Counted from the first letter of the stretch, positions 1-64,000 are shown. The stretch is 64,000 bases of DNA from an uncultured Armatimonadetes bacterium (GCA_963716175.1 OY970296.1:2112001-2176000), one strand, 5' to 3'. Made by a program: numbers and translations. Notes: generated by a model from the sequence alone, not told the origin.

Positions 1-1175
1 CGTCCGGGTCTGATCCGGTCGGGATTGTCCAGGAGGGTGTGGGGCCATCGAACGCAAGGTGGTCGCCTACCGGCACCCGTATCCTCTTCCGAGCGGCGCT
101 CCCCTTCGACCCGACAGGCCTGGCCTACAGTCGCCAAGTCGAGCTCTGGTTGTGGGACGTGGCGACCGGTGACCTGACGAGGATCACAGAGAACGATGCC
201 TGCGAGTACGATCACAGTTGGCACGGTGATAACACCTACCCCGATCACCCGAGTGTGACGGTGGACAACACGACCGTGACCTTCTGTCAGGTGCTCGCGC
301 CTGGTGTGACAACGATCATCCAGGAGGATGCCGGCGTGACGGTACGCGCGGACCAGGTGGCGGTCCCGCCCTTCTTCAACATCCTCACGACCGCGCAGGT
401 CAGCGGCCCCATCTGCGTCTCGATGACCTATGAAGACGCAGCGGTGCCCGCGGCCGCGGAAGGGCACCTCTCGCTGGTGCGCTTCGACCCGGAGGCGCGC
501 ATGTGGTTCAGTCAGCCTTCGACGCCTGACCCGGTCCACAGCGTGGTTACTGGACAGCCATCCTCCCTTGGCGACTTGGGCCTGATGTGGCCGCTACCCT
601 CGAGCCAGTTCTCGGATGTCGCGTCATCGGCCACCGATCCCTACTGGGCCTTGTGGGAGATCGAGGCCGCCTATGGCGCAGGCATCGTTAAGGGCTACTC
701 CGACGGCACCTACAAGCCCACCGACCCGGTGACCCGCGACCAGATGGCCGTCTACATTTCCCGCGCGGTGGCGGGCGGCGATGGCAGTGTCCCCGACTTC
801 ACCGGCACCCCGACCTTCACCGATGTGCCGGCGGGCTACTGGGCGCTGAAGTACATCGAGTATGCGGCGAGCCACGACGTGGTCCAAGGCTACGACCCCA
901 CCCACTATGTCCCCGATGCCGTGGTGGACCGGGGCCAGATGGCGGTCTTCGTCGCTCGCTCCCAGGGGTGGGTAAATCTGGGGGATGACATGACCACCGC
1001 CCCTCAGGTCTTCTCCGATGTCCCCGCGGGCTTCTGGGCCGGCACCGCGATCAAGGCCTGTGTGGACCATGTGGTGGTGCAGGGCTATCTGGATGGCCTT
1101 TACCACCCAGCTGACGCGGTCACCCGCGACCAGATGGCGGTGTATGTGGCGAGGGCCTTCAAGCTGCCGATGTGA
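1..1175 (+). CDS. Secreted SLH-domain protein with TolB/PD40-like N-terminal repeat (5'-truncated by window edge)
   Basis: Frame open to the window start. WSPTG motif, then three SLH repeats (FSDV...W...GIVKGYSDGTYKP...TRDQMAVY; FTDV...DRGQMAVF; FSDV...TRDQMAVY). Confidence 0.85.
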   Translation, partial: SGSDPVGIVQEGVGPSNARWSPTGTRILFRAALPFDPTGLAYSRQVELWLWDVATGDLTRITENDACEYDHSWHGDNTYPDHPSVTVDNTTVTFCQVLAPGVTTIIQEDAGVTVRADQVAVPPFFNILTTAQVSGPICVSMTYEDAAVPAAAEGHLSLVRFDPEARMWFSQPSTPDPVHSVVTGQPSSLGDLGLMWPLPSSQFSDVASSATDPYWALWEIEAAYGAGIVKGYSDGTYKPTDPVTRDQMAVYISRAVAGGDGSVPDFTGTPTFTDVPAGYWALKYIEYAASHDVVQGYDPTHYVPDAVVDRGQMAVFVARSQGWVNLGDDMTTAPQVFSDVPAGFWAGTAIKACVDHVVVQGYLDGLYHPADAVTRDQMAVYVARAFKLPM

Positions 1176-1318
1176 CGAAGAGCCCTCCGGCTAGCGCGAT
1201 CCCTGCATGGCCACCGCGCCATTGAGCACATAATGCGTCCTATGGGCATAGTCTCCCCCTGACCTGTGCGTCGGACGCGCGACACCGGTCAGCCCTGGGG
1301 CATCGGCGGTAGCTGCCA

Positions 1319-1347
1319 TTGTGCCCGCGACCGATTCAGAGTATACT
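1319..1347 (+). promoter_or_regulatory. Probable sigma70 promoter of csp gene
   Basis: TTGTGC-17 nt-TATACT, about 110 nt upstream of the csp ATG. Confidence 0.45.
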
Positions 1348-1458
1348 GCGTGCAGTGCCCGTTCGGGCACACGAGTCTAGAAGGCCGTATCTTCGGGGTG
1401 AGGGACGTTCGTAGGCCGATCTCCGTAGCCGCGATGCTTTCGGAAAGGAGACCGGCAG

Positions 1459-1656
1459 ATGATCAAAGGTACCGTGAAGTGGTTCAAGGACGAGAAGGGC
1501 TTCGGCTTCATCGAGACCGAGACGGGTGATGTCTTCGTGCATCACTCGGCCATCGAGGGAGAGGGATTCCGTTCCCTGCGCGAGGGCCAAGAGGTCGAGC
1601 TCGAAATCGGTCAGAGCGATAAAGGGCCGAGGGCCGTCAAGGTCCGAGCACTCTAG
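1459..1656 (+). CDS. csp: Cold-shock protein (CspA family)
   Basis: KGTVKWF..EKGFGFI...DVFVHHSAI motifs. AAGGAG RBS. Confidence 0.97.
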
Positions 1657-1765
1657 TTCGGTCTAGCGTTGCAGCGAAAGCGCTCTGGCGTATGCCGGGG
1701 CGCTTCTCGCTTTCCGGGTGGAGGCGAGCAGCAGTTCGGCGGGCCGTGCCCGCCTGCGGCGTGCC

Positions 1766-2080
1766 CTAGCCGATGCCCCCGAAGTGGTTCGCCGGCAGTT
1801 CGGCAACCTGAGCCTGCAGATCCTCGTCCTCGAGAATGGGTGTAGCGCTGGGTGGTGGTCACCCAGGCGTGGCCCAGCAGCTCCTGCACCGCCCGCAGGT
1901 TGGGCCGGGCACGCAGGGCGTGCGTGGCGAATGCGCCAGAGGCGCATGAAGGTGTGGCGCACCAGGTGGGGGCCGGAGCGATCAGTGATGCCGGCCGCCT
2001 GCAGGTAGCGGTTCACCAATAGCGCGATGCCGCGCACGGAGAAGCGATCCCCGCTGCGATTCAGGAAGAGCGCCGGCTTC
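1766..2080 (-). pseudogene. XerC/XerD-like tyrosine recombinase C-terminal remnant
   Basis: Reconstructed across frames: ALFLNRSGDRFSVRGI...GPHLVRHTF / [31 protein letters not shown] / [10 protein letters not shown]... N-terminus absent. 19-bp insertion at about 1929-1950. Confidence 0.8.
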
Positions 2081-2125
2081 GTCCCTAGTGCTGACGGCCG
2101 GGATGGCGGCCGGCTCTGCCGGCCT
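2081..2125. repeat. Dispersed palindromic repeat, copy 1
   Basis: GGCCGGGATGGCGGCCGGCTCTGCCGGCCT (2096-2125) is identical to 36582-36611. Both are preceded by GTCCCTAG. Confidence 0.8.
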
Positions 2126-2242
2126 TGCCCCCTGGAACGAGTCCAGGTGGATCGCCCAGACAGAGCTTGGGTGGAGGGGAGGCGAGGAGGATACCTTTCG
2201 CCGTTGAATGAACCGGAAGCGCTGGGCGCGGAGGAGACGGGA

Positions 2243-3499
2243 ATGGTCCTTTCCCCACTTGAGCAGAGACTAGTCGCGGCCCTCGAAGGCATGGAGATCA
2301 TCGACGCGCACGAGCATCTGGTGCCGGAAAAGTATCGTGTGAACACTCCCGTCGACGTCTTCACGCTCTTCGCTCACTACACCTATGGCGACCTCCGCAC
2401 CGCGGGCATGTCCGATCAGGAGTACTGGACGGTCCGGAACCATGACCTGCCCCTCGACTATCGCTGGCGGGTCTTCTCCCCCTACTGGGAGCAGATTCGC
2501 TGGACCAGCTACTCCCGCTCTGCCTTGATCGCAGCTAAGCGGTTCTACGACGCGGATGACATCAACGTGAGCACGTACGTCGACATCTCGGAGAGGATGC
2601 GGCCCGCGAACACGCCCGGCATCTACGAGCGCGTGCTGCGCGAGGCCTGTAACATCCGCACCTGCCTCACTCAGTGGCTCGCCCAGAGCCGGGTCACCGA
2701 CTTCGGGACGCCGCTACTGAAGCCAGTGATGTTCATCCTCAGGGTGGACTTCGAGCCCGACCCCTTCCGCTGGGGCCTGCAATCTTGGTCGGAGATCCCA
2801 GGCGAAGGATCCATCCGCAGCCTGGACGACCTCGTGGCCGCCGGCCGCGCCCACATCAGCCAAGTCAAGGCTGAGGGCGCGGCAGGTGTGAAGATGGTCT
2901 CCCATCCGTTCCAGGCGCCCGATCGCCAGGCGGCGCATGAGGCATTCGAGCAGCTCCGCACCGGTGCGGCCTCCGAGTTACCTGCGACCAACCCGCTGCG
3001 CGATTACGTGGTCGACGAACTCATCCGGTACGCCGGTGAGCAGGACCTGACCGTCGCCGTGCACACCGGGTACTGGGGAGACTTCCGCAGGCTCAATCCT
3101 CTGCATATGATCCCGACGCTGCAGCGGCATCCCGAGGTGCGCTTCGACCTCTACCACCTCGGCTATCCGTGGGTACGGGAATCGTTGATGCTTGGCAAGC
3201 AGCTCTCGAACGTCTGGCTCAACTTCTGCTGGACCCACATCATCTCCCAGCGCTTCGCCATGGACGCGCTGGACGAGGCTATTGACCTCCTGCCGATGAA
3301 CAAGGTCATCGGGTTCGGAGGTGACTACAACTTCGCGGTCGAGAAGGTCTACGGCCATCTGGTGATGGCGAGAGAGGACATCGCCCGCGTGCTGGCGCGC
3401 CGCATTGAGCGGGGGCAGATGAACGAGGACCAGGCCCTCGGCCTCGCCCGCAAGTGGCTCTGGGACAACCCGAAGGAACTCTACCGGCTCGACGTCTGA
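2243..3499 (+). CDS. Amidohydrolase family protein (uronate-isomerase-like TIM barrel)
   Basis: IIDAHEHL metal motif, VHTG, LYHLGYP, FGGDY. Start moved to ATG 2243 after GGAGGAG. Confidence 0.85.
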   Translation: MVLSPLEQRLVAALEGMEIIDAHEHLVPEKYRVNTPVDVFTLFAHYTYGDLRTAGMSDQEYWTVRNHDLPLDYRWRVFSPYWEQIRWTSYSRSALIAAKRFYDADDINVSTYVDISERMRPANTPGIYERVLREACNIRTCLTQWLAQSRVTDFGTPLLKPVMFILRVDFEPDPFRWGLQSWSEIPGEGSIRSLDDLVAAGRAHISQVKAEGAAGVKMVSHPFQAPDRQAAHEAFEQLRTGAASELPATNPLRDYVVDELIRYAGEQDLTVAVHTGYWGDFRRLNPLHMIPTLQRHPEVRFDLYHLGYPWVRESLMLGKQLSNVWLNFCWTHIISQRFAMDALDEAIDLLPMNKVIGFGGDYNFAVEKVYGHLVMAREDIARVLARRIERGQMNEDQALGLARKWLWDNPKELYRLDV

Positions 3500-4332
3500 G
3501 CGCGCGGCGGACTGCCGGGAGCCGGGGAAGCCCCGTCACCACCGACCGGGCCGGGGCCAGCCGCGGGGGCCGGCGCGGCGGGCTTGGCCGCCTCCGCCTC
3601 CATCGGGGTGAACCTGAACGCGCGCACCACCACCTCCACCGGTTTGCCGTCCGTGGGAGGTCGGCCCTCGAAGCACCACAGGTTGATGTGCACTGGCATG
3701 GGCTGCTGGGAGATGCGGGTGGCGGGGTCCTCCGGCCGGTAGCGCCAGCTCGCCACCTGCTGCAGGTCGTCGTCGCGATGCCCCAGCAGCGACTGGAAGA
3801 AGACGCTGGTGGGCGACCAGGTGAACCGCTGCGTGCTCAGGTCCCCGTCGAGGGCGATGGGGAAGGTATGGGAGGTGCTTTTCAACTCCCTCTCGACCGG
3901 CCACACGGTGTAGTTTCCGATTGGCGCCTTGGGTAGACCCCACTTCGCGAACTCGATGTCGATCTCGCGCGTCCCGCCGCGACCGACGTCGCGAGTGGGG
4001 TAGTTGAACAGCCCGAGCACGACATTCAGGTCGAGCTTGTCCACCCGACCCTCGATCCAGAACTGGTAGCGGCCGAACCCGAAGCGGCTCGTCGTGGAAA
4101 CCTCGGAGCAGTACCACGTGCCCTCCCGGGGCGCGAGCTTCATGTGCAGATAGCCGCGGTCATCAACCCAGGCGTCGTTCTCGTCCCACTCATTCGGGCC
4201 AGGGCCGCCGCGACCCGCGCCGCGGACGGTCCAGTCGTAGTCTGAGAACCTGATCGTCTTCGCCTGGCCGACGCCGGAAGCCATCGCCAGGACGGCCATG
4301 AACCCGATCACGAACGCGAGCTTCTCTGCCAT
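3481..4332 (-). CDS. Secreted glycoside hydrolase family 16 protein
   Basis: Signal peptide, FGFGRY, catalytic EIDIEF motif. Confidence 0.85.
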   Translation of the reverse strand: MAEKLAFVIGFMAVLAMASGVGQAKTIRFSDYDWTVRGAGRGGPGPNEWDENDAWVDDRGYLHMKLAPREGTWYCSEVSTTSRFGFGRYQFWIEGRVDKLDLNVVLGLFNYPTRDVGRGGTREIDIEFAKWGLPKAPIGNYTVWPVERELKSTSHTFPIALDGDLSTQRFTWSPTSVFFQSLLGHRDDDLQQVASWRYRPEDPATRISQQPMPVHINLWCFEGRPPTDGKPVEVVVRAFRFTPMEAEAAKPAAPAPAAGPGPVGGDGASPAPGSPPRAQTSSR

Positions 4333-4579
4333 GGGCTGCTCCTTCCGCTCCCCTCCTGGGCGTCCTTCGCTGGGCGGGCCGCGCCTCCTGCGATGGCCGC
4401 GGCCAGTTCGCCCGGGCTCATCCGCACCACCAGGGTGACATCATCCTTTCCCGTCCGGTGCACCCGCTCGCTCCCGCCAGAGGCGGGCAAGCTTACCCGT
4501 GGTCTGGGGAGGGTGCGAGCGGGCCCCTAGCTGCCTCAGGCCCATCGTCTGCAGATGGAGTCCCCGGCCGATGCGCGGG

Positions 4580-4759
4580 CTAGAGCGACTCCGGCGGCTG
4601 GAGCACACCAAGCACCGTCTTGTAGACGCGCACCGCGAGCTCGGCCGCGAGCTGGATCTGCTCGTCACTGGCTTCGATGTTTGCGCGCCGGGCTGGCAGG
4701 GCGATGCTCGGCTGGAGAATGGCAGCGGACAGGCGCACAGCGATCTCTTCGTTGGACAC
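4580..4759 (-). CDS. Small hypothetical protein (59 aa)
   Basis: GTG start behind GGAGGAG. Helical, protein-like composition (SNEEIAVRLSAAILQP...). Confidence 0.55.
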   Translation of the reverse strand: MSNEEIAVRLSAAILQPSIALPARRANIEASDEQIQLAAELAVRVYKTVLGVLQPPESL

Positions 4760-4917
4760 GCTTCTCTCCTCCCTCGTTTGGTTGGCGGCAACGTCCGCTT
4801 CGGCAAGGAGGGGGGAATGCCTGTCCCTGCGACACACCTGCCGGGCGCATGCCGCGGAACCTGCTCGTGCCACGCGCCCTACACGCGGCTCATCTTAGCC
4901 GTTGAATGAGATCCTTC

Positions 4918-5979
4918 TCACAACCACCGCCTGCGCCTGAAGTAGGCCAGCATTCCCAGGGCCGACATCGTCATCACCGCCCACAGCGCGGGGTAGGCCC
5001 AGGGGAGGTCGAGCTCGGGCATGTGCTTGAAGTTCATCCCATAGACCCCGGCCAGGAAAGTCAGCGGGATGAAGATGGTGGCGATGATCGTGAGCACCTT
5101 CATCACCTCGTTCAGCCGGTGGCTCATGCTGGAAAGGTAGGTGTCGAGCATCCCCGAGATCATGTCGCGGTAGGATTCCAGGGTCTCGATCACCTGGATG
5201 GTGTGATCGTACACATCCTTTAGATAGACCAGCGTGGTCTCTTTGATCAGCGCCGACTCTCGGCGTTCCAGCGCGCTGATCACCTCCCGCAGCGGCCACA
5301 CCGACTTGCGCAGGAAGATCATCTCCCGCTTCAGCCGGTGGATAGATTGGAGCACCTCAGAGGTGGGGTTGCGCACCAGGTCCTCTTCTACCTCCTCGAT
5401 CTCCGCTCCCAGCCTCTCCAGGATCACGAAGTAGTGATCCACCACCGCATCGAGCAGCGAGTAAGCCAGGTAGTCCGAGCCCTGACTGCGGAGGCGCGAC
5501 TGCGCGTTTCGCAGCCTCACCCGCACCGGCTCGAAGACGTCCTTCCCGTTCTCCTGCAACGAGATCACGAAGTTCGGCCCCACCACCAGGCTGAGCTGCT
5601 CGGCCACCGCCTCGCCGTCGTCGCCGTAGTAGAGCATCTTCAGCACCAGATAGAGGTAGCGCCCATAGTCCTCGAGCTTGGGCCGCTGCTCAGTGTTGCC
5701 GATATCCTCCACCACCAACGGGTGAATGTCATAGCACGCGCCGAGCTTCTCGAGGAGCGCGGTATCGTGAATCCCGGAGACGTTCAGCCAGGTTACGGTC
5801 GGGCTCTCCTTGAACTTGATGCAGGCCTCCGCGGTGGTGAAATCGTGCTCCTCGCAGCGGTCTGGGTCATAGTCGAAGACCGCAATCCGCGCGGTCTCCA
5901 CCTTCCTCTCGCCGACATGAACCACTGTCCCTGGTTCCAGCCCGGCCTTCTGCGAACGTCGAGTGCCCAAGAGCCGCAT
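4918..5979 (-). CDS. corA: Magnesium/cobalt transporter CorA
   Basis: KAGLEPG N-terminus, QRPKLEDY, YGMNF signature, two C-terminal TM helices. Confidence 0.97.
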   Translation of the reverse strand: MRLLGTRRSQKAGLEPGTVVHVGERKVETARIAVFDYDPDRCEEHDFTTAEACIKFKESPTVTWLNVSGIHDTALLEKLGACYDIHPLVVEDIGNTEQRPKLEDYGRYLYLVLKMLYYGDDGEAVAEQLSLVVGPNFVISLQENGKDVFEPVRVRLRNAQSRLRSQGSDYLAYSLLDAVVDHYFVILERLGAEIEEVEEDLVRNPTSEVLQSIHRLKREMIFLRKSVWPLREVISALERRESALIKETTLVYLKDVYDHTIQVIETLESYRDMISGMLDTYLSSMSHRLNEVMKVLTIIATIFIPLTFLAGVYGMNFKHMPELDLPWAYPALWAVMTMSALGMLAYFRRRRWL

Positions 5980-6500
5980 GTTCGTTTCTCCCGCGCGGCA
6001 ACGGACTGAGCGAGTTGCCGACCGGTAGGAGTATGCCACGTGAAAGAGGTCATGGCAACAACTATGCCTGACGAGGCCAATGCCCGTGTCCAAGAACTGA
6101 CCCGGCCCTCAGATCGCCACCGCGGCGCGGCTGCTGTGTCGGGAATTGGCGCTGCAGAACGAGTACGCGCGCCTGGTCGCGCATGCGAGTTCCTGGACAG
6201 CATGGGGTCTGCGCGCGAGCCGCGGTCTCAGAGAGGCCTGGTCGCGATGGTGTCCTCCAGTCCGGGGCAGGATCGCACCCCCTCATGATCCATGATCCCG
6301 CGGACGAACGAGGCTTCCATTTGATCTGGACCGCGCCGATGAGTTTGTGGGTAGCACGCAGTTCCACGGGCGATTAGCAGGGACACCATGCTGCAAGAGA
6401 ACCCCTAAGCGCGGCCCGCCCGAACGGAGGAGCGGGGGACGGACCGCATCCTCCGTTGCCGCAGGCATCGGTAGCGACCACGCGCATCCCAGTCGGCGAG

Positions 6501-7001
6501 TCATGCTCTGTCCGCAGACCACGACCAGTAAGTAACCCCCTCTGCTGGCATCTCGCGTCGGGCCGTCATCGAGTGTACTTCAACGATGATTGCTGACGTC
6601 GTCTGGAGCGCGCTCTCATCCAGTGTGAACTCCGGGTTGAAGTACCTCCCGAACGTCAGGAACGCATCGCGCAGCTCCTCGGGATCGGCGATCACCCGCG
6701 CCCTGCCATAGGCAATCACACTCTCCCAGTTCCCGTGGCACTTCCGGCTGTCCGCAAGGGCCCCGGGCTCACCGAAGCAGCGGTTGACCACGTAGCACAC
6801 GCTCGGATTCGCGTGGATCATGTCGAGCTTACGCCCGGTCGGTGCGCAGTGGAGATATAGCTTCCCACCAGAGTATGCGTGGTTCATCGGCACCGCGTAG
6901 GGCTCAGAGCTGCTGCACATCACCAGTACGCCCACCGCAGATGCTGTGATCATCCTCTCGCATTCCGCGCTGTTGGGCGAAGGTTCGATAGGCTTGGGCA
7001 T
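6501..7001 (-). CDS. Pyridoxamine 5'-phosphate oxidase-like (NimA family) flavin-binding protein
   Basis: PYAVPMN..Y....LYLHCA..GRKLDMI..NPSVC, WESVIAYG motifs. Confidence 0.88.
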   Translation of the reverse strand: MPKPIEPSPNSAECERMITASAVGVLVMCSSSEPYAVPMNHAYSGGKLYLHCAPTGRKLDMIHANPSVCYVVNRCFGEPGALADSRKCHGNWESVIAYGRARVIADPEELRDAFLTFGRYFNPEFTLDESALQTTSAIIVEVHSMTARREMPAEGVTYWSWSADRA

Positions 7002-7269
7002 GTCGAGATCTCCCTCAGCGTGACTGCACCACCGCGGGTGCGGCATTGCCGCCGTTCGCGATCAGGAACTCCTTCGGCGACCTGTCGCGTGTCACCTGGG
7101 ATTCTCCACTGCTGCTTACCTCACGCCTGGGATACGGTCGGGCAGCACCATGTCATTGACCTCATGGCGCGTCTAATGGAGCCAATCACTGCTTGCGGTG
7201 TGCGCCCAGCTGAGCGAGTTCCGAGAGTTCGTGGCGGAGCGCTACAGAGAGACCGAGCGTCCAGGCTAT

Positions 7270-8031
7270 CTAGAGCGTCCGCCACCCAGGTCCACTCTCG
7301 TGGAAGACCACCTTGAGGCCCGGATAGCCCTCTCTGAGCATCGCCGCGAACCGCCGCAGTCCCAGGTTCTCGCAGGCCGCATGGCTGGTCTCGATCAGCG
7401 CCAGGCCCGCGTCCTCGGCGAAGCGCATCGCGTACTCGTCGGTCTCGCCGCAGATCCCGGCCTCCGCGCCGTTCTCGACGAGCCGCTCCATGAAACCGAT
7501 GTTGACGAACAGGCCCAGCCCTCCCCATGGCAGGCCGACCCGAGTCACCTGGCGCTCCGGATCTCCAGTCACGCGTACCACCGGCATGCCAGTGACCTGC
7601 TTGGCCCGCTCGGCAAGCGCTGCCAGCCGCGTCGGCGGCAGGGAGAACACACGGGCGAATCCCTGGCCGGAGTGGACCGCGTCCAGGCCGAGCGCGGCCG
7701 CGAACTCCTCGAAGATGCACAGCCGATCCAGCTTGCCGTGGGCGCGGTAGATGGCCATGCCGCCTTCGTGCATGAGCTGCATGCGGAGGCGATTCGTGCG
7801 CCAGCACCGCTCGCCATCAATGGGGGCCGACTGGGGGAAGAACAGGGTCTCGTGGCAGATCACCAGATTGCAGCGCTCCGCGAGCGCTTGCTCCAGCGCG
7901 GCCACGGTCGGCATCCAGCAGACGAGCACTGCAGTCACATCGGCCTCCGAGTCGCCGAGCTTGAAGCCCTCCTCAGACCCTGTCTCCGGCTCCCGCTCCT
8001 CCAACCATGCCATCACTTCGCGTGCCTTCAT
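7270..8031 (-). CDS. Nif3-like dinuclear metal centre protein
   Basis: NLVICHE, YRAHGKLD, ICGE, ETSHAACE motifs. GGAG RBS before ATG 8031. Confidence 0.88.
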   Translation of the reverse strand: MKAREVMAWLEEREPETGSEEGFKLGDSEADVTAVLVCWMPTVAALEQALAERCNLVICHETLFFPQSAPIDGERCWRTNRLRMQLMHEGGMAIYRAHGKLDRLCIFEEFAAALGLDAVHSGQGFARVFSLPPTRLAALAERAKQVTGMPVVRVTGDPERQVTRVGLPWGGLGLFVNIGFMERLVENGAEAGICGETDEYAMRFAEDAGLALIETSHAACENLGLRRFAAMLREGYPGLKVVFHESGPGWRTL

Positions 8032-8269
8032 CTCCGCTCCTCCGAGCCAGTGCCGGGCGACGCCTGGCTGCCCCCTTCCCAGCCCGGGGCTGCCGGTGAG
8101 GTCTGTTTCCGCCCGGCCAGACCGTCCCCTCCCGCGCGCACGAAGCAGGCGGCGGTGTTCGCAGGCGCGAATCGCGATCAGAGTTGGCGCGATCGCGGCA
8201 GGGATGAAGTCCAGGCCGGCGAAACCCGTTGCAGATCCGCACCCTGATCGCGCGCCGGGAACGCTACCG

Positions 8270-8304
8270 GTGCTACTCTGCGAAGTAGCTTCGCTACGTA
8301 GCAC
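8270..8304. repeat. Palindromic REP-like element at left edge of accessory island
   Basis: GTGCTAC...CGAAG-TAG-CTTCG...GTAGCAC nested inverted repeat. Confidence 0.5.
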
Positions 8305-8448
8305 GAGAGGCCGAGGGGGCAGTGCGAAGATACAGAGACAGGAACGCCGGAGGTGTAGCTTACCTCAGGCCCCTTCTTGTGTCAGTCACGCTGGCGATCT
8401 ACACCTATATGATACGCCGATTGCGACAGGTGCCTGAATGAGGATTCG

Positions 8449-9594
8449 ATGACGAAGGCTCACGCGCGAGTGACTGTTCTCGTTCTAGCCTGGATGGCTG
8501 CACTGCTGGGGACTGTCGGCTGCGGCGCTTGGCGCTCTGGCGAACGGGACAGCAGCCTTCTCCAGCGGGAGACGCTCCGCTATGGTACCTACCCAACCTG
8601 GTCAGCAGATGCCCGGAGAGCGGCCGTCCTGGGGAGAGGAGGAGATGGCTACTACGTGGTCCTCTTGGATGCCTCGACAGAGAAGCCCAAGGTAGTCGCA
8701 CGTCGGCCGATCCCTGGCAACGAACCTCCAAGCATATACTCCGCACTGGATGCGACCGGAGCCACGTTGTACTACATTGTCAAGCGAGGAGCGGAGCCGC
8801 ACATACTGAGCATGTGTCTTGCCACCGGCGACGTGAGAGACGTTGTGCGCGGCGTTGACCCGACTCCAAGCCCCGCAGGGCGCGATGTGGCATACGTGTA
8901 CGCGGCTTCGCACGATCTCGCAGAGGGGCTCGCCCTGTATCTTATGCACGAAGATGGGCGCAACGAGAGACTGACCTCTCAGCTTTTCGTGGAGCGATTG
9001 GTCACCTGGTCTCCGGACTCGAAGTGGCTCACTTGCCTGGCGAAGCGGATCGAATCGCCTCGGTATCCAGCCGCTCCGGAGTCTCTCATGTTGGTGTCAT
9101 TGGACTCCACGGCTCCAGAGCAGATCGAAGTGGGGAGGGGAATTGGCGAAGCGTACTGGGCCGTGGGATGGCGTAATCCAAACACCCTCGTATTCATCGC
9201 CTCCAAGGCTGATGCGAATCGGCAGAGCGTGTGGGGGGTCCTGTCCTATGACGTCCGAACCGGTAAGCGCGGCGAGATAGTCCCATTCGGAAGGATGCAT
9301 ATGTCGTTCTCGTCAGTCCAGGTATCCCATGACGCGACGATCGGCCTGTGGCAAGTTTCCGACAACGACAACCGCGCCTTTCGTGTGGCGGACCTGGACA
9401 CAGGTGATTCGGCTGAGGTCCGATTCCCTGAGGGTGTGCATAGCAGCCTATCGCCGAACGGTACGAGCATCCTCGCAGTAGGTCTGGACACGGGATCGGT
9501 TTTCTATGCTCACGGACGGATTCCCGAGAAGACGTGGGACGTGGAGAAGCTCTTGGCCGGAACCGCCGGAGGCGAGACTAGGCCTCGCGAGTAG
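8449..9594 (+). CDS. Exported TolB/PD40-like beta-propeller protein, possible lipoprotein (candidate immunity protein)
   Basis: Hydrophobic N-terminus ending TVGC (lipobox-like). Repeated PTWSAD, PTPSPAG, TWSPDS, VSHD, LSPNG blade motifs. GAGG RBS. Confidence 0.7.
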   Translation: MTKAHARVTVLVLAWMAALLGTVGCGAWRSGERDSSLLQRETLRYGTYPTWSADARRAAVLGRGGDGYYVVLLDASTEKPKVVARRPIPGNEPPSIYSALDATGATLYYIVKRGAEPHILSMCLATGDVRDVVRGVDPTPSPAGRDVAYVYAASHDLAEGLALYLMHEDGRNERLTSQLFVERLVTWSPDSKWLTCLAKRIESPRYPAAPESLMLVSLDSTAPEQIEVGRGIGEAYWAVGWRNPNTLVFIASKADANRQSVWGVLSYDVRTGKRGEIVPFGRMHMSFSSVQVSHDATIGLWQVSDNDNRAFRVADLDTGDSAEVRFPEGVHSSLSPNGTSILAVGLDTGSVFYAHGRIPEKTWDVEKLLAGTAGGETRPRE

Positions 9595-9609
9595 GGAAGG
9601 AATCTGGTC

Positions 9610-11083
9610 TTGCCCGCAAGAACGGATGCAGGTGGTGTTAGCGTGAGTTGCGGCGCTGTGGGCGCTACCGTACGCGGTGGCCGCTCGCCGCAGGTGGCGG
9701 ACTGCGGGGGCGGATGGACATGCGTGTGCATGGGACCCAGGCCAAGCGCCGGGCCAGGGGCTCCGGCGGGCCGGCGCATCGAGGTCTGGGCCGACCCGAA
9801 GAGCTGCGACTGCGAGAAGCCTGGCGATCCCTGCACCTGCCAGATGCACGAGCGAGCCTGGCAGGACAGCCAGCTACTGAAAGACGCGCAGTGGGAGGCT
9901 GGGGGCACGTGCCAGAAGGCCGGGGCCGCGGGCGGAGGAGGGGGCGGCGGCGCGGGTGGTGGCGGTGGTGGTATGGGCGGCGGTGGGGGCATGATGGGTG
10001 GTGGAGGGGGCATGGGAGCAGGTGCAGGTGGAGGGGGCGGTGGCGGGGGAACTGGCACGGGTGGCCGAGGGACTGGTGGTGGAGGCGGCTCGGGCGGCTG
10101 TCTGCCAAAGTCCGGGTGTAGACACGAGCAACACAGCGATGGCTGGTATGTGAGATGTCGCTGCAACGAGGGGGATAAGCGGTCGTGGCAATGCCTGTGC
10201 CCACATCCTGAAGACTGGATCAGCCCGGGCCAGGGGCGGGGAGGGTGGGCGCTCCCCGCGCTCCCGGAAAGCTGCAATGGCTGCCACGCGGCGGGAGATC
10301 CGTGCACCTGCCATTCTCTGGCTGATCCGCAAGCCGGGGCCGCTGGGCCAAGGACCCCCACACGTGGCCGACGAGAGAATCGTCACCGGTAAGTGCGTGC
10401 TCTGCGGAACAGGAGGTGGAGGAGGCGGAGGTGGCGGAGGAGGCGGAGAGGGAGGCGGGGCGGCATGTCCTCGTGCTCATGGCGAGGAGGAGTTCAAGCT
10501 AGGGCCCGGCGCGTCATGGACGGCGTGGTGGAAGTTCAGCAACGCTATCCGCCCATATCACCGTGCGCACTTGTCTTGGCCTGAGGGCCCGACGGTGCCT
10601 TTGGAGGACTGCTGGAACATGGACCTCCTGGCGGCCATGAACAGCTTCATTGAGCTCAACTGCAATCGCTTCCTCCAGAACGCTGTTGCGTTTATCGAGA
10701 ACCAACTGCAGCCTGGCCAGGCGCGCAACATACTCTCCATTGAGGCCGGAACTGGCCTGAACTGGCACACTGTGGGCAAGTGCTCAGGCTGGTTATTCAA
10801 CAACCAGCTCGGCAACAGCCTGCTCTTCGGTAGAGGATGTGCAAAGCTCACGGACGCGGGGTTTACCTTCGACTTCGTCTGGAATCTGGAGGACACATGG
10901 AAAGCGTTCGGGGGGTGGGAAGCGCTTCCCAACATCAGCTTCTTTGTCGATGCCAGGAAGCGCTGGACCTTTCATTGGCAGCGGGGCAAGTTCGGGGACC
11001 AGAGGTGCACCTTCGATCCTCCGCCGGCAACTACGTGCTACCCCACGTGTGATCCTGGGAGGCAGGCCAATTGCAGTATGTGA
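9610..11083 (+). CDS. Poly-Gly-linked Cys-rich repeat protein with unique C-terminal domain (one frameshift near 10315; candidate polymorphic toxin cassette)
   Basis: ORFs 9610-10392 and 10277-11083 join by removing one T at CATTCTC (10312-10318), giving Cys module A / Gly / module B / Gly / ~200-aa C-terminal domain. Start codon uncertain. Confidence 0.6.
9960..10035 (+). repeat. Direct repeat (Gly/Met linker), copy 1; copy 2 at 12334-12409
   Basis: 52 bp (9960-10011) identical to 12334-12385 and near-identical beyond. Encodes GGGGMGGGGGMMGGGGG. Confidence 0.9.
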
Positions 11084-12051
11084 GGCAGCAAGTCTCGCGG
11101 GCATTAGTGCAGTGCGGGGCTGCGGCTGCGGCACTGGCTGGAACCATCGTGGCAGCTCGGTACTTGGCTACCGGGAGCTGGGCTCCAAGAAGTCCCTGGG
11201 GTGTAGGGTCATTTCTGGTTGCGGAGCTCTTTCTGGCTCCGCTCGGCGGGTTGCTTGTGGCCGGCGGCGCGCTATGGCGCCTGTTTGGGAGCCGCGGGAG
11301 CAGAGGCCCGACGAGGGATAATGACGCGGACTCCGTGCGACGTACCATTCTACTGGTCGTAACGGTCATTGTAGCGTTGCTGTCTGCGCTGCTTTTTGCG
11401 GGAGCGCCTTACTTCGTCTCGGCGCCAGTGAATCCTGTGGTGCTGAGCTTGATGCTCGGCTTGGCAGCTTCCCTCTTCAGCGGTCTTGCGCTAGGTCTCA
11501 TCCTGCAGTGTAGGGAGGGCCATCGTGCCGGTTTTGGTGGCCTTGTGGCGGCGGCGACAGTCACAGGCGCGCTGCTCCCCCCAATGATCGTGGCACTTCT
11601 CGTAGCGAGAACTGCATTTCCATCAGCGTCACGTGCGTTCGAGTGGGGGCGGTATGGGTTCCGGCCTGCGGTGCAACTTAGGGACTTGGGCCCCATCACG
11701 CACAAGCTGAGGATGCGTTTCCCTCCAGGAACACGTGTTGCAGGAGGCGAGTTCATCGCTGGCCCAGGGGAGCATCTGTTCGGGAAAATCGAGATCCCAG
11801 CCGCGAGTATACGGCAGTTCCTGAATGGCCAGTCGTTCCAGTGGGGCTTCGCGCGCAAGGCGGCCGACGTTACCATGAATCTGCGTCCCGAGGTCCTGCG
11901 CGGCATCGCGGGTAAGACTCAGGTTGTCTACGCCGGAGCCAACACGCCGAGAGACACAGATTTGCTGTGGGTCGTGCTGTGCAGCGACAAGGGTAATGCG
12001 GTCCTGACGTACCTATGCTGGTGCCGAACAGACGAGGAGGCCGTGTGGTGA
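11071..12051 (+). CDS. Multi-pass membrane protein with soluble C-terminal domain (candidate immunity protein)
   Basis: About 5 hydrophobic segments followed by ~130 aa polar domain. Start overlaps the stop of the preceding ORF. Confidence 0.6.
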   Translation: MQYVRQQVSRALVQCGAAAAALAGTIVAARYLATGSWAPRSPWGVGSFLVAELFLAPLGGLLVAGGALWRLFGSRGSRGPTRDNDADSVRRTILLVVTVIVALLSALLFAGAPYFVSAPVNPVVLSLMLGLAASLFSGLALGLILQCREGHRAGFGGLVAAATVTGALLPPMIVALLVARTAFPSASRAFEWGRYGFRPAVQLRDLGPITHKLRMRFPPGTRVAGGEFIAGPGEHLFGKIEIPAASIRQFLNGQSFQWGFARKAADVTMNLRPEVLRGIAGKTQVVYAGANTPRDTDLLWVVLCSDKGNAVLTYLCWCRTDEEAVW

Positions 12052-12253
12052 CGGCGGCGCCGAGAAAGAGACGAGCTGCTGTTCGACCGAGAGGGCCTGT
12101 GTGGGCATGGGCAGACCTACTGTTCTCGCGGGGACCGGCAACCGTGGGAGACAGTAAGTCGGAGCTGGACACGGCCAGAGCGGCGCGATCACCGCTGACA
12201 AAGAGAACTCGCCCTTCGTCGGAGGCGGTGGGAGCGCGACTGCCGGAGAGGCG

Positions 12254-13194
12254 GTGGTGACCGCAGTGGTGGCGCAAGCCGGGCCATATGCGAGCCTGGG
12301 GCAGGGCGCTGGCATGGGCAGCGGCGGGATGTATGGCGGTGGTGGTATGGGCGGCGGTGGGGGCATGATGGGTGGTGGAGGGGGCCTGGGAGGAGGTGCA
12401 GGTGGAGGAGGTGGAGCAGGCGGTGGTGGCATGGGTGTTGACACGGGCGGAGGAGCAGGGGCCGGGGCTGATGGGGCCGGCGGGGGAGGCGCGGGTGGTC
12501 AGTGGCACGGGAATCTTAGCGTTCCTCCCTGGGCGGAAGGGTGCGGCTGGCCGAATGGACTGGTGGTGTGCCGGTGTCTGGACAGCGACGATTGGCTGTG
12601 CGTGGCCCGCAGCAAGGTGGGACCTCCCAGGGTGGGACCGGTTGGAGTCGCCCTGGGGATTCACAAGCAGAACTGGGTGGACAACCTGTTCTGCTCCTGC
12701 CGGGGCGAGGGCGACCTGTGCTGGGGGACCGAGCACCAGCGGGTGATCCAGGGGGGCAAGATCCTGAAGAACCGGAGCGAGCCGTTCGTGGGGCGGTGTG
12801 TGCGGCGCAGCACCTGGAGGCAAGGCGGCTGGGGCGGGGGCGCGGGCGGAGGGGGAGGTGCCGGTGGAGGGCGTGGCGCAGGTGGAGGTGGTGGCTTCGC
12901 CGGCGGAGGTGGAGGTGGCGGGGGCGGGGGTGGTGGCGGCGCAGGTGCGGGTGGAGGGGCAGGTGGCGGCGGAGGCGGGGGAGGTGCGTGTGTCTGGGGC
13001 CCAGGCCCAGCCCGGGGCCGGGGGCTCCGCCGAACGTGCGCTTCGAGATCTGGGCTGACCCGAAGAGCTGCGACTGCGAGAAGCCCGGCGACCCCTGCAC
13101 TTGCCAGGTGCACTGGCGGGTCTGGCAGGGCCAGCAGAAGATCAAAGATGCCCAGTGGGAGGCGCAGGGGCAGCGAGCCCTCTGGTCATGCTGA
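12254..13194 (+). pseudogene. Second poly-Gly / Cys-rich repeat ORF remnant, truncated by palindromic element
   Basis: Gly linker, module C, Gly linker, then module A' in another frame (shift near 12982). Homology to module A stops at about 13173, just before a REP-like element. Confidence 0.6.
12985..13164 (+). repeat. Diverged direct repeat of 9721-9900 (Cys module A)
   Basis: Both copies encode WADPKSCDCEKPGDPCTCQ...KDAQWEA, with many synonymous differences. Confidence 0.9.
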
Positions 13195-13312
13195 GCCCTT
13201 CGACTGCGCTCAGGGTGAACTCCGCGAAGCATCCCGTCTTCGGTGTCTGTGGAAATGCCGTGATCCCTTCGCTGCACTCAGGGCAGGCCCTTCGAGTACG
13301 CCTCAGGATGAC
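13185..13312. repeat. REP/MITE-like element with GTCAT(G/C)CTGAG terminal inverted repeats
   Basis: GTCATGCTGAG...CTCAGGATGAC ends with internal CCCTTCG...CTCAGGG hairpins. Half copy GGATCCTTCGCTCCGCTCAGGATGAC at 25681-25706. Confidence 0.75.
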
Positions 13313-13361
13313 AGACAACGCAAACCAAGACTTCGCGGTCATACCCCGGGTTGTTCGCGGT

Positions 13362-13390
13362 TTGACACAGGCCCGCTCCTCTGCTATATT
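13362..13390 (+). promoter_or_regulatory. Sigma70 promoter
   Basis: TTGACA-17 nt-TATATT with extended -10 TG. Confidence 0.75.
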
Positions 13391-13520
13391 GCGCTTGCTT
13401 CGACCCTGGCGAGGGGGGAAGCGGAACCCAGTGGGTTCTGGTCGTCAGTGTAGCGTTCTGCTGACGGCGGGTATGGCTGTGCCCGCCCTGCAGCACATCT
13501 CTGTGGCGAGGAGAGACTGG

Positions 13521-14225
13521 ATGAGGAAGGCCCGACTTTCACTGTTGGCCGCCCTGCTGCTGTTGGCAGTGGCGGCGGGGGCGGCGTGGGCCGGGGACAT
13601 TGTCACCGTGCCTACCGCCAACCAACTCAAGGCCGGCGAGGCGGATGTGGCGGCCTATTACATCTCGGTGGACCAGGGAGCGCTGATCGCGCCGCTGCGG
13701 CCTCTCGACATCGAGTTCGTGCGCGCCCAGACGCTCTATGTGGGACTGACCGACCGGGTGGAGCTGGATGTCCACCGGTATGATGTGGACAAGGTCGGCG
13801 CGCAGACCATCTTCAACTCTACTTTCATGATCCAGCCGGAGGATCTGACCCGCCCGATCGTGGTGATCGGCGGCCGCGATCTGTCGCAGGCCTACGGGCA
13901 CGCCTCCTACTTCATCTCCGCGGCCAAGACCCTGAACCCGCCGGTCGGCGGCCCGCCAACAATGCCCATCGTACGCCTTCACCTGAGCGTCGGAACCAAG
14001 GACGAGACGCTCTTCGGCGAGGAGCGGCACGAGGGGCTGTTCGGCGGCGTGCAGATGGTGCTCAAGCCGGTGGACCCGATGCTGGGGCTGATCGTCCTCT
14101 ATGATGGGCAGGACATCATCACCGGCCTCACTGTGGTCCCCGAGCCGGGCTGGCCCACCATCAAGGGCGGCACGTTCGGCGGCCACACCTGGGTCGGCAT
14201 CAGCTACACCTTCAACGCCAAGTAG
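13521..14225 (+). CDS. Secreted, probable outer-membrane beta-barrel protein (YjbH-like)
   Basis: Signal peptide ending AWA, VPTA motif, amphipathic strands, C-terminal GISYTF. AGGAG RBS. Confidence 0.6.
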   Translation: MRKARLSLLAALLLLAVAAGAAWAGDIVTVPTANQLKAGEADVAAYYISVDQGALIAPLRPLDIEFVRAQTLYVGLTDRVELDVHRYDVDKVGAQTIFNSTFMIQPEDLTRPIVVIGGRDLSQAYGHASYFISAAKTLNPPVGGPPTMPIVRLHLSVGTKDETLFGEERHEGLFGGVQMVLKPVDPMLGLIVLYDGQDIITGLTVVPEPGWPTIKGGTFGGHTWVGISYTFNAK

Positions 14226-14368
14226 CCGAGCGGCCGCAACTGAGGCAACCTGGTCTTCACTGCGTGGCTGCGTGAAGGCGTGCGAATCCGCCCAGGCGGA
14301 TTCACCTGGTACGAAGCGGCTCCGTCCGAAGCGGGGCCGCTTCGCCGCGATCGGGACACTGGAGCGAG

Positions 14369-14812
14369 CTATCGCGCCAGGATCATCCGCATCCCCACCG
14401 CCACCAGCGACATGCCCAGCAGCAGGCTCATGGAGCGCAGGCTGCCCGAGGGCATCATGCGCGCCGCCATCACCACCATGAACAGCGCGAACAGAATGCG
14501 CAAGGTGCTCTGCGGGAGGCGCTGGGCAATGTCCTGACCCAGATAGGCCGCGGGGATGGAGCCCACGGCCAGGGCCAACGCCCCTATCAGGTCGAGGTTG
14601 CCCTTCTTGAGGTAGCCCATCGCGCCCACCAGGGCCGTCGGCACCATCACCGCCAGGGACATGCCCTGCGCGACGTGCTGGGTGTAGCCGGCGATGAGGG
14701 TGAGGAAGGGGACCATGATGATCCCCCCGCCAACACCGAACAAACCGCTGAACACTCCAACCGCCACCCCCAGCAGCGCGTATGACCCATATCTCCACGG
14801 AATCGCCTTCAC
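14369..14812 (-). CDS. Sulfite exporter TauE/SafE family protein (half-size)
   Basis: GVFSGLFGVGGGIIMVP, QHVAQGMSL motifs. GTG start after GGAGG. TTGACA-18-TATACT upstream (14880-14909). Confidence 0.88.
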   Translation of the reverse strand: MKAIPWRYGSYALLGVAVGVFSGLFGVGGGIIMVPFLTLIAGYTQHVAQGMSLAVMVPTALVGAMGYLKKGNLDLIGALALAVGSIPAAYLGQDIAQRLPQSTLRILFALFMVVMAARMMPSGSLRSMSLLLGMSLVAVGMRMILAR

Positions 14813-14980
14813 CGCAGGCCTCCTACCTCTGCGCGCAGCGGACTGGCGCGAATCTCGGCGCATGCTGCGACCGCATGGCAGTATAGGCAGGACCTCCGCG
14901 GCCTGTCAACGAAGCGTTATCAGCACCGGCCGGCATGCAACGAGTCGGCGGTTCGCAGTTCCCCGGTGGGAGGTCAGCGC

Positions 14981-16558
14981 TTGTCTTTCCTCAACTGGTG
15001 CCTGGCAGCAGCGCCTATCGCGCTGGTCCTGGTGTTGATGGTCGGCTTCCGCTGGGGAGGCGCGAGGGCGGGCCCGGCAGGATGGTTCGCCGCGCTGATC
15101 ATCGGCGCCGCGGTCTACCAAGGCGGCCCGGAGTTGATCGCGTACTCCCAGCTCAAGGGAGTGCTCCTCACCCTCTATGTGCTCTACATCATCTGGATGG
15201 CGCTGGTGCTCTACCAGGTGGTGGAGACTGCGGGCGCGATCAAAGTGATCGGCAGCGGCATCGTACAACTCACCAGCGACCGGGTGCTGCAGCTGCTGAT
15301 CCTGGCCTGGGCGTTCAGCGCTTTCCTCCAGGGGGTAGCCGGGTTCGGGGTGCCCATCGCAGTGGTGGCGCCACTGCTGATAGGGCTGGGTTTCGACCCC
15401 GTGCTGGCGGTGGCCAGCACTGCCATCGGCCATTCCTGGTCCGTGACCTTTGGCGATATCGCCTCCTCCTTCAACGCTCTGATCGCCTCCAGCGGCCTGA
15501 CGGGAGAAGCCCTGGCGCCCTGGTCGGCGGCCTTGCTGGCCATCGCCTGCTTTGGCTGCGGCCTGGCTCCGGTCCACGCCTTCTCGGGTTGGCGCGGGCT
15601 GCGGCGAGGGGCGGCGGCGATTCTGATCATGGGGACGAGCATGGCCCTCACCCAGTATCTGCTGGCGACCCACCGGCTCTGGAACCTGGCCGGTTTCGTG
15701 GCGGGCCTGGTTGGGCTGGCCGTCGGCGTCCTCACCACCCGGCTGCCTATCTACCGGCGCCAGGCCGAAGTTGGAGCGGCAACCACTCCCGGCAAGCCGT
15801 CCCTTCCGCCGGCCATGGGGCTCTGGGTGGCGGTCTCGCCCTATCTGCTGCTGATCGCGATCGTCTCCGCGGCCGAGCTGTGGGGGCCGGCACACCACCT
15901 CCTTGACCAGGTCCAGGCGAGCGTGAGATTCCCTCAGACGGTCACCGGCCTCGGCTGGACCACGCCCGCCGGGCTTGGCAGGAAGATCAGCATCTTCGGG
16001 CACCCCGGGGCTCTGCTGGCGTACACCTCAGTCCTGGCCTATCTGATCTTCCGCGCCGCCGGGCATCTCGGCAGCCACCGTCTTCCCGGCATCTTGCACC
16101 GCACCCTACGGAGCGCCATCCCCTCGAGCATCGGCATCGCCTCCATGGTGGGCATGGCCATGATCATGGACCACTGCGGCATGACCTACACCCTGGCGCA
16201 GGGGTTGAGCAGCGTGCTGGGCGGGTTGTTCCCGTTCCTGTCACCGTTCATCGGCCTGCTGGGGGCGTTCATGACCGGGAGCAACACCAACTCGAACGTG
16301 GTCTTCGCTCCTCTCCAGAAGAGCACCGCCGGCCTGGTTGGGATCAGCGCGCTGGTGATCCTGGGCGCGCAGACCACCGGCGGCGCGCTGGGCAGCATGC
16401 TGGCCCCGGCGAAGGTAATCGTGGGATGCAGCACCACCGGTCTTGCGGGACAGGAAGGCAGGGTGATGCGGATCACGGTGCTGTACGGTCTGCTGCTCAC
16501 CGCGGTGATCGGTGCAGCAACCTGGCTCGCGGTTCTCCTGCAGGGATCTGGAGGGTGA
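14981..16558 (+). CDS. lctP: L-lactate permease family transporter
   Basis: AFLQGVAGFGVPIAV, GAFMTGSNTNSNVVF, QTTGG motifs. Many TM helices. Confidence 0.9.
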   Translation: MSFLNWCLAAAPIALVLVLMVGFRWGGARAGPAGWFAALIIGAAVYQGGPELIAYSQLKGVLLTLYVLYIIWMALVLYQVVETAGAIKVIGSGIVQLTSDRVLQLLILAWAFSAFLQGVAGFGVPIAVVAPLLIGLGFDPVLAVASTAIGHSWSVTFGDIASSFNALIASSGLTGEALAPWSAALLAIACFGCGLAPVHAFSGWRGLRRGAAAILIMGTSMALTQYLLATHRLWNLAGFVAGLVGLAVGVLTTRLPIYRRQAEVGAATTPGKPSLPPAMGLWVAVSPYLLLIAIVSAAELWGPAHHLLDQVQASVRFPQTVTGLGWTTPAGLGRKISIFGHPGALLAYTSVLAYLIFRAAGHLGSHRLPGILHRTLRSAIPSSIGIASMVGMAMIMDHCGMTYTLAQGLSSVLGGLFPFLSPFIGLLGAFMTGSNTNSNVVFAPLQKSTAGLVGISALVILGAQTTGGALGSMLAPAKVIVGCSTTGLAGQEGRVMRITVLYGLLLTAVIGAATWLAVLLQGSGG

Positions 16559-16752
16559 AGGTGTGTGCAGAGCAGACAGGAACGCCGTTCCGGCGCCGTC
16601 ACCGGCTGGCCGGCCAGTCAGTCGCCTTCGTGATCATGATCGCGGCGCCAGTGGAGATGTATCTGGCCGCCGAGGCCGGCACTGTCGGCTGGCTGCTAGC
16701 TGGGGTGGGGGCGATGGCGGCGAGCATGGTCCTGGCGATGTGGTCCAGCTAG
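16555..16752 (+). CDS. Small two-TM membrane protein
   Basis: GTGA overlap with the permease stop. Two hydrophobic segments. Confidence 0.5.
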   Translation: MKVCAEQTGTPFRRRHRLAGQSVAFVIMIAAPVEMYLAAEAGTVGWLLAGVGAMAASMVLAMWSS

Positions 16753-16907
16753 CCGGGTGAGGTCCACTCGCCGTTCCGGAGAGCAGGACCATTGTCTCCA
16801 TCGCGACCAGAAGCGAGCAAGAGGTAGAAGGAAATCGCTGGCGGGAACTGGAATCAGGGGGTGATTGTTGGACGAGGATGCGCTAGCAAGCCGCAAGGGG
16901 GAAGAGC

Positions 16908-17147
16908 ATGGGAAAGGTACTATCCATTCTCATCGGGCTGATCCTGATCGCGCTGGGCGTCTGGGGGGTCATGGCCTGGTCTGACGACGTGCTCGCCTTC
17001 GTCAAGGGGGCGATTGTGATCATGGCGATCATCATCGGCCTGGGGATCTTCGTGTTTGGCATCAGCGAGCTGCGGGCAGGTGGGGAGGAGCCAACGGTGA
17101 TGGAAGCCCCCTCCCCTCCGGAGGGCCCGGCGCAGCCGAGCGCCTGA
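16908..17147 (+). CDS. Small two-TM membrane protein
   Basis: Two strong TM segments, acidic/Pro tail, purine-rich RBS. Confidence 0.7.
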   Translation: MGKVLSILIGLILIALGVWGVMAWSDDVLAFVKGAIVIMAIIIGLGIFVFGISELRAGGEEPTVMEAPSPPEGPAQPSA

Positions 17148-17241
17148 TGAAACTGCGGCGAGCGGAACTCCGCTCGCCGCAGTGCTATCTCAGCGCTCAC
17201 ATGAGGCCAAGGCGCGCTTCCTGTCACCCCCAGGCCGACCG

Positions 17242-17601
17242 CTACCCCTCCGCTGCTGCTTTCGCCGCCGCCACCACCTGATCGAAGCTGGCCCGATCGC
17301 GCACCGCCAGCTCGGCCAGGCTGCGGCGGTCGAGAGTGATGCCGGCCTCTCTCGCCGCCTGCATGAAACGGCTGTAGCTCAATCCTTGCTCGCGCACCGC
17401 GGCATTGATGCGAGCGATCCAGAGCTTGCGGAACTCGCGCTTGCGCACCCTGCGATCACGGTAGGCATATCGCTTGGCGCGGGCCAGCGTCTCCTTCGCC
17501 GAGCGGAAAAGCCGGTGACGGCCCCCGACGAATCCGCTCGCCTCCTTGAGCACCGCCTTGTGCCGCCTATGGGCGATGGTTCCGCGTTTCACACGTGGCA
17601 T
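17242..17601 (-). CDS. rplT: 50S ribosomal protein L20
   Basis: MPRVKRG...[23 protein letters not shown]. Confidence 0.98.
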
Positions 17602-17611
17602 GCGCTACTCC

Positions 17612-17851
17612 TCATCGGGGCGGGACCAACCGCTCGAACTGCTTGCGGTCCGCCGCCGACACCAATCCCGGTCGGCGCAGCCGCCGCTTCCTGGCCGCGC
17701 TCTTGCGGGTTAGGAGGTGGCTCTTGAAGGCATGGCGGATCCGGAGCTGACCGGTGGCGGTGCGCCTAACCCGCTTCGCCGCTGTCTTCTGCGTCTTCAT
17801 TTTGGCGGAGCGGTTGCTCGACTGGTTTTTGCTGGACTTGCGCTTGGACAT
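17612..17851 (-). CDS. rpmI: 50S ribosomal protein L35 (start may be ATG at 17800)
   Basis: KMKTQKTAAKRV..TATG...HLLTRKS..RKRRLR. Lies between infC and rplT. Confidence 0.93.
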   Translation of the reverse strand: MSKRKSSKNQSSNRSAKMKTQKTAAKRVRRTATGQLRIRHAFKSHLLTRKSAARKRRLRRPGLVSAADRKQFERLVPPR

Positions 17852-18462
17852 CCGGCACCGCCTTTGCTGGTTGGGTGGGGGCGGCCGCTGCCTCCACGAC
17901 CGGGGCCTCCCTGGGGGGAGCGCTGGGCTTCACCGGGGCGGGAGGCCTGGCATGAGGCTTCGGCGCCAACATCATATTCATCATGCGACCCTCGAACCGA
18001 GGGGGCATCTCGAGTCAGCGCGACATCGGCCAGGTGCTCGGCGACCTGGTTGAGAAGCCGGCTGCCCAGTTCCGGGTGGCTCACCTCTCGGCCACGGAAG
18101 CGCAAGTTGATGCGAACCTTGTTGCCGTCCCCCAGCAGCTCGCGCAGCTTGCGCAGCTTGATCTCAAGGTCGTGCGGCCCGATCTGGGGCTTCAGCCGCA
18201 GCAATCGCACCTCGGTGGGCTTGCTGCGCTTGTGGGCCTCTCGCTCCCGCTTGGCCTGCTGGTACTTGTGCTTCCCATAGTCCATAATCCGGCAGACCGG
18301 GGGCTGCGCGTTGGGCGCCACTTCGATCAGGTCGAGTTCTCGCTCGCGGGCGACCCGCAGCGCCTCGCGAGTCGCCATGATCCCCAGTTGCGCGCCGTTC
18401 TCGTCAATCAGGCGCACTTCCCGAGCGCGGATGCGCTCATTCACCCTAACCTCACGTTCGAT
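17766..18462 (-). CDS. infC: Translation initiation factor IF-3 (ATC start; frameshift near 18015)
   Basis: NERIRAREVRLID, PPVCRIMDYGK, RFRGRE; continues as PRFEGRMMNMMLAP in another frame. In-frame ATC 8 nt after GGAGGTG. Confidence 0.95.
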
Positions 18463-18482
18463 CTTTCGCTCACCTCCGCCAC

Positions 18483-18569
18483 AAAAAACCGACGTGCCCG
18501 AGAATCCGAGAAGCCGGCCACGAGCCCGTCATGGTGCCTGAATATAGCAAACCGAGAGGCCCGTGTCAA
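18483..18569 (-). promoter_or_regulatory. infC operon promoter and terminator-like leader (L20-leader position)
   Basis: TTGACA-17-TATATT (18569-18541), then a G-U-rich hairpin ending in TTTTTT just before the RBS. Confidence 0.65.
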
Positions 18570-18677
18570 CGGCGACTTTGGCTCACTGTGACCAGAGGCC
18601 TCCCTTTCTGCGCGGCGGGGGAGGAACCCCGCCTGGCTGCGATGAAATAGCTGCCCAGACCAGGAACGGGAGGCAAG

Positions 18678-18893
18678 ATGGACCGCACCCAAGCCGAGGC
18701 TTATGCTCTCCACATGCTGGGCTTCATCCGGGAGCAGTGGCCCGCACTGGAGATGGCCGCTCTGGAGGTGGGCCGGGACGAGAAGAATGACCTGCTCTGG
18801 TGCAAGGTCCACCGCTCCGAGGAGGCCCGCACCCATGGAGGCGGCTATCTGTTCACCGTGGCCTACCTGGACCGGATGCTGATAGGGGGGTAG
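18678..18893 (+). CDS. Hypothetical protein (71 aa)
   Basis: GGGAGG RBS, ATG, codon usage like its neighbours. Confidence 0.6.
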   Translation: MDRTQAEAYALHMLGFIREQWPALEMAALEVGRDEKNDLLWCKVHRSEEARTHGGGYLFTVAYLDRMLIGG

Positions 18894-18915
18894 CGCCTGG
18901 GGCTGGTGTTGCCAC

Positions 18916-20304
18916 TCATCCTCCACTGGGCCGCGCCACCAGGTCGTAGGGCTGGGCCTGGACAACTCGGGCCTGGATGAACCGGCCGGGCTGGAGGCGG
19001 AGACGGCCGGCGTTGACGATGACTGATCCGTCTATCTCAGGCGCGTCCCGGAAGCTGCGACCGATCCATCGGCCGCGCGATGGGCCTCGGGATTCGACCA
19101 GCACCTCGAGCTCGCGCGCGACCCAGCGCTGATTCCGGGCGAGCGAGATCGCCTGCTGGCGCATCATCAGCCGGTGATACCGATCCTGCGCTACCTCGGT
19201 CGGAACCTGGTCCAGCATCGCGGCGGCCGGAGTGCCGGCCTCCGATGAGTAGATGAACCCGCCGGCCCGGTCCAACTGAGCCGCGTCGAGGAAACCCAGC
19301 AGGCCCTCAAACGCTTCCTCGGTCTCGCCCGGGAATCCCACCAGGAAGGTGCTGCGGATGGCAATGTCCGGCATGGCCGAGCGCAGCCGTGCGATCAGCT
19401 TGAGATGACTGTCGCCGTCCCCCGGCCGGCCCATGCGGCGCAGCAACTCTCGGTCGGCATGCTGGAAGGGCACATCAATGTACTTGCAGATGGCGGGCCG
19501 ACTTGCCATCACCTCGATCAGGCGGTCGGCTATGCGGCTGGGGAAAGTGTAGAGCAGGCGGATCCAGTGCAGGTCGGGGATGGCGGCCAGACCGGCGAGC
19601 AGGCCGGCGAGATCAGGGCCGGCCAGATCCCGGCCATAAGCGGTAGTGTCCTGGGCGATGAGGTTGATCTCCCGCACGCCGCTGGCGGCCAAGCTCCGGG
19701 CCTCCCGCAACACGGACTCGAAGTTGCGGCTGCGATAGGGGCCGCGCAGGCGAGGGATGACGCAGAAGCGACAGCGGTGGTCGCAGCCCTCGGCGATCTT
19801 GAGGTAAGCCGTCCATGGTGGGGTAGCCCTCAGCCGCGGGACGGCGTCATTGTAGAGGTAGGAGGGCGGCGCGGCCGGCCGCTCTGCTCCTGCGCCGGCA
19901 ATCGCCCCGCGGATGATGGAGACGATATCGGCGATATCACCCGGGCCCAGGAAAGCGTCTATCTCCGGGAACTGAGCGCGGAGATGCCCTGCCTCCATCT
20001 CTGGCCAGCACCCGGCGCAGACCACCGCCTGGGCCTTGCCCGCGCGCCGCATCGCCACCGCCTCGGCCAGGGCCTGAGCCGACTCCTGCCGCGCCGGGGC
20101 GATGAAGCAGCAGGTATTCACCAGAAGCACATCGGCCTGGTCGGGCTGGGTGACGATGGTGAAGCCAGCCTCCTGCAGCAAGCCCAGCATCACCTCGGTA
20201 TCAACCAGGTTCTTGGGGCACCCCAGGGAGATGACGCCGACCGTCACCGGGGGACGCCTGGTGAGGCCATCAGGCAAGTTCAGGTGGGAGGTGCTGTCTG
20301 CCAT
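18916..20304 (-). CDS. rimO: Ribosomal protein S12 methylthiotransferase
   Basis: SLGCPKNLVDTE, AYLKIAEGCDHRCRFC radical-SAM motif, DAPEIDG TRAM domain. Confidence 0.97.
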   Translation of the reverse strand: MADSTSHLNLPDGLTRRPPVTVGVISLGCPKNLVDTEVMLGLLQEAGFTIVTQPDQADVLLVNTCCFIAPARQESAQALAEAVAMRRAGKAQAVVCAGCWPEMEAGHLRAQFPEIDAFLGPGDIADIVSIIRGAIAGAGAERPAAPPSYLYNDAVPRLRATPPWTAYLKIAEGCDHRCRFCVIPRLRGPYRSRNFESVLREARSLAASGVREINLIAQDTTAYGRDLAGPDLAGLLAGLAAIPDLHWIRLLYTFPSRIADRLIEVMASRPAICKYIDVPFQHADRELLRRMGRPGDGDSHLKLIARLRSAMPDIAIRSTFLVGFPGETEEAFEGLLGFLDAAQLDRAGGFIYSSEAGTPAAAMLDQVPTEVAQDRYHRLMMRQQAISLARNQRWVARELEVLVESRGPSRGRWIGRSFRDAPEIDGSVIVNAGRLRLQPGRFIQARVVQAQPYDLVARPSGG

Positions 20305-20344
20305 CGAGATTGCCTGTATGGGAGGGGCAGGCTGGGCACCTGCG

Positions 20345-22458
20345 CTACTGCTCGGCGATGGTGATGCGCGCGTCCAGCGCCACTGCGCCGGCCCCGGGCT
20401 CGCCCACCTTAAGTGGGTTGACGTCCATCTCCACGATCTCGGGAAAGTCGGTGACCAACTGGGAAAGGATCAGCAAGCAGTTGACGATCGCCTCCAGATC
20501 GCAGGGCCGCTCCCCGCGCTGCCATGCAGCAGGGGAGCGGCGCGGATCTCCTCCACCATGCGCCGTGCGTGGCGGGGCCCGAAGGGGGCCACCCGGAAGG
20601 TCACGTCTCTCAGCACCTCGACATAGATGCCGCCGAGCCCGAACATCACCAGAGGGCCAAACTGAGGATCGCGGGTGCTGCCCAGGATCACCTCCCGGCC
20701 AGAGGGCACCATCTCCTGGACCGAGACGCCGCGCAGATCGGCGTTCGGCGCGAAGCGCCGGATGCGCAGCATCATCAGCTCGAATGCGTCCATCGCCTCC
20801 TGCCGGCTGCCGATGCCCAGCCGCACCCCGCCGACATCCGACTTGTGGAGGATGTCCGGCGAGACGATCTTCATCACCACCGGGTATCCGATCTCGTCGG
20901 CGTGCCCGGCCGCCTCCTCCGCGCTGTGGGCGAGGGCGCTCTTGGGGACCCGGATGCGATAGGCCTGAAGCACCTCCCTGGCCTCCAGCTCGCCGAGGTT
21001 CACGCGCCCCTGCTGGTGGATGCGATCGAAGATGGCCCTGACCGCCTCCTGATCCCCCGGGAAGCACACCGCCTCATCTGGCGGCTCCTCTCGCCACTCC
21101 TGATAGCGAGCCATCTCGGCCAGGGCCTGCACCGCACGCTCGGGGAAGGGGTAATTGGGCACCCGGTGGCGGCCCAGGAAATCCGTCGCCTCTTTCATAG
21201 CATCGCCCCCCATGAAGCAGGCGAGCACGGGTTTCCGGCAACCAGACATGGCCCGGGCAAGCTCCTGAGCGGTGGCTCTGGGCTGAGTCACGGCCTGGGG
21301 CGTGAGCAAGGCGATGGCCGCATCCACGCCATCGTCCTTGAGCACGGTCTCAGCGGCAAAGCCATAGCGCTCAGCATCGGCGTCGCCAAGGGCGTCGATC
21401 GGGTTGTAGAAGTTGGCCGCCTCCGGCAGGCGGGTGCGCAGCGCCTCCACCGTCTTGGGATCGAGGGAAGCCAGCTTGAGCCCCTGCTTCTCCACGGCAT
21501 CGGTGGCCATGATGCCCGGGCCCCCGGCGTTCGTGATGATCGCCACTTGGCGCCCGCGGGGAAGCCCCTGGTAGGCAAAGGCGATGGCGAGGTCAAACAG
21601 CTCCTCCAGCGAGTGGGCGCGGATCACCCCTGACTGCAGGAAGGCGGCGCTGTAGGCTTGCTCCAGGCCGGCGAGGCTGCCGGTGTGAGAGGAAACGGCG
21701 CGAGCGCCAGCCTGCGTGCTGCCGGATTTGACCACGATCACCGGCTTGCGCGCCGACACCTGCCGCGCCACCTCCATGAACTCCGGACCGTGCGCCAGAC
21801 CCTCGATGTAGGCCACGATCACTTCGGTCTCGGCGTCATGCTCCCAGGCGCGGAGGAAGTCCACCACCCCCACGTCCACCCCGTTGCCGAAGCTCACGAA
21901 CTTGCTGTAGCCGATGCCCTGCTGCACGGACCAGTCCAGGATGGCGGTGGCGAGCGCGCCCGACTGAGACATGAGCGCGAGTGAGCCGCGCTTGGGGAAC
22001 ACCGGGGCGAAGGAGGCATTGAGGCCGGTGGCGGTGGCGATCACCCCCAGGCAGTTGGGGCCCACCACCCGAATGCCATGGCGCCTGGCCACTTCCGCGA
22101 GCTTGCGCTCCCTCTCTACGCCCTCCGGACCCGCTTCCTTGAAGCCGGCCGAGATCACCACCGCGGCGGCGATGCCTTTCTGGCCGCACTCCTCCATCAC
22201 CGCCCCCACCGCGGGCGCGGGCACCACCACCACCGCCAGGTCAACAGGGCCCTCGATATCCAGGACGCTGGGATAGCAGGGCCGGCCCAGAATCTCGGTG
22301 GCGTGAGGGTTGATGGGATGGACGGCTCCCTGGTAGCCGGAGGAGAGCATATTGCGGAGGATATCGTGGCCCACCTTGCCGGGCCGGGTGGAGGCGCCGA
22401 TGATGGCCACCGAAGCGGGGGCGAAGAAACGTTGCAGTGCGGTGTTGCCGGTGGCCAC
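20345..22458 (-). CDS. ADP-forming acetate/acyl-CoA ligase, fused alpha-beta (frameshift near 20520)
   Basis: VGPNCLG, SQSGA, AVSSHTGSLAG, KIVSPDILHKSDVGGV; tail EMDVNPL...ALDAR in another frame. Confidence 0.93.
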
Positions 22459-22468
22459 CGCCAGGTCC

Positions 22469-23266
22469 CTATCCTTCCAGCCGGCCCGCGCGAAAGGCCT
22501 GGAGGTACCCCAGACACATATCGTCCCGGCCCAGCAGGGCCTCGCCGGCGCAAGCCACAGCCATCAGGCCGTCGTCCAGGGGGTCGAGAATGGCTGCGTC
22601 GAGGCCCCGCGCCATGGCCATGGCAAGGAAAACGCGATTCAGCAGGGGCCGGGCGGGCATCTGAAATGAGACATTGCTGAGGCCGCAGATGATATGGACG
22701 CCTGGCAGCGTCTCCCGGATGCCGGCCACCGCGTCCAGAAAGGCCGCGCCCTGCTCGCCTTCCAGACCCACGGCCCGCGCCAGCGGGTCAATGAACAGGT
22801 CGGCCAGCAGCAGGCCCGCCGCCCGGGCCGCCTCCCCCAGTCGCAGAGCGATGGCGATGCGCTGCTGGGCGGTCTGGGGCAGGCCGGAGTCATCGAGGGT
22901 GAGAGCAACCAGCCGGGCGCCGTGCTCTCGCGCCAGGGAGAAGACGGGCTCGAGACGGCTCTGCTCCGCGCTGGCCGAGTTAAGCAGGGCCTGGCCGCGA
23001 TGGGCCTCCAGGCCGGCGCGGAGCGCAGACGGATTCGCAGAGTCAATGCAGAGTGGCTTCTCGGTGGCGGCCTGAACGGTCTCGACCAACCACACCAGGT
23101 CGGCAGGCTCACGCTCGGGCCCGGTGCCAGCGTTGACATCGAGGTAGTCGGCGCCGGCCCGCGCTTGCCGCGCCGCCTCCTGCGCGATGATCTGCGCGTC
23201 CCGCGCCATCACCGCTTCCCGGATACGCTTGCCCGTCCCGTTGATGCGCTCGCCCACGATGATCAT
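22469..23266 (-). CDS. Methyltetrahydrofolate:corrinoid methyltransferase (AcsE-like pterin-binding protein)
   Basis: MIIVGERING, GADYLDVNAG, PLCIDS, GLSNVSF, GLDAAILDP. Confidence 0.9.
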   Translation of the reverse strand: MIIVGERINGTGKRIREAVMARDAQIIAQEAARQARAGADYLDVNAGTGPEREPADLVWLVETVQAATEKPLCIDSANPSALRAGLEAHRGQALLNSASAEQSRLEPVFSLAREHGARLVALTLDDSGLPQTAQQRIAIALRLGEAARAAGLLLADLFIDPLARAVGLEGEQGAAFLDAVAGIRETLPGVHIICGLSNVSFQMPARPLLNRVFLAMAMARGLDAAILDPLDDGLMAVACAGEALLGRDDMCLGYLQAFRAGRLEG

Positions 23267-23305
23267 GCCGTCTTCTCTTCCGCAATCTGGCGTGCTGTGG
23301 CCAGG

Positions 23306-24238
23306 TCAGTGCGCGACCCGCGCGGCGTAAGTGTCCTCCAGCCCGCGGATCAGGCCCGCCAGCGCCTGGTTGACCGGGGTGGCCACACCCAGGGTCGCGC
23401 TCTCTCGCACCACCGCCCCGTTGATCGCATCCACTTCAGTGCGCCGCTGCCGGTAGAAGTCCTGGAGCATGGAGTTCATGTTGTTAGCCGTCCGCTGGCA
23501 GATCTCCTCGGCATGGGCAACCATGTCCGGGTAGGGCAGCCGGATGCGCTTTGCCTCCGCCACCGCCTGCACTTCCGTCACCACCAGCCGCAGAACCTCA
23601 CGCAAGTTGGCCGATTCCATGATGCCACCATTGCGCAGTTGCGCGAGCGTGGCCACGGCGTTGATGCCGGCATTGACCGCGAGCTTCCCCCAGAGCACCG
23701 CCTGGAGCTGGGTGGTGAACTCGACTTGCAGGCGGGCCTGGGAGAAGGCATCGCCGACGGCGGCCAGGCGCTCGCTCAACTCCCCGGAGGGCTCCCCCAT
23801 GATCGTGCCGCCGCTGCCGGCATGGTGCACCTGGCCCGGCGCGATCAGGGTGGCGGCCTGGGAGGTGACTCCGGCGACGACGCGCTCGGAGCCCAGTGCT
23901 TGCTGGAGGGTCTCGAGATTGCCAAGGCCGTTCTGCAGCGTTAGCACGGTAGTCCCGGCACCGACCAGGGGCTGGGCAGACGCGGCCGCCGCGGAGGTAT
24001 CATAGGACTTGACCGCGATCAGCACCAGGTCAACGGAGCCGACGTCGCGGGGCGCGGTAGTGGCGTGCACCGGCGAGCGGAACTCACCCGAGATGCCCGA
24101 GATCCAGATGCCGCGGCGATCCAGCAGCCGGGCGCGATCCGGGTGCCGGTCAATGAGCCAGATATCATGGCCGCCCTGGCTGAGCAGACCTGCGAAGAGA
24201 CAACCTATGCTACCGGGCCCGACTATGGCGATTCTCAT
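23306..24238 (-). CDS. panE: 2-dehydropantoate 2-reductase
   Basis: GPGSIG, AVKSY, LQNGLG, WGKLAVNAGIN, SMLQD...RRTEVDAING. Confidence 0.95.
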   Translation of the reverse strand: MRIAIVGPGSIGCLFAGLLSQGGHDIWLIDRHPDRARLLDRRGIWISGISGEFRSPVHATTAPRDVGSVDLVLIAVKSYDTSAAAASAQPLVGAGTTVLTLQNGLGNLETLQQALGSERVVAGVTSQAATLIAPGQVHHAGSGGTIMGEPSGELSERLAAVGDAFSQARLQVEFTTQLQAVLWGKLAVNAGINAVATLAQLRNGGIMESANLREVLRLVVTEVQAVAEAKRIRLPYPDMVAHAEEICQRTANNMNSMLQDFYRQRRTEVDAINGAVVRESATLGVATPVNQALAGLIRGLEDTYAARVAH

Positions 24239-24253
24239 CAGCTCCCGCCTGAT

Positions 24254-25557
24254 CTATCGCGGCTTCTCCCACTTCTCCAGCTCGGCCAGCTCGCCGTAAG
24301 TGCCACCCCGGACGATCTCTTCCCGAATGCGGTTCTCCCGCTCATACCACTCCATCCCCCGGTTCGCCCATTCCACGGCGTGGTCTCGCGGGATGCGAAC
24401 CACTCCGTCATCGTCGCCCACAATCCAATCGCCCGGCTCCACCACCTCGCCGGCGATGGTGATGGAGACCCCGATCTCCCCCAGGCCCCTGGGCTCGCCG
24501 GCGTTGGGGCAGATGTGACGGGCGAAGGCCGGGAAGTTGAGGGAGCGGATGTCCCCGCTGTCGCGGATGGCCCCGTCAATCACCACCCCGGCAACTTTCC
24601 GGTTCATGGCGCTGCGGGAGGCCATCTCCCCCACACCGCGGGCGGCACGCCACCGGCCTCGATCACGATCACCTCCCCTGGCTTGGCCTGATCTATCGCT
24701 TCCACGGGCTTGGCGTAGTCGCCCGTCGCGGTCCTCACGGTGAGAGCGGGGCCCACCACCTTCATGCCAGGAGCAATGGGACGCAGGCCAGGCAGGACTC
24801 CCCGGCGATGCATGGCATCGGAGAGATTGGCGGCGGAGATGGCCATCAAGGTCTCCCGCAGCTGGCCCTCGGAGACGCGCTTATAGAGCGTGGTAGGAAT
24901 GCTCACCCCCTCCGTGATCGCCCGCTTCAGGTCGGCGGTAGCCTGCCTGGCATCGGGAGCCTTGGAGATCGCGCCTCCCACGATCACCACAGAGGCGCCT
25001 GCCTGCACGGCTTGCACGGCGTTCTCGGAATGGATGCCGCCGGCCACGCAGAGGGGCACCTCCACCGCCTCCGCCACCGCGCGCAGCAGCCGGAAGGGGT
25101 CGGCGCCGCGCATCTGCATATCTATCGCCACATGGACATCAATGAAATCAACCCCTAGCTCTGCCACCTGCCTAGCTCTTGCTATGGGATCGGCCGCACC
25201 TAACAGGTCGGCCACGATCTTGGCGCCATACTCGCGGCCGGCCTCGACGCATTCGGCAATGGTTGGGTCCGGGGCGGCGGCCAGGACATGCACGATCTGA
25301 GCTCCCGCCTTGGCCGCTGCCTCCACCTCGATGCGGCCCGCGTCCATGACCTTCATGTCCGCCGCGATCGGCAGCTTGGGGAATTGCCCGCGCAGAGTCC
25401 GAACCACATCCAGGCCAACGCTCTTGATCAGGGGGGTGCCGGCCTCCAGGATATCCGCACCCCCGGCGACGGCCTCGGCCGCCACCTTGAGGGCGCGGTC
25501 GAGCTCCAGGAAATCGAGCGCGACTTGAAGGAGCGCTGCTTGCGATCGTTCTCTCAT
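24254..25557 (-). CDS. 3-hexulose-6-phosphate synthase / RraA-family (HMG aldolase-like) fusion (frameshift in G-run near 24630)
   Basis: LQVALD, EAGTPLIKSVG, ADMKVMDAG (HPS); NLSDAMH, AVWG/EMAS, VIDGAIRD, IVGDDDGVV (RraA). Confidence 0.9.
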
Positions 25558-25733
25558 GCCACCTTCTTCCATCTCCACAGACTGTCCGGCAACAGGCGGG
25601 AGCCCGCGGAAGGGCTTCCCCACCGACTGTGGCAGGAGGCGAGCTTACCCGCCTCGGGCGGCCTCCTGCCCAATGTGAACGGATCCTTCGCTCCGCTCAG
25701 GATGACACATTGGCGGGCATGTGCGTGCCCGCC

Positions 25734-27260
25734 CTACGAACGGCTCACCGCGGTAGCTCGGCCGTCTCTGCGCTCTATCGCCACCGCCTTCCTGCTATGG
25801 AAATCGGTGCTCTGCTCGAAGGCGTAGGCCGCCCGCAGCATGGTCTCCTCGCCGAGCGGCTTCCCCACCAAATGCAGGCCGATGGGCAGCCCCTCGCCGG
25901 AGAACCCGCAGGGGATGGACATGCCCGGCAGCCCCCCCAGGTTCACGGGGATGGTGCAGACATCGGAGAGGTACATCGCCACCGGATCGTCGGTCTTCTC
26001 GCCCAAGCGAAAGGCGACGCTGGGGCTGACCGGTCCCACCAGTAGATCGCAGCGCTCGAAGGCGCGGTCGAAGTCGCGGCGGATCAGGGTTCTGACCTGG
26101 CCCGCCTTCAGGTAGTAGGCATCATAGTACCCGGCGCTCAGAGCATAGGTCCCCAGCATGATGCGCCGCTTCACCTCGGGCCCGAACCCCTCGTCTCTGG
26201 TCTTGCGGTACATCTCGACGATGTCGGCCACTCTCCCCGGAGTCCGGTGACCATATTGCACGCCATCATAGCGGGCCAGGTTCGAGCTGGCCTCGGCGGG
26301 GGCGATGATGTAATAGACGGGGATGGAGTAGTTCAGATGAGGGAGCGAGACTTCCTCGCACTCGGCCCCCAGCTCCTGCAACCGGTCCACGGCCGCGCGG
26401 ACCGCGGCGCCGACTTCGGGCTCCACACCCACGCCCTGGTATTCCATGAACTCCCTCACCAGGCCGATGCGCAGACCCTTCACCTCCGGGACGAGGGCCG
26501 CGGTGTAGTCGGGCGTGGCAAGGTTGATGGACGTCGAATCCCGCGGATCGTGGCCGGCCAGCAGATTCAGCATCAGGGCGCAGTCCCGCACATCCTTGGT
26601 GATAGGGCCCACCTGGTCCAAGGAGCTGGCGAAGGCAATGACACCATAGCGGGAGACGCGGCCGTAGGTGGGCTTGAGGCCGACCACACCGCAGAAGCTG
26701 GCGGGCTGCCGGATCGAGCCCCCGGTGTCGGTGCCCATGGAGACAATGGTCTCTGAAGCCGCCACCGCCGCGGCCGATCCGCCGCTGGAGCCTCCGGGCA
26801 CCCGGTCCAAGTCCCACGGGTTCCGGGTGACGCCCCGGGCCGAGTTCTCCGTGGAGGAACCCATGGCGAACTCGTCCATGTTCGTCTTGCCCAGGAAGAC
26901 CAGGCCGTGCTCTCGGCAGCGCTCGATCACGTGCGCATCATAGGGAGGAACGAAGCCGGCGAGGATGCGAGAGCAGCATGTGGTCTCGATGCCCTTGGTG
27001 CAGTAGATATCCTTGAGCGCAATGGGGATGCCGGCCAACACCGGGAGCTGCTCGCCGCGCGTCCGCCGTTCATCCACCGCGGCCGCCTGCTGCTGGGCCA
27101 GCTCGCGGGTGAGCAGCACGTAAGCGTGGAGCTGCGCGTCCACCGCGGTGATACGGTTCCAGACCGCGTCCAGCAGTTCACGCGCCGAGACCTCTCGTTT
27201 CCTCAGGAGATCCGAGAGCGCGTGGGCAGTCAGATCGTGAAGCTCGGCAGGTGCGCTCAT
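25734..27260 (-). CDS. gatA: Asp/Glu-tRNA amidotransferase subunit A
   Basis: [54 protein letters not shown]. Confidence 0.98.
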
Positions 27261-27544
27261 TCGATCACCCGGGGCACGCGGAAACAAGCATTCGCCTGGT
27301 CGGGGGCGTTTTGCAGGGCTTCTTCGGGCAGCAGAGATGACCGGGGCTCATCCTCGCGGAAGACGTTGGACATGGCGACGGCATGAGACATGGCCGGAAC
27401 CCCGGTGGTATCCAGTTGGCGAAGCTGCTCGAAGTGCTCCAGGATGGAGTTGAGCTGAGTGGTGAAGCGTTCCCGCTCCTCTGCGGTCAGCTCGAGCCGG
27501 GCGAGCAGGGCCACGTGTTCGACTTGCTCCGGCGTCAATCGCAT
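27257..27544 (-). CDS. gatC: Asp/Glu-tRNA amidotransferase subunit C
   Basis: [10 protein letters not shown]...NVFRED...NAP...FRVPRVIE. Overlaps the gatA start. Confidence 0.97.
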
Positions 27545-27567
27545 CAGCTGCTCCTTCGTCGGACGGC

Positions 27568-27623
27568 GGGCGTGCTCGCCCTACAGGAACTGCTGGCGGG
27601 GTCAGGAGGCTCCGCCCTACAGG
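27568..27623. repeat. GTAG-type REP-like doublet
   Basis: Two hairpins each ending GCCCTACAGG (GTAGGGC on minus strand). Related units at 46160-46185 and 53962-54026. Confidence 0.6.
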
Positions 27624-27627
27624 CAGG

Positions 27628-30012
27628 CTACTGCTCGGGCGCGGGCGTGATGGTGAGCCGCGCCCACCGGATGGTGGCCTGGATAACCAGCGCGCCGGTA
27701 TCGGCATTGGGCATCATCGTCTCTTCGTGCACCTGGTTGCGCGGCCCCTCCACCAGCACCACCCGGTGCATGGAGCCGCGGACCAGCCGGTAGGGGCCAT
27801 CCCGGATCTCGATCTCCACATTGGTGAAGTCTCCCCCGTTGACCCCGACCCCCTCCGGCGTGACGTTGGCCTGGGCGCCAATGCCGTTGATCAGCAACTC
27901 GATGCCCTGGGCATCGTACCGGACCACGGAGGTGGTGACGATGCCGCCTTCATCCTGGGTCCGCACATAGATCGGCAGGGGCCGGGCGACGGCCAGGGGA
28001 GCGCCAGGGAAGAGCAGCTCGATCCGCTCGTCTTCCTCGGGATTGGCGGTCCGCGCGGCGCCCAATGGCACCTGATAGAGCTGGTTCGGCGCGCCGTAGA
28101 CGTCAACGCTGGCGGCGCTGCCATCGGGTGACGCCAGGCCGAAGGACCAGTTGGCGTAAGTGGCCGCCCCCACCAGCGGCCAGAGACCCTCGGGCTGTAT
28201 CACCTCCAGGTCCGGCCGCCAGGATAGCAGACGCTGGTGGAAGTCATTGAAGTAGGGGTCGTCCGCGTTCCAGGATTCGTACAGGAAGGTGGGAGTATAG
28301 ACCGCGAAGCCGCGCCCCAGTCCTCTCACCCGGAACCCAGGCCCGTTCTCGCCCACGAATTCCTCCCCCAGGTATTTCCTGACATCGGGTCGGCTCAGGA
28401 ACTGACCCAGGATGTCGGCGAACTTGGCGACATCGGGATCAATCGAGAGCCCGGCCTCGCCCGGTCCCACCGGGATGGCGATGCCAGGCTCCGCGGCCTG
28501 GCCAGGCTCCCCCAGCGAGCCCAACTCGCCAGGCCGGTTCTCCCCCGCGATCTCCGTGTAGCGCATGCCGAGCAGCTCCATCATCACCGGGGGCACACCG
28601 TTCACGGTCCCGTCTGCCTGGTACATGCCAACTCCCGCGTCCACCACTAAGGCCCCGCCGCGCAGCACGAAATCGTTCAATGCCACCTGCGCGGCTTCCG
28701 GCAGATAGAGCGCCATGGGGACGAGGATCGTGCCGTACTGCGATAGATCGGCCTGACCGATGGAGGACAGGGCCAGCACATCCATCTGGCCGTAGCGAGT
28801 GCCCAGCCGGGCCAGTGCGAAAAGGGTGGTGGGCTCGTCGGGAGCAAGGCCGTCGAGGTAGCCGTAGAGACCCTGGCCGTTCCTGGTGGCCCCGCCGGCG
28901 ATCGGCTCATAGACCACGGCGATGCGGGCCAGTGGCTTAGCAGGGAACGCGCCGCTGGCGCGGATGGCGTCAGCGATCTGCCTCACCATGGCGCGCAGGT
29001 CCTCCGACTCCTTCACCACCGACCAGCTGGAGAGGGCCAGGCCGGCCGCGCCGTGGAGCAGGGCCTCGTTCATCCAGTTGGCCGTACGGTTGGCGTCGGA
29101 GTTGCTGTCCACCAGGAAGGTCGGGACAGCGGCGAACTGATTCCCCCGGCGCGCGATGTCCACCGCCTGCACATTGTGAGTCAGCCAGTCCTGCTCCGCC
29201 ACGGTGGGATAAGTGTTCAGGATCAAGCCGTCGAAGTCGGCGCGCACGCTGATGATGGAGCGGTAGTCGGGCAGTGCGGAGGCGAAGACCAAGCGGCCCG
29301 AGTCGGCGCTGTGAAGCGCCTTCGCCCACAGGTCGAGGGCATCAGCATAGGCGTCCTCGCGATACAAGGCAGCGTCAATGCTGGCGCGGCCCAGGCCGCC
29401 CGGGTTCCCGGCGTCAATGTCGCGCGCCCCACTCAGGGTGATGTCGCTCCAGTCGTCGAGGCTTGTCCCCCAGGAGTCATTGAGGCGGGCGAGGGTGCTG
29501 CCGTACCAGTCACGGAGGTAGGCGCGAAACCCATCATCATTCCAGGGGAAGCCATTCGGGGGCACCGCCTCGATGGACCAGCCGACCAGGCCCGGGTGAC
29601 TGCCCAGGCCTGATACGAGCTTACTCACCAAGTCGGTGACGGCCGCGGTATAGGCCTCCGAGGTGGGGTCGGGCGCCATCTGCTGGCCCTCGCTGTCGCG
29701 CAGAGCGTCCGGCGTCACCGCCGCGACCACGGAAAGCCCTCGGGCCTCGGCCTCGGACATCAGCGCCGAGAGCGCCGCGAGCTGCTCCGCGGTGGCGCCG
29801 GAGATCAGCAGATAAGCGGTGTTGAACCCAGCCGCGGCGTAGCCATCCAGGTCGGCCGCTTCTCGCAGCCCGCGCGCCCACATCAGGACCGTGGGCGCAC
29901 CATTCACGCTCACGATGTTGCTTTCCTTGCGGGCTGCCGCCCCGGCCTGCGCGCAGGCCGAGGCGCTGACCACCAGCCAGACCCCAATCAGCAGCCAGCG
30001 TGCCTGTCTCAT
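27628..30012 (-). CDS. Secreted GH42/beta-galactosidase-like protein
   Basis: Signal peptide, FRAYLRDWYG.TL..LNDSWG motif, trimerisation-like domain (ARIAVVY...LSQYG...FVLRGGALV). Confidence 0.7.
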   Translation of the reverse strand: MRQARWLLIGVWLVVSASACAQAGAAARKESNIVSVNGAPTVLMWARGLREAADLDGYAAAGFNTAYLLISGATAEQLAALSALMSEAEARGLSVVAAVTPDALRDSEGQQMAPDPTSEAYTAAVTDLVSKLVSGLGSHPGLVGWSIEAVPPNGFPWNDDGFRAYLRDWYGSTLARLNDSWGTSLDDWSDITLSGARDIDAGNPGGLGRASIDAALYREDAYADALDLWAKALHSADSGRLVFASALPDYRSIISVRADFDGLILNTYPTVAEQDWLTHNVQAVDIARRGNQFAAVPTFLVDSNSDANRTANWMNEALLHGAAGLALSSWSVVKESEDLRAMVRQIADAIRASGAFPAKPLARIAVVYEPIAGGATRNGQGLYGYLDGLAPDEPTTLFALARLGTRYGQMDVLALSSIGQADLSQYGTILVPMALYLPEAAQVALNDFVLRGGALVVDAGVGMYQADGTVNGVPPVMMELLGMRYTEIAGENRPGELGSLGEPGQAAEPGIAIPVGPGEAGLSIDPDVAKFADILGQFLSRPDVRKYLGEEFVGENGPGFRVRGLGRGFAVYTPTFLYESWNADDPYFNDFHQRLLSWRPDLEVIQPEGLWPLVGAATYANWSFGLASPDGSAASVDVYGAPNQLYQVPLGAARTANPEEDERIELLFPGAPLAVARPLPIYVRTQDEGGIVTTSVVRYDAQGIELLINGIGAQANVTPEGVGVNGGDFTNVEIEIRDGPYRLVRGSMHRVVLVEGPRNQVHEETMMPNADTGALVIQATIRWARLTITPAPEQ

Positions 30013-30146
30013 GCTCCTATCCCCTACCACCGATGATCCCGCGGGCCAGAAGTTCGGCGAGGAACCCGCAGGTCCCTCGCCGGCTCATGGCCCGACATCG
30101 CACAATTCTCCGTAAACACAGCCTCCCTGCCCACAACACGCCCTGG

Positions 30147-31253
30147 CTAAACAAGCGCCCGCTCAGTCTCCGGGTCAAAGAGATGCGTCTTGGGCATGTC
30201 GAAGACCACCTCCAGGGGGTGGCCGTCCTTGGCCCCAGTCTCCGCCTTCAAGTCGGCGATCAGCGAATGCGACCCAGCTGTCAGGTAGGCGTTCACTGTG
30301 GACCCCATGGGTTCAGTTACGTCTACGGTAACGGTAGCCGTGTTCTGGCCCGCAACTGCGAGGCCGGCGTCGAGCCCGCGATCGTGGATGTCCTCGGGCC
30401 GCACCCCAAAGATCACCTTCCCGCCGACGCGGCCCTGGACCTTGCCCACGTGCGCAGTCGGCAGCCGCAGCAGGAGGGGTTCAGCCCGGAAGTAGATGCC
30501 GCCATCCCGGCCTTCGAGGGTGCCGGCGACGAAATTCATCGCCGGGCTGCCGATGAAGCCGGCGACGAAGAGATTGGCGGGACGGTTGAAGAGTTCAAGG
30601 GGGGTGTTCACCTGCTGAAGTGCCCCGTTGTTGAGCACCGCGATGCGATCCCCCATGGTCATGGCCTCGACCTGGTCATGGGTCACATAGATGGTGGTGA
30701 TCCCGAGGCGGCGGTGCAGCCGGATGAGCTCGGCCCGGGTCTGCACCCGGAGCTTCGCATCCAGGTTCGAGAGCGGCTCGTCCATCAGGAACACCTTAGG
30801 CTCCCGCACGATCGCTCGCCCCAGGGCCACCCGCTGGCGCTGCCCGCCGGAGAGCTGGCGGGGCTTCCGGTCCAGCAGGCCCAGGAGGCCCAGCATGTCG
30901 GCGGCCTGACGCACCCGGCGTTCGATCTCGGGCCTGGGATAGCGGCGCAGCTTGAGCCCGAAGGCCATGTTGTCGTAGACATTCATGTGCGGGTAGAGGG
31001 CGTAATTCTGGAACACCATGGCGATGTCGCGGTCCTTGGGGGAGACGTCGTTCACCAGCCGGTCGCCGATGTGGATCTCGCCAGAGTCGGCCTCCTCGAG
31101 CCCAGCCAGGCAGCGCAGCACGGTGGTCTTGCCACAGCCGGAGGGCCCTACCAGGACCAGGAACTCCCTGTCCTCCACCTCGAGGGTGAGGTCATCAACC
31201 GCGACCACGGTCTTAAAGCTCTTGGTCAGACTGCGCAACCACACTCGCGCCAT
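30147..31253 (-). CDS. Sugar ABC transporter ATP-binding protein (MalK/UgpC/MsmX family)
   Basis: GPSGCGKT, LSGGQRQR, MDEPLSNLDAKLR, TOBE tail. Confidence 0.96.
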   Translation of the reverse strand: MARVWLRSLTKSFKTVVAVDDLTLEVEDREFLVLVGPSGCGKTTVLRCLAGLEEADSGEIHIGDRLVNDVSPKDRDIAMVFQNYALYPHMNVYDNMAFGLKLRRYPRPEIERRVRQAADMLGLLGLLDRKPRQLSGGQRQRVALGRAIVREPKVFLMDEPLSNLDAKLRVQTRAELIRLHRRLGITTIYVTHDQVEAMTMGDRIAVLNNGALQQVNTPLELFNRPANLFVAGFIGSPAMNFVAGTLEGRDGGIYFRAEPLLLRLPTAHVGKVQGRVGGKVIFGVRPEDIHDRGLDAGLAVAGQNTATVTVDVTEPMGSTVNAYLTAGSHSLIADLKAETGAKDGHPLEVVFDMPKTHLFDPETERALV

Positions 31254-31307
31254 GCCGCGCCACCTGTCTCTGCGGTGCCCGGACCCGCCCTTCCCTCACG
31301 GTGGCCG

Positions 31308-31336
31308 ATTATAGCAAAGCCCCACACCGGTGACAA
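31308..31336 (-). promoter_or_regulatory. Sigma70 promoter of ABC ATPase
   Basis: TTGTCA-17-TATAAT with extended -10 TG. Confidence 0.75.
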
Positions 31337-31456
31337 GCAGAGGGGTGAATGGAGGCTTTAGCTCGCAATCGCGCTGTGCCGACGGTGATGATGCTTGACA
31401 GACCGAGGTGTTACGGGCGACAGGAGGAACCAGGTAGGAATGCGGAGGTGGCTGAG

Positions 31457-32917
31457 ATGCCCCAGAACCCGGTTGAGCCTCATCTCTTCGTGGTGTTCGG
31501 AGGGTCAGGCGACCTGATGCGCCGGAAGCTCTTCCCGGCCCTCTACCGCCTCACCGTGCACGGAAAGATGAGGGGGCAGCTGTTCCTGCTGGCGGTGGCC
31601 CGAAGAGAGATGGATGATATCGCCTATCAGGCCTGGGCGCGAGAGGCGCTGGCCCAGGCCGGCCTCCCGGTAGACGAGGCCAGCGCGGCCTGGTGCAACA
31701 CCTGTCTCCACTACCATTCCATTCACGAAGGCGCGGCGGATGACTATCGGGGCCTCGCCGCGGCCATCGCCCAGCTCGAGCGCCAACACCACCTGCCCGG
31801 GAACCGCGTCTTCTACCTGGCCTTGCCTCCCGAAGCGCTGCCGGCCGCGGTGACCGGGCTCGGGGAGGCCGGCCTCAACCGGGGCCCAGGCTGGACCCGA
31901 ATAGTGGTGGAGAAGCCCTTCGGCAATGACCTGAAGTCGGCGCAGGAGATCAACGCGTTGATCCGGCGCCACTTCTCGGAGTCCCAGGTCTACCGCATTG
32001 ACCACTACCTGGCCAAGGAGGCGGTGCAGAACCTGATGGTGTTCCGCTTCGCCAATGCCATCTTCGAGTCGCTGTGGAACCGGGACCGGGTGGACAGTGT
32101 AGAGATCACAGTGGCGGAGTCCATCGGGGTAGAGGCCCGGGCCGGCTACTATGACCAGGCCGGGGCCTTGCGGGACATGGTGCAGAACCACCTCACGCAG
32201 TTACTCGCGCTGACCGCGATGGAGATTCCGGCTGCGCTGGAACCGGGCATGATCCACGATGAGAAGGTGAAGGTGCTGCGATCAGTGGGCCCTATCGGCC
32301 GCGACGACGTGGTCTTTGGCCAGTACCGCGCGGGCTCGATTGACAGTCACCAAGTGGCGGGGTACAGAGAAGAGGAGGGCATCGCCTCGGACTCTGAGAC
32401 CGAGACTTTCGCGGCCCTGCGGCTGTACGTGAACAATTGGCGGTGGCAGGGCGTGCCCTTCTTCCTGCGTACCGGCAAGCGGCTGCCCTTCCGCACCACC
32501 CAGATGGTGGTGGACTTCAGCTGTCCCGTGCTCGCCTGCTTCCAGCCCTTTTCCTGTGACATCAAGTGCAACCGGCTGGTGATGATCTTGGAGCCGGACG
32601 CCGGCTTCGACTTGTGCTTCGAGGTGAAGGCGCCAGGGGAGCCCTTCACACTGAAGACCGAGCGGCTGCGGTTCCGTTACGAGGAGGTCTTCGGCCCGCT
32701 GCCGGAGGCCTACGAGACCGTGCTGCTCGACATCGTGATGGGGGACCAGACTCTGTTCGTGCGCGTGGACGCGGTGGAGCAGGCCTGGGCCCTCTATACG
32801 CCGCTGCTGGAGAACCGGCCGCCGGTGCATCCCTATGCAGCCGGAAGCTGGGGGCCGCCGGAGGTGGAGACGCTGCTGAGGGGAAGGGAATGGCATGTTG
32901 CCCCCTGTGAAGACTGA
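31457..32917 (+). CDS. zwf: Glucose-6-phosphate 1-dehydrogenase
   Basis: FGGSGDL, EKPFG, RIDHYLAKE, RDMVQNH, WQGVPFFLRTGK. Confidence 0.97.
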   Translation: MPQNPVEPHLFVVFGGSGDLMRRKLFPALYRLTVHGKMRGQLFLLAVARREMDDIAYQAWAREALAQAGLPVDEASAAWCNTCLHYHSIHEGAADDYRGLAAAIAQLERQHHLPGNRVFYLALPPEALPAAVTGLGEAGLNRGPGWTRIVVEKPFGNDLKSAQEINALIRRHFSESQVYRIDHYLAKEAVQNLMVFRFANAIFESLWNRDRVDSVEITVAESIGVEARAGYYDQAGALRDMVQNHLTQLLALTAMEIPAALEPGMIHDEKVKVLRSVGPIGRDDVVFGQYRAGSIDSHQVAGYREEEGIASDSETETFAALRLYVNNWRWQGVPFFLRTGKRLPFRTTQMVVDFSCPVLACFQPFSCDIKCNRLVMILEPDAGFDLCFEVKAPGEPFTLKTERLRFRYEEVFGPLPEAYETVLLDIVMGDQTLFVRVDAVEQAWALYTPLLENRPPVHPYAAGSWGPPEVETLLRGREWHVAPCED

Positions 32918-33647
32918 CCTCCGCGTCCACCCGGACCTGGAGGGATTGAGCCGCGCCGTGGCCGAGAGCCTGGCGACGCTTGCGGTGGGCACCATCTCCG
33001 GCCGGGGAGGATTCTCCATCGCGCTCTCGGGAGGGCACACCCCGCGCCGGCTGTACCAACTGCTGGCCACCGAATACGCGGGCCGCATCTCCTGGCCCCG
33101 GGTCGAGATATTCTGGGGCGACGAGCGCTACCTGCCGCACACCGATCCCCGCAGCGACTACCGCATGGCCAGGGATGCTTTGCTCGCCCATGTGCCGATC
33201 CCGGGCGAGAACGTTCACCCCATGCCCACGGACTCTGCCGACCCCGAGGAGGCCGCGCAGGCCTATGAGCGACTGCTGCGCGCCCACTTCCCCTACCCCT
33301 GGCCGCGCTTCGACCTGGTGCTGCTGGGCCTGGGAGCGGAGGGGCACACGGCCTCGCTCTTTCCCCGTTCGCCCGCGCTGCTGGAACAGGCCCGTTGGGT
33401 GGTGGCGACCGAGGCGCCGGTGGAGCCCAAGCAGCGCCTCACCCTCACCCTGCCCGCCATCAACCACGCCGCCCACATCTGGTTCCTGGTGGCCGGCGCA
33501 GAGAAGGCCGAAGCGCTGAAGTGCGCCCTGGCGGAAGACGCGAGCCCTATGGGTTGCCCCGCGGCGGGGGTGAGGCCGGAGGGAGGCGAACTGGTGTGGT
33601 GGGTGGATGAGCGGGCAAGAAGGTCTGTGGCCAAGCGCGCAGTATGA
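32895..33647 (+). CDS. pgl: 6-phosphogluconolactonase
   Basis: ALSGGHTP, FWGDER, LGLGAEGHTASLFP. Confidence 0.96.
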   Translation: MLPPVKTDLRVHPDLEGLSRAVAESLATLAVGTISGRGGFSIALSGGHTPRRLYQLLATEYAGRISWPRVEIFWGDERYLPHTDPRSDYRMARDALLAHVPIPGENVHPMPTDSADPEEAAQAYERLLRAHFPYPWPRFDLVLLGLGAEGHTASLFPRSPALLEQARWVVATEAPVEPKQRLTLTLPAINHAAHIWFLVAGAEKAEALKCALAEDASPMGCPAAGVRPEGGELVWWVDERARRSVAKRAV

Positions 33648-33692
33648 GTCATCATGAATATAGCGAGGCATGAAGTGGTATCTGAAACGACA

Positions 33693-34427
33693 ATGGGACG
33701 CAAGTACAGCAAATCGCCGATAATCGAAGCGGTTTGCGAGTTCCGTTTCGAACCGGGAGAGTGGAATGGCACCATCTTCGGCCTCGTCTGGGAAGAGGTC
33801 AGAATACCTTTTCCTAAACGCCAGGACGTCCAGCAGTTTGACTTCCAGGTCGTGCCTATGCCCCAAGGCGCTCAGCAACGCGTCTTCCAGCAGCCGGGCA
33901 CCAAGTACCTGAGGGAAGATGAAAAGCTTTCTATGCTGGTCGGGCCGGCCGTAATGAACGTGAGTCACCTAGCACCATATTCATCATGGGGGGAATTCAA
34001 GCCGCTCATATCACTGGCTTTCAGAGCGTACGTTACAAAGGCAGAGCCGAAATCACTGCGCCGCATTGGACTTCGGTACATCAACAGAGTGGAGTTGCCC
34101 GGGGAGAAGGTGAAACTCGAGGATTACCTGCAGTTCCACCCGTTCCTGGGGCCGACTCTGCCTGAAGATCATGCCTCCTTCATCGTCGGAGTGGAGTTTC
34201 CCTACGAGCAGAACCGTGATGTCCTGCGACTGCAACTCGCGAGCGTGCCACCTGAGAAGGAGGCACATGTGGCTCTCATGCTAGACCTGGACTACTTCAC
34301 GCTGGTCCCGAACTCGGTGCCGCTCGCCGAGGATCAAGTGAGTAGGTGGCTGGAGCTTGCCCATTCGCGGGTTGAGGAAGTCTTCGAGGCTTGCATAAAG
34401 GACTCTCTTCGCGCCAGGTTCGGCTGA
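33693..34427 (+). CDS. TIGR04255 family protein
   Basis: Y..SPIIEAVCEFRF, PYSSWGEF, RRIGLRYINRV, LDLD motifs. Codon usage atypical for the window. Confidence 0.85.
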   Translation: MGRKYSKSPIIEAVCEFRFEPGEWNGTIFGLVWEEVRIPFPKRQDVQQFDFQVVPMPQGAQQRVFQQPGTKYLREDEKLSMLVGPAVMNVSHLAPYSSWGEFKPLISLAFRAYVTKAEPKSLRRIGLRYINRVELPGEKVKLEDYLQFHPFLGPTLPEDHASFIVGVEFPYEQNRDVLRLQLASVPPEKEAHVALMLDLDYFTLVPNSVPLAEDQVSRWLELAHSRVEEVFEACIKDSLRARFG

Positions 34428-34440
34428 GAAGGGTGAAAGC

Positions 34441-34917
34441 GTGCTAGTCCAGACGTGGGACAACCTACGGGAGGCTCAGTGGTCCATATCTGCCAACCGC
34501 CCATCGGAGGCGACGCGTGTACAGCCAGCGTCGGGAAGCGAAGCCGGTGACGCCGGGTGGAGAGTCTGGAGCAAAGACCTGGAACGGCAGATCAAATGGC
34601 CGGTAGTGGAGAGACTTTACGACGTCGCAGATCCTGCCAGGGTCTGCACCTTCACCTTTGAGAAACCCTACGTCCTCGAACTTCTGCTAGACGCGTATGC
34701 CCGACTGTGCGCTCTGTTTGGGGAGACGTCCACAATCCGACTGGACTTCAACGTAGACCCGGAAATCCCAGGACGGCGCTACCTGGCTGTGCGAGTGCTG
34801 ACAGTGTTCTCGGTAGATGAGGCCATTGAGCGCATGGATCATTTCGACGAAGTGTGGTGGCTGGACCGCATCGGCAGGGCGGGCAGAGACCTGCTCTTCG
34901 CATTGGAGTTCATCTGA
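34441..34917 (+). CDS. Hypothetical protein coupled to HEPN gene
   Basis: DPE...FDEVWWL motif. Stop abuts the HEPN GTG start. Confidence 0.7.
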   Translation: MLVQTWDNLREAQWSISANRPSEATRVQPASGSEAGDAGWRVWSKDLERQIKWPVVERLYDVADPARVCTFTFEKPYVLELLLDAYARLCALFGETSTIRLDFNVDPEIPGRRYLAVRVLTVFSVDEAIERMDHFDEVWWLDRIGRAGRDLLFALEFI

Positions 34918-35316
34918 GTGTTCGACTGGGCAGACTACCTCGCCTTGGCGCGGGAGATGGTCAACACCGGCGAACCCTCAGGTGCTCCGGCGGAGTCAAG
35001 GCTGCGCTGTGCGGTGAGCAGAGCTTACTACGCAGCTCTCGGGAGAGCGGCCGCTTACCTGACCTATGAGGTGGGAGAGGTACTCCCGCCAGAGACATTT
35101 CACGAGACCGTGATACGCTCCTTCACCGATAGCGAGCAACCGGGCTGGGAAGCCGTCGGGGCGAAGCTCGACCGGCTTCGCGACTATCGCAAGGGAGCAG
35201 ACTACGAATCGGAAATCAAGAACTGGTCTGCCAAAGCGGAGGAATCGCTTAAGCTCAGCAGCAAGGCGATTAGCTCTCTAGAGAATCTGTTCGGCGGCCC
35301 TCCCCAGTTCCACTAG
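34918..35316 (+). CDS. HEPN domain protein (UPF0332-like)
   Basis: FDWADYL.LA, R.AVSRAYYAA, conserved H, LRDYRKGADY. Confidence 0.85.
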   Translation: MFDWADYLALAREMVNTGEPSGAPAESRLRCAVSRAYYAALGRAAAYLTYEVGEVLPPETFHETVIRSFTDSEQPGWEAVGAKLDRLRDYRKGADYESEIKNWSAKAEESLKLSSKAISSLENLFGGPPQFH

Positions 35317-35340
35317 CCCCCATTCTCCGTGCTCTGCCTC

Positions 35341-36409
35341 CTATCCCCTCTTCGCCGCTCTCTTCACCCCCTCGATATACTCTTGCGTCACCTGCCTCTC
35401 GAAGCTGCGGAAGCCAGCGAGCTTGAAGCCGTGCTTCTGGGCGAGGGCGGCGATCTCTTTCACCTTATCCAGGGATAGGTCGCGGCCGAGGCTGAAGCTC
35501 TCGTATCGCTCCTCCAGCGCGAGGATCATGGTCTCGGCCATGCAGGCATAGGCGGTCCGGGGCGGGAAGCCGAAGTTGAGGTTGAATTGCACATCGCCCG
35601 GCACCTCCACCGCGCCCTCCCTCGATCACCAGCACGTCGGGCCGCTTCCGAACCACCTCTCGTGAGACGTCGCGGGGGCGAGCCACATCGCATACCACTG
35701 CGCCCGGCTTCAGCACCTCGATGGGCACCACCGTGTCCACTGCGCTGGTGACCGCGATGACGATGTCGGCGTCGCGCAGGCCGGCGGCGGCATCCGTGGT
35801 GTAGCTGATCGTCGCCCTGCCATCAACGCTGGCGGCCAACTGCGCCAGTCTTTCTTGGTTCCGGCCGATGAGCACGACCGCGGGCACCTGCTCCGCCATC
35901 ATCCGCACGCACACCTGGCCGATGGAGCCGGTGGCCCCCATCACCGCGACCCGGGCCTGGGAGGGGTCAGCGCCCATCAGCTCCGCGGCGCGGCGCGCTC
36001 CTTCCACCGCGGTCCACACCGTGTAGCTGTTGCCGGTGGTCACCGCGATGTCCACGTTCTTGGCGACGGTGATTCCCGCGTCTCCCACCACCGAGGTCAT
36101 GGCGCCCAGCCCGACGACCTTCGCGCCCAGCTCCTGCGCCACCTGGGCGGCGCGGATGATCCTGCCCAGCACGAACTCTATGGGCAGCTCCAGAAACTGC
36201 CGCGGCGTCAGCGGGCAGCCCACGAACCAGCCGCGCGCCTCGGCGCCGGTAAGGCTACGCACGCCGTTGATCTCCGACACCCGCTTGGGGGACATGCGCT
36301 TGAGCAGCCACGCGAGGGCCGGCTCCGGGAGCAGCGCAAGGGCCGGATACTTCCTCGCCGCGTCCTTGGCGCTGCTCACAGGATGGATGATGAAAGCAAA
36401 TTCGCCCAT
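35341..36409 (-). CDS. Acyl-ACP reductase-like (COG5322, often labelled shikimate dehydrogenase) NAD(P)-binding protein (frameshift near 35615)
   Basis: FAFIIHP, GLGAMTS, TTGNSYT, GATGSIG, DVARPRDV; tail YACMAETMILALE...SLGR in another frame. Confidence 0.8.
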
Positions 36410-36434
36410 GATTCCCTTGATGCGTCACAAGCCA

Positions 36435-36512
36435 ACCGCAGAGACGCGGAGGGCGCAGGGAGCTGCGAACCCCGTCTACTCTTCTCCTCTGCGCTCTCTG
36501 CGCCTCTGCGGT
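36435..36512. repeat. Long imperfect inverted repeat (REP-like)
   Basis: ACCGCAGAGACGCGGAGGGCGCAG...CTGCGCTCTCTGCGCCTCTGCGGT. Confidence 0.7.
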
Positions 36513-36564
36513 CGCCCCTTATCCCATCTGGCGGGCGTAGGTCACTGGGCCTGAAGGCCGGGAT

Positions 36565-36640
36565 GTCCCTAGGCCCGATAGGGCCGGGATGGCGGCCGGC
36601 TCTGCCGGCCTAGCCAGCGGTCGCCCACTGGCGACCTAGC
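36565..36640. repeat. Dispersed palindromic repeat, copy 2
   Basis: 30 bp identical to 2096-2125. The GGTCGCC..GGCGACC hairpin is also seen near 42222-42238. Confidence 0.75.
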
Positions 36641-36658
36641 CACATACCCGCCCTGCAC

Positions 36659-37558
36659 CTACAGGTCCGTCACCCCCGGCTTCCAGTTGATCTGTTCAGC
36701 CAGCGCCAGATAGTCGCCTTCGGTCAGCTCCTCGGGCTGCTTCGCGGAGAGCGCGACCAACACGCCCTCCATCACATTGGCGCCGAAGCTCTCGCCGGCG
36801 ATAGAGGGGGTGAGCGTGATGAGGCGGGCCACGCCTCGCTTACGCAGCTCCTCCACATCGCGGCTACGGGTGGTGTTCGTCACCACCACTTTCCCCCGTA
36901 GATTCTCAGGCATGTAGCGGCGGATGAAGACGAAGTCGCCGGCGATGATGTCGGCCTCTTCGAAGTAACGGGGATACTTGGTTTTCACGCTCTCCTGCTG
37001 CCCACCAGTCGGATACAGCATGGACATGGGCAGCCGCCGCAGCAAAGGCAGGAAGAGGAAGGCGAGCACCGCGACCTGGCGCAGAGTGCGCAGCGGCACC
37101 GGCACCCCCACCGCATAGAGCAAGTCGCCGTAGACTACCTTCGCCCCAAGCGCGGGGAAGGTCTCAGCCATGCCGGGCCGGTCCACTCCAGACATCAGCA
37201 GCACCCGCTTCCCCGCGACCTCCAGCGCGCCCTGTTCAACCAGTTGCCTGAGCAGCACCGGCTCCAGAATCCGCTTGATTCCTCCCCCATCAACCACCGG
37301 TGTCGTCTTGGCGCCCCGCGCCATCCTGGCAGCGTCGCGCAGCTCGTACCTCCGCCCTCCCGCGACCAAGTAGCGGTCCACGCCCCCCAGGCCGATGGCG
37401 TCAACCTTGCCATCGTAGTGCGCGATCAGCTTCGCGGCCCGTGCGACATCCCCGTCCGTTCCCACTCGCTCCAGCCGGAATGGCGTCCCGGCAAGCGTCA
37501 TCTCGACGCACTTGTTCCGCTGCGAGGAGCCGAGGCTCACGCTGACCACGTGCTTCAC
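36659..37558 (-). CDS. Conserved protein often labelled quinate 5-dehydrogenase; partner of COG5322 gene
   Basis: VVSVSLGSS.R, RVGTDGD, DGKVDAIGLGG, IAGDF, SFGANVMEG. Confidence 0.75.
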   Translation of the reverse strand: MKHVVSVSLGSSQRNKCVEMTLAGTPFRLERVGTDGDVARAAKLIAHYDGKVDAIGLGGVDRYLVAGGRRYELRDAARMARGAKTTPVVDGGGIKRILEPVLLRQLVEQGALEVAGKRVLLMSGVDRPGMAETFPALGAKVVYGDLLYAVGVPVPLRTLRQVAVLAFLFLPLLRRLPMSMLYPTGGQQESVKTKYPRYFEEADIIAGDFVFIRRYMPENLRGKVVVTNTTRSRDVEELRKRGVARLITLTPSIAGESFGANVMEGVLVALSAKQPEELTEGDYLALAEQINWKPGVTDL

Positions 37559-38565
37559 TTCTTCACTCCCCCGGACACCCTCTGTCCCGCGCCCGCCGCC
37601 TCCACTGCATGCCCGGCCTCTTCCAGAACCGCGAGCAGGTCGCCCTGGCTCCTGGCCTGGTTGGCGCGATTGCGCAGGGCCGCGGCATTGGGCAGACCTT
37701 TGAGATACCAGGCGAAGTGTTTCCTCATCATCCGCACCCCCATCATCTCGCCGCGATCCGCGACCACCAGGCCGAGATGACGGGCCACCGTCGCCAGACG
37801 CTCCTGGGCCGAAGGAGCCGCAGGCGGCGCCTCGCCGCGGAGGGCTGCGCCGACTTGAGTGAAGATGCGCGGATTGCCGAGCGCGGCGCGGCCGATCATC
37901 ACCGCGTCACAGCCAGTCTCTCGCATCATGCGAACCGCATCAGCCGCGCTATGGACGTCACCATTGCCGATCACCGGGACCGCGACGACCTGCTTCACCT
38001 GCGCGATCACTGACCAGTCGGCCGTCCCGCGAAGGCCCTGGGTCGCCCAACGGGGATGAACGGCCACCACTGCCGCGCCCGCATCTTCACAGCGCCGCGC
38101 CAACGCGATCGCGTCTTCGCCGCGATCGCGCCAGCCGCGGCGCAGCTTCACACCTACAGGCAGCTCGCCGACCACCGCCACCACCGCCCGTACCATCGCC
38201 TCGGCCCGCTCTGGCTCGGCCATCAGAGTCACACCTGCTCGCGCCTTCATCACTTTGGGCACCGCACAGCCCATGTTGATGTCCACCATATCTGCGCCCC
38301 GGTCCACGGCGATAGCGGCGGCCGCGGCCACCACCTCGGGATCACTGCCGAAGACCTGGGCCGAGACGGGGTGATCATCGGCCGGAAAGTGGAGCAGACC
38401 TTTCGTCTTCCCACTCTGATAGCGGAGAGCATTGGCGCTGATCAGGCCGGTGGACGCCAGGGCCACGCCCGCCTCCCTGCAGATCCGCCGGAAGGAGAGA
38501 TCGGTAACGCCCGACATGGGGGCAAGCGCCACCGGAGGGTCCACCCAGAGGTCGCGGACGCGCAT
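37555..38565 (-). CDS. dusB: tRNA-dihydrouridine synthase B family
   Basis: LAPMSGVTD, DINMGC, VIGNGDV, VMIGRAALGNP, MRKHFAWY. Confidence 0.93.
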   Translation of the reverse strand: MRVRDLWVDPPVALAPMSGVTDLSFRRICREAGVALASTGLISANALRYQSGKTKGLLHFPADDHPVSAQVFGSDPEVVAAAAAIAVDRGADMVDINMGCAVPKVMKARAGVTLMAEPERAEAMVRAVVAVVGELPVGVKLRRGWRDRGEDAIALARRCEDAGAAVVAVHPRWATQGLRGTADWSVIAQVKQVVAVPVIGNGDVHSAADAVRMMRETGCDAVMIGRAALGNPRIFTQVGAALRGEAPPAAPSAQERLATVARHLGLVVADRGEMMGVRMMRKHFAWYLKGLPNAAALRNRANQARSQGDLLAVLEEAGHAVEAAGAGQRVSGGVKK

Positions 38566-39329
38566 CAGGCTTCTCCGCGGTTGTACTCGTAGATCGCACC
38601 GACACCCTCGAGCACCAGGCTCGGGACTACCTCATGCTCAACCTGGAGGTGGGGCGAGATCAGCTTGGCCTGGCCGCCGGTCAGCACCACCGGCGCGGTT
38701 CTGGCCACGACCGCGCGCAGGCGGGCCGCCAACCCCTCCACCAGCGCGGCCGCGCCCAGCACGGCGCCGACCCGCAGGCAAGCCTCGGTGTCACGACCAA
38801 TCACTGACGAGCCAGGGCTGGGAGAAACCCGGGGCAGCGCGGCAGTTCTCTCTGCCAGCGCAACCAGCCCGGTCTCCACTCCGACCGCAATGGCGCCCCC
38901 GAGGAACTCGCCGCCGGCCGACACCGCATCCACCACCGTAGCCGTGCCCAAGCTGACCACGATCGCCGGCGCGCCCACCCGCCGCACGGCGCCGACGGCC
39001 GCCGCCAGCCTGTCCGGGCCCAGCTGTCTCGGCTGGCGATAGCGGTTCACGAGCGAGGTAGATGTACTGCCGTGGATCGCGAACAAGGGGACCCTGCGCT
39101 GCAGGCACCACTTGGACCAGGTCACCTCAGCTTGCGGGACGACCGAGGAGAGCGCGATCTGGAGTTGCCGGCGGCCCGCCTGCGCGACCATCTTGCCCAC
39201 CAGCCTGGACACAGTCGAACCGTATGTTCTCCGGGTGGAGCAGGTCTGGACTGCGCGGACGCGGCCGGCGTTCCACAAGCCCACGCTGGTAGTTGTGTTG
39301 CCGACATCCACCACCAGGAGATGGGTCAC
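38565..39329 (-). CDS. coaX: Type III pantothenate kinase
   Basis: VDVGNT, SSVVP, LGPDR, LGTAT, LTGG. Confidence 0.93.
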   Translation of the reverse strand: MTHLLVVDVGNTTTSVGLWNAGRVRAVQTCSTRRTYGSTVSRLVGKMVAQAGRRQLQIALSSVVPQAEVTWSKWCLQRRVPLFAIHGSTSTSLVNRYRQPRQLGPDRLAAAVGAVRRVGAPAIVVSLGTATVVDAVSAGGEFLGGAIAVGVETGLVALAERTAALPRVSPSPGSSVIGRDTEACLRVGAVLGAAALVEGLAARLRAVVARTAPVVLTGGQAKLISPHLQVEHEVVPSLVLEGVGAIYEYNRGEA

Positions 39330-39628
39330 GACCCGCCCTCGGGCCTGGCTGCGGCGTACAGCTCCAAACCCTTGGAGGCCAGCAGGGAGCTGACGTAGGC
39401 CATCACCAGCAGGAAGATCGCCCGCACCGCGGCGGTCAGCAACATCATGCCTAGTCCTTGCACCCCGGCCTGCGAGTTGGCCAGCAGCCGCGGCAACTGG
39501 CTGAAAGTGACCGCGGCCAGCGCGAAGACCACGCCCAACAAGACGACGCCAATGACGAAAATCACCACCCCCAACCCGCGGGCAACGCGGTTGCCTCTCG
39601 ATCTTTGAGCTTCCACGCTCACCTCCAT
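39326..39628 (-). CDS. Small two-TM membrane protein
   Basis: C-terminal part of ORF 39326-40696. Two TM helices, stop overlaps the coaX start, TTGCGA-17-TAGAAT promoter at 39670-39642. Confidence 0.65.
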   Translation of the reverse strand: MEVSVEAQRSRGNRVARGLGVVIFVIGVVLLGVVFALAAVTFSQLPRLLANSQAGVQGLGMMLLTAAVRAIFLLVMAYVSSLLASKGLELYAAARPEGGS

Positions 39629-39832
39629 CTGGGCCGCCCTGATTCTAGCAAATCCACCTCCCGCTCGCAACGCTCCCCGGCGCCTGCCGTGTCGTCGGGA
39701 GGAGCGAACCAGGGGGGGAATGGTCCACATCCTCCTCCGAACTGACCGCACCAGTGCTCTGGTGCCCCGGGGCAGGACTTGCCGGACACGGCGCCGAAGC
39801 GGCGAACATCCCAATCCAGAGGTGAGTCGAGG

Positions 39833-41119
39833 ATGCCACGCAAGGTCGTCTTCATCGGAGGCGGGAGCTTCAACTGGGGTCCGGAGATCATCCGTGATTT
39901 CATCGTCACCCCGGAGTTGCAGGATGGCACTCTGGTGCTCCAAGACATAAACCATGAGGCCGCTATGACCAACCTGGCGATCGCCGAGCAGGTCAAGGCG
40001 AAGGCGGGGTCGGGCCTGAAGATCGAGGTGGTGGACGAGCGGCGAGCCGCGCTGGAGGGGGCGGACTACGTGGTGCTGGCGATCTCGACCGGGGGTCTGG
40101 AGGCCTGGCGACTCGACATGGAGATACCGGACAAGTACGGATGCCGCCAGACCATTGCCGACACGGTGGGGCCGGGCGGCTACAGCCGCGCCCTGCGCAA
40201 CATCCCGGTGATCCTTGCCATCGCCCGCGATATGGAGGAGGTGTGCCCTCAGGCCTGGCTGCTGAACGTGACCAACCCGATGACCACGCTGACCCGGGCG
40301 GTGTGGAAGGAGACGAGCATTCGCTGCATCGGGCTGTGCCACGAGGTTTACGGTCTGCTGGATCGGTTGGAGCGGACGTTCGGGGTCAACAGGGATGAGA
40401 TGTCGTTCAACTCGGCCGGCATCAACCACTGTAGCTGGATTCTGGAGCTGAGGATCAAGGGAGAAGACGGCCTGGCGATGCTGCGGGAGCACTGGAGGAA
40501 GAGCCCGCCGAAGGACAAGGTGGCCCCCATGCTGTTTGAGATATTCGGCTATGTGCCAGTGATCAATGGCCGCCATCTGTGTGAGTTCTTCCCACACTTC
40601 CTGACGCCGGAGTCGGGCTACGGGGAGAAGTACGGCTTTCTGGATCAGATGGTAACAGTGAAGGATCGTCTCGCCTCTATGGCGCGGGGGCGCCAACGCT
40701 GGCTGGAGATGCGGGAGGGCAAGCGGCTGCCGGATCTCGAGCGCGGCGGCGAGCCCATCGTGCCCATCATCGTGGCGATGGAGACGCGCCAGCCAGTGAG
40801 CTTCATCGCCAACTGGCCCAATATCGGCCAGATCGCCAATCTGCCGGCCGACGCGGTGGTGGAGACACGAGCGTTAGCAGACGAGCGGGGGGTGACGCTC
40901 ATGACCGCGGGCGCCCTGCCCGAGCCGATTCGCGCGGCCCTGGCGCGGCATGTCTCCAACCAGGAGCTGATCGTGGAGGCTGCGGTCGAAGGCGATCGGA
41001 AGAAGGCGCTGCAGGTCCTCTTCAATGACCCGCTCGTGAAGAGCGCCGAGGGCGCGGAGGCGATGCTGGATGAACTGCTGAAGGCCCACGCGCAGTACCT
41101 GCCGCAGTTCATCGGGTAG
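39833..41119 (+). CDS. Glycoside hydrolase family 4 (alpha-galactosidase/glucosidase)
   Basis: KVVFIGGGS, DTVGPGG, NVTNPM, IGLCHE, GINH. Confidence 0.93.
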   Translation: MPRKVVFIGGGSFNWGPEIIRDFIVTPELQDGTLVLQDINHEAAMTNLAIAEQVKAKAGSGLKIEVVDERRAALEGADYVVLAISTGGLEAWRLDMEIPDKYGCRQTIADTVGPGGYSRALRNIPVILAIARDMEEVCPQAWLLNVTNPMTTLTRAVWKETSIRCIGLCHEVYGLLDRLERTFGVNRDEMSFNSAGINHCSWILELRIKGEDGLAMLREHWRKSPPKDKVAPMLFEIFGYVPVINGRHLCEFFPHFLTPESGYGEKYGFLDQMVTVKDRLASMARGRQRWLEMREGKRLPDLERGGEPIVPIIVAMETRQPVSFIANWPNIGQIANLPADAVVETRALADERGVTLMTAGALPEPIRAALARHVSNQELIVEAAVEGDRKKALQVLFNDPLVKSAEGAEAMLDELLKAHAQYLPQFIG

Positions 41120-41138
41120 CCGGGGAGCCAGGAGCAGC

Positions 41139-42206
41139 GTGATGCCGAGCGAGATGTCGCCCCGAGAGCGGGTGCTCACCGCCATGCGCCGACGGCGGCC
41201 CGACCGCATCCCGAAGACTCTCTCTTTCACCCCGGCCCTGGAGGAGGAGTTTCGGCGCCGGGCCGGCGCGGAGAGCCCGGAGGAGTACTTCCGTCTGGAG
41301 CCCCGAGGGGTCGGCATCGCGGCGACCCGCAATCCCCGTGACTTCTCCGCCTACCTGCGCGATGTCCCGGACCTGGAGAGCAGAGATGAATGGGGGATCG
41401 GCTACATCTCGGCCGGCTTCTACCACTTCTGGAGGATGGCCCCACCACTGGCGAATGCTCGCACCCCCAGCGACATCGCCGCCTATCCCTGGCCCGATGT
41501 GCTTGCCCCCTACCGCTGGCGGCAGGTGCCTGGCGCGGTGCACTCCTGGCAGTACCGGGGCTTCGCGGTGTGCGCGGGGCCGCCCTGCCAGCTCTTTGAG
41601 ACCTCCTGGTATCTTCGGGGGCAGGAGCAGTTGCTGATTGACTTCTTCGATGACCCGGACATCGCCGTCGCCATTCTCGACACCATCAACAACGTCATTA
41701 TCGAATCCGCCCGCCGCCTGGCCAGCATCGGCATTGACGTGCTGATGCTGGGAGATGACGTCGGGTCGCAGCGGGCCATGCTGATGAGCCCAGGCACCTG
41801 GCGCGAATGGATTAGGCCACGCCTCGCGGCCAGCATCTCCGCGGCCAAGCGGATCAAGCCCGATCTGCTGGTCTACTACCACACCGACGGCAATGTGGAG
41901 CCCATCATTCCCGACCTGATCGAGGCCGGCATTGATATCCTGAATCCGGTGCAGCCCGAGTGCATGGATCCCGCTGATATCAAGCGCCGCTACGGCGACC
42001 GGCTCGCTTTCTGGGGCACGATCGGCACTCAGACCACCATGCCGTTCGGCACGCCGGAGGAGGTGCGCCGCGTGGTGAAAGAGAGGATCGAGACCGTGGG
42101 GCCCGAGGGCCTGCTGCTCGCGCCCACGCACGTGCTGGAGCCGGAGGTGCCCTGGGAGAATATCGTGGCCTTCGTCGAGGCGGTAGAGGAGTACGGCCTT
42201 CTGTAG
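41139..42206 (+). CDS. Uroporphyrinogen decarboxylase (URO-D/MtaA) family protein
   Basis: MSPRERV...PDRIP, DEWG, LGDDVG, YHTDG, NPVQPE. Confidence 0.9.
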   Translation: MMPSEMSPRERVLTAMRRRRPDRIPKTLSFTPALEEEFRRRAGAESPEEYFRLEPRGVGIAATRNPRDFSAYLRDVPDLESRDEWGIGYISAGFYHFWRMAPPLANARTPSDIAAYPWPDVLAPYRWRQVPGAVHSWQYRGFAVCAGPPCQLFETSWYLRGQEQLLIDFFDDPDIAVAILDTINNVIIESARRLASIGIDVLMLGDDVGSQRAMLMSPGTWREWIRPRLAASISAAKRIKPDLLVYYHTDGNVEPIIPDLIEAGIDILNPVQPECMDPADIKRRYGDRLAFWGTIGTQTTMPFGTPEEVRRVVKERIETVGPEGLLLAPTHVLEPEVPWENIVAFVEAVEEYGLL

Positions 42207-42347
42207 GGCGGCCATGCGCAGGTCGCCCCAGGCGACCAAGCATCGCCGCCGGCCACTGATGTCGGCACTCAGCGGTGGGGCGCCGCAGTCTACCTGAACC
42301 CAGGTCAAGGGCGGCCTACCCATGTCGGCAAAACAAGGAGAGATCAC

Positions 42348-44591
42348 GTGAGAACCCGCGCTCCCCGCGTCGAGATTCGCAAGATCAACGGCATCCCCCG
42401 GCTCTACGTCAACGGCGAGGCCGTGCCCGCGATCACCTACCGCAACCGCATCCACGATGACTTCGCCTACATGAAGCGGTTCGCGGACTCAGGCCACCGC
42501 ATCTTCTTCATGACCCACCTGCGTCGCTGGGATCAGCCGGAGTCCGAGTACTGGCGAGTAGTGGACGAGAAGGTGCGCACCATCCTGGGCTTCAATGACG
42601 ACATCTACCTCATCCTCGGCATGTACCTCGCGGTGGGGCCCGAGTGGGCGCAGGCGCACCCCGGCGATGTGGCCCATGACCGGAACGGCCCGCTGCCGCC
42701 CAGCAGCGATCGCAACCATGGCGGGATCGTCACCATCCCGTACTCACTCTTCTCCAAGGAGTTCGAGAAGGAGGGAGTGCGCCAGGTGCGAGCCCACACC
42801 CGGTTCGTGCGGCAGCATCCCCTGGGCCATCGCATCATCGGGTTCTTCATCGAGGCGGGCGCGGCGCAGGAGTGGATTCCGTTCAGCCGCGAGGACCAGA
42901 TGGACTATGCGCCCGTGGTGACGACGCGCTTCCGCGAGTGGCTGCACCGCAAGTATCAGACCGACGCCCGACTGCGTGGCGCCTGGCGGCAGGACCGCGT
43001 CACTCTCGACACTGCCACTCCCCCCACCCAGGCGGAGCAGACCAGGCCCACCCGCGGCGACTTCTTCGATCCTTCCCTGGGCCGGCGAGAGATTGACTTC
43101 CAGCAGTGCTACATGGAGAACATCGGCGACCGCATCCGTGCTGTCTGCAGGGCGGCCGAGCAGGGCGGTGAGGGCCGGCTGGTGGGGATCTTCCACGAGC
43201 CCCCCATGGAGGTGGGTTCACACGACCACGAGTGGCAGCGGGTGATGGAGGACCCCAACATTGACTTCTACGCCGGCCCCACTTGCTATGAATCGCGCAA
43301 GGCCGGGATGCCGACACCAGTACATCACCTGGTGGACTCGCTGCGCCTGTTGAACAAGCTCTTCTTCACCGAAGAGGACACTCGCCCTCACACCGTGGGC
43401 AAGATCACCGGCGCGCACTCTCACGCGTACACCCGCCAGGAGTCGCGAGACACCATCTCTCGCACCATCCTGCACTGTTTCGCCAAAGGGGTGCTCGGCT
43501 GGTACTGGGATTTCCAGTACCGCTGGTTCACCGAGCCCTGGTTCTTCCACATGTTCGAGGAGCTTCAGCAGATCGGCGTTGCAGTGCAGCAGGCGCGTCC
43601 CCGCTCCGCCGCCGAAGTCGCGGTGTTCGTGGACGAGGGCTCGATCCCGTACACCCGGGCAGACAACACCCTCCTGGGCAGCCTCGGCCACCGCCTGTTG
43701 ATCCACGAGATCAACCGCATCAGCTGCCCACACGACATCTATCTCTTCGACCACGTGCGCCGGTCCGACCTGCCCGGCTACAAGCTGTATATCTTCCTCA
43801 ACGCGGTGCGGGTCACCGACTCTCAGCGCCGCGCGGTGAAGCGCCTGCGCCGGGATGGGCATGTGCTCTTCTTCCCTCACGCCTCCGGGTTCATCAACGA
43901 CAACGCCCGCGTCTCCGCCTCAGTGGACAACATGGCGGATCTGATCGGGATGGACTTCAAGGAGTTCGCAGTCCGTCAGCCGGCCGCGGTGATCACCTCC
44001 GACCGCAATCATCCGCTCGTGAACGCGCTGCCCGTGGGGCATATCTTCGGGCACTTCCCGCGCTATCTGCGCTCCTCGCGCGGCACCGATGAGAACCCAC
44101 TCTTCCCGCCGGTCATCCCGGTCTCGCCGATCTTCTGCGTGGATGACGCGGAGGCGATCTCGCTGGGGTATTACGCCCTCGATGACCTGCCGGCGCCCAC
44201 TGCCAGCAGCCGCCGCAAGCCCAAGCCGCCCAGCCATGACGACCACCGCTACATCGGATTCGCGGCCAAGCAGGGGAAGGATTGGGCCAGCGTCTATGCC
44301 GGAGTGATCGGGATGACCTCGGAGTTCCTGCGGGGCCTGGCCCGGTACGCCGGCGCCCACATCTACCTCGATACGGATGACACGTTCTACGCCAATGATC
44401 GGCTGCTGGTCTTGCACACCAACTGGCGGCCGGGAGCAACGCGCACCATCCGTCTGCCGCGCCGCAGCAATGTCTACGACTTGCTGGCGGGAGGTAAGCT
44501 GATCGGCAAGGGGGTTCGCGAATTCACTGCGGCTGTGAAGCCGAAGAGGACGTATGCGTTCTTCCTGGGAGATCAGTCGCCCCGGGTGTAG
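42348..44591 (+). CDS. GH42/beta-galactosidase-like protein
   Basis: FREWLHRKY...LRGAW, AQEW, EEDTR, AEVAVFVDE, GAHIY motifs. Confidence 0.72.
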   Translation: MRTRAPRVEIRKINGIPRLYVNGEAVPAITYRNRIHDDFAYMKRFADSGHRIFFMTHLRRWDQPESEYWRVVDEKVRTILGFNDDIYLILGMYLAVGPEWAQAHPGDVAHDRNGPLPPSSDRNHGGIVTIPYSLFSKEFEKEGVRQVRAHTRFVRQHPLGHRIIGFFIEAGAAQEWIPFSREDQMDYAPVVTTRFREWLHRKYQTDARLRGAWRQDRVTLDTATPPTQAEQTRPTRGDFFDPSLGRREIDFQQCYMENIGDRIRAVCRAAEQGGEGRLVGIFHEPPMEVGSHDHEWQRVMEDPNIDFYAGPTCYESRKAGMPTPVHHLVDSLRLLNKLFFTEEDTRPHTVGKITGAHSHAYTRQESRDTISRTILHCFAKGVLGWYWDFQYRWFTEPWFFHMFEELQQIGVAVQQARPRSAAEVAVFVDEGSIPYTRADNTLLGSLGHRLLIHEINRISCPHDIYLFDHVRRSDLPGYKLYIFLNAVRVTDSQRRAVKRLRRDGHVLFFPHASGFINDNARVSASVDNMADLIGMDFKEFAVRQPAAVITSDRNHPLVNALPVGHIFGHFPRYLRSSRGTDENPLFPPVIPVSPIFCVDDAEAISLGYYALDDLPAPTASSRRKPKPPSHDDHRYIGFAAKQGKDWASVYAGVIGMTSEFLRGLARYAGAHIYLDTDDTFYANDRLLVLHTNWRPGATRTIRLPRRSNVYDLLAGGKLIGKGVREFTAAVKPKRTYAFFLGDQSPRV

Positions 44592-44594
44592 GTC

Positions 44595-45359
44595 CTACCC
44601 GAACGCCAGATAGAGCGCCGCAAACGCTCTTTTCACCGCCAGGGCGAGAGGCCCGATGTTCCCATAGTCACGGGCCCCGGTTGCCTTCTCCAGATTCGCG
44701 ACCGCCTGTGTCTCGCTCGCCATCATCTCGCCTAACTGCTTCCGTCTCTCCGTCGAGCGCGGGGCGAAACCAAACTCCTGCACCTTCTGCCAGGCATGGG
44801 TGAGATTGGCGACCTCTGCCGCCAACTCGCCGATGCCGCGCTCGGTCACACCCGCGGTGGCGAGCTGCACCACCGGCTCCATCGCATCGTGAAACCTGGC
44901 CAGCTCGTCCCCGAACCAGGGGACGCCATTGCGCTGACGGATCTCCAACCAGATGTGCCGGACAGGCTCCAGCGCGCCGTGCGCCTGCTGCAGCTTGCCG
45001 GCGCCAAGCTGCAGGTCGGCGATCTCGATGTATCCCGTGATCGTCGCCAGGTCGGCCTGCCATCGGCTGTCCTTGGCGAACTGCTCTGGCGGGGCGTCAT
45101 AGTAACGCGCGAGCAGCATCTCCCAGGCGATGCGCGTCCCGGTCAACTCTCTGGCCGCGCGCTCTTTGTTGCCCTCCGAAGTGGCGAAAAGCGCCTGCTT
45201 GTAGTTGTCATTGAATGCTTCATAGAGGGTGGAGAAGGCGGGGGCGTTGGGGTTGAAGCGGCCGTCGGCCGAAAACGCCGATCGAACAGAGACGACGAAG
45301 CAGAGGGTCAGCGGTAGCGCGAGCGAGACACATACCCGTCTGATGCTGGAGCTAACCAT
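44595..45359 (-). CDS. Exported alpha-helical hypothetical protein
   Basis: Signal peptide. YKQALF.T, AH.ALE.VR, FHDAME motifs. Confidence 0.65.
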   Translation of the reverse strand: MVSSSIRRVCVSLALPLTLCFVVSVRSAFSADGRFNPNAPAFSTLYEAFNDNYKQALFATSEGNKERAARELTGTRIAWEMLLARYYDAPPEQFAKDSRWQADLATITGYIEIADLQLGAGKLQQAHGALEPVRHIWLEIRQRNGVPWFGDELARFHDAMEPVVQLATAGVTERGIGELAAEVANLTHAWQKVQEFGFAPRSTERRKQLGEMMASETQAVANLEKATGARDYGNIGPLALAVKRAFAALYLAFG

Positions 45360-45385
45360 AACAGTCACTTCCCTTCCGGTTTGGC

Positions 45386-46269
45386 GTTTCGGGATTCCCG
45401 GTGTTTCGGGATTTCTAATCCCGAAACCCATGGCTTCTTGTTGTCTCGGGATTTCCAATCCCGAGACCCGTTGCTCACGACACCATGGGAACGACCTCAA
45501 AGATGGTTGGTTCCCCGCAGTAGTAGAACCGGAAGCTCGAATACTCCCACTGATTGGCAGTATCAACCAACCCCCTTCGTATGGGATTGGAGTGGATGTA
45601 GTCCATCATTACCGAGAGCTTCCTGTCGCTCCAAACGGCAAGGGCGCGGACCTGCTCCTTCCACACGGCATAGCGACATCCGCGGTTCGCGTGCCTGGCC
45701 ATTGCCGCAAGGGTTGCGGCATCTCCCTGCGTTCGTAGGAGGTCCACGAGCTTACGCGCCGAGCGGCCGCGCCACAGCTTGTAGTAGCGGTGCAGCAACC
45801 CCTCCTTGGGGAGATAAACGAGCAGATGTAGGTGCTCCGGCATCAGGACGAAGGCGGCGATGGACGCCTCGCACTCGGCAGTAGCTCTCGTGATCTCATC
45901 GCACACAATCGCTCGCACATCACGCCGCCCGAGCAGAGGCAGCCACTCCGCGAACGTGGCCGTGATGTAGTAGTAGCCCGGCCCGATGTCGATGTTCTTC
46001 CATTTCATGCTTCGGTATTGGTCTGCAGGCCATCGGATTCCTGCAGGCCGCGGAGGTAGATCGGGTTTCGGGATTGGAAATCCCGAAACACCGAGAACCG
46101 GGCGGCCGCGTGGCTCCCGCCTATCTCTTCCTCCCGCGCAACGCCACAGGGTGCTGTTCGTAGGGGCGGGGCTCTGCCCCCGCCCGCAGACGGCAGGAGC
46201 CCGCAGACTCGTGCTGCGTGGCGAGGCCACTTCGCCACTTTGGTGTTTCGGGATTTCCAATCCCGAAAC
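45386..46269. mobile_element. RAYT locus: HUH transposase flanked by four REP hairpins
   Basis: GTTTCGGGATT-NNN-AATCCCGAAAC at 45403-45427, 45443-45467 (compensatory variant), 46065-46089 (inverted) and 46245-46269. Confidence 0.85.
45475..46008 (-). CDS. REP-associated tyrosine transposase (RAYT, Y1 HUH)
   Basis: YYYIT, FVLMPEHLHLL (HUH), DYIHSNPIRRGLV...W.YSS. Confidence 0.9.
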   Translation of the reverse strand: MKWKNIDIGPGYYYITATFAEWLPLLGRRDVRAIVCDEITRATAECEASIAAFVLMPEHLHLLVYLPKEGLLHRYYKLWRGRSARKLVDLLRTQGDAATLAAMARHANRGCRYAVWKEQVRALAVWSDRKLSVMMDYIHSNPIRRGLVDTANQWEYSSFRFYYCGEPTIFEVVPMVS

Positions 46270-46277
46270 CAGCCCCC

Positions 46278-47186
46278 CTACCCCTTCATCCCACTCAACG
46301 CGATCCCCCGCGTGAAGTACCTCTGCCCGGCCAGGAAGATGATCAGCACCGGGATGGTGACCACCACGGTGCCGGCCATGAGCAGGTCCCAGCGGGTGGT
46401 GTACTGGGTCTGGAAGACCTGGAGGCCGACCTGGAGGGTTTTCATGGAGTCCTTGCTCATGATCAGCATGGGCCAGAGGAACTCGTTCCAGGCCGCGGTG
46501 AAGGTGAAGATGCCCAGGGTGGCGAGCGCAGGCCCGGAGAGCGGCAGGATGATGCGCCAGTAGATGCCGGCCTCAGAGCAGCCGTCAATGCGGGCCGCGT
46601 CCTCCAGCTCGCGGGGCAGGGTCATGAAGAACTGCCGCAGCAGGAAGATGCCGAAGGCGCCTACGGCTCCAGGAAGGACGAGGCCGGTGTAGCTGTTCAG
46701 CAATCCGTGCCCGCCGATCCCGAGCCAGTCATTGCCGCCCACCAGGGGCCAGCGCTTGAGCAGGATGAAGACGGGAACCATGGTCACCTGGCCCGGCACC
46801 ATCATGGTCCCGAGGGTGAGGATGAAAAGCAGGTTGCGCCCGCGAAAGCGCAGTCGGGCGAAGGCATAGGCCGCCATCGAGCACAGCAGCAGGTTCGAGA
46901 AGGTGATAACCACCGCGTAGATGACAGTGTTGAGGGAGTAACGGCCGAAGTCGGCGGCCTGCATCGCCTCGCGGTAGTTCGCCCATCTCCAGGTGTGCGG
47001 GATCCAGACCGGCGGGAACCGGAAGATCTCCGACTCCGGCTTCAGCGAGGTAGAGAGCATCCACAGGAACGGCAGGATCATGGTGACCGCGCCGGCCGCG
47101 AGGAGGAGATGGAGGAAGGTGGATTTGGCGACGCCAGGTCTCAAGGTAACCTCCGCGCCAGCGGCGGGCATGCCAACTGCAGGCAT
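46278..47186 (-). CDS. Carbohydrate ABC transporter permease
   Basis: ELEDAARIDG EAA loop, WNEFLWP. Confidence 0.95.
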   Translation of the reverse strand: MPAVGMPAAGAEVTLRPGVAKSTFLHLLLAAGAVTMILPFLWMLSTSLKPESEIFRFPPVWIPHTWRWANYREAMQAADFGRYSLNTVIYAVVITFSNLLLCSMAAYAFARLRFRGRNLLFILTLGTMMVPGQVTMVPVFILLKRWPLVGGNDWLGIGGHGLLNSYTGLVLPGAVGAFGIFLLRQFFMTLPRELEDAARIDGCSEAGIYWRIILPLSGPALATLGIFTFTAAWNEFLWPMLIMSKDSMKTLQVGLQVFQTQYTTRWDLLMAGTVVVTIPVLIIFLAGQRYFTRGIALSGMKG

Positions 47187-47289
47187 ACCCGACCTACATC
47201 GCGGTGGCAGGAGCTTGCCCGCCGGCCGTGACGCCTTCTCCGTTCATCTCTGCCATCTGCGTAATCTGTGGATGCCTTTGCAGTTGCCG

Positions 47290-48222
47290 TCATGCGTACT
47301 CGACCTCGCCGCCCCGGAGCAGGCGCAGGTTGATCAGCGACAGCACGAAGATGATGGCGAAGAGCACGAAGGCCATGGCCGAGGCATAGCCCATCTTCAT
47401 GAAGCTGAACGCGTTCTGGAAGATCTGATGGACGATGGTGGTGGTGGCGTTGTTGGGGCCGCCATTGGTCATCACGTACACCTGGGCGAAGACCTGCGAG
47501 GCACCGATCACTGAGACCACGAAGATGAAGGCGGTGGTGGGCTTGAGCAGCGGCCAGGTGATGGCCCGAAAGCGCTGCCAGGGAGTAGCGCCGTCAATCA
47601 GGGCGGCCTCGTAGAGGTGGCCGGGGATGCCTTGCAGGCCTGCCAGATAGATCACCATGTTGTAGCCCAGGCCCCGCCAGATGGACATCACCACGATCGC
47701 CGCCATCGCCTGGTCTGGGTTGGCGAGCCAGGTTTGCGGGAGGATCGTCAGGTGCCGGCCGGTGAGCGCGCTGGCGGCGCGCGAGATCAGCTCCAGGCCG
47801 TAGTTGAGCAGGCCGTAGTTTGGGTCGTAGAGCCACATCCAGACCATGGAGATCGCCACCAAGCTGGTGACCACAGGCAGGTAGTAGCTAGTGCGGTAGA
47901 GGCTGATACCCCTGAGACCGGCATTGACCAGCAGGGCCAGCGCCAGGGCGAGGCCCATCCCCACAGGGATGGTGCCAAGGGCGTACTGGGCGGTGTTCCG
48001 GAGGGAGAGATAGAAGACGCCGCGATCAGCCAGATCCTTGCCGATGCGGGTGTAGTTGGCGGCGCCGATCCACGCCGGGGAATGGATGATGTCGTAACGG
48101 CAGAACGAGAGGTAGCAGGCTGCGATAACGGGGACGAGCACGAAGAGAAAGAACAGCGCCAGCCCGGGGGCCAGGAAGAGGTAGGCGGTGCGCTCCTCGC
48201 GGCGCGCGGCGCTAGCGGCCAC
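47290..48222 (-). CDS. Carbohydrate ABC transporter permease
   Basis: LAGLQGIP..LYEAALIDGA, ITWPLLKP. Confidence 0.95.
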   Translation of the reverse strand: MAASAARREERTAYLFLAPGLALFFLFVLVPVIAACYLSFCRYDIIHSPAWIGAANYTRIGKDLADRGVFYLSLRNTAQYALGTIPVGMGLALALALLVNAGLRGISLYRTSYYLPVVTSLVAISMVWMWLYDPNYGLLNYGLELISRAASALTGRHLTILPQTWLANPDQAMAAIVVMSIWRGLGYNMVIYLAGLQGIPGHLYEAALIDGATPWQRFRAITWPLLKPTTAFIFVVSVIGASQVFAQVYVMTNGGPNNATTTIVHQIFQNAFSFMKMGYASAMAFVLFAIIFVLSLINLRLLRGGEVEYA

Positions 48223-49496
48223 TTTCTCCCACCCTTTCCGCCAACAACTGATCCAGGTCGCGGGAGTAGTCGGCGAGGGCCTGGGCCGGGGTCTTGGTCT
48301 GGTAGATGGCGGCCGAGACTGCGGACTGGAGGCCGGTGCGGATCTCGAACCACTCGGGTATCGCGGGCAGGGAGCGCCCGTACTGATCCATGAGAGCGAC
48401 GAACTCCCGAAGGTGCGGGTTCCGGCGCATGAACTCGGCCGTCTGCACGGCGGAGCGCCGGGGCGGGATGAAGAAGAGGGTGGCGTTGTAGGCGGCCAGA
48501 TTCTCGGGCTCCATGAGGAATGTCATCAGCTCCCAGGCCAGGTCTTTATGCTGGCTCTGCGGGGACATCGCCAGCCAGTCGGTATAGACACTGATCACCC
48601 GCTGCTTTCGCTTGGGCGTCGGCGCCACGCCCACCTGCGGCAGCAGCTCGGGTGCGTACTTGGATACGGTGTAGATGCCGAACTGGTTCATGATCTCCAT
48701 CGCCGCCTTCTGGGAGGCGAAGACCGGGATGGAGCCGCCAATCTGGGGCATGCCGGAGGTGGGGCAGACACGGTACTTATGGTAGAGGTCAACGTAGAAC
48801 TGGAGGGCCTCGATCGCCTCCGGGCTGTTCAAACGGGAGCGCCGGCCGTCCTGGCTGAAGATCTCGCCCCCGTTCTCCCACAGGAACTCCACGAAGATCT
48901 GCCACGAAACAGGGAGATTCATCCCGGCGATCCTGGTGACCGGCCCGTCCCTGACGGTCATGCGCTGCGCGGCCTGGGCCAATTGCTCCCAGGTATCGGG
49001 CGGGCGCTGGACGCCGGCCGCCTTCAGCAGATCCCGGCGGTAGAGCAGCGCCCGCGGAGCGGAGAGATAAGGCAGACCGTAGACGTGGCCCTGGTAGACG
49101 CAAGTGCTCCAGGAGGCCGGGAAGTAGTCATCCTTCGCGGCCCATGACGCCAGGTAGTCGTCAAGTGGCCGCGCCATGCCGCGGTAGGCCAGGCCGCCGA
49201 CATACTCGGCCCCCACCTGGAAGATATCCGGCGCCACTCCTCCGGCGAAGCTGATGGTGAGCTTCTCGTCGAGATGGGTCCAGGAGAATGTACTGGGTGT
49301 TGACCTTCACACCAGGGTGGGAGGCCTCGAACTTAGGCAGCAGTTGCTTATCGAGCAGATCCTTCGTGGCTTGGTTGAAATCCGCAATCCACAGCTCCAG
49401 CTCGATCCCGCGGGACTGGCGGCCACAGTCGGACAAGAGCAGCGCGACCAGGCCTGCGCAGGCGACAGCCAGGAGACGGCGGGCATGCACAGACAT
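48212..49496 (-). CDS. Sugar ABC transporter substrate-binding lipoprotein (frameshift near 49288)
   Basis: Signal/lipobox LSDC, FEASHPGVKV; second frame APDI, YGLP, PPDTWEQL. Confidence 0.88.
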
Positions 49497-49503
49497 GCCC
49501 GCC

Positions 49504-50043
49504 CTACAGCAACGCCCAGTAAGACTTCGCATGGAACAGGCCGACCAGGGCACAAGTGACCAGCGCGTGGTAGTGCTCACGGTTCACCAGAACCTGATGA
49601 AACCGCCAGGAACGGCCCGACCCAGCCGCGCGGGGTGGCCGCGGCAGCAGCATGGGCACCTGGCGCGCATATTCAGCATGGGACTCCCCGAACTCCTCTC
49701 GCAGCCGCCTTTCCTCGCGCATGGTCTGAGCCGCGTAGAGCGCGATGAACGCGAGCAGAATGAGCAGCGAGGCCCACACCCTGCTCACCATGACAGAGAA
49801 GCCGACGGCAGCGATGAAGCTGCCCAGATAGAGAGGATGCCGCACCCAGCGATAGGGCCCATCGGTACAGAGGCCTCCCCCCTTCTCCAGCGCGCCGGCC
49901 GCCCATATCCGCATCGCCATGCCGGCCGCGACCAGGATCGTCCCTCCCAGGTTGGTGGCAGGACTTGGGCGGGCCAAGATCAGCGCCAGGAGGGCGAGCA
50001 GAAAGTGAAGGTGAATGCGCCTCAGTCGCCGCACTAGCCTCAC
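49504..50043 (-). CDS. Isoprenylcysteine carboxyl-/phospholipid methyltransferase (ICMT/PEMT) family
   Basis: LCTDGPYRWVRHPLYLG, EERRL..FG...Y...VP. Confidence 0.88.
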   Translation of the reverse strand: MRLVRRLRRIHLHFLLALLALILARPSPATNLGGTILVAAGMAMRIWAAGALEKGGGLCTDGPYRWVRHPLYLGSFIAAVGFSVMVSRVWASLLILLAFIALYAAQTMREERRLREEFGESHAEYARQVPMLLPRPPRAAGSGRSWRFHQVLVNREHYHALVTCALVGLFHAKSYWALL

Positions 50044-50049
50044 CGCCGG

Positions 50050-50658
50050 CTACCGCCACAACGGCCCAAACGCCGCCATGCGCAGCTTCAACAGCAGCAT
50101 CCCCGCGATCACCGCCCCCGCCACTCGCAGCTCATGATTCCGAAAAACGCAGGCCCACGACCACCGCGCCTGGGAGAAGCGCCGCCGGGGAGGCAGCGGC
50201 AGCCAGCGCCTCACCGCCGCACCATAGGCAGCGTACTCCTCCCCAAACAGGCGGCGCAGCCGCGCTTCTTCTCCCAACACGCGAGCCTGAGCATACACCG
50301 CGAAGACCACCACATACGGCACGATCAGGAACCAGCGCCAGGTGAAGAAGGCCAGACCCAGCCCGACGAGGAATCGGCCCAGATACATGGGGTTGCGGAC
50401 CCAGGCGTAGGGCCCCGACATCGCCACCTCCACGTTCTTGCGCAGATGGGCCGAAGCCCAAAGCTGGACGGCCTCACCCGAAAGCGCGAGCACCACGCCG
50501 GGCCACATGGGCTCGCGATCGGCGAAGAGAACAACGATCACCATCGGAGGCACGGCCAGGACGAAGCGGAGCCGGGTGGCCCAGGTCTGCACACGCACCA
50601 GCGCCGCCGAGGTCAGCCAGGTTGGTCGCTCTGGGCTGCCACTGGAATCGAGAGCCAT
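50050..50658 (-). CDS. ICMT/PEMT family methyltransferase (tandem paralogue)
   Basis: SGPYAWVRNPMYLG, EEARL...FGEEY..Y. Confidence 0.88.
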   Translation of the reverse strand: MALDSSGSPERPTWLTSAALVRVQTWATRLRFVLAVPPMVIVVLFADREPMWPGVVLALSGEAVQLWASAHLRKNVEVAMSGPYAWVRNPMYLGRFLVGLGLAFFTWRWFLIVPYVVVFAVYAQARVLGEEARLRRLFGEEYAAYGAAVRRWLPLPPRRRFSQARWSWACVFRNHELRVAGAVIAGMLLLKLRMAAFGPLWR

Positions 50659-50665
50659 CGCGGCG

Positions 50666-50694
50666 ATTCTAGCTATCGGCCGCGACACTGTCAA
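50666..50694 (-). promoter_or_regulatory. Sigma70 promoter, probably leaderless transcript
   Basis: TTGACA-17-TAGAAT. ATG 7 nt downstream of the -10, no SD. Confidence 0.7.
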
Positions 50695-50831
50695 CAGGAT
50701 CGGAGAGAAGAGGCATTGGGCGACGCCACCACGAAGAATCGGCGCGAGCTGGCGGAGCGGCCGCCTCGAGACGACGAGAAGCGGCGGCGCGGAGGGAAGG
50801 TGCGCCTGCCAAAGACGCGCGAGATCGCGCC

Positions 50832-52808
50832 ATGACAGACGGCGAGCTGACATCTGGCGGCAACGCAAACGCTGGGAATACCGAGCGGCCGCCGCGGGGT
50901 CGCCGGCGGACTCTCAGAGCCCGCGCGGTGGTGCTGGCCCTCGCCCTGGTCCCGCCCGGCGTCTTCTTGATGGTGTGGAGCGACTGGGTGGCGGGCGGCG
51001 GCTCGGCCGTGGATTCCCTCATCTCGAGTGCCGTTGCCGGCCTCTCGCTGCTAGTCGCGATCAACTATGGCCTCAGGAGATGGAGGCCGCGGTGGGCGCT
51101 CTCGGGCGGAGAGCTGATCGTGGTCTACGTGGCGCTCGTGATCAGCATCGGCATCACCGCCAGCGTTTGGGACTGGGGCACGTCGGTCGCCACCGTGATC
51201 ACCTGGCCCATCTGGAACGCTAGCCCTGAGAACCAGTGGTACGACCTGATCTGGCCCAACCTGCCGAGTTGGCTCACAGTCCCCAACCGGGACGCGCTGA
51301 CGGGGTTCTTCCTGGGCGAGAGCAGCCCCTACCAGGCGGGTATCCTGCGCGCCTGGCTGCCAGCGATCTTCTGGTGGACGGCCTGGGCGACGGCCCTGGT
51401 CTGGGTGTCTCTGTGCCTAAATGTGATCGTGCGGCGGCGCTGGTCGCAGGAAGAGCAGCTTCCTTTCCCCATGACCATTCTCCCGCTCCAGATGACCGGC
51501 CCCGCCAAGGGTGGGCTGTTCGACAGCTCTCTCTGGTGGGTGGGGGTGTTCGGAGCCGCCGGCATCGGTTTGATCAACCTGATCGCGCGCTTCGTGCCCG
51601 CCTTCCCCGGGATTCCCCTGTCGGTGGACCTGACCAATGCGATGACGAACAATAAGCCCTGGGACGCGCTCCGCACGCCCTACCTGGGCTGGTCGCCGTG
51701 GAATATCGGGCTCTCCTACCTCATGCCCGTGGACCTGGCCTTCTCCATGATCGTGTTCAACATCGGCTGGCGGGCGGAGTACGTGATCACGCGCATGTTG
51801 GGATGGACCACCAGCCCGTACGGCGGCTTCCCCTATGGCGACCAGCAATCCATCGGCTGCTATCTGGCGCTGATGATCTCGGTGGTGTGGCTGGACCGCC
51901 ATTACCTGGGCCAGGTGGTGCGCAAGGCGGTGGGGCTGCGCTCTGTGGCGGATGACCGCGAGGAGGCCTTCGGCTACCGCACCGCGGTCTTCGGCGCCTT
52001 GGGCGGGCTGGCCTTCCTCTGGTATTTCCTCGCCCGCGCGGGCCTGCACAGCGAGATCTGCGCCCTTTTCCTGTTTCTCTACTTCGTGATGGCGATGGCC
52101 ATGAGCCGGATGCGCGCCCACCTGGGGCCGCCCAATCACGAGATGTATGGGACCATGCCAATCTTTGTGCTCACCCAATTCCCCGGGACGCGCGGGCTGG
52201 GGCCCCGGGCCTTGAGCACGCTCGCGCTGATGCGGCCGTACATGGGGGAGCAGCGCCCCAATCCCACGCCGGCGCAGCTCGAAGCCCTGCGGATGGCGGA
52301 GCGCGCTCCCATCAGCCCCTCGGGCATGGCCTGGGTGATGATGGCCGTGGTGCCGGTGACCATGATCTGCTATTTCTGGGCGAGCCTGCACGTGGGCTAT
52401 CACCTGGGCCTGGGCAGCGCCCGCGTCAGCCAGAGCCTGATCTTCGTGGCCCGCGAGGCCTCGCAGGAGCTCGAGGCCTGGCTGCGCACCCCGGGTGGAC
52501 CCAACTGGGGTGGAGTGGAGGCGATCGGGGTAGGCCTGGTCGGCACCCTGGTGCTGATGGCGCTCAAGCTGCAGCTCCCGATGTGGCCTCTGCATCCCGT
52601 GGCCTTCCCCCTGGCCTTCTGCTTTCCCATAGACGCCATGCTGCCCGCGATTGTCATCAGCTGGCTGGCTAAGACCCTGCTGCTGCGCTATGGGGGCCTG
52701 CGCGCCCACCGCCGGGCGCTGCCGTTCTTCCTCGGGCTGATCGTGGGCGGCGCCACCATGGACCTGGCGGAGTCTATCGTGTTCCGTATCGTGGGCCTGC
52801 GCGGTTAG
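50832..52808 (+). CDS. DUF6785/DUF6784 family multi-pass membrane protein (OPT-like transporter)
   Basis: RRRWSQEEQLPFP, GFPY..Q..G.Y, WPLHPV, LRYGGLRAHRRALPFFLGL. Confidence 0.8.
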   Translation: MTDGELTSGGNANAGNTERPPRGRRRTLRARAVVLALALVPPGVFLMVWSDWVAGGGSAVDSLISSAVAGLSLLVAINYGLRRWRPRWALSGGELIVVYVALVISIGITASVWDWGTSVATVITWPIWNASPENQWYDLIWPNLPSWLTVPNRDALTGFFLGESSPYQAGILRAWLPAIFWWTAWATALVWVSLCLNVIVRRRWSQEEQLPFPMTILPLQMTGPAKGGLFDSSLWWVGVFGAAGIGLINLIARFVPAFPGIPLSVDLTNAMTNNKPWDALRTPYLGWSPWNIGLSYLMPVDLAFSMIVFNIGWRAEYVITRMLGWTTSPYGGFPYGDQQSIGCYLALMISVVWLDRHYLGQVVRKAVGLRSVADDREEAFGYRTAVFGALGGLAFLWYFLARAGLHSEICALFLFLYFVMAMAMSRMRAHLGPPNHEMYGTMPIFVLTQFPGTRGLGPRALSTLALMRPYMGEQRPNPTPAQLEALRMAERAPISPSGMAWVMMAVVPVTMICYFWASLHVGYHLGLGSARVSQSLIFVAREASQELEAWLRTPGGPNWGGVEAIGVGLVGTLVLMALKLQLPMWPLHPVAFPLAFCFPIDAMLPAIVISWLAKTLLLRYGGLRAHRRALPFFLGLIVGGATMDLAESIVFRIVGLRG

Positions 52809-52870
52809 CCAGGCCTCTGTCGAGCAGGGGCTTACCCCTGTCACCCTTGGTCCCGTCAGGGAGGGTTGCC

Positions 52871-53965
52871 ATGGCTGTGCAGCTAGAGAAACGCCGATTA
52901 GGGAAGACCGGGCTGGAGGTCACGGTCCTGGGGTTCGGCGCGATCAAGTTTCCTCACATCTCGGCCGCAGAGGCGGCGGCCTCTGTAGACCGCGCGCTCG
53001 ATCTGGGCATCAGCTTCCTGGACACCGCTCGCGGCTATGGCGATAGTGAAGCCAAGATCGGGCCGGTGCTGAAGCGCCGGCGAGACCAGGTCTACATCGC
53101 CACGAAGACCGGCAAGCGCACCGCGAGAGAAGCGATGGGCGAGCTGGAGACCAGCTTGCGCAATCTCCAGACCGATTACCTCGACCTCTACCAGTCCCAC
53201 TGGGTCTGCAATGACGAGGCCCTGGATGCGGTGCTGGCGCCGGGAGGCGCGTTGGAGACCTTCATCAAGGCGAAGAGCCAGGGAAAGATCCGCCACTATG
53301 GGATCACCATGCACCGCCACCACTCCGCCATCCGACGCGCCATCCAGTCCGATCTCTTCGAGACCATCATGCTCGCCTACAACCCGATTGATGAGGAAGG
53401 CGTGGGACCGGAGCTGATCCCGCTGGCCTCCCAGCACCAGATGGGTGTCATCATCATGAAGCCGCTGTCAGGAGGATTGCTGGTTTCGCCTCCCGGATTG
53501 GCGCGGGTGGACGGCCTCGACCCGCTGGTGGCCGGAACCTTGCGGGGCATCGCGGCGAACCCGCACGTGACCACAGTGATCCCGGGCATGATCAGCCCAC
53601 AGCAGGTGGACGAGAACCACCGCGCCATCACCACCGCCCAGGCCTTCGACGAGACCGCGCGGCGGCGGCTGTTCGAGGCGGTGGCGGCGATGAAGAAGGA
53701 GCTGCGTTACGGGCAGCTCTGCCTGGGCTGCGGCTACTGCGCGCCCTGCCGGCAAGGCATTGACATCCCCAGGGTCTTCCGGGCGCTCTATATGCACCAG
53801 AGCTATCCCGAGGACCAGCGCTTCATGGGCCGGGAGCTATATGACGAACTGGCGGTGCCGCCGGATGCCTGCGAGGAATGCGGCGAATGCCTGGAGCGCT
53901 GCCCGGCCGGCATTGATATCCCCGCCCGCCTGCGCGAAGCCCTCGCCGCCTTCGCCAAACGGTAG
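52871..53965 (+). CDS. Aldo/keto reductase with C-terminal 4Fe-4S dicluster
   Basis: RRLGKTGL, DTARGYG.SE, C..C..C.PC and C..C..C...CP. Confidence 0.92.
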   Translation: MAVQLEKRRLGKTGLEVTVLGFGAIKFPHISAAEAAASVDRALDLGISFLDTARGYGDSEAKIGPVLKRRRDQVYIATKTGKRTAREAMGELETSLRNLQTDYLDLYQSHWVCNDEALDAVLAPGGALETFIKAKSQGKIRHYGITMHRHHSAIRRAIQSDLFETIMLAYNPIDEEGVGPELIPLASQHQMGVIIMKPLSGGLLVSPPGLARVDGLDPLVAGTLRGIAANPHVTTVIPGMISPQQVDENHRAITTAQAFDETARRRLFEAVAAMKKELRYGQLCLGCGYCAPCRQGIDIPRVFRALYMHQSYPEDQRFMGRELYDELAVPPDACEECGECLERCPAGIDIPARLREALAAFAKR

Positions 53966-54026
53966 GGCAGGTCCCCGACCTGCCCACGCGCTGCCTGCCC
54001 CAGTAGGGCAGGTCCGCGACCTGCCC
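53962..54026. repeat. GTAG-type REP doublet
   Basis: GTAGGGCAGGTCCCCGACCTGCCC and GTAGGGCAGGTCCGCGACCTGCCC in tandem. Confidence 0.75.
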
Positions 54027-54060
54027 ACCCGCCGCAGGCGGGCTGTCCCGAAGCATACCC

Positions 54061-55203
54061 CTAGCAAGAAGCCCCGAGCGCCTCACCGCTCTGCCCGCGC
54101 GCTGCGGCGCTGACATGGTGGTACCAGCAGAACATGGTCAGACAGAGCCAGACACCGAGGACGGAGGTCCAGCCATCCTTCGCGAGCAGCCAGGGCACGA
54201 TTGAGAAATCCGCGATTCGGAGCGCCGGGTTGGGACCCGCGAGCGACCGGGCGAGAAGGGTGAGCGGCGTGATGAGCAGAGCCTGCAGGGCCAGGAAACC
54301 GGCCCACAGCGTAAGAGCCGTGGCAAGGGTGCGCCAGACCAAGCGAATGCTCTGCTTGATGGCGGCGATCACGGAGAGATCGCTGGCGACTATGGCGTAG
54401 AGCGATAGCGAGAGCAGAACGCCGAGCACGGGCGCGACCCAACGTGGCCAGAGAGCACGGACATCCCACAGTTCGAGGGGCAGCAGCGCCACCACATAGA
54501 GTGGCCAGTAGGCCACTACCAGGAAAAGCACTGAGAACAGCCAGAATCGCCACCAACGGCGCTTAGCACTGGGGAAGAAGCATTGCCAAGAGACTCCGCC
54601 TGCAGCGACAGCGGCCCCCACGACCGCATAGTAGCCGGCAAGGAGAAAGGCGGCTGGCAGCATGACGACGAGCACGCCCGGTGCTGTGATGACCATCTCA
54701 GCAGTGCCAGGGCCGGATTCGTTGACCTTGCGCTTCGATGCCAGCGCGGCACCAATCAGCCCATCGAATGATGGTGCTTCAATGGGAGCGGCCAGGATGC
54801 TCTGCCGGACGACCTCGACGCGCGCCCTGGGCACACTGGCGGGGAGCACCGTCTGCTCGATCTGCCGAGCCAAGTCACGCCCCCAGGCGGTATGGTGGTA
54901 GGTGTAATACTCGCCACCCAGGCGCTCAACCACGTTGAAACACGCGATCGCAAGTGGCAACAACAGCAAGGAGGGACTGCGCCTAAGGAGTTGTAGCGCC
55001 CGGCGTGCATGCACAATTGCTGCAGTCACATCGGCGGCGAGCTTGCGCGCCAGCGGGGTGAGCCTCCGCACAACCGGTGGGAGGTGTTCTCGCCAGTCGC
55101 GCTCCGGCAGTATGGGCCGCTCATCCACCAGCGCCACCGCGCACTTTGCACAGGTGCTGAACCCCTCTCTGAACTCTGCCCCGCACTGCGGACACCATGG
55201 CAT
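54061..55203 (-). CDS. Membrane protein with N-terminal zinc ribbon
   Basis: MPWCPQCGAEFREGFSTCAKC followed by about 6 TM segments. Confidence 0.75.
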   Translation of the reverse strand: MPWCPQCGAEFREGFSTCAKCAVALVDERPILPERDWREHLPPVVRRLTPLARKLAADVTAAIVHARRALQLLRRSPSLLLLPLAIACFNVVERLGGEYYTYHHTAWGRDLARQIEQTVLPASVPRARVEVVRQSILAAPIEAPSFDGLIGAALASKRKVNESGPGTAEMVITAPGVLVVMLPAAFLLAGYYAVVGAAVAAGGVSWQCFFPSAKRRWWRFWLFSVLFLVVAYWPLYVVALLPLELWDVRALWPRWVAPVLGVLLSLSLYAIVASDLSVIAAIKQSIRLVWRTLATALTLWAGFLALQALLITPLTLLARSLAGPNPALRIADFSIVPWLLAKDGWTSVLGVWLCLTMFCWYHHVSAAARGQSGEALGASC

Positions 55204-55220
55204 CTCCCCCTCCTCTCAGA

Positions 55221-56186
55221 TCAGAGGCTGATCGTCCTTCCCTCCTGCACCGCCTCCGCGAGGGCCACCGAGTCCACCGCCTCCTGGGGCGAGGGAGAGG
55301 GCCTCCGCCCGTCCCGCAAGGCCGAGAGAAACTGCACTGCTTCGCCGTAGAAGCCGCTGTTGATGAAGCCCGGCTCGACCGGCCAGATCTCCGAGTCCAC
55401 CCGCTTCCCGTTCACCCACAACTCGGCGCGGCCATCAGCCACCTCCCAGGGGAGCGTGAAAGCGATGGTGCAATCGCGCCCGAAGAGGGCATAGGTTTCG
55501 TCCACCAAGCCACAGGTCGGGAGGATGTCGCAGCGGCCGCGCGCGCCCGAGCCGAAGTCGAGGTCAACGTGGAAGTTCAGGATCCCTCCGCTGGGCTCGA
55601 CGCGGGTAGTATGAGCGGCGCGAACCCCACCCATGGCGGCCTCGGCGAGTGCTCGCACGCAGTCCAGCAGATGAATGCCGGTGCCGAAGGCGAACTGCTC
55701 GTCCCGGCGCTGGGCGCGCAGCATGCGGGCATAGAGGTACTCGAAGGGGCCATGTGCTTCCGCCCAGGCGAGAGCCTTCCGGGTGCAGGGCGCCCAGCGC
55801 CGGTTGAAAGCGACCATGTTCGGCACCCCGGTGCGCTCTGAAATCCGGGCCAGCTCCTGCGCTTCTCGCAGGTTCCTGCCCGGCGGCTTCTCGAAAAAGG
55901 TCGGGATGCTCCGCTCCATCACCTGTCCGGCCAGGCGTCGGGTAAGCTCGATGGGCACCACCACCCAGCAGGCATCTGGCTGCACTTCATCGAGCATCGC
56001 CTGCGCGTCACTATAGGCGCGGGCGAAGCCAAACTCCCGGCTGAACAGGTGGGCCCGCTCCGGCCGCAGATCGCAGACTGCGGCCAGCGCGATCTCGCCT
56101 GGGTGTTCTTTGGCGTAACGGGCCAAAGAGGGCCCGTGCACGTGCTCTGAGTGTGAACCGGCCCCGATCAGCGCGATCTTGCGCAT
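55221..56186 (-). CDS. Gfo/Idh/MocA family oxidoreductase
   Basis: IALIGAG, FEKPPG, AFNRR, GIHLLD. Confidence 0.92.
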   Translation of the reverse strand: MRKIALIGAGSHSEHVHGPSLARYAKEHPGEIALAAVCDLRPERAHLFSREFGFARAYSDAQAMLDEVQPDACWVVVPIELTRRLAGQVMERSIPTFFEKPPGRNLREAQELARISERTGVPNMVAFNRRWAPCTRKALAWAEAHGPFEYLYARMLRAQRRDEQFAFGTGIHLLDCVRALAEAAMGGVRAAHTTRVEPSGGILNFHVDLDFGSGARGRCDILPTCGLVDETYALFGRDCTIAFTLPWEVADGRAELWVNGKRVDSEIWPVEPGFINSGFYGEAVQFLSALRDGRRPSPSPQEAVDSVALAEAVQEGRTISL

Positions 56187-56474
56187 GCTGGCATCCCTCC
56201 CGGGCAATCCCCCGCCAATTTCCCTGACTTGGTCCTCTGCCCCTGCCTGGATCATCCCCGTAGGTTCCCTGGCACGCACCCGGCCATGCTGTCCGGATTG
56301 GGCAACAGGTGAAAGCTGTCAGGACGTGGTAAAGATAGACCGCGGGCGGGCGGAGGATGTGGGACCGGTTGTGAGAGGTGGGTTCTTTTCGGGTATCATC
56401 GTTAAGGTCCCCCCGGTGAGATGGCAGAGCTGCTCGTTCGCCCGTCAGTCGGGCCGGGGGACAGGAGAGGCGGC

Positions 56475-57080
56475 ATGCTTTACATCCCTAGCGTAGTCGA
56501 GCAGACTCCCCGTGGGGAGAGGTCGTGGGACCTCTTCTCCCGGTTGCTCCAGAACCGGATCATCTTCATCGGCAGTGACATCAATGATGTGGTAGCGAGC
56601 CTGGTGATCGGTCAGCTCTTCTACCTGCAGAATGAGGACACCGGCAAAGATATCGAGATGTACATCAACAGCAACGGTGGCGAGGTGCCGGCGGGGCTGG
56701 CGATCTACGACACCATGCAGATCATCATCCCGGACATCTGCACTTACTGCATGGGCAAGGCGTGCAGCATGGCCGCGCTGCTGCTGGCGGCCGGTGCCAA
56801 CGGCAAGCGGCGCGCCCTGCCCAACTCGCGGGTGCTGATCCACCAGCCCTTGAGCAGCGCTTACGGTCAGGTGACCGAGATCGAGATCTTCACCCGGGAG
56901 CTGCTGCGCACCCGCGACCGGATCAACCAGATCCTGGCCTATCACACTGGCCAGGATGTGGAGACCATTCGCCGGGATACGGAACGAGACTTCTGGATGA
57001 CGGCGGAAGAGGCCAAGGCCTATGGCATCGTGGACGAGGTGCTGGAGATGCGCGCCGCCAAGGCCAGGCCACACGACTAG
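56475..57080 (+). CDS. clpP: ATP-dependent Clp protease proteolytic subunit
   Basis: DLFSRLL..RIIF, ACSMAA (Ser), IHQP (His), TERD (Asp). Confidence 0.97.
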
Positions 57081-57122
57081 CGCCAACGATAGCCCGGAGA
57101 GGAACTCAGCAGGGAGAGTGGG

Positions 57123-58432
57123 ATGCGGACACGGCAACCCGAGCCCCAGTGTTCATTCTGCGGCAAGACACAAAGCGAGGTGGGCGGCCGTCTGATCGCC
57201 GGCGACGGCGTGTTCATCTGTGCCGAATGCACCGCGCTCTGCCACGAGCTGCTCCAGGATGAGCAGCGCCCCGCGGTGGCGGAGCGAGACCAGATCTTCG
57301 AGCTGCCCATCCCGACCCCCAAGGAGATCTATCAGTCCCTGAGCGAGTATGTGATCGGCCAAGAGTACGCCCGCCGGGTGCTCTCGGTCGCGGTGTATAA
57401 CCACTACAAACGCATCCAGATGCAGCAGGCCGAGGAGGAGGTCGAGCTTCAGAAGAGCAACATTCTGCTGATCGGCCCCACTGGCAGCGGCAAGACGCTG
57501 CTGGCGCAGACCCTGGCCAAGATTCTCGATGTGCCGTTCTGCATCACCGATGCCACCACCCTCACCGAGGCGGGCTATGTGGGTGAGGACGTGGAGAACA
57601 TCCTGCTCAAGCTCTACCAGGCGGCCGACTGCAATACCGAGCGTGCCCAACGGGGCATCGTCTACATTGATGAGATAGACAAGATCGCACGCAAGAGCGA
57701 GAACCGCTCCATCACCCGGGACGTCAGTGGAGAGGGGGTCCAGCAGGCCCTGCTCAAGATCCTGGAGGGGACGGTGGCCAACATTCCGCCCCAGGGGGGC
57801 CGCAAGCACCCACAGCAGGAGTATCTGCAGATGGACTCGACTGATATCCTGTTCCTCTGCGGTGGCACCTTCGAGGGACTGGAGGAGACGATTCGGCGCC
57901 GCACCGACGACGGCCGGCCTTCGGCCTGCGGCAGAACGTGAAGCCGCAGCACCAGCGACCCCTGGGGGAGGTGCTGCGCGAGGTGCTGCCGGAGGACCTG
58001 CTCAGGTTCGGGTTCATCCCGGAGTTCGTGGGGCGGCTGCCGGTGGTGGCGACGCTGGATGCGCTGGACAAGCAGGCCCTGCTGCGGATCCTGGTGGAGC
58101 CCAAGAACGCGCTGGTGCAGCAGTACCGCAAGTACCTGGAGTGGGACGGCGTAGAGCTGGAGTTTACACAGGACGCGCTGGAGGAGATCGCCGAGCAGGC
58201 CCTGGCACGGGGCACGGGGGCCCGCGCCCTGCGCACCATCATTGAGGAGGTAATGCTGGATATCATGTACGAGGTGCCTTCCCGCCGCGGGACCGGCAAG
58301 TGCCTGGTGACGGCCGAGGCCGTGCGCCGCCAGCAGCCGGCGCGGCTTACCGGCTCCATTGTGAGTGAGGCCCCCCGCTCGGAGTCCGAGGCCGCGCCCT
58401 CCGCGGAAGCCCAGGAGCGCCGGGCGGGCTGA
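57123..58432 (+). CDS. clpX: Clp protease ATP-binding subunit ClpX (frameshift near 57905-57935)
   Basis: CSFCGK zinc finger, [14 protein letters not shown]; second frame [25 protein letters not shown]. Confidence 0.96.
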
Positions 58433-58458
58433 GGTGGCGGTGAGCAAGGAGGCCCTGT

Positions 58459-60922
58459 GTGGCTGAGATGAGCGAAACCAGAGTTCTCACCCCGGAAGAG
58501 ATCGGGCAGAAGGCGGGAGCGATCCCCGACGAAGTGCCGGTCCTGCCCACCCGAGGAGCGGTCATCTATCCCTATCTGGTGGTGCCGCTCTTCGTAGGGC
58601 GGCCGCGGTCGGTGGAGGCGCTGGAAGCTGCGACCCGGGAGGGCCAGCGCATTGCGCTGGTGGCCCAGCGCAATGTGGATGTGGACGACCCCGGCCCGGA
58701 CGATATCTACACCATCGGCACCCTGGGAGAGGTCGTCACCCTGCTGCGGCTTCCGGACAGCACCATCCGGGTGATGATCCAAGGGTTCGACCGGGTGCGG
58801 ATCAAGGGGTTTGTGCATAGTGATCCCTACCTTCGGGCGCACATCGAAACCGCGCCGGAGATCGAGGAGCCGGGGATCGAGACCGAAGCCCTGGTGCGCA
58901 ATGTGGTGGCGCAGTTCGAACGCCTGATCAACCTGGGCAAGAGCTTGCCCGCGGAAGCGCTGGAAACGGCGCGGCGCATGAGCGATCCGGGACGGCTGGC
59001 CGACCTGATCGCCTACTACACCCAGATCCCGGTGGAGGTGAAGCAGCAGATCCTGGAGGCGGCCAACCAGCGGGAGCGGCTGGAGATCCTGGCCAATGTG
59101 CTCAACCGGGAGATCGAGATCCTGGAGGTCGAGCGCAAGATCAGCTCGCGGGTGAAGAAGGAGCTGGAGGACTCCCAGAAAGAGTTCTACCTGCGGGAGA
59201 AGATGAAGGCGATCCAGCAGGAGCTGGGCGAGCGCGACGAGCGGACCGGCGAGATCGAGGAGCTGCGGAGCCGGATCGCGGCCGCCAAGATGCCGAACGA
59301 GGTAGAGGAGCGAGCGCTCAAAGAGGTGGAGCGGCTGGAGCGAATGCCTCCCGCCTCCCCCGAGGTGGTGGTGGTGCGCACCTACCTGGACTGGCTGATC
59401 GCCATGCCCTGGAGCGTGCGGAGCGAGGAGAAGCTGGACATCATCGCCGCCGAGCGCATCCTGCACGAGGACCACTACGGGCTGAAGAAGATCAAGGAAA
59501 GGGTGCTCGAATTCCTGGCGGTGCGGAAGCTCGCCAAGGCGGTGAAGGGCCCGATCCTCTGCTTCCTCGGCCCCCCGGGGGTGGGCAAGACCTCCATGGG
59601 CCGGTCCATCGCCCGCGCCACCGGGCGGAAGTTCGTTCGCATCTCCCTGGGCGGGGTGCGGGATGAAGGCGAGATCCGGGGCCACCGGCGCACCTATGTG
59701 GGCGCGCTGCCAGGCCGCATCGTGCAGGGACTGAAGACAGCAGGCACGCGGAATCCGGTGTTCATGATGGATGAGGTGGACAAGATCGGGATAGACTTCC
59801 GCGGCGACCCGGCGTCGGCGCTGCTGGAAGTGCTCGATCCCGAGCAGAACAACGCTTTCAGCGATCACTACCTGGAGGTGCCCCTCGATCTTTCCGAGGT
59901 GATGTTCATCACCACCGGAAACCTGATGGACCCGATCCCGCCAGCGCTGCGAGACCGGATGGAGATCATCGAGTTCCCGGGGTACATCGAGGAGGAGAAG
60001 CTGAAGATCGCGCAGCTCTTCCTCGTCCCCAAGCAGCTCAAGAACCACGGCCTGGAGCCCAAGCAGCTCGTGTTCACCGAGGCCGGGCTGCGCAGCGTCG
60101 ATTCGCGAGTACACGCGAGAGGCGGGAGTGCGCAACCTGGAGCGGGAGATCGCCTCCATCTGCCGCAAGGTGGCAAAGGGGGTGGCCCAGGAGAAGGTCA
60201 AGTCGGCTCGCGTCACCACCAGGTCAATCCGCGGCTACCTCGGGCAGCCGCGTTTCCGGTTCGGGGTGGCGGAGAAGGAAGACGAGGTGGGAGTGGCCAC
60301 TGGGCTGGGGGTGACGGAGTTCGGGGGCGATATCCTGTTCATCGAGGTGAGCCTGATGAAGGGCCGCGGTGGCCTGTTGCTGACCGGCCACCTAGGGGAC
60401 GTGATGCAGGAGTCGGGAAAGGCCGCCTTCAGCTATGCTCGCTCGCGGGCGGCCGAGCTCGGGATCAACGAGGACTTCTACCGCAGCACCGATGTCCACA
60501 TCCACGTGCCCGCGGGCCAGATCCCCAAGGACGGGCCCTCCGCCGGCATCACCATGGCGACGGCCTTGATCTCGGCCCTCACCCGCCGGCCGGTGCACCG
60601 CAATGTGGCGATGACCGGGGAGATCAGCCTGCGGGGCAAGGTGCTGCCGGTGGGCGGGATCAAGGAGAAGGTGCTGGCGGCGCACCGGGCGGGGCTGAAG
60701 ACGGTGATCCTGCCGAGAGACAATCAGCGGGACCTGGAGGAGATCCCGTCGCACGTCCAGCGCGACCTCAAGTTCCGCTTCGTCGAATACATGGACGAGG
60801 TGCTGTCCCTCGCCCTCCATGACAAGCCCCGGCGGGAGACGCGACCTGCCAAGCCGGCGGAAGCGCGAGTGGAACGAGACGCGGCCCAGCCGGTCCCTCA
60901 GCCGCCTGGGGCGGCGCTCTAA
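58459..60922 (+). CDS. lon: Lon protease (frameshift near 60100)
   Basis: [22 protein letters not shown]; second frame [20 protein letters not shown]. Confidence 0.96.
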
Positions 60923-60923
60923 T

Positions 60924-61020
60924 GGCGTTCGCACAAAGAGGTAATGTGCGAACGCCGCTCTGGGCCCGTCTGAGCAGTTGACTGAGCTTCGCCCGGTTAC
61001 TTCTTTGGGCGAAGCTCAGT
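60924..61020. terminator. Two strong hairpins between convergent genes
   Basis: GGCGTTCGCACA...TGTGCGAACGCC and ACTGAGCTTCGCCC...GGGCGAAGCTCAGT. Confidence 0.55.
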
Positions 61021-61089
61021 AGTGCGCTGATCGGGCAGTCTCTGGCGGCCGGGCCCCCCGACGACGGGGCTCGCACCGCGGCCGCGCTT

Positions 61090-61440
61090 TCAGAACCCGA
61101 ACAGGCCCTGCAGGCGCAGGGCTAGCGACAGGTCCCCCTCAACTTGCACGCGGCCCTCGACAAAGGCCGCGTACCCATCGAGACGACCAGCTAGCAGGTC
61201 AACCCAGTCTAGGGCGGCCACGGTAATGGTGACATCGGGGCGCTCGGCCGCGCCCGGTGTCAGCAGGCACTGCCGGTTGGACACGGTCAGATGCCAGAGG
61301 CCGCCCTGGTCGCCTGTGAGGCGGAGCTGATAGACGGCGGTCAGGTCTTTCGCCTCTGCTTCGCGAAAGCGCTTTACCAGGCTGTTAAGGCTGGCTTCGG
61401 CCGCGCCCGGGGGCGGCCCGGCGATCGGTTCAGTTGACAT
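61090..61440 (-). CDS. SCP2 sterol-binding domain protein
   Basis: YQLRLTG..GG.W, PDVTI, AFVEGRVQVEGDLSLA. Confidence 0.9.
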   Translation of the reverse strand: MSTEPIAGPPPGAAEASLNSLVKRFREAEAKDLTAVYQLRLTGDQGGLWHLTVSNRQCLLTPGAAERPDVTITVAALDWVDLLAGRLDGYAAFVEGRVQVEGDLSLALRLQGLFGF

Positions 61441-61464
61441 CGCGCACTCCCAGTTTTGCCTAGA

Positions 61465-61585
61465 GCGCATTTCATAACCTACCGGCTGGCTGGCCCCACC
61501 ACGCCCTCGCATGAAATGCGCCTGCTACTGCCTGACGTTGTGCAGTGCTGTTTCATAACCTCCCCTGGGAGGGTTATGAAACAGC
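61465..61585. repeat. Pair of TTTCATAACC-type inverted repeats (MITE-like)
   Basis: GCGCATTTCAT...ATGAAATGCGC and GCTGTTTCATAACC...GGTTATGAAACAGC share TTTCATAACCT. Confidence 0.65.
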
Positions 61586-61791
61586 TCCTATCCAGGCCCC
61601 AAAACCGTCCCACACCGCTGATGCTGCGGGCCCGCCGTCTTGTACTAGCTTCGACACAGGGTGTCACACTCCTGGGCCGAAGTGAGCAAACTTGAACGGC
61701 AGATCATGGTGGCGTTGCCGCGTGGCGGCCTACTCCGCTCAATGCAGATCAGAGAAGTGCGTGAGGCGAGGAGCGACGGAGGAGGCGATGC

Positions 61792-62130
61792 ATGATAGAG
61801 AGCTATCGCTTCGGGGCCGTCGTCATTGACGGCCACGAGTACACGGAGGACGTGATCGTCTTCCCCGACCGGGTGTCCCCCCATTGGTGGCGCAAGGAAG
61901 GCCATCTGCTTCAGCTTGAGGATCTGCAGGAGGCGCTGGCGGACCGTCCCGAGGTGCTGATCGTAGGAAGCGGGACCCAGGAACGCATGCGCGTAGCCCA
62001 AGAAGTCGTCACCTGCACCAGGGAGCTGGGCATCGAGCTGCTGGTATTCGAGACACGGACGGCCTGTCGCACTTTCAACGAACTCTCGCCCCGCCGCCGC
62101 GCGGTGGCTGCGCTCCATCTCACCTGCTAG
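61792..62130 (+). CDS. Mth938-like domain protein
   Basis: IESYRFG...DG..Y..D, WWRKEGH, GSG, ALHLTC. Confidence 0.92.
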   Translation: MIESYRFGAVVIDGHEYTEDVIVFPDRVSPHWWRKEGHLLQLEDLQEALADRPEVLIVGSGTQERMRVAQEVVTCTRELGIELLVFETRTACRTFNELSPRRRAVAALHLTC

Positions 62131-62151
62131 CCGGCCTGGCAGCTCGCCAGC

Positions 62152-62748
62152 CTATGCTACCCTGAGCGCCGGCGACTCGCGCCCCCAGGCTTCCGCGAGA
62201 ATGCACTTGCCCGCCGCACCCTCAGCCCAGTGGGCCGGCGAAGCGAGCGCGCCGGCTGCCGCGCCCAGGAGGAAGCAGATCAGACCAAAGCTGAAAGCCA
62301 GCCAGGGAAAAGGTGGCCGGGCTTCCTCGAGACCCACGTTGATGAAGGCGGAGCTGTTGCTGCGATCCATCCCCGGCACATCGTCGAATGGATCCACGGT
62401 TGCGGCGAGCAAATGCATGCCACGGCTGCCGGTAAAGGTAAGGTGCCAGGTCACGCTCTCACCTGGCGCGAGCGGCTTCGGCAGTCTCCAGTCCGCGTAG
62501 CCGCCTCCGTCCACGGTGAATGCGACCGGAACCGGGGGCAGCGGGGCGTCGCCGCCGTTGCGAATCTCGACGCTGACCGGAATGCGAGCCTGAGCGCGCA
62601 GGCTCTTGCCCCGGGCCATGATCTGCACCGCAGGTGCGGGCCGGCCCGCGCTGCCTGCGGACTGGGCAGGCCGAGTCGGGGCATCGGCTTGCTTGAGGGG
62701 GCCGCTGGCGAGCAGGGCCGGTAGGAAGAGCAGGAGGCTCAAGGGCAC
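62152..62748 (-). CDS. Exported CARDB/Ig-like domain protein with C-terminal TM anchor
   Basis: Signal peptide, VEIRNGG, LAPGES, TVDP...NS, C-terminal TM helix. Confidence 0.7.
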   Translation of the reverse strand: MPLSLLLFLPALLASGPLKQADAPTRPAQSAGSAGRPAPAVQIMARGKSLRAQARIPVSVEIRNGGDAPLPPVPVAFTVDGGGYADWRLPKPLAPGESVTWHLTFTGSRGMHLLAATVDPFDDVPGMDRSNSSAFINVGLEEARPPFPWLAFSFGLICFLLGAAAGALASPAHWAEGAAGKCILAEAWGRESPALRVA

Positions 62749-62833
62749 AAGCGCAGGTGTTCTGCTTCACTGCTGGCAGTCCTGCCCGATGAGCGGGCCG
62801 GCCCAGGGACAAGTGCCGCGCTTAGGCCGTTTC

Positions 62834-62862
62834 TTTACACTGGGTGGGCCCCATGCTATAAT
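62834..62862 (+). promoter_or_regulatory. Sigma70 promoter of lpxC-fabZ
   Basis: TTTACA-17-TATAAT with extended -10 TG. Confidence 0.75.
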
Positions 62863-62974
62863 GCGCCGCGATCAGGCTGGCAGCGAAGTCGCCAATGCTT
62901 GACCATGTGTGTATGGGGCCGCCCTAGGCGGCGCTTGGGGGGAGGCGCCAAGCTAGCCGGCTGGTTGATCGCCG

Positions 62975-63871
62975 ATGAGCAGGAGCGCGGAACAGACCAC
63001 AGTCGCGCGACCGGTGCGCAAGCAGGGGATTGGAATGCATACCGGCGCGAGGAGCGCTCTGACCCTGCTGCCCGCGGAACCCGACGCGGGCATTGTTTTC
63101 ATCTCCGATTCCGGGGCCCAAGTCCCGGCGACAGCCGAGTACGTAGTGGGGACCGATCGGGCCACCACCCTGGGGGTTGGCACAGCCCGCGTCGGCACGG
63201 TAGAGCACCTCCTGGCAACACTCTATGCCATGGGCGTGGATAACGCGGTGGTCGCCGTGGAGGGCCCGGAGGTGCCGGCCTGCGATGGGAGCGCCCGGGA
63301 ATGGGTGGATCTGCTCCGCCAGGCCGGCCGCAAGCGGCTGGGAAAGCGCCGTGAGGTGCGCTCCTTGCGGGCGGCGAGTTGGGCCGGCGAAGGGGAGTCC
63401 TGGCTGATGGCCCTGCCTGCGTCCGGGGGCCTGTCGCTGGCGGTGGGCATTGACTTCGCTGGCACGGCCGTGGGACGGCAGGCGGTGTGCATGTCGGTGA
63501 CGGGGGCCAGGTTCGCGGCCGAGCTGGCCCGCGCCCGCACCTTCGTCTTCGAGCACGAACTGGAGGGGCTGCGCGCAGCCGGCCTGGCGAGAGGCGGCAG
63601 CGAGGAGAACGGCTTCGCCATCGGGCCTGGAGGCTACTCCGGGCCGCTGCGGTTCCCGGACGAGGTGGTGCGGCACAAAGCGCTGGACCTGGTGGGCGAC
63701 CTGGCGCTGTGCGGTCATAGGTTGCAGGCCCAGGTGGTGGCGGTGCGGCCCAGCCACCAGAGCAACGTGGCGCTGGCGAGGGCGCTGCGCGCCGCACTCG
63801 CGCAGGATGAGCCATGGTCTCGCCGCCGAGAGCGAGAGGCCTGCGGAGAGGCGCCGCGGGGGCGCGAGTGA
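62975..63871 (+). CDS. lpxC: UDP-3-O-acyl-N-acetylglucosamine deacetylase
   Basis: GIGMHTG, TVEHLLA, DGSA, ARARTF, RHKALDLVGDL. Confidence 0.95.
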   Translation: MSRSAEQTTVARPVRKQGIGMHTGARSALTLLPAEPDAGIVFISDSGAQVPATAEYVVGTDRATTLGVGTARVGTVEHLLATLYAMGVDNAVVAVEGPEVPACDGSAREWVDLLRQAGRKRLGKRREVRSLRAASWAGEGESWLMALPASGGLSLAVGIDFAGTAVGRQAVCMSVTGARFAAELARARTFVFEHELEGLRAAGLARGGSEENGFAIGPGGYSGPLRFPDEVVRHKALDLVGDLALCGHRLQAQVVAVRPSHQSNVALARALRAALAQDEPWSRRREREACGEAPRGRE

Positions 63872-63904
63872 AGGCGCTGGCAGCAGGGACGAGGAGAAAC
63901 GCGG

Positions 63905-64000
63905 ATGATGGACATCAACCAGATCCAAGCTGTGCTCCGGCACCGCTACCCGTTCTTACTGGTGGATCGGGTGCTGGAGCTGGAGCCCGGGAAGCGCGCG
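63905..64000 (+). CDS. fabZ: 3-hydroxyacyl-ACP dehydratase (3'-truncated by window edge)
   Basis: [33 protein letters not shown]. Follows lpxC. Confidence 0.9.

Follow-up and report, generated by a model that had tools for sequence, protein, structure and literature searches.

The window, that is, the whole 64,000-nt stretch that was analyzed, belongs to a genome represented by a single 4.56-Mb contig (C1) with a marker completeness of 90.85%. Between positions 8449 and 13194 it contains an array of genes on the same strand, which we confirmed as real and which begins, as an earlier sequence-only reading had described, with an exported beta-propeller-like protein (its TolB and PD40 matches are weak). 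The coding part of the array consists of four reading-frame pieces instead of two long ORFs, as it is interrupted by two frame breaks (Table 1). At E<=0.1 / 0.01, none of the four ORFs of the array matched a Pfam or NCBIfam family, and CdiA, MafB, and LXG toxins were rejected as candidates, with no PT-VENN, DUF1020, or LXG on these ORFs.

Table 1. Features of the array and its edges (positions in the window).
Feature	Position	Strand	Remarks
Palindromic dispersed repeat, 37 nt, REP/MITE-like	8271-8307	.	19 copies genome-wide
Beta-propeller-like lipoprotein, 381 aa	8449-9594	+	candidate orphan immunity; PD40/TolB matches below cut-off
Frame-1 ORF leader-A-linker-B, no tip	9643-10392	+	homology to RHS gene and P0010
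Leader, 16 aa (MSCGAVGAT…)	starts 9643	+	part of ORF 9643-10392
Cys module A	9691-9918	+	in ORF 9643-10392
Poly-Gly/Met linker	9919-10095	+	between modules A and B
Cys module B, then short tail	10096-10350	+	ORF stop TAA 10390-10392
Frame-2 tip cassette: junction, poly-Gly linker, 205-aa Cys-rich domain	10372-11083	+	candidate toxin
Membrane protein, 323 aa, five hydrophobic segments	11080-12051	+	candidate cognate immunity; 4-nt overlap with tip ORF
Frame-2 remnant linker-D-linker, no tip	12254-12985	+	repeats shared with array and second orphan array
Cys module D	12494-12820	+	flanked by poly-Gly/Met linker (5') and poly-Gly linker (3')
Frame-1 remnant module A'	12982-13194	+	76% aa identity to module A
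Two dispersed repeat units, 3' array edge	13185-13315	.	genome-wide copies

The first gene, preceded by GAGGA 4 nt upstream of its ATG, encodes a lipoprotein with a signal peptide and with Cys25 in a lipobox-like TVGC. Its match to Pfam PD40 (E=0.0023) falls below the cut-off, and an identity with TolB of the Tol-Pal system was rejected, as TIGR02800 scored 26.4 bits against a cut-off of 343.15 and aligned over profile positions 240-406 only. None of the 30 genomes of the class contains a relative at E<=1e-5.

Downstream of the lipoprotein gene, modules A and B share frame 1 (9610/9643-10392, closed by TAA), with AGGTGG 7 nt upstream of the GTG at 9643. The Gly/Cys-rich nature of this coding was confirmed by Cys counts of 8 in 76 aa for module A, 10 in 85 aa for module B, and 8 in 109 aa for module D, and the three modules align on a common CxC…CxCxxxGDxC pattern. 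An AF2 model of module A (pLDDT 85.3) is all-beta with five strands and has no match among PDB structures at E<0.4; the stalk modules as a whole match no known family or fold, and none of 40 relatives carries module A. The modules lack a secretion signal of their own, and the leader at 9643 lacks a signal peptide. Two internal repeats far above chance connect this ORF to the 3' part of the array: 9716-9899 with 12980-13163 (184 nt, 80% identity), and 9930-10063 with 12304-12437 (134 nt), the latter placing a linker 82% identical to 9930-10063 in the remnant that starts at 12254. A second Gly/Cys-rich remnant, as previously proposed, is present at 12254-13194, but it is split into linker-D-linker in frame 2 and A' in frame 1. 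The linker/module junction has two extra bases compared to the intact RHS gene described below, and differs by two bases from copy A as well. A', which does not share the frame of the linker before it, ends at a TGA (13192-13194) with nothing behind.

The tip cassette is in frame 2, open from 10277 and with homology from ~10372, and is not joined to the frame of modules A and B; the proposal of one Gly/Cys ORF ending in a unique domain therefore does not hold, since A and B lie in frame 1 while linker and tip lie in frame 2. The cassette consists of a junction (…ERIVTGKCVLCG), a poly-Gly linker (10410-10460), and the 205-aa Cys-rich domain (10466-11083). No stop interrupts its frame for 268 codons, and 232 codons of intact tip ORF are counted. 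The domain itself, described earlier as a unique region of ~200 aa, indeed has no paralogue in the genome. A search of 1.84 billion representatives returned six matches, namely the call from its own genome, two spurious repeat proteins, and three distant relatives (P0005, P0006, and P0007, with 53, 56, and 52% identity respectively), of which P0006 starts at the same junction motif. The residues invariant across these three relatives are retained in the window tip. The tip shows no fold that could be recognized, has no Pfam or NCBIfam family and no PDB relative by sequence, and its AF2 model is poor (pLDDT 53.8).

The downstream membrane protein gene overlaps the tip ORF, as had been noticed; a start at TTG 11071 gives an overlap of 13 nt, and a start at GTG 11080 one of 4 nt (GTGA). 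Its C-terminal domain of ~140 aa is predicted to be outside the cytoplasm, and the distribution of Lys and Arg (9 in the inside loops and 2 in the outside loops) is given for an N-in topology. No family in Pfam or NCBIfam matched this protein, and its only relative besides its own record, P0002 (42% identity over 44% of the query), resembles it in the C-terminal domain.

The three unique genes differ from the modules in codon usage, in line with the previous observation: GC3 is 0.68 in the TolB-like lipoprotein gene, 0.746 in the tip, and 0.672 in the membrane protein gene, all below the genome norm (median 0.79 over 2115 genome ORFs of at least 400 aa), vs. 0.84-0.89 in the modules. The palindromes thought to bracket the array are not locus-specific ends, as both recur genome-wide (16 copies in the case of 13185-13236). 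The 8271-8307 repeat, for which a hairpin of -19.3 kcal/mol was computed (z = -1.9), also occurs outside the array and is inserted in a longer dispersed repeat (8201-8405). At C1:4551473-4551641, the two parts that flank the insertion, 8201-8270 and 8308-8405, directly adjoin each other. At the 3' edge, the repeat units at 13185-13315 abut and overlap the end of A'. One copy of 13185-13236 is 100% identical over 49 nt inside a second array (C1:2385453-2385405), and 13255-13315 has two copies by blastn-short, with more copies of ~85% in another comparison.

A search for a full-length gene carrying the modules led to a 2031-aa RHS/YD-repeat protein (C1:2983266-2989361, i.e., L001:1266-7361), referred to here as the parent. 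It matches Pfam RHS_repeat in 22 stretches (E=1.9e-120) and YD_repeat_2x (E=1.7e-93), and TIGR03696 (Rhs_assc_core) on residues 1609-1689 with 42.8 bits against a cut-off of 32.5. A match to the Teneurin YD-shell is weak (E=2.2e-7) and below the cut-off, as are BNR-like repeats (E=1.6e-4) in the N-terminal region, which has no evident signal peptide. A DPxG-type motif at the end of the Rhs core marks the start of the variable C-terminal region of the parent. This core end (…VDPSGMQG, within …NPIMIVDPSGMQG) is followed by a Gly-rich linker of ~60 residues, module A, a second poly-Gly linker, and a different 181-aa tip, behind which lies a lipoprotein gene. Module A of the window is 91% identical at the amino acid level to C1:2988525-2988749 inside the RHS gene (E=7e-50), and window 9674-9969 is 85.8% identical to C1:2988505-2988800 over 296 nt, including a 47-nt exact block.

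The block common to the array and the RHS gene is the stalk, and not the core. RHS residues 741-1700 had no tblastn match at E<=1 in the 64-kb window, none of the 40 RHS_repeat matches in the genome falls inside it, and a Rhs core fragment, as expected in a classical orphan rhs, is absent from it. The earlier statement that no RHS motif is visible is thus correct for the window but not for the family, whose full-length parent is an RHS protein.

Module A was also found before other C-termini. In a second orphan array (C1:2381.1-2385.3 kb), a tip is attached to a fragment of the core end (…VDPSGLQG), and the array further includes a membrane protein, a piece of module A, a piece of Rhs, the end of a tip accompanied by a beta-propeller-like lipoprotein, and a module D copy (C1:2381580-2381204) that is 93.7% identical to that of the window over 380 nt. 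In another assembly, P0010 is 81% identical, from its first residue, to residues 1-94 of ORF 9643-10392, shares the leader that is absent from the RHS gene, and continues after module A with a different, Cys-rich tip. Module A is therefore followed by four continuations (in the RHS gene, its own tip; in the window, a linker and module B; in the second array, a degenerate tail; in P0010, the Cys-rich tip), and the genes behind the tips differ between loci, as anticipated if tip/immunity cassettes with a common N-terminal block are exchangeable. Further, the metagenome contig L009 carries an RHS gene and then tips, each with a lipoprotein or membrane protein behind; one orphan tip is 48% identical to the window tip, and one lipoprotein is homologous to that behind the parent gene (E=3e-16). 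In a genome of the same family, L011 contains an orphan consisting of …VRVDPSGMG, a Cys module, a Gly/Pro linker, and a Cys-rich tip, followed by a lipoprotein. None of the seven tips tested matches a Pfam family.

Lipoproteins of like size and make-up follow Rhs tips in L001, L002, L009, and L011. By analogy, the window lipoprotein, which has no tip remnant upstream, is probably an orphan immunity protein; because it has no detectable homology to the lipoproteins behind other tips (E=0.52 and 0.25), this role is argued from analogy and position only. For the membrane protein, we infer a role as the immunity protein of the overlapping tip. This pairing is not conserved in one other visible context, because the tip relative in L009 precedes a 251-aa protein unrelated to the window membrane protein. 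Linker, 205-aa tip, and overlapping protein with five hydrophobic segments (5-TM) together form one apparently complete cassette in the array. The richness in Cys of both tips and modules, and the fact that every immunity candidate is either a lipoprotein or has an outward-facing domain, suggest that the 205-aa domain may be a toxin acting in the cell envelope.

Rhs proteins generally have their tip cleaved at the core end and held inside the YD shell. We consider it likely, at a probability of about three in four, that 8449-13194 is an orphan Rhs toxin-tip/immunity array located ~0.86 Mb from its parent gene. In the parent, the core is followed by a stalk, made up of Cys-rich beta modules of ~75 aa and of poly-Gly(/Met) linkers that provide flexibility, and the stalk by the putative toxic tip. 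The window would hold stalk-plus-tip pieces without the delivery part, i.e., the lipoprotein, the stalk fragment A-linker-B, the tip cassette, and the stalk remnants linker-D-linker and A'. The outward-facing C-terminal domain of the translationally coupled 5-TM protein would neutralize the tip, and the conserved stalk DNA may serve as a handle for recombinational tip exchange. Such exchange would need duplication or gene conversion, because parent and array are direct repeats and simple recombination between them would delete the 0.86-Mb interval. Standalone cassettes that replace tips are described as a defining behavior of polymorphic toxins (PMC3482391). The array today may mainly represent kept immunity together with a silent or decaying reserve of tips. 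Some observations argue against this reading: the broken frames and the truncation of A' are signs of decay, and the start at 9643, which is conserved together with its leader and a Shine-Dalgarno-like site, could mean that the piece is expressed on its own.

It is possible, if on the unlikely side, that all toxin-related pieces are leftovers of earlier Rhs rearrangements that no longer have a function, and that at most the lipoprotein and the membrane protein are being maintained. The two frame breaks would fit this, as would the truncation of A' next to a dispersed repeat, the lack of a core fragment and of a tip start in frame with the stalk, the distance and direct orientation of the parent, and the presence of further Rhs remnants with short open frames in the genome (C1:1331273-1333048 and 910740-911387). 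Against this, the tip frame is open for 268 codons and keeps the residues invariant in three distant relatives, the 4 nt shared with the next gene, itself intact over 323 codons, are preserved, and the identity of the two module D copies indicates that copying was recent and speaks against long neglect. The breaks themselves could be sequencing errors in G/C homopolymers, as they are located in or beside CCCCC (10354-10358) and GGGGG (about 12975-12985), and the single-contig genome is compatible with long-read assembly; leader, A, linker, B, linker, and tip would then form a continuous ORF of 480 aa (9643-11083), and 12254-13194 would be a single ORF too. We regard this as improbable. The long poly-Gly tracts of the parent stay in frame over 2031 codons, which argues that the assembly copes with such tracts, and a 151-nt contig of run X2 is identical over 10347-10497, a weak point since only 7 nt of it precede the C-run and its source may be the very sample that was assembled here. 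Even when joined, the ORF would still lack a Rhs delivery part.

Equally doubtful is the possibility that the pieces do not serve the RHS gene as reserve tips but are expressed by themselves from internal starts. ORF 9643-10392 and the tip ORF, beginning at ATG 10277 or at a later start, would then encode independent small Cys/Gly-rich proteins, possibly as a TA-like pair with the membrane protein. The AGGTGG before GTG 9643 and the start of P0010 at exactly the equivalent residue, with the same 16-aa leader, speak for it, as do contigs from two wetland runs (X4 and X5) that show no difference from the window across 9544-9663 (in X4 as far as 9694) and have 9-10 differences just upstream; an orphan rhs has also been described as a type II TA module in Salmonella (PMC7043789). 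However, the leader is not a signal peptide, the ORF contains stalk modules only and no tip, a crude scan found no sigma-70-like promoter in 8100-13350 (the consensus may not be that of the host), and the start of P0010 was set by a gene caller on a contig of only 1562 nt. It is very improbable that the Cys module plus Gly linker is the conserved delivery part of a new effector or adhesin family that has nothing to do with Rhs, CdiA, or MafB. In favor of this proposal of the sequence-only reading, the window has no RHS, VENN, LXG, or Hint signature, and the modules are without known family or fold. Yet the only full-length module-bearing protein found is a canonical RHS protein with module A behind its core, the relatives in L009 and L011 also lie behind Rhs core ends, and the modules have no secretion signal. 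Because module A recurs behind an RHS core and before different tips, we favor an orphan Rhs array, in which the Cys module and Gly linker appear, from their sequence relationships, to be the pre-toxin stalk of one Rhs lineage rather than what the members of a new delivery family have in common.

Orphan rhs toxin/immunity modules are described in Enterobacteria, with a main rhs and an adjacent orphan in Salmonella Typhimurium, and Rhs NADase tips in Serratia (PMC7043789, PMC10539506). Similar to these, the window carries tip/immunity cassettes without a delivery part that share a homology block with a full-length gene, with different tips behind one block, candidate immunity genes directly downstream, and remnants piling up in arrays. 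Unlike these, the common block is a post-cleavage stalk instead of the end of the Rhs core, the array is not adjacent to its parent, and the seven tips tested match no Pfam family. Also in contrast to the enterobacterial systems, the genome has no match to either of the two profiles with which T6SS was searched, PF05943 (VipB) and PF05488 (PAAR), and a T6SS-delivered Rhs effector was rejected for lack of both sheath and PAAR. The stalk also resembles the pre-toxin domains of polymorphic toxins, such as PT-VENN, PT-HINT, PT-TG, and DUF637 (PMC3482391), in being a conserved module between a delivery/repeat region and a variable tip, which marks a recombination boundary and may aid processing. 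It differs from them in its five-stranded all-beta model, in its 8-10 Cys per module, in the variable number and order of modules (A; A+B; D+A') spaced by long poly-Gly/Met linkers, and in its location downstream of the Rhs cleavage motif, so that it would travel with the tip. Orphan immunity islets, in which immunity genes are lined up while the effectors they belong to are missing (PMC10539506), are comparable in that the lipoprotein and membrane protein genes are intact next to fragmentary toxin parts; the immunity candidates here, assigned by position, are instead a beta-propeller-like lipoprotein and a polytopic membrane protein, which belong to no described immunity family. Besides these, the parent resembles T6SS-independent Rhs/YD toxins, i.e., Bacillus WapA and teneurin-like YD-shell proteins, in combining a YD-repeat shell with a C-terminal candidate toxin in a genome where no T6SS sheath or PAAR was found, and differs in its N-terminus, which carries BNR-like repeats below the cut-off and no evident signal peptide.

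What is new here is a Cys-module/poly-Gly stalk, with a confident all-beta model and no known fold, together with tips of no known family, and also the presence of such a system in a genome without a detected T6SS sheath or PAAR. The three CxC pairs per module and the Met-rich Gly linkers raise a further idea, which we put forward as a long shot, that the stalk is a new kind of pre-toxin delivery device for Rhs cargo, with a string of small beta modules, locked by disulfides or metal, that shares the YD shell with the tip, folding or oxidation of the modules outside the cell after release, targeting or translocation of the tip into the envelope of a neighbor, the DNA as a recombination handle, and orphan stalk-tip proteins that are also made alone. 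If this were true, the conserved leader and start at 9643, in common with P0010, would point to a second, Rhs-independent use of the same cassettes.

The full-length gene that the sequence-only reading had suggested looking for by tBLASTn is present in the genome itself, a single contig of 4.56 Mb (C1). Searching C1 with the Cys modules by tblastn placed module A at C1:2988525-2988749 (91% amino acid identity) and both module A (81%) and module D (93%) at C1:2381-2383 kb, and returned no second copy of the tip (the variable C-terminal domain) or of the membrane protein. The first match falls within a 2031-aa ORF (C1:2983266-2989361) that carries 22 stretches of Pfam RHS_repeat (E=1.9e-120), YD_repeat (E=1.7e-93), and, at residues 1609-1689, the Rhs-associated core domain TIGR03696 (42.8 bits, cut-off 32.5), and is a canonical RHS protein. 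Immediately after its core, which ends in …NPIMIVDPSGMQG, module A stands between two poly-Gly linkers; the protein then finishes with a 181-aa tip that is not related to the window's, and behind it lie a gene for a lipoprotein and a fragment of Rhs. Because module A recurs behind the RHS core, the Cys module and its Gly linker make up a stalk that one Rhs lineage carries after its core, and the earlier proposal of an undescribed, RHS-independent family is abandoned. The remark that no RHS motif is visible holds for the window, in which we found no RHS repeat or core fragment, but not for the family, since the full-length relative of module A is an RHS protein.

Ten nucleotides before this gene, a truncated RHS-repeat ORF ends (35-1255 in L001, the region around the RHS gene at C1:2982001-2993000; ORF at C1:2981315-2983252; RHS_repeat E=1.5e-70), so the parent locus is itself rearranged. 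The parent's own tip (residues about 1850-2031) contains …GSHGG… and, about 60 residues on, …YHCLG…, reminiscent of a caspase-like His/Cys dyad; it matched no Pfam family.

The window's array consists of five pieces on the plus strand, between a NIF3-family gene and an exported protein. Both of the Gly/Cys repeat ORFs described earlier are indeed Gly/Cys coding sequence, but neither is a single ORF, each being split over two frames. The frame-2 tip stretch encodes …ERIVTGKCVLCG, then a Gly run and a 205-aa Cys-rich domain. At the junction before A', two extra bases are present relative to both the intact RHS copy and the window's copy A. The aligned modules A, B, and D have in common the pattern W.C.C … C.C…GD.C, and the array contains internal repeats (184 nt at 80% and 134 nt at 82%) far beyond chance; Rfam gave no match at E<=0.1 in 7800-13900.

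Features of the array and its flanks (window coordinates)
Feature	Position	Strand	Details
NIF3-family gene	7270-8304	-	flank; Pfam E=9e-24
Lipoprotein ORF	8449-9594	+	381 aa; signal peptide; lipobox-like TVGC; GAGGA 4 nt before ATG
Frame-1 ORF	stop TAA 10390-10392	+	module A 9691-9918, poly-Gly/Met linker, module B 10096-10350
Frame-2 tip stretch	open from 10277, ends 11083	+	homology to relatives from about 10372
Membrane protein	GTG 11080 to 12051	+	4-nt overlap (GTGA) with preceding stop
Two-part remnant, frame-2 part		+	linker, module D (12494-12820), linker
Two-part remnant, frame-1 part A'	12982-13194	+	second module A copy; stop, nothing behind
Exported protein	from about 13521		flank

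Minus-strand ORFs at 9510-10361, 11870-12823, and 12661-13113 were rejected as genes, being poly-Pro mirrors of the poly-Gly tracts; such ORFs are likely to be mis-called. Reading the region as an array explains both the frame-split, start-less Gly/Cys ORFs and these antisense phantoms, which gene callers otherwise mishandle.

Only a single TAG (9592-9594) separates the lipoprotein ORF from the Gly/Cys ORF behind it, which is in the same frame. We rejected read-through or a nonsense mutation at this codon because the region homologous to the RHS gene does not begin until 9674, the interval contains a Shine-Dalgarno-like site as well as a conserved start, two wetland sequencing runs have variant contigs (X4 and X5) that retain the TAG, and sharing of a frame has a 1-in-3 chance. 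The variant contigs also leave the leader region unchanged; they match the window exactly over 9544-9663 (to 9694 in X4) and have 9-10 differences in 9384-9543; a recombination boundary near 9544 is thus suggested.

The stalk module, with 8-10 cysteines, is confidently predicted to form a five-stranded beta unit (AF2 model of module A from a 7-row alignment, pLDDT 85.3). Foldseek with this model returned generic beta-sheet matches only (E>=0.4, TM<=0.43), and a PDB profile search only three designed proteins (E=0.013-0.02). Module A was found in 0 of 40 relatives, and among proteins of 1117-3555 aa its sole match was the genome's own RHS protein; a pattern scan of the genome contig collection did not find it. 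Profile A4 matched 3 of 400 other genomes of the phylum, G010 alone credibly; G316 and G318 were discarded as carriers (stops inside the match, E 4e-5 to 5e-4). In G010, a genome of the same family (Hebobacteraceae), an orphan of the form …VRVDPSGMG, Cys module, Gly/Pro linker, and Cys-rich tip is followed by a lipoprotein. The module profile also found P0010, from another assembly, in a collection of 5.8 billion proteins. Its residues 1-94 are 81% identical to the window ORF from GTG 9643 (leader MSC.AVGAT… plus module A), and past residue 94 it continues into a different Cys-rich tip. In all, and as anticipated from the sequence, module A precedes four different continuations, P0010's tip included. 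At the DNA level, the stalk regions of the window and of the RHS gene are 85.8% identical over 296 nt, with a perfect block of 47 nt.

The tip family (10466-11083) is very rare. Six matches were obtained among 1.84 billion representatives, namely the window's own gene call, three relatives (P0005, 53%; P0006, 56%; P0007, 52%), and two spurious repeat proteins; the genome contig collection contained none. P0006 begins at a …RIVTGKCV.CG-polyGly junction that the frame-2 stretch of the window also has; this supports the frame-2 reading and sets the cassette boundary there. The tip has nine cysteines. Its AF2 model (4-row alignment) reached a pLDDT of 53.8, and Foldseek against PDB gave nothing below E=0.16, the ESM Atlas no usable match, and a PDB profile search 0 matches at E<=1. 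None of the seven tips tested matched a Pfam family at E<=0.1.

Further Rhs loci have a comparable make-up. C1 has a second orphan array (L002; C1:2378001-2387000, minus strand). It opens with a core-end fragment (…VDPSGLQG) that carries a tip, followed by a membrane protein, module A truncated at its 5' end, and a fragment of Rhs; after these come the end of another tip, a lipoprotein with 30% identity (E=6e-37) to that behind the RHS gene, and finally module D. Elsewhere in the genome, another large RHS gene (2.865 Mb) lacks both the module and poly-Gly, and RHS repeats were matched in short open frames at C1:1331273-1333048. On a metagenome contig (L009), an RHS gene (Rhs_assc_core, 44.8 bits) has downstream of it a P0005-like tip copy that stands as an orphan. 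The contig carries further tips, every one with a lipoprotein or membrane protein behind it; among the lipoproteins, one that follows a related tip is homologous to the lipoprotein after the parent gene (E=3e-16). A tip end related to the parent's own tip precedes the homologous lipoproteins in both L002 and L009. Nearly the same stretch of ~50 codons stands behind …DPSGMQG at both ends of L009 (1-200 and 6750-6896); a repeat may have closed the contig into a circle, or the contig may end inside two Rhs tips that have a Pro-rich linker in common. An ending …GDNY.FADG.V.W.PRKKL… occurs in a membrane-anchored protein of L002 (5266-6036, minus strand) and in a short ORF fragment of L009 (3539-3778), and resembles the H-x9-DG end of DUF1559 proteins. 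The sole Pfam match of the L002 protein is DUF7139 (E=7.3e-4, below cut-off); standing directly after a tip, it would be another candidate immunity class.

The candidate immunity proteins are, as judged from their sequences, all lipoproteins or proteins with outward-facing domains, and the five lipoproteins examined all have lipobox-like sequences. The membrane protein of the window contains five hydrophobic stretches; from the charges of its loops (K+R 9 against 2), the C-terminal domain, which is conserved and 140 aa long, is predicted to lie outside the cytoplasm. We regard the window tip as a putative toxin and this protein as its putative immunity partner. A complex prediction of the tip with the C-terminal domain, run without controls, scored 0.00 and speaks neither for nor against binding; the gene downstream of the L009 tip relative is unrelated to the window's membrane protein. 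The lipoprotein at 8449-9594, described earlier as TolB-like and exported, is exported and has a weak PD40/TolB beta-propeller likeness (PD40 E=0.0023, below cut-off), but scores far below the TolB equivalog model (26.4 bits, cut-off 343). By position and make-up it may represent an immunity class; it has no tip upstream and no homology to the other tip-associated lipoproteins compared.

The palindromic elements taken to bracket the array turned out to be dispersed REP/MITE-like repeats, with 19 genome-wide copies of the 37-nt palindrome (8271-8307) and 16 of the element at 13185-13236, and hence mark intergenic DNA rather than the ends of a mobile unit. One copy of the latter, the repeat that ends the window's array, lies within the second orphan array and is 100% identical over 49 nt. 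The palindrome is itself inserted between the halves (8201-8270 and 8308-8405) of an intergenic dispersed repeat of about 170 bp, contiguous at C1:4551473-4551641; this nested repeat extends over the 5' end annotated for the long NIF3 ORF, and the true start of that ORF is probably near 8040. Around the NIF3 orthologues of G011 (82%) and G005 (71%), the 19 kb and 6.4 kb covered, respectively, contain no other neighbour from the window, which speaks neither for nor against an insertion. The lower use of G/C-ending codons noted for the unique genes was borne out (GC3 of 0.68 for the lipoprotein, 0.746 for the tip, and 0.672 for the membrane protein); modules A, D, and A' have 0.84-0.89, and the genome median is 0.79 (2115 long ORFs, a proxy set that includes spurious ORFs). 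A near-consensus sigma-70-like promoter (13362-13390; TTGACA, 17 nt, TATATT, with TG; 11/12) precedes the exported protein. No other promoter-like site turned up in 8100-13700 when scored against a sigma-70 consensus that may not be the host's.

We consider the window's array an orphan Rhs tip/immunity array, with a probability of about 0.75, and read it as a mixed state, with the immunity genes and a single tip cassette retained and the other pieces left as remnants. Variants of this reading were weighted lower. The two frame breaks, the truncated A', and the absence of a core fragment from the window would suit a pure graveyard, as would the parent's position 0.86 Mb away in direct orientation, such that a simple crossover would delete the interval. 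Decay of the whole is the less likely reading; in favour of function, the 268-codon tip frame is open and keeps residues invariant in distant relatives, the 4-nt overlap with an intact downstream gene is preserved, module D is 93.7% identical to its other copy, and the start, leader, and AGGTGG site at 9643 are conserved and common to P0010. Standalone expression of the pieces is more doubtful still, and we give equally little weight to the frame breaks being sequencing errors. The sequencing runs matched comprise six DNA rows from three studies (at most 0.29 of sampled words; no RNA run listed), and their contigs are short, leaving both frame-break sites effectively uncovered.

Rhs proteins are cut at the core-end motif, and the C-terminal part travels inside the YD shell; in the present system, this cargo would be the stalk plus the tip. 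The Cys-rich tip and modules, together with the outward-facing immunity candidates, lead us to infer that the toxins would act, and be neutralised, in the cell envelope. Neither VipB nor PAAR was found in the genome, which makes type VI delivery improbable. The stalk DNA may supply the homology for tip exchange, and replacement of tips by standalone cassettes is a general principle (PMC3482391).

In mechanism and membership, the array thus belongs to the Rhs polymorphic toxin systems with orphan cassettes, which are well described (PMC3482391, PMC7043789, PMC10539506). Unlike in known orphan Rhs loci, the block common to the loci here is a stalk that lies behind the cleavage site and is built from repeated Cys modules and poly-Gly/Met linkers whose number and order vary, and the array is distant from its parent and without a core fragment. 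The genome yielded no T6SS sheath or PAAR gene, the tips fall outside known families, and the immunity candidates are lipoproteins or putatively outward-facing membrane proteins. Our literature search found no link of Rhs tips to poly-Gly/Cys-rich stalks; in PMC3482391, "glycine-rich" occurs once and "disulfide" is absent.

The Rhs logic of a conserved delivery gene, swappable tips, and hoarded immunity genes therefore extends to a poorly studied environmental lineage. The building blocks are new, with a stalk module of confidently predicted but unmatched fold and seven or more tips that belong to no known family. The uniformly outward-facing immunity candidates point to toxins acting on the cell envelope, and 10466-11083 with 11080-12051 offers a compact candidate toxin/immunity pair for toxin discovery.
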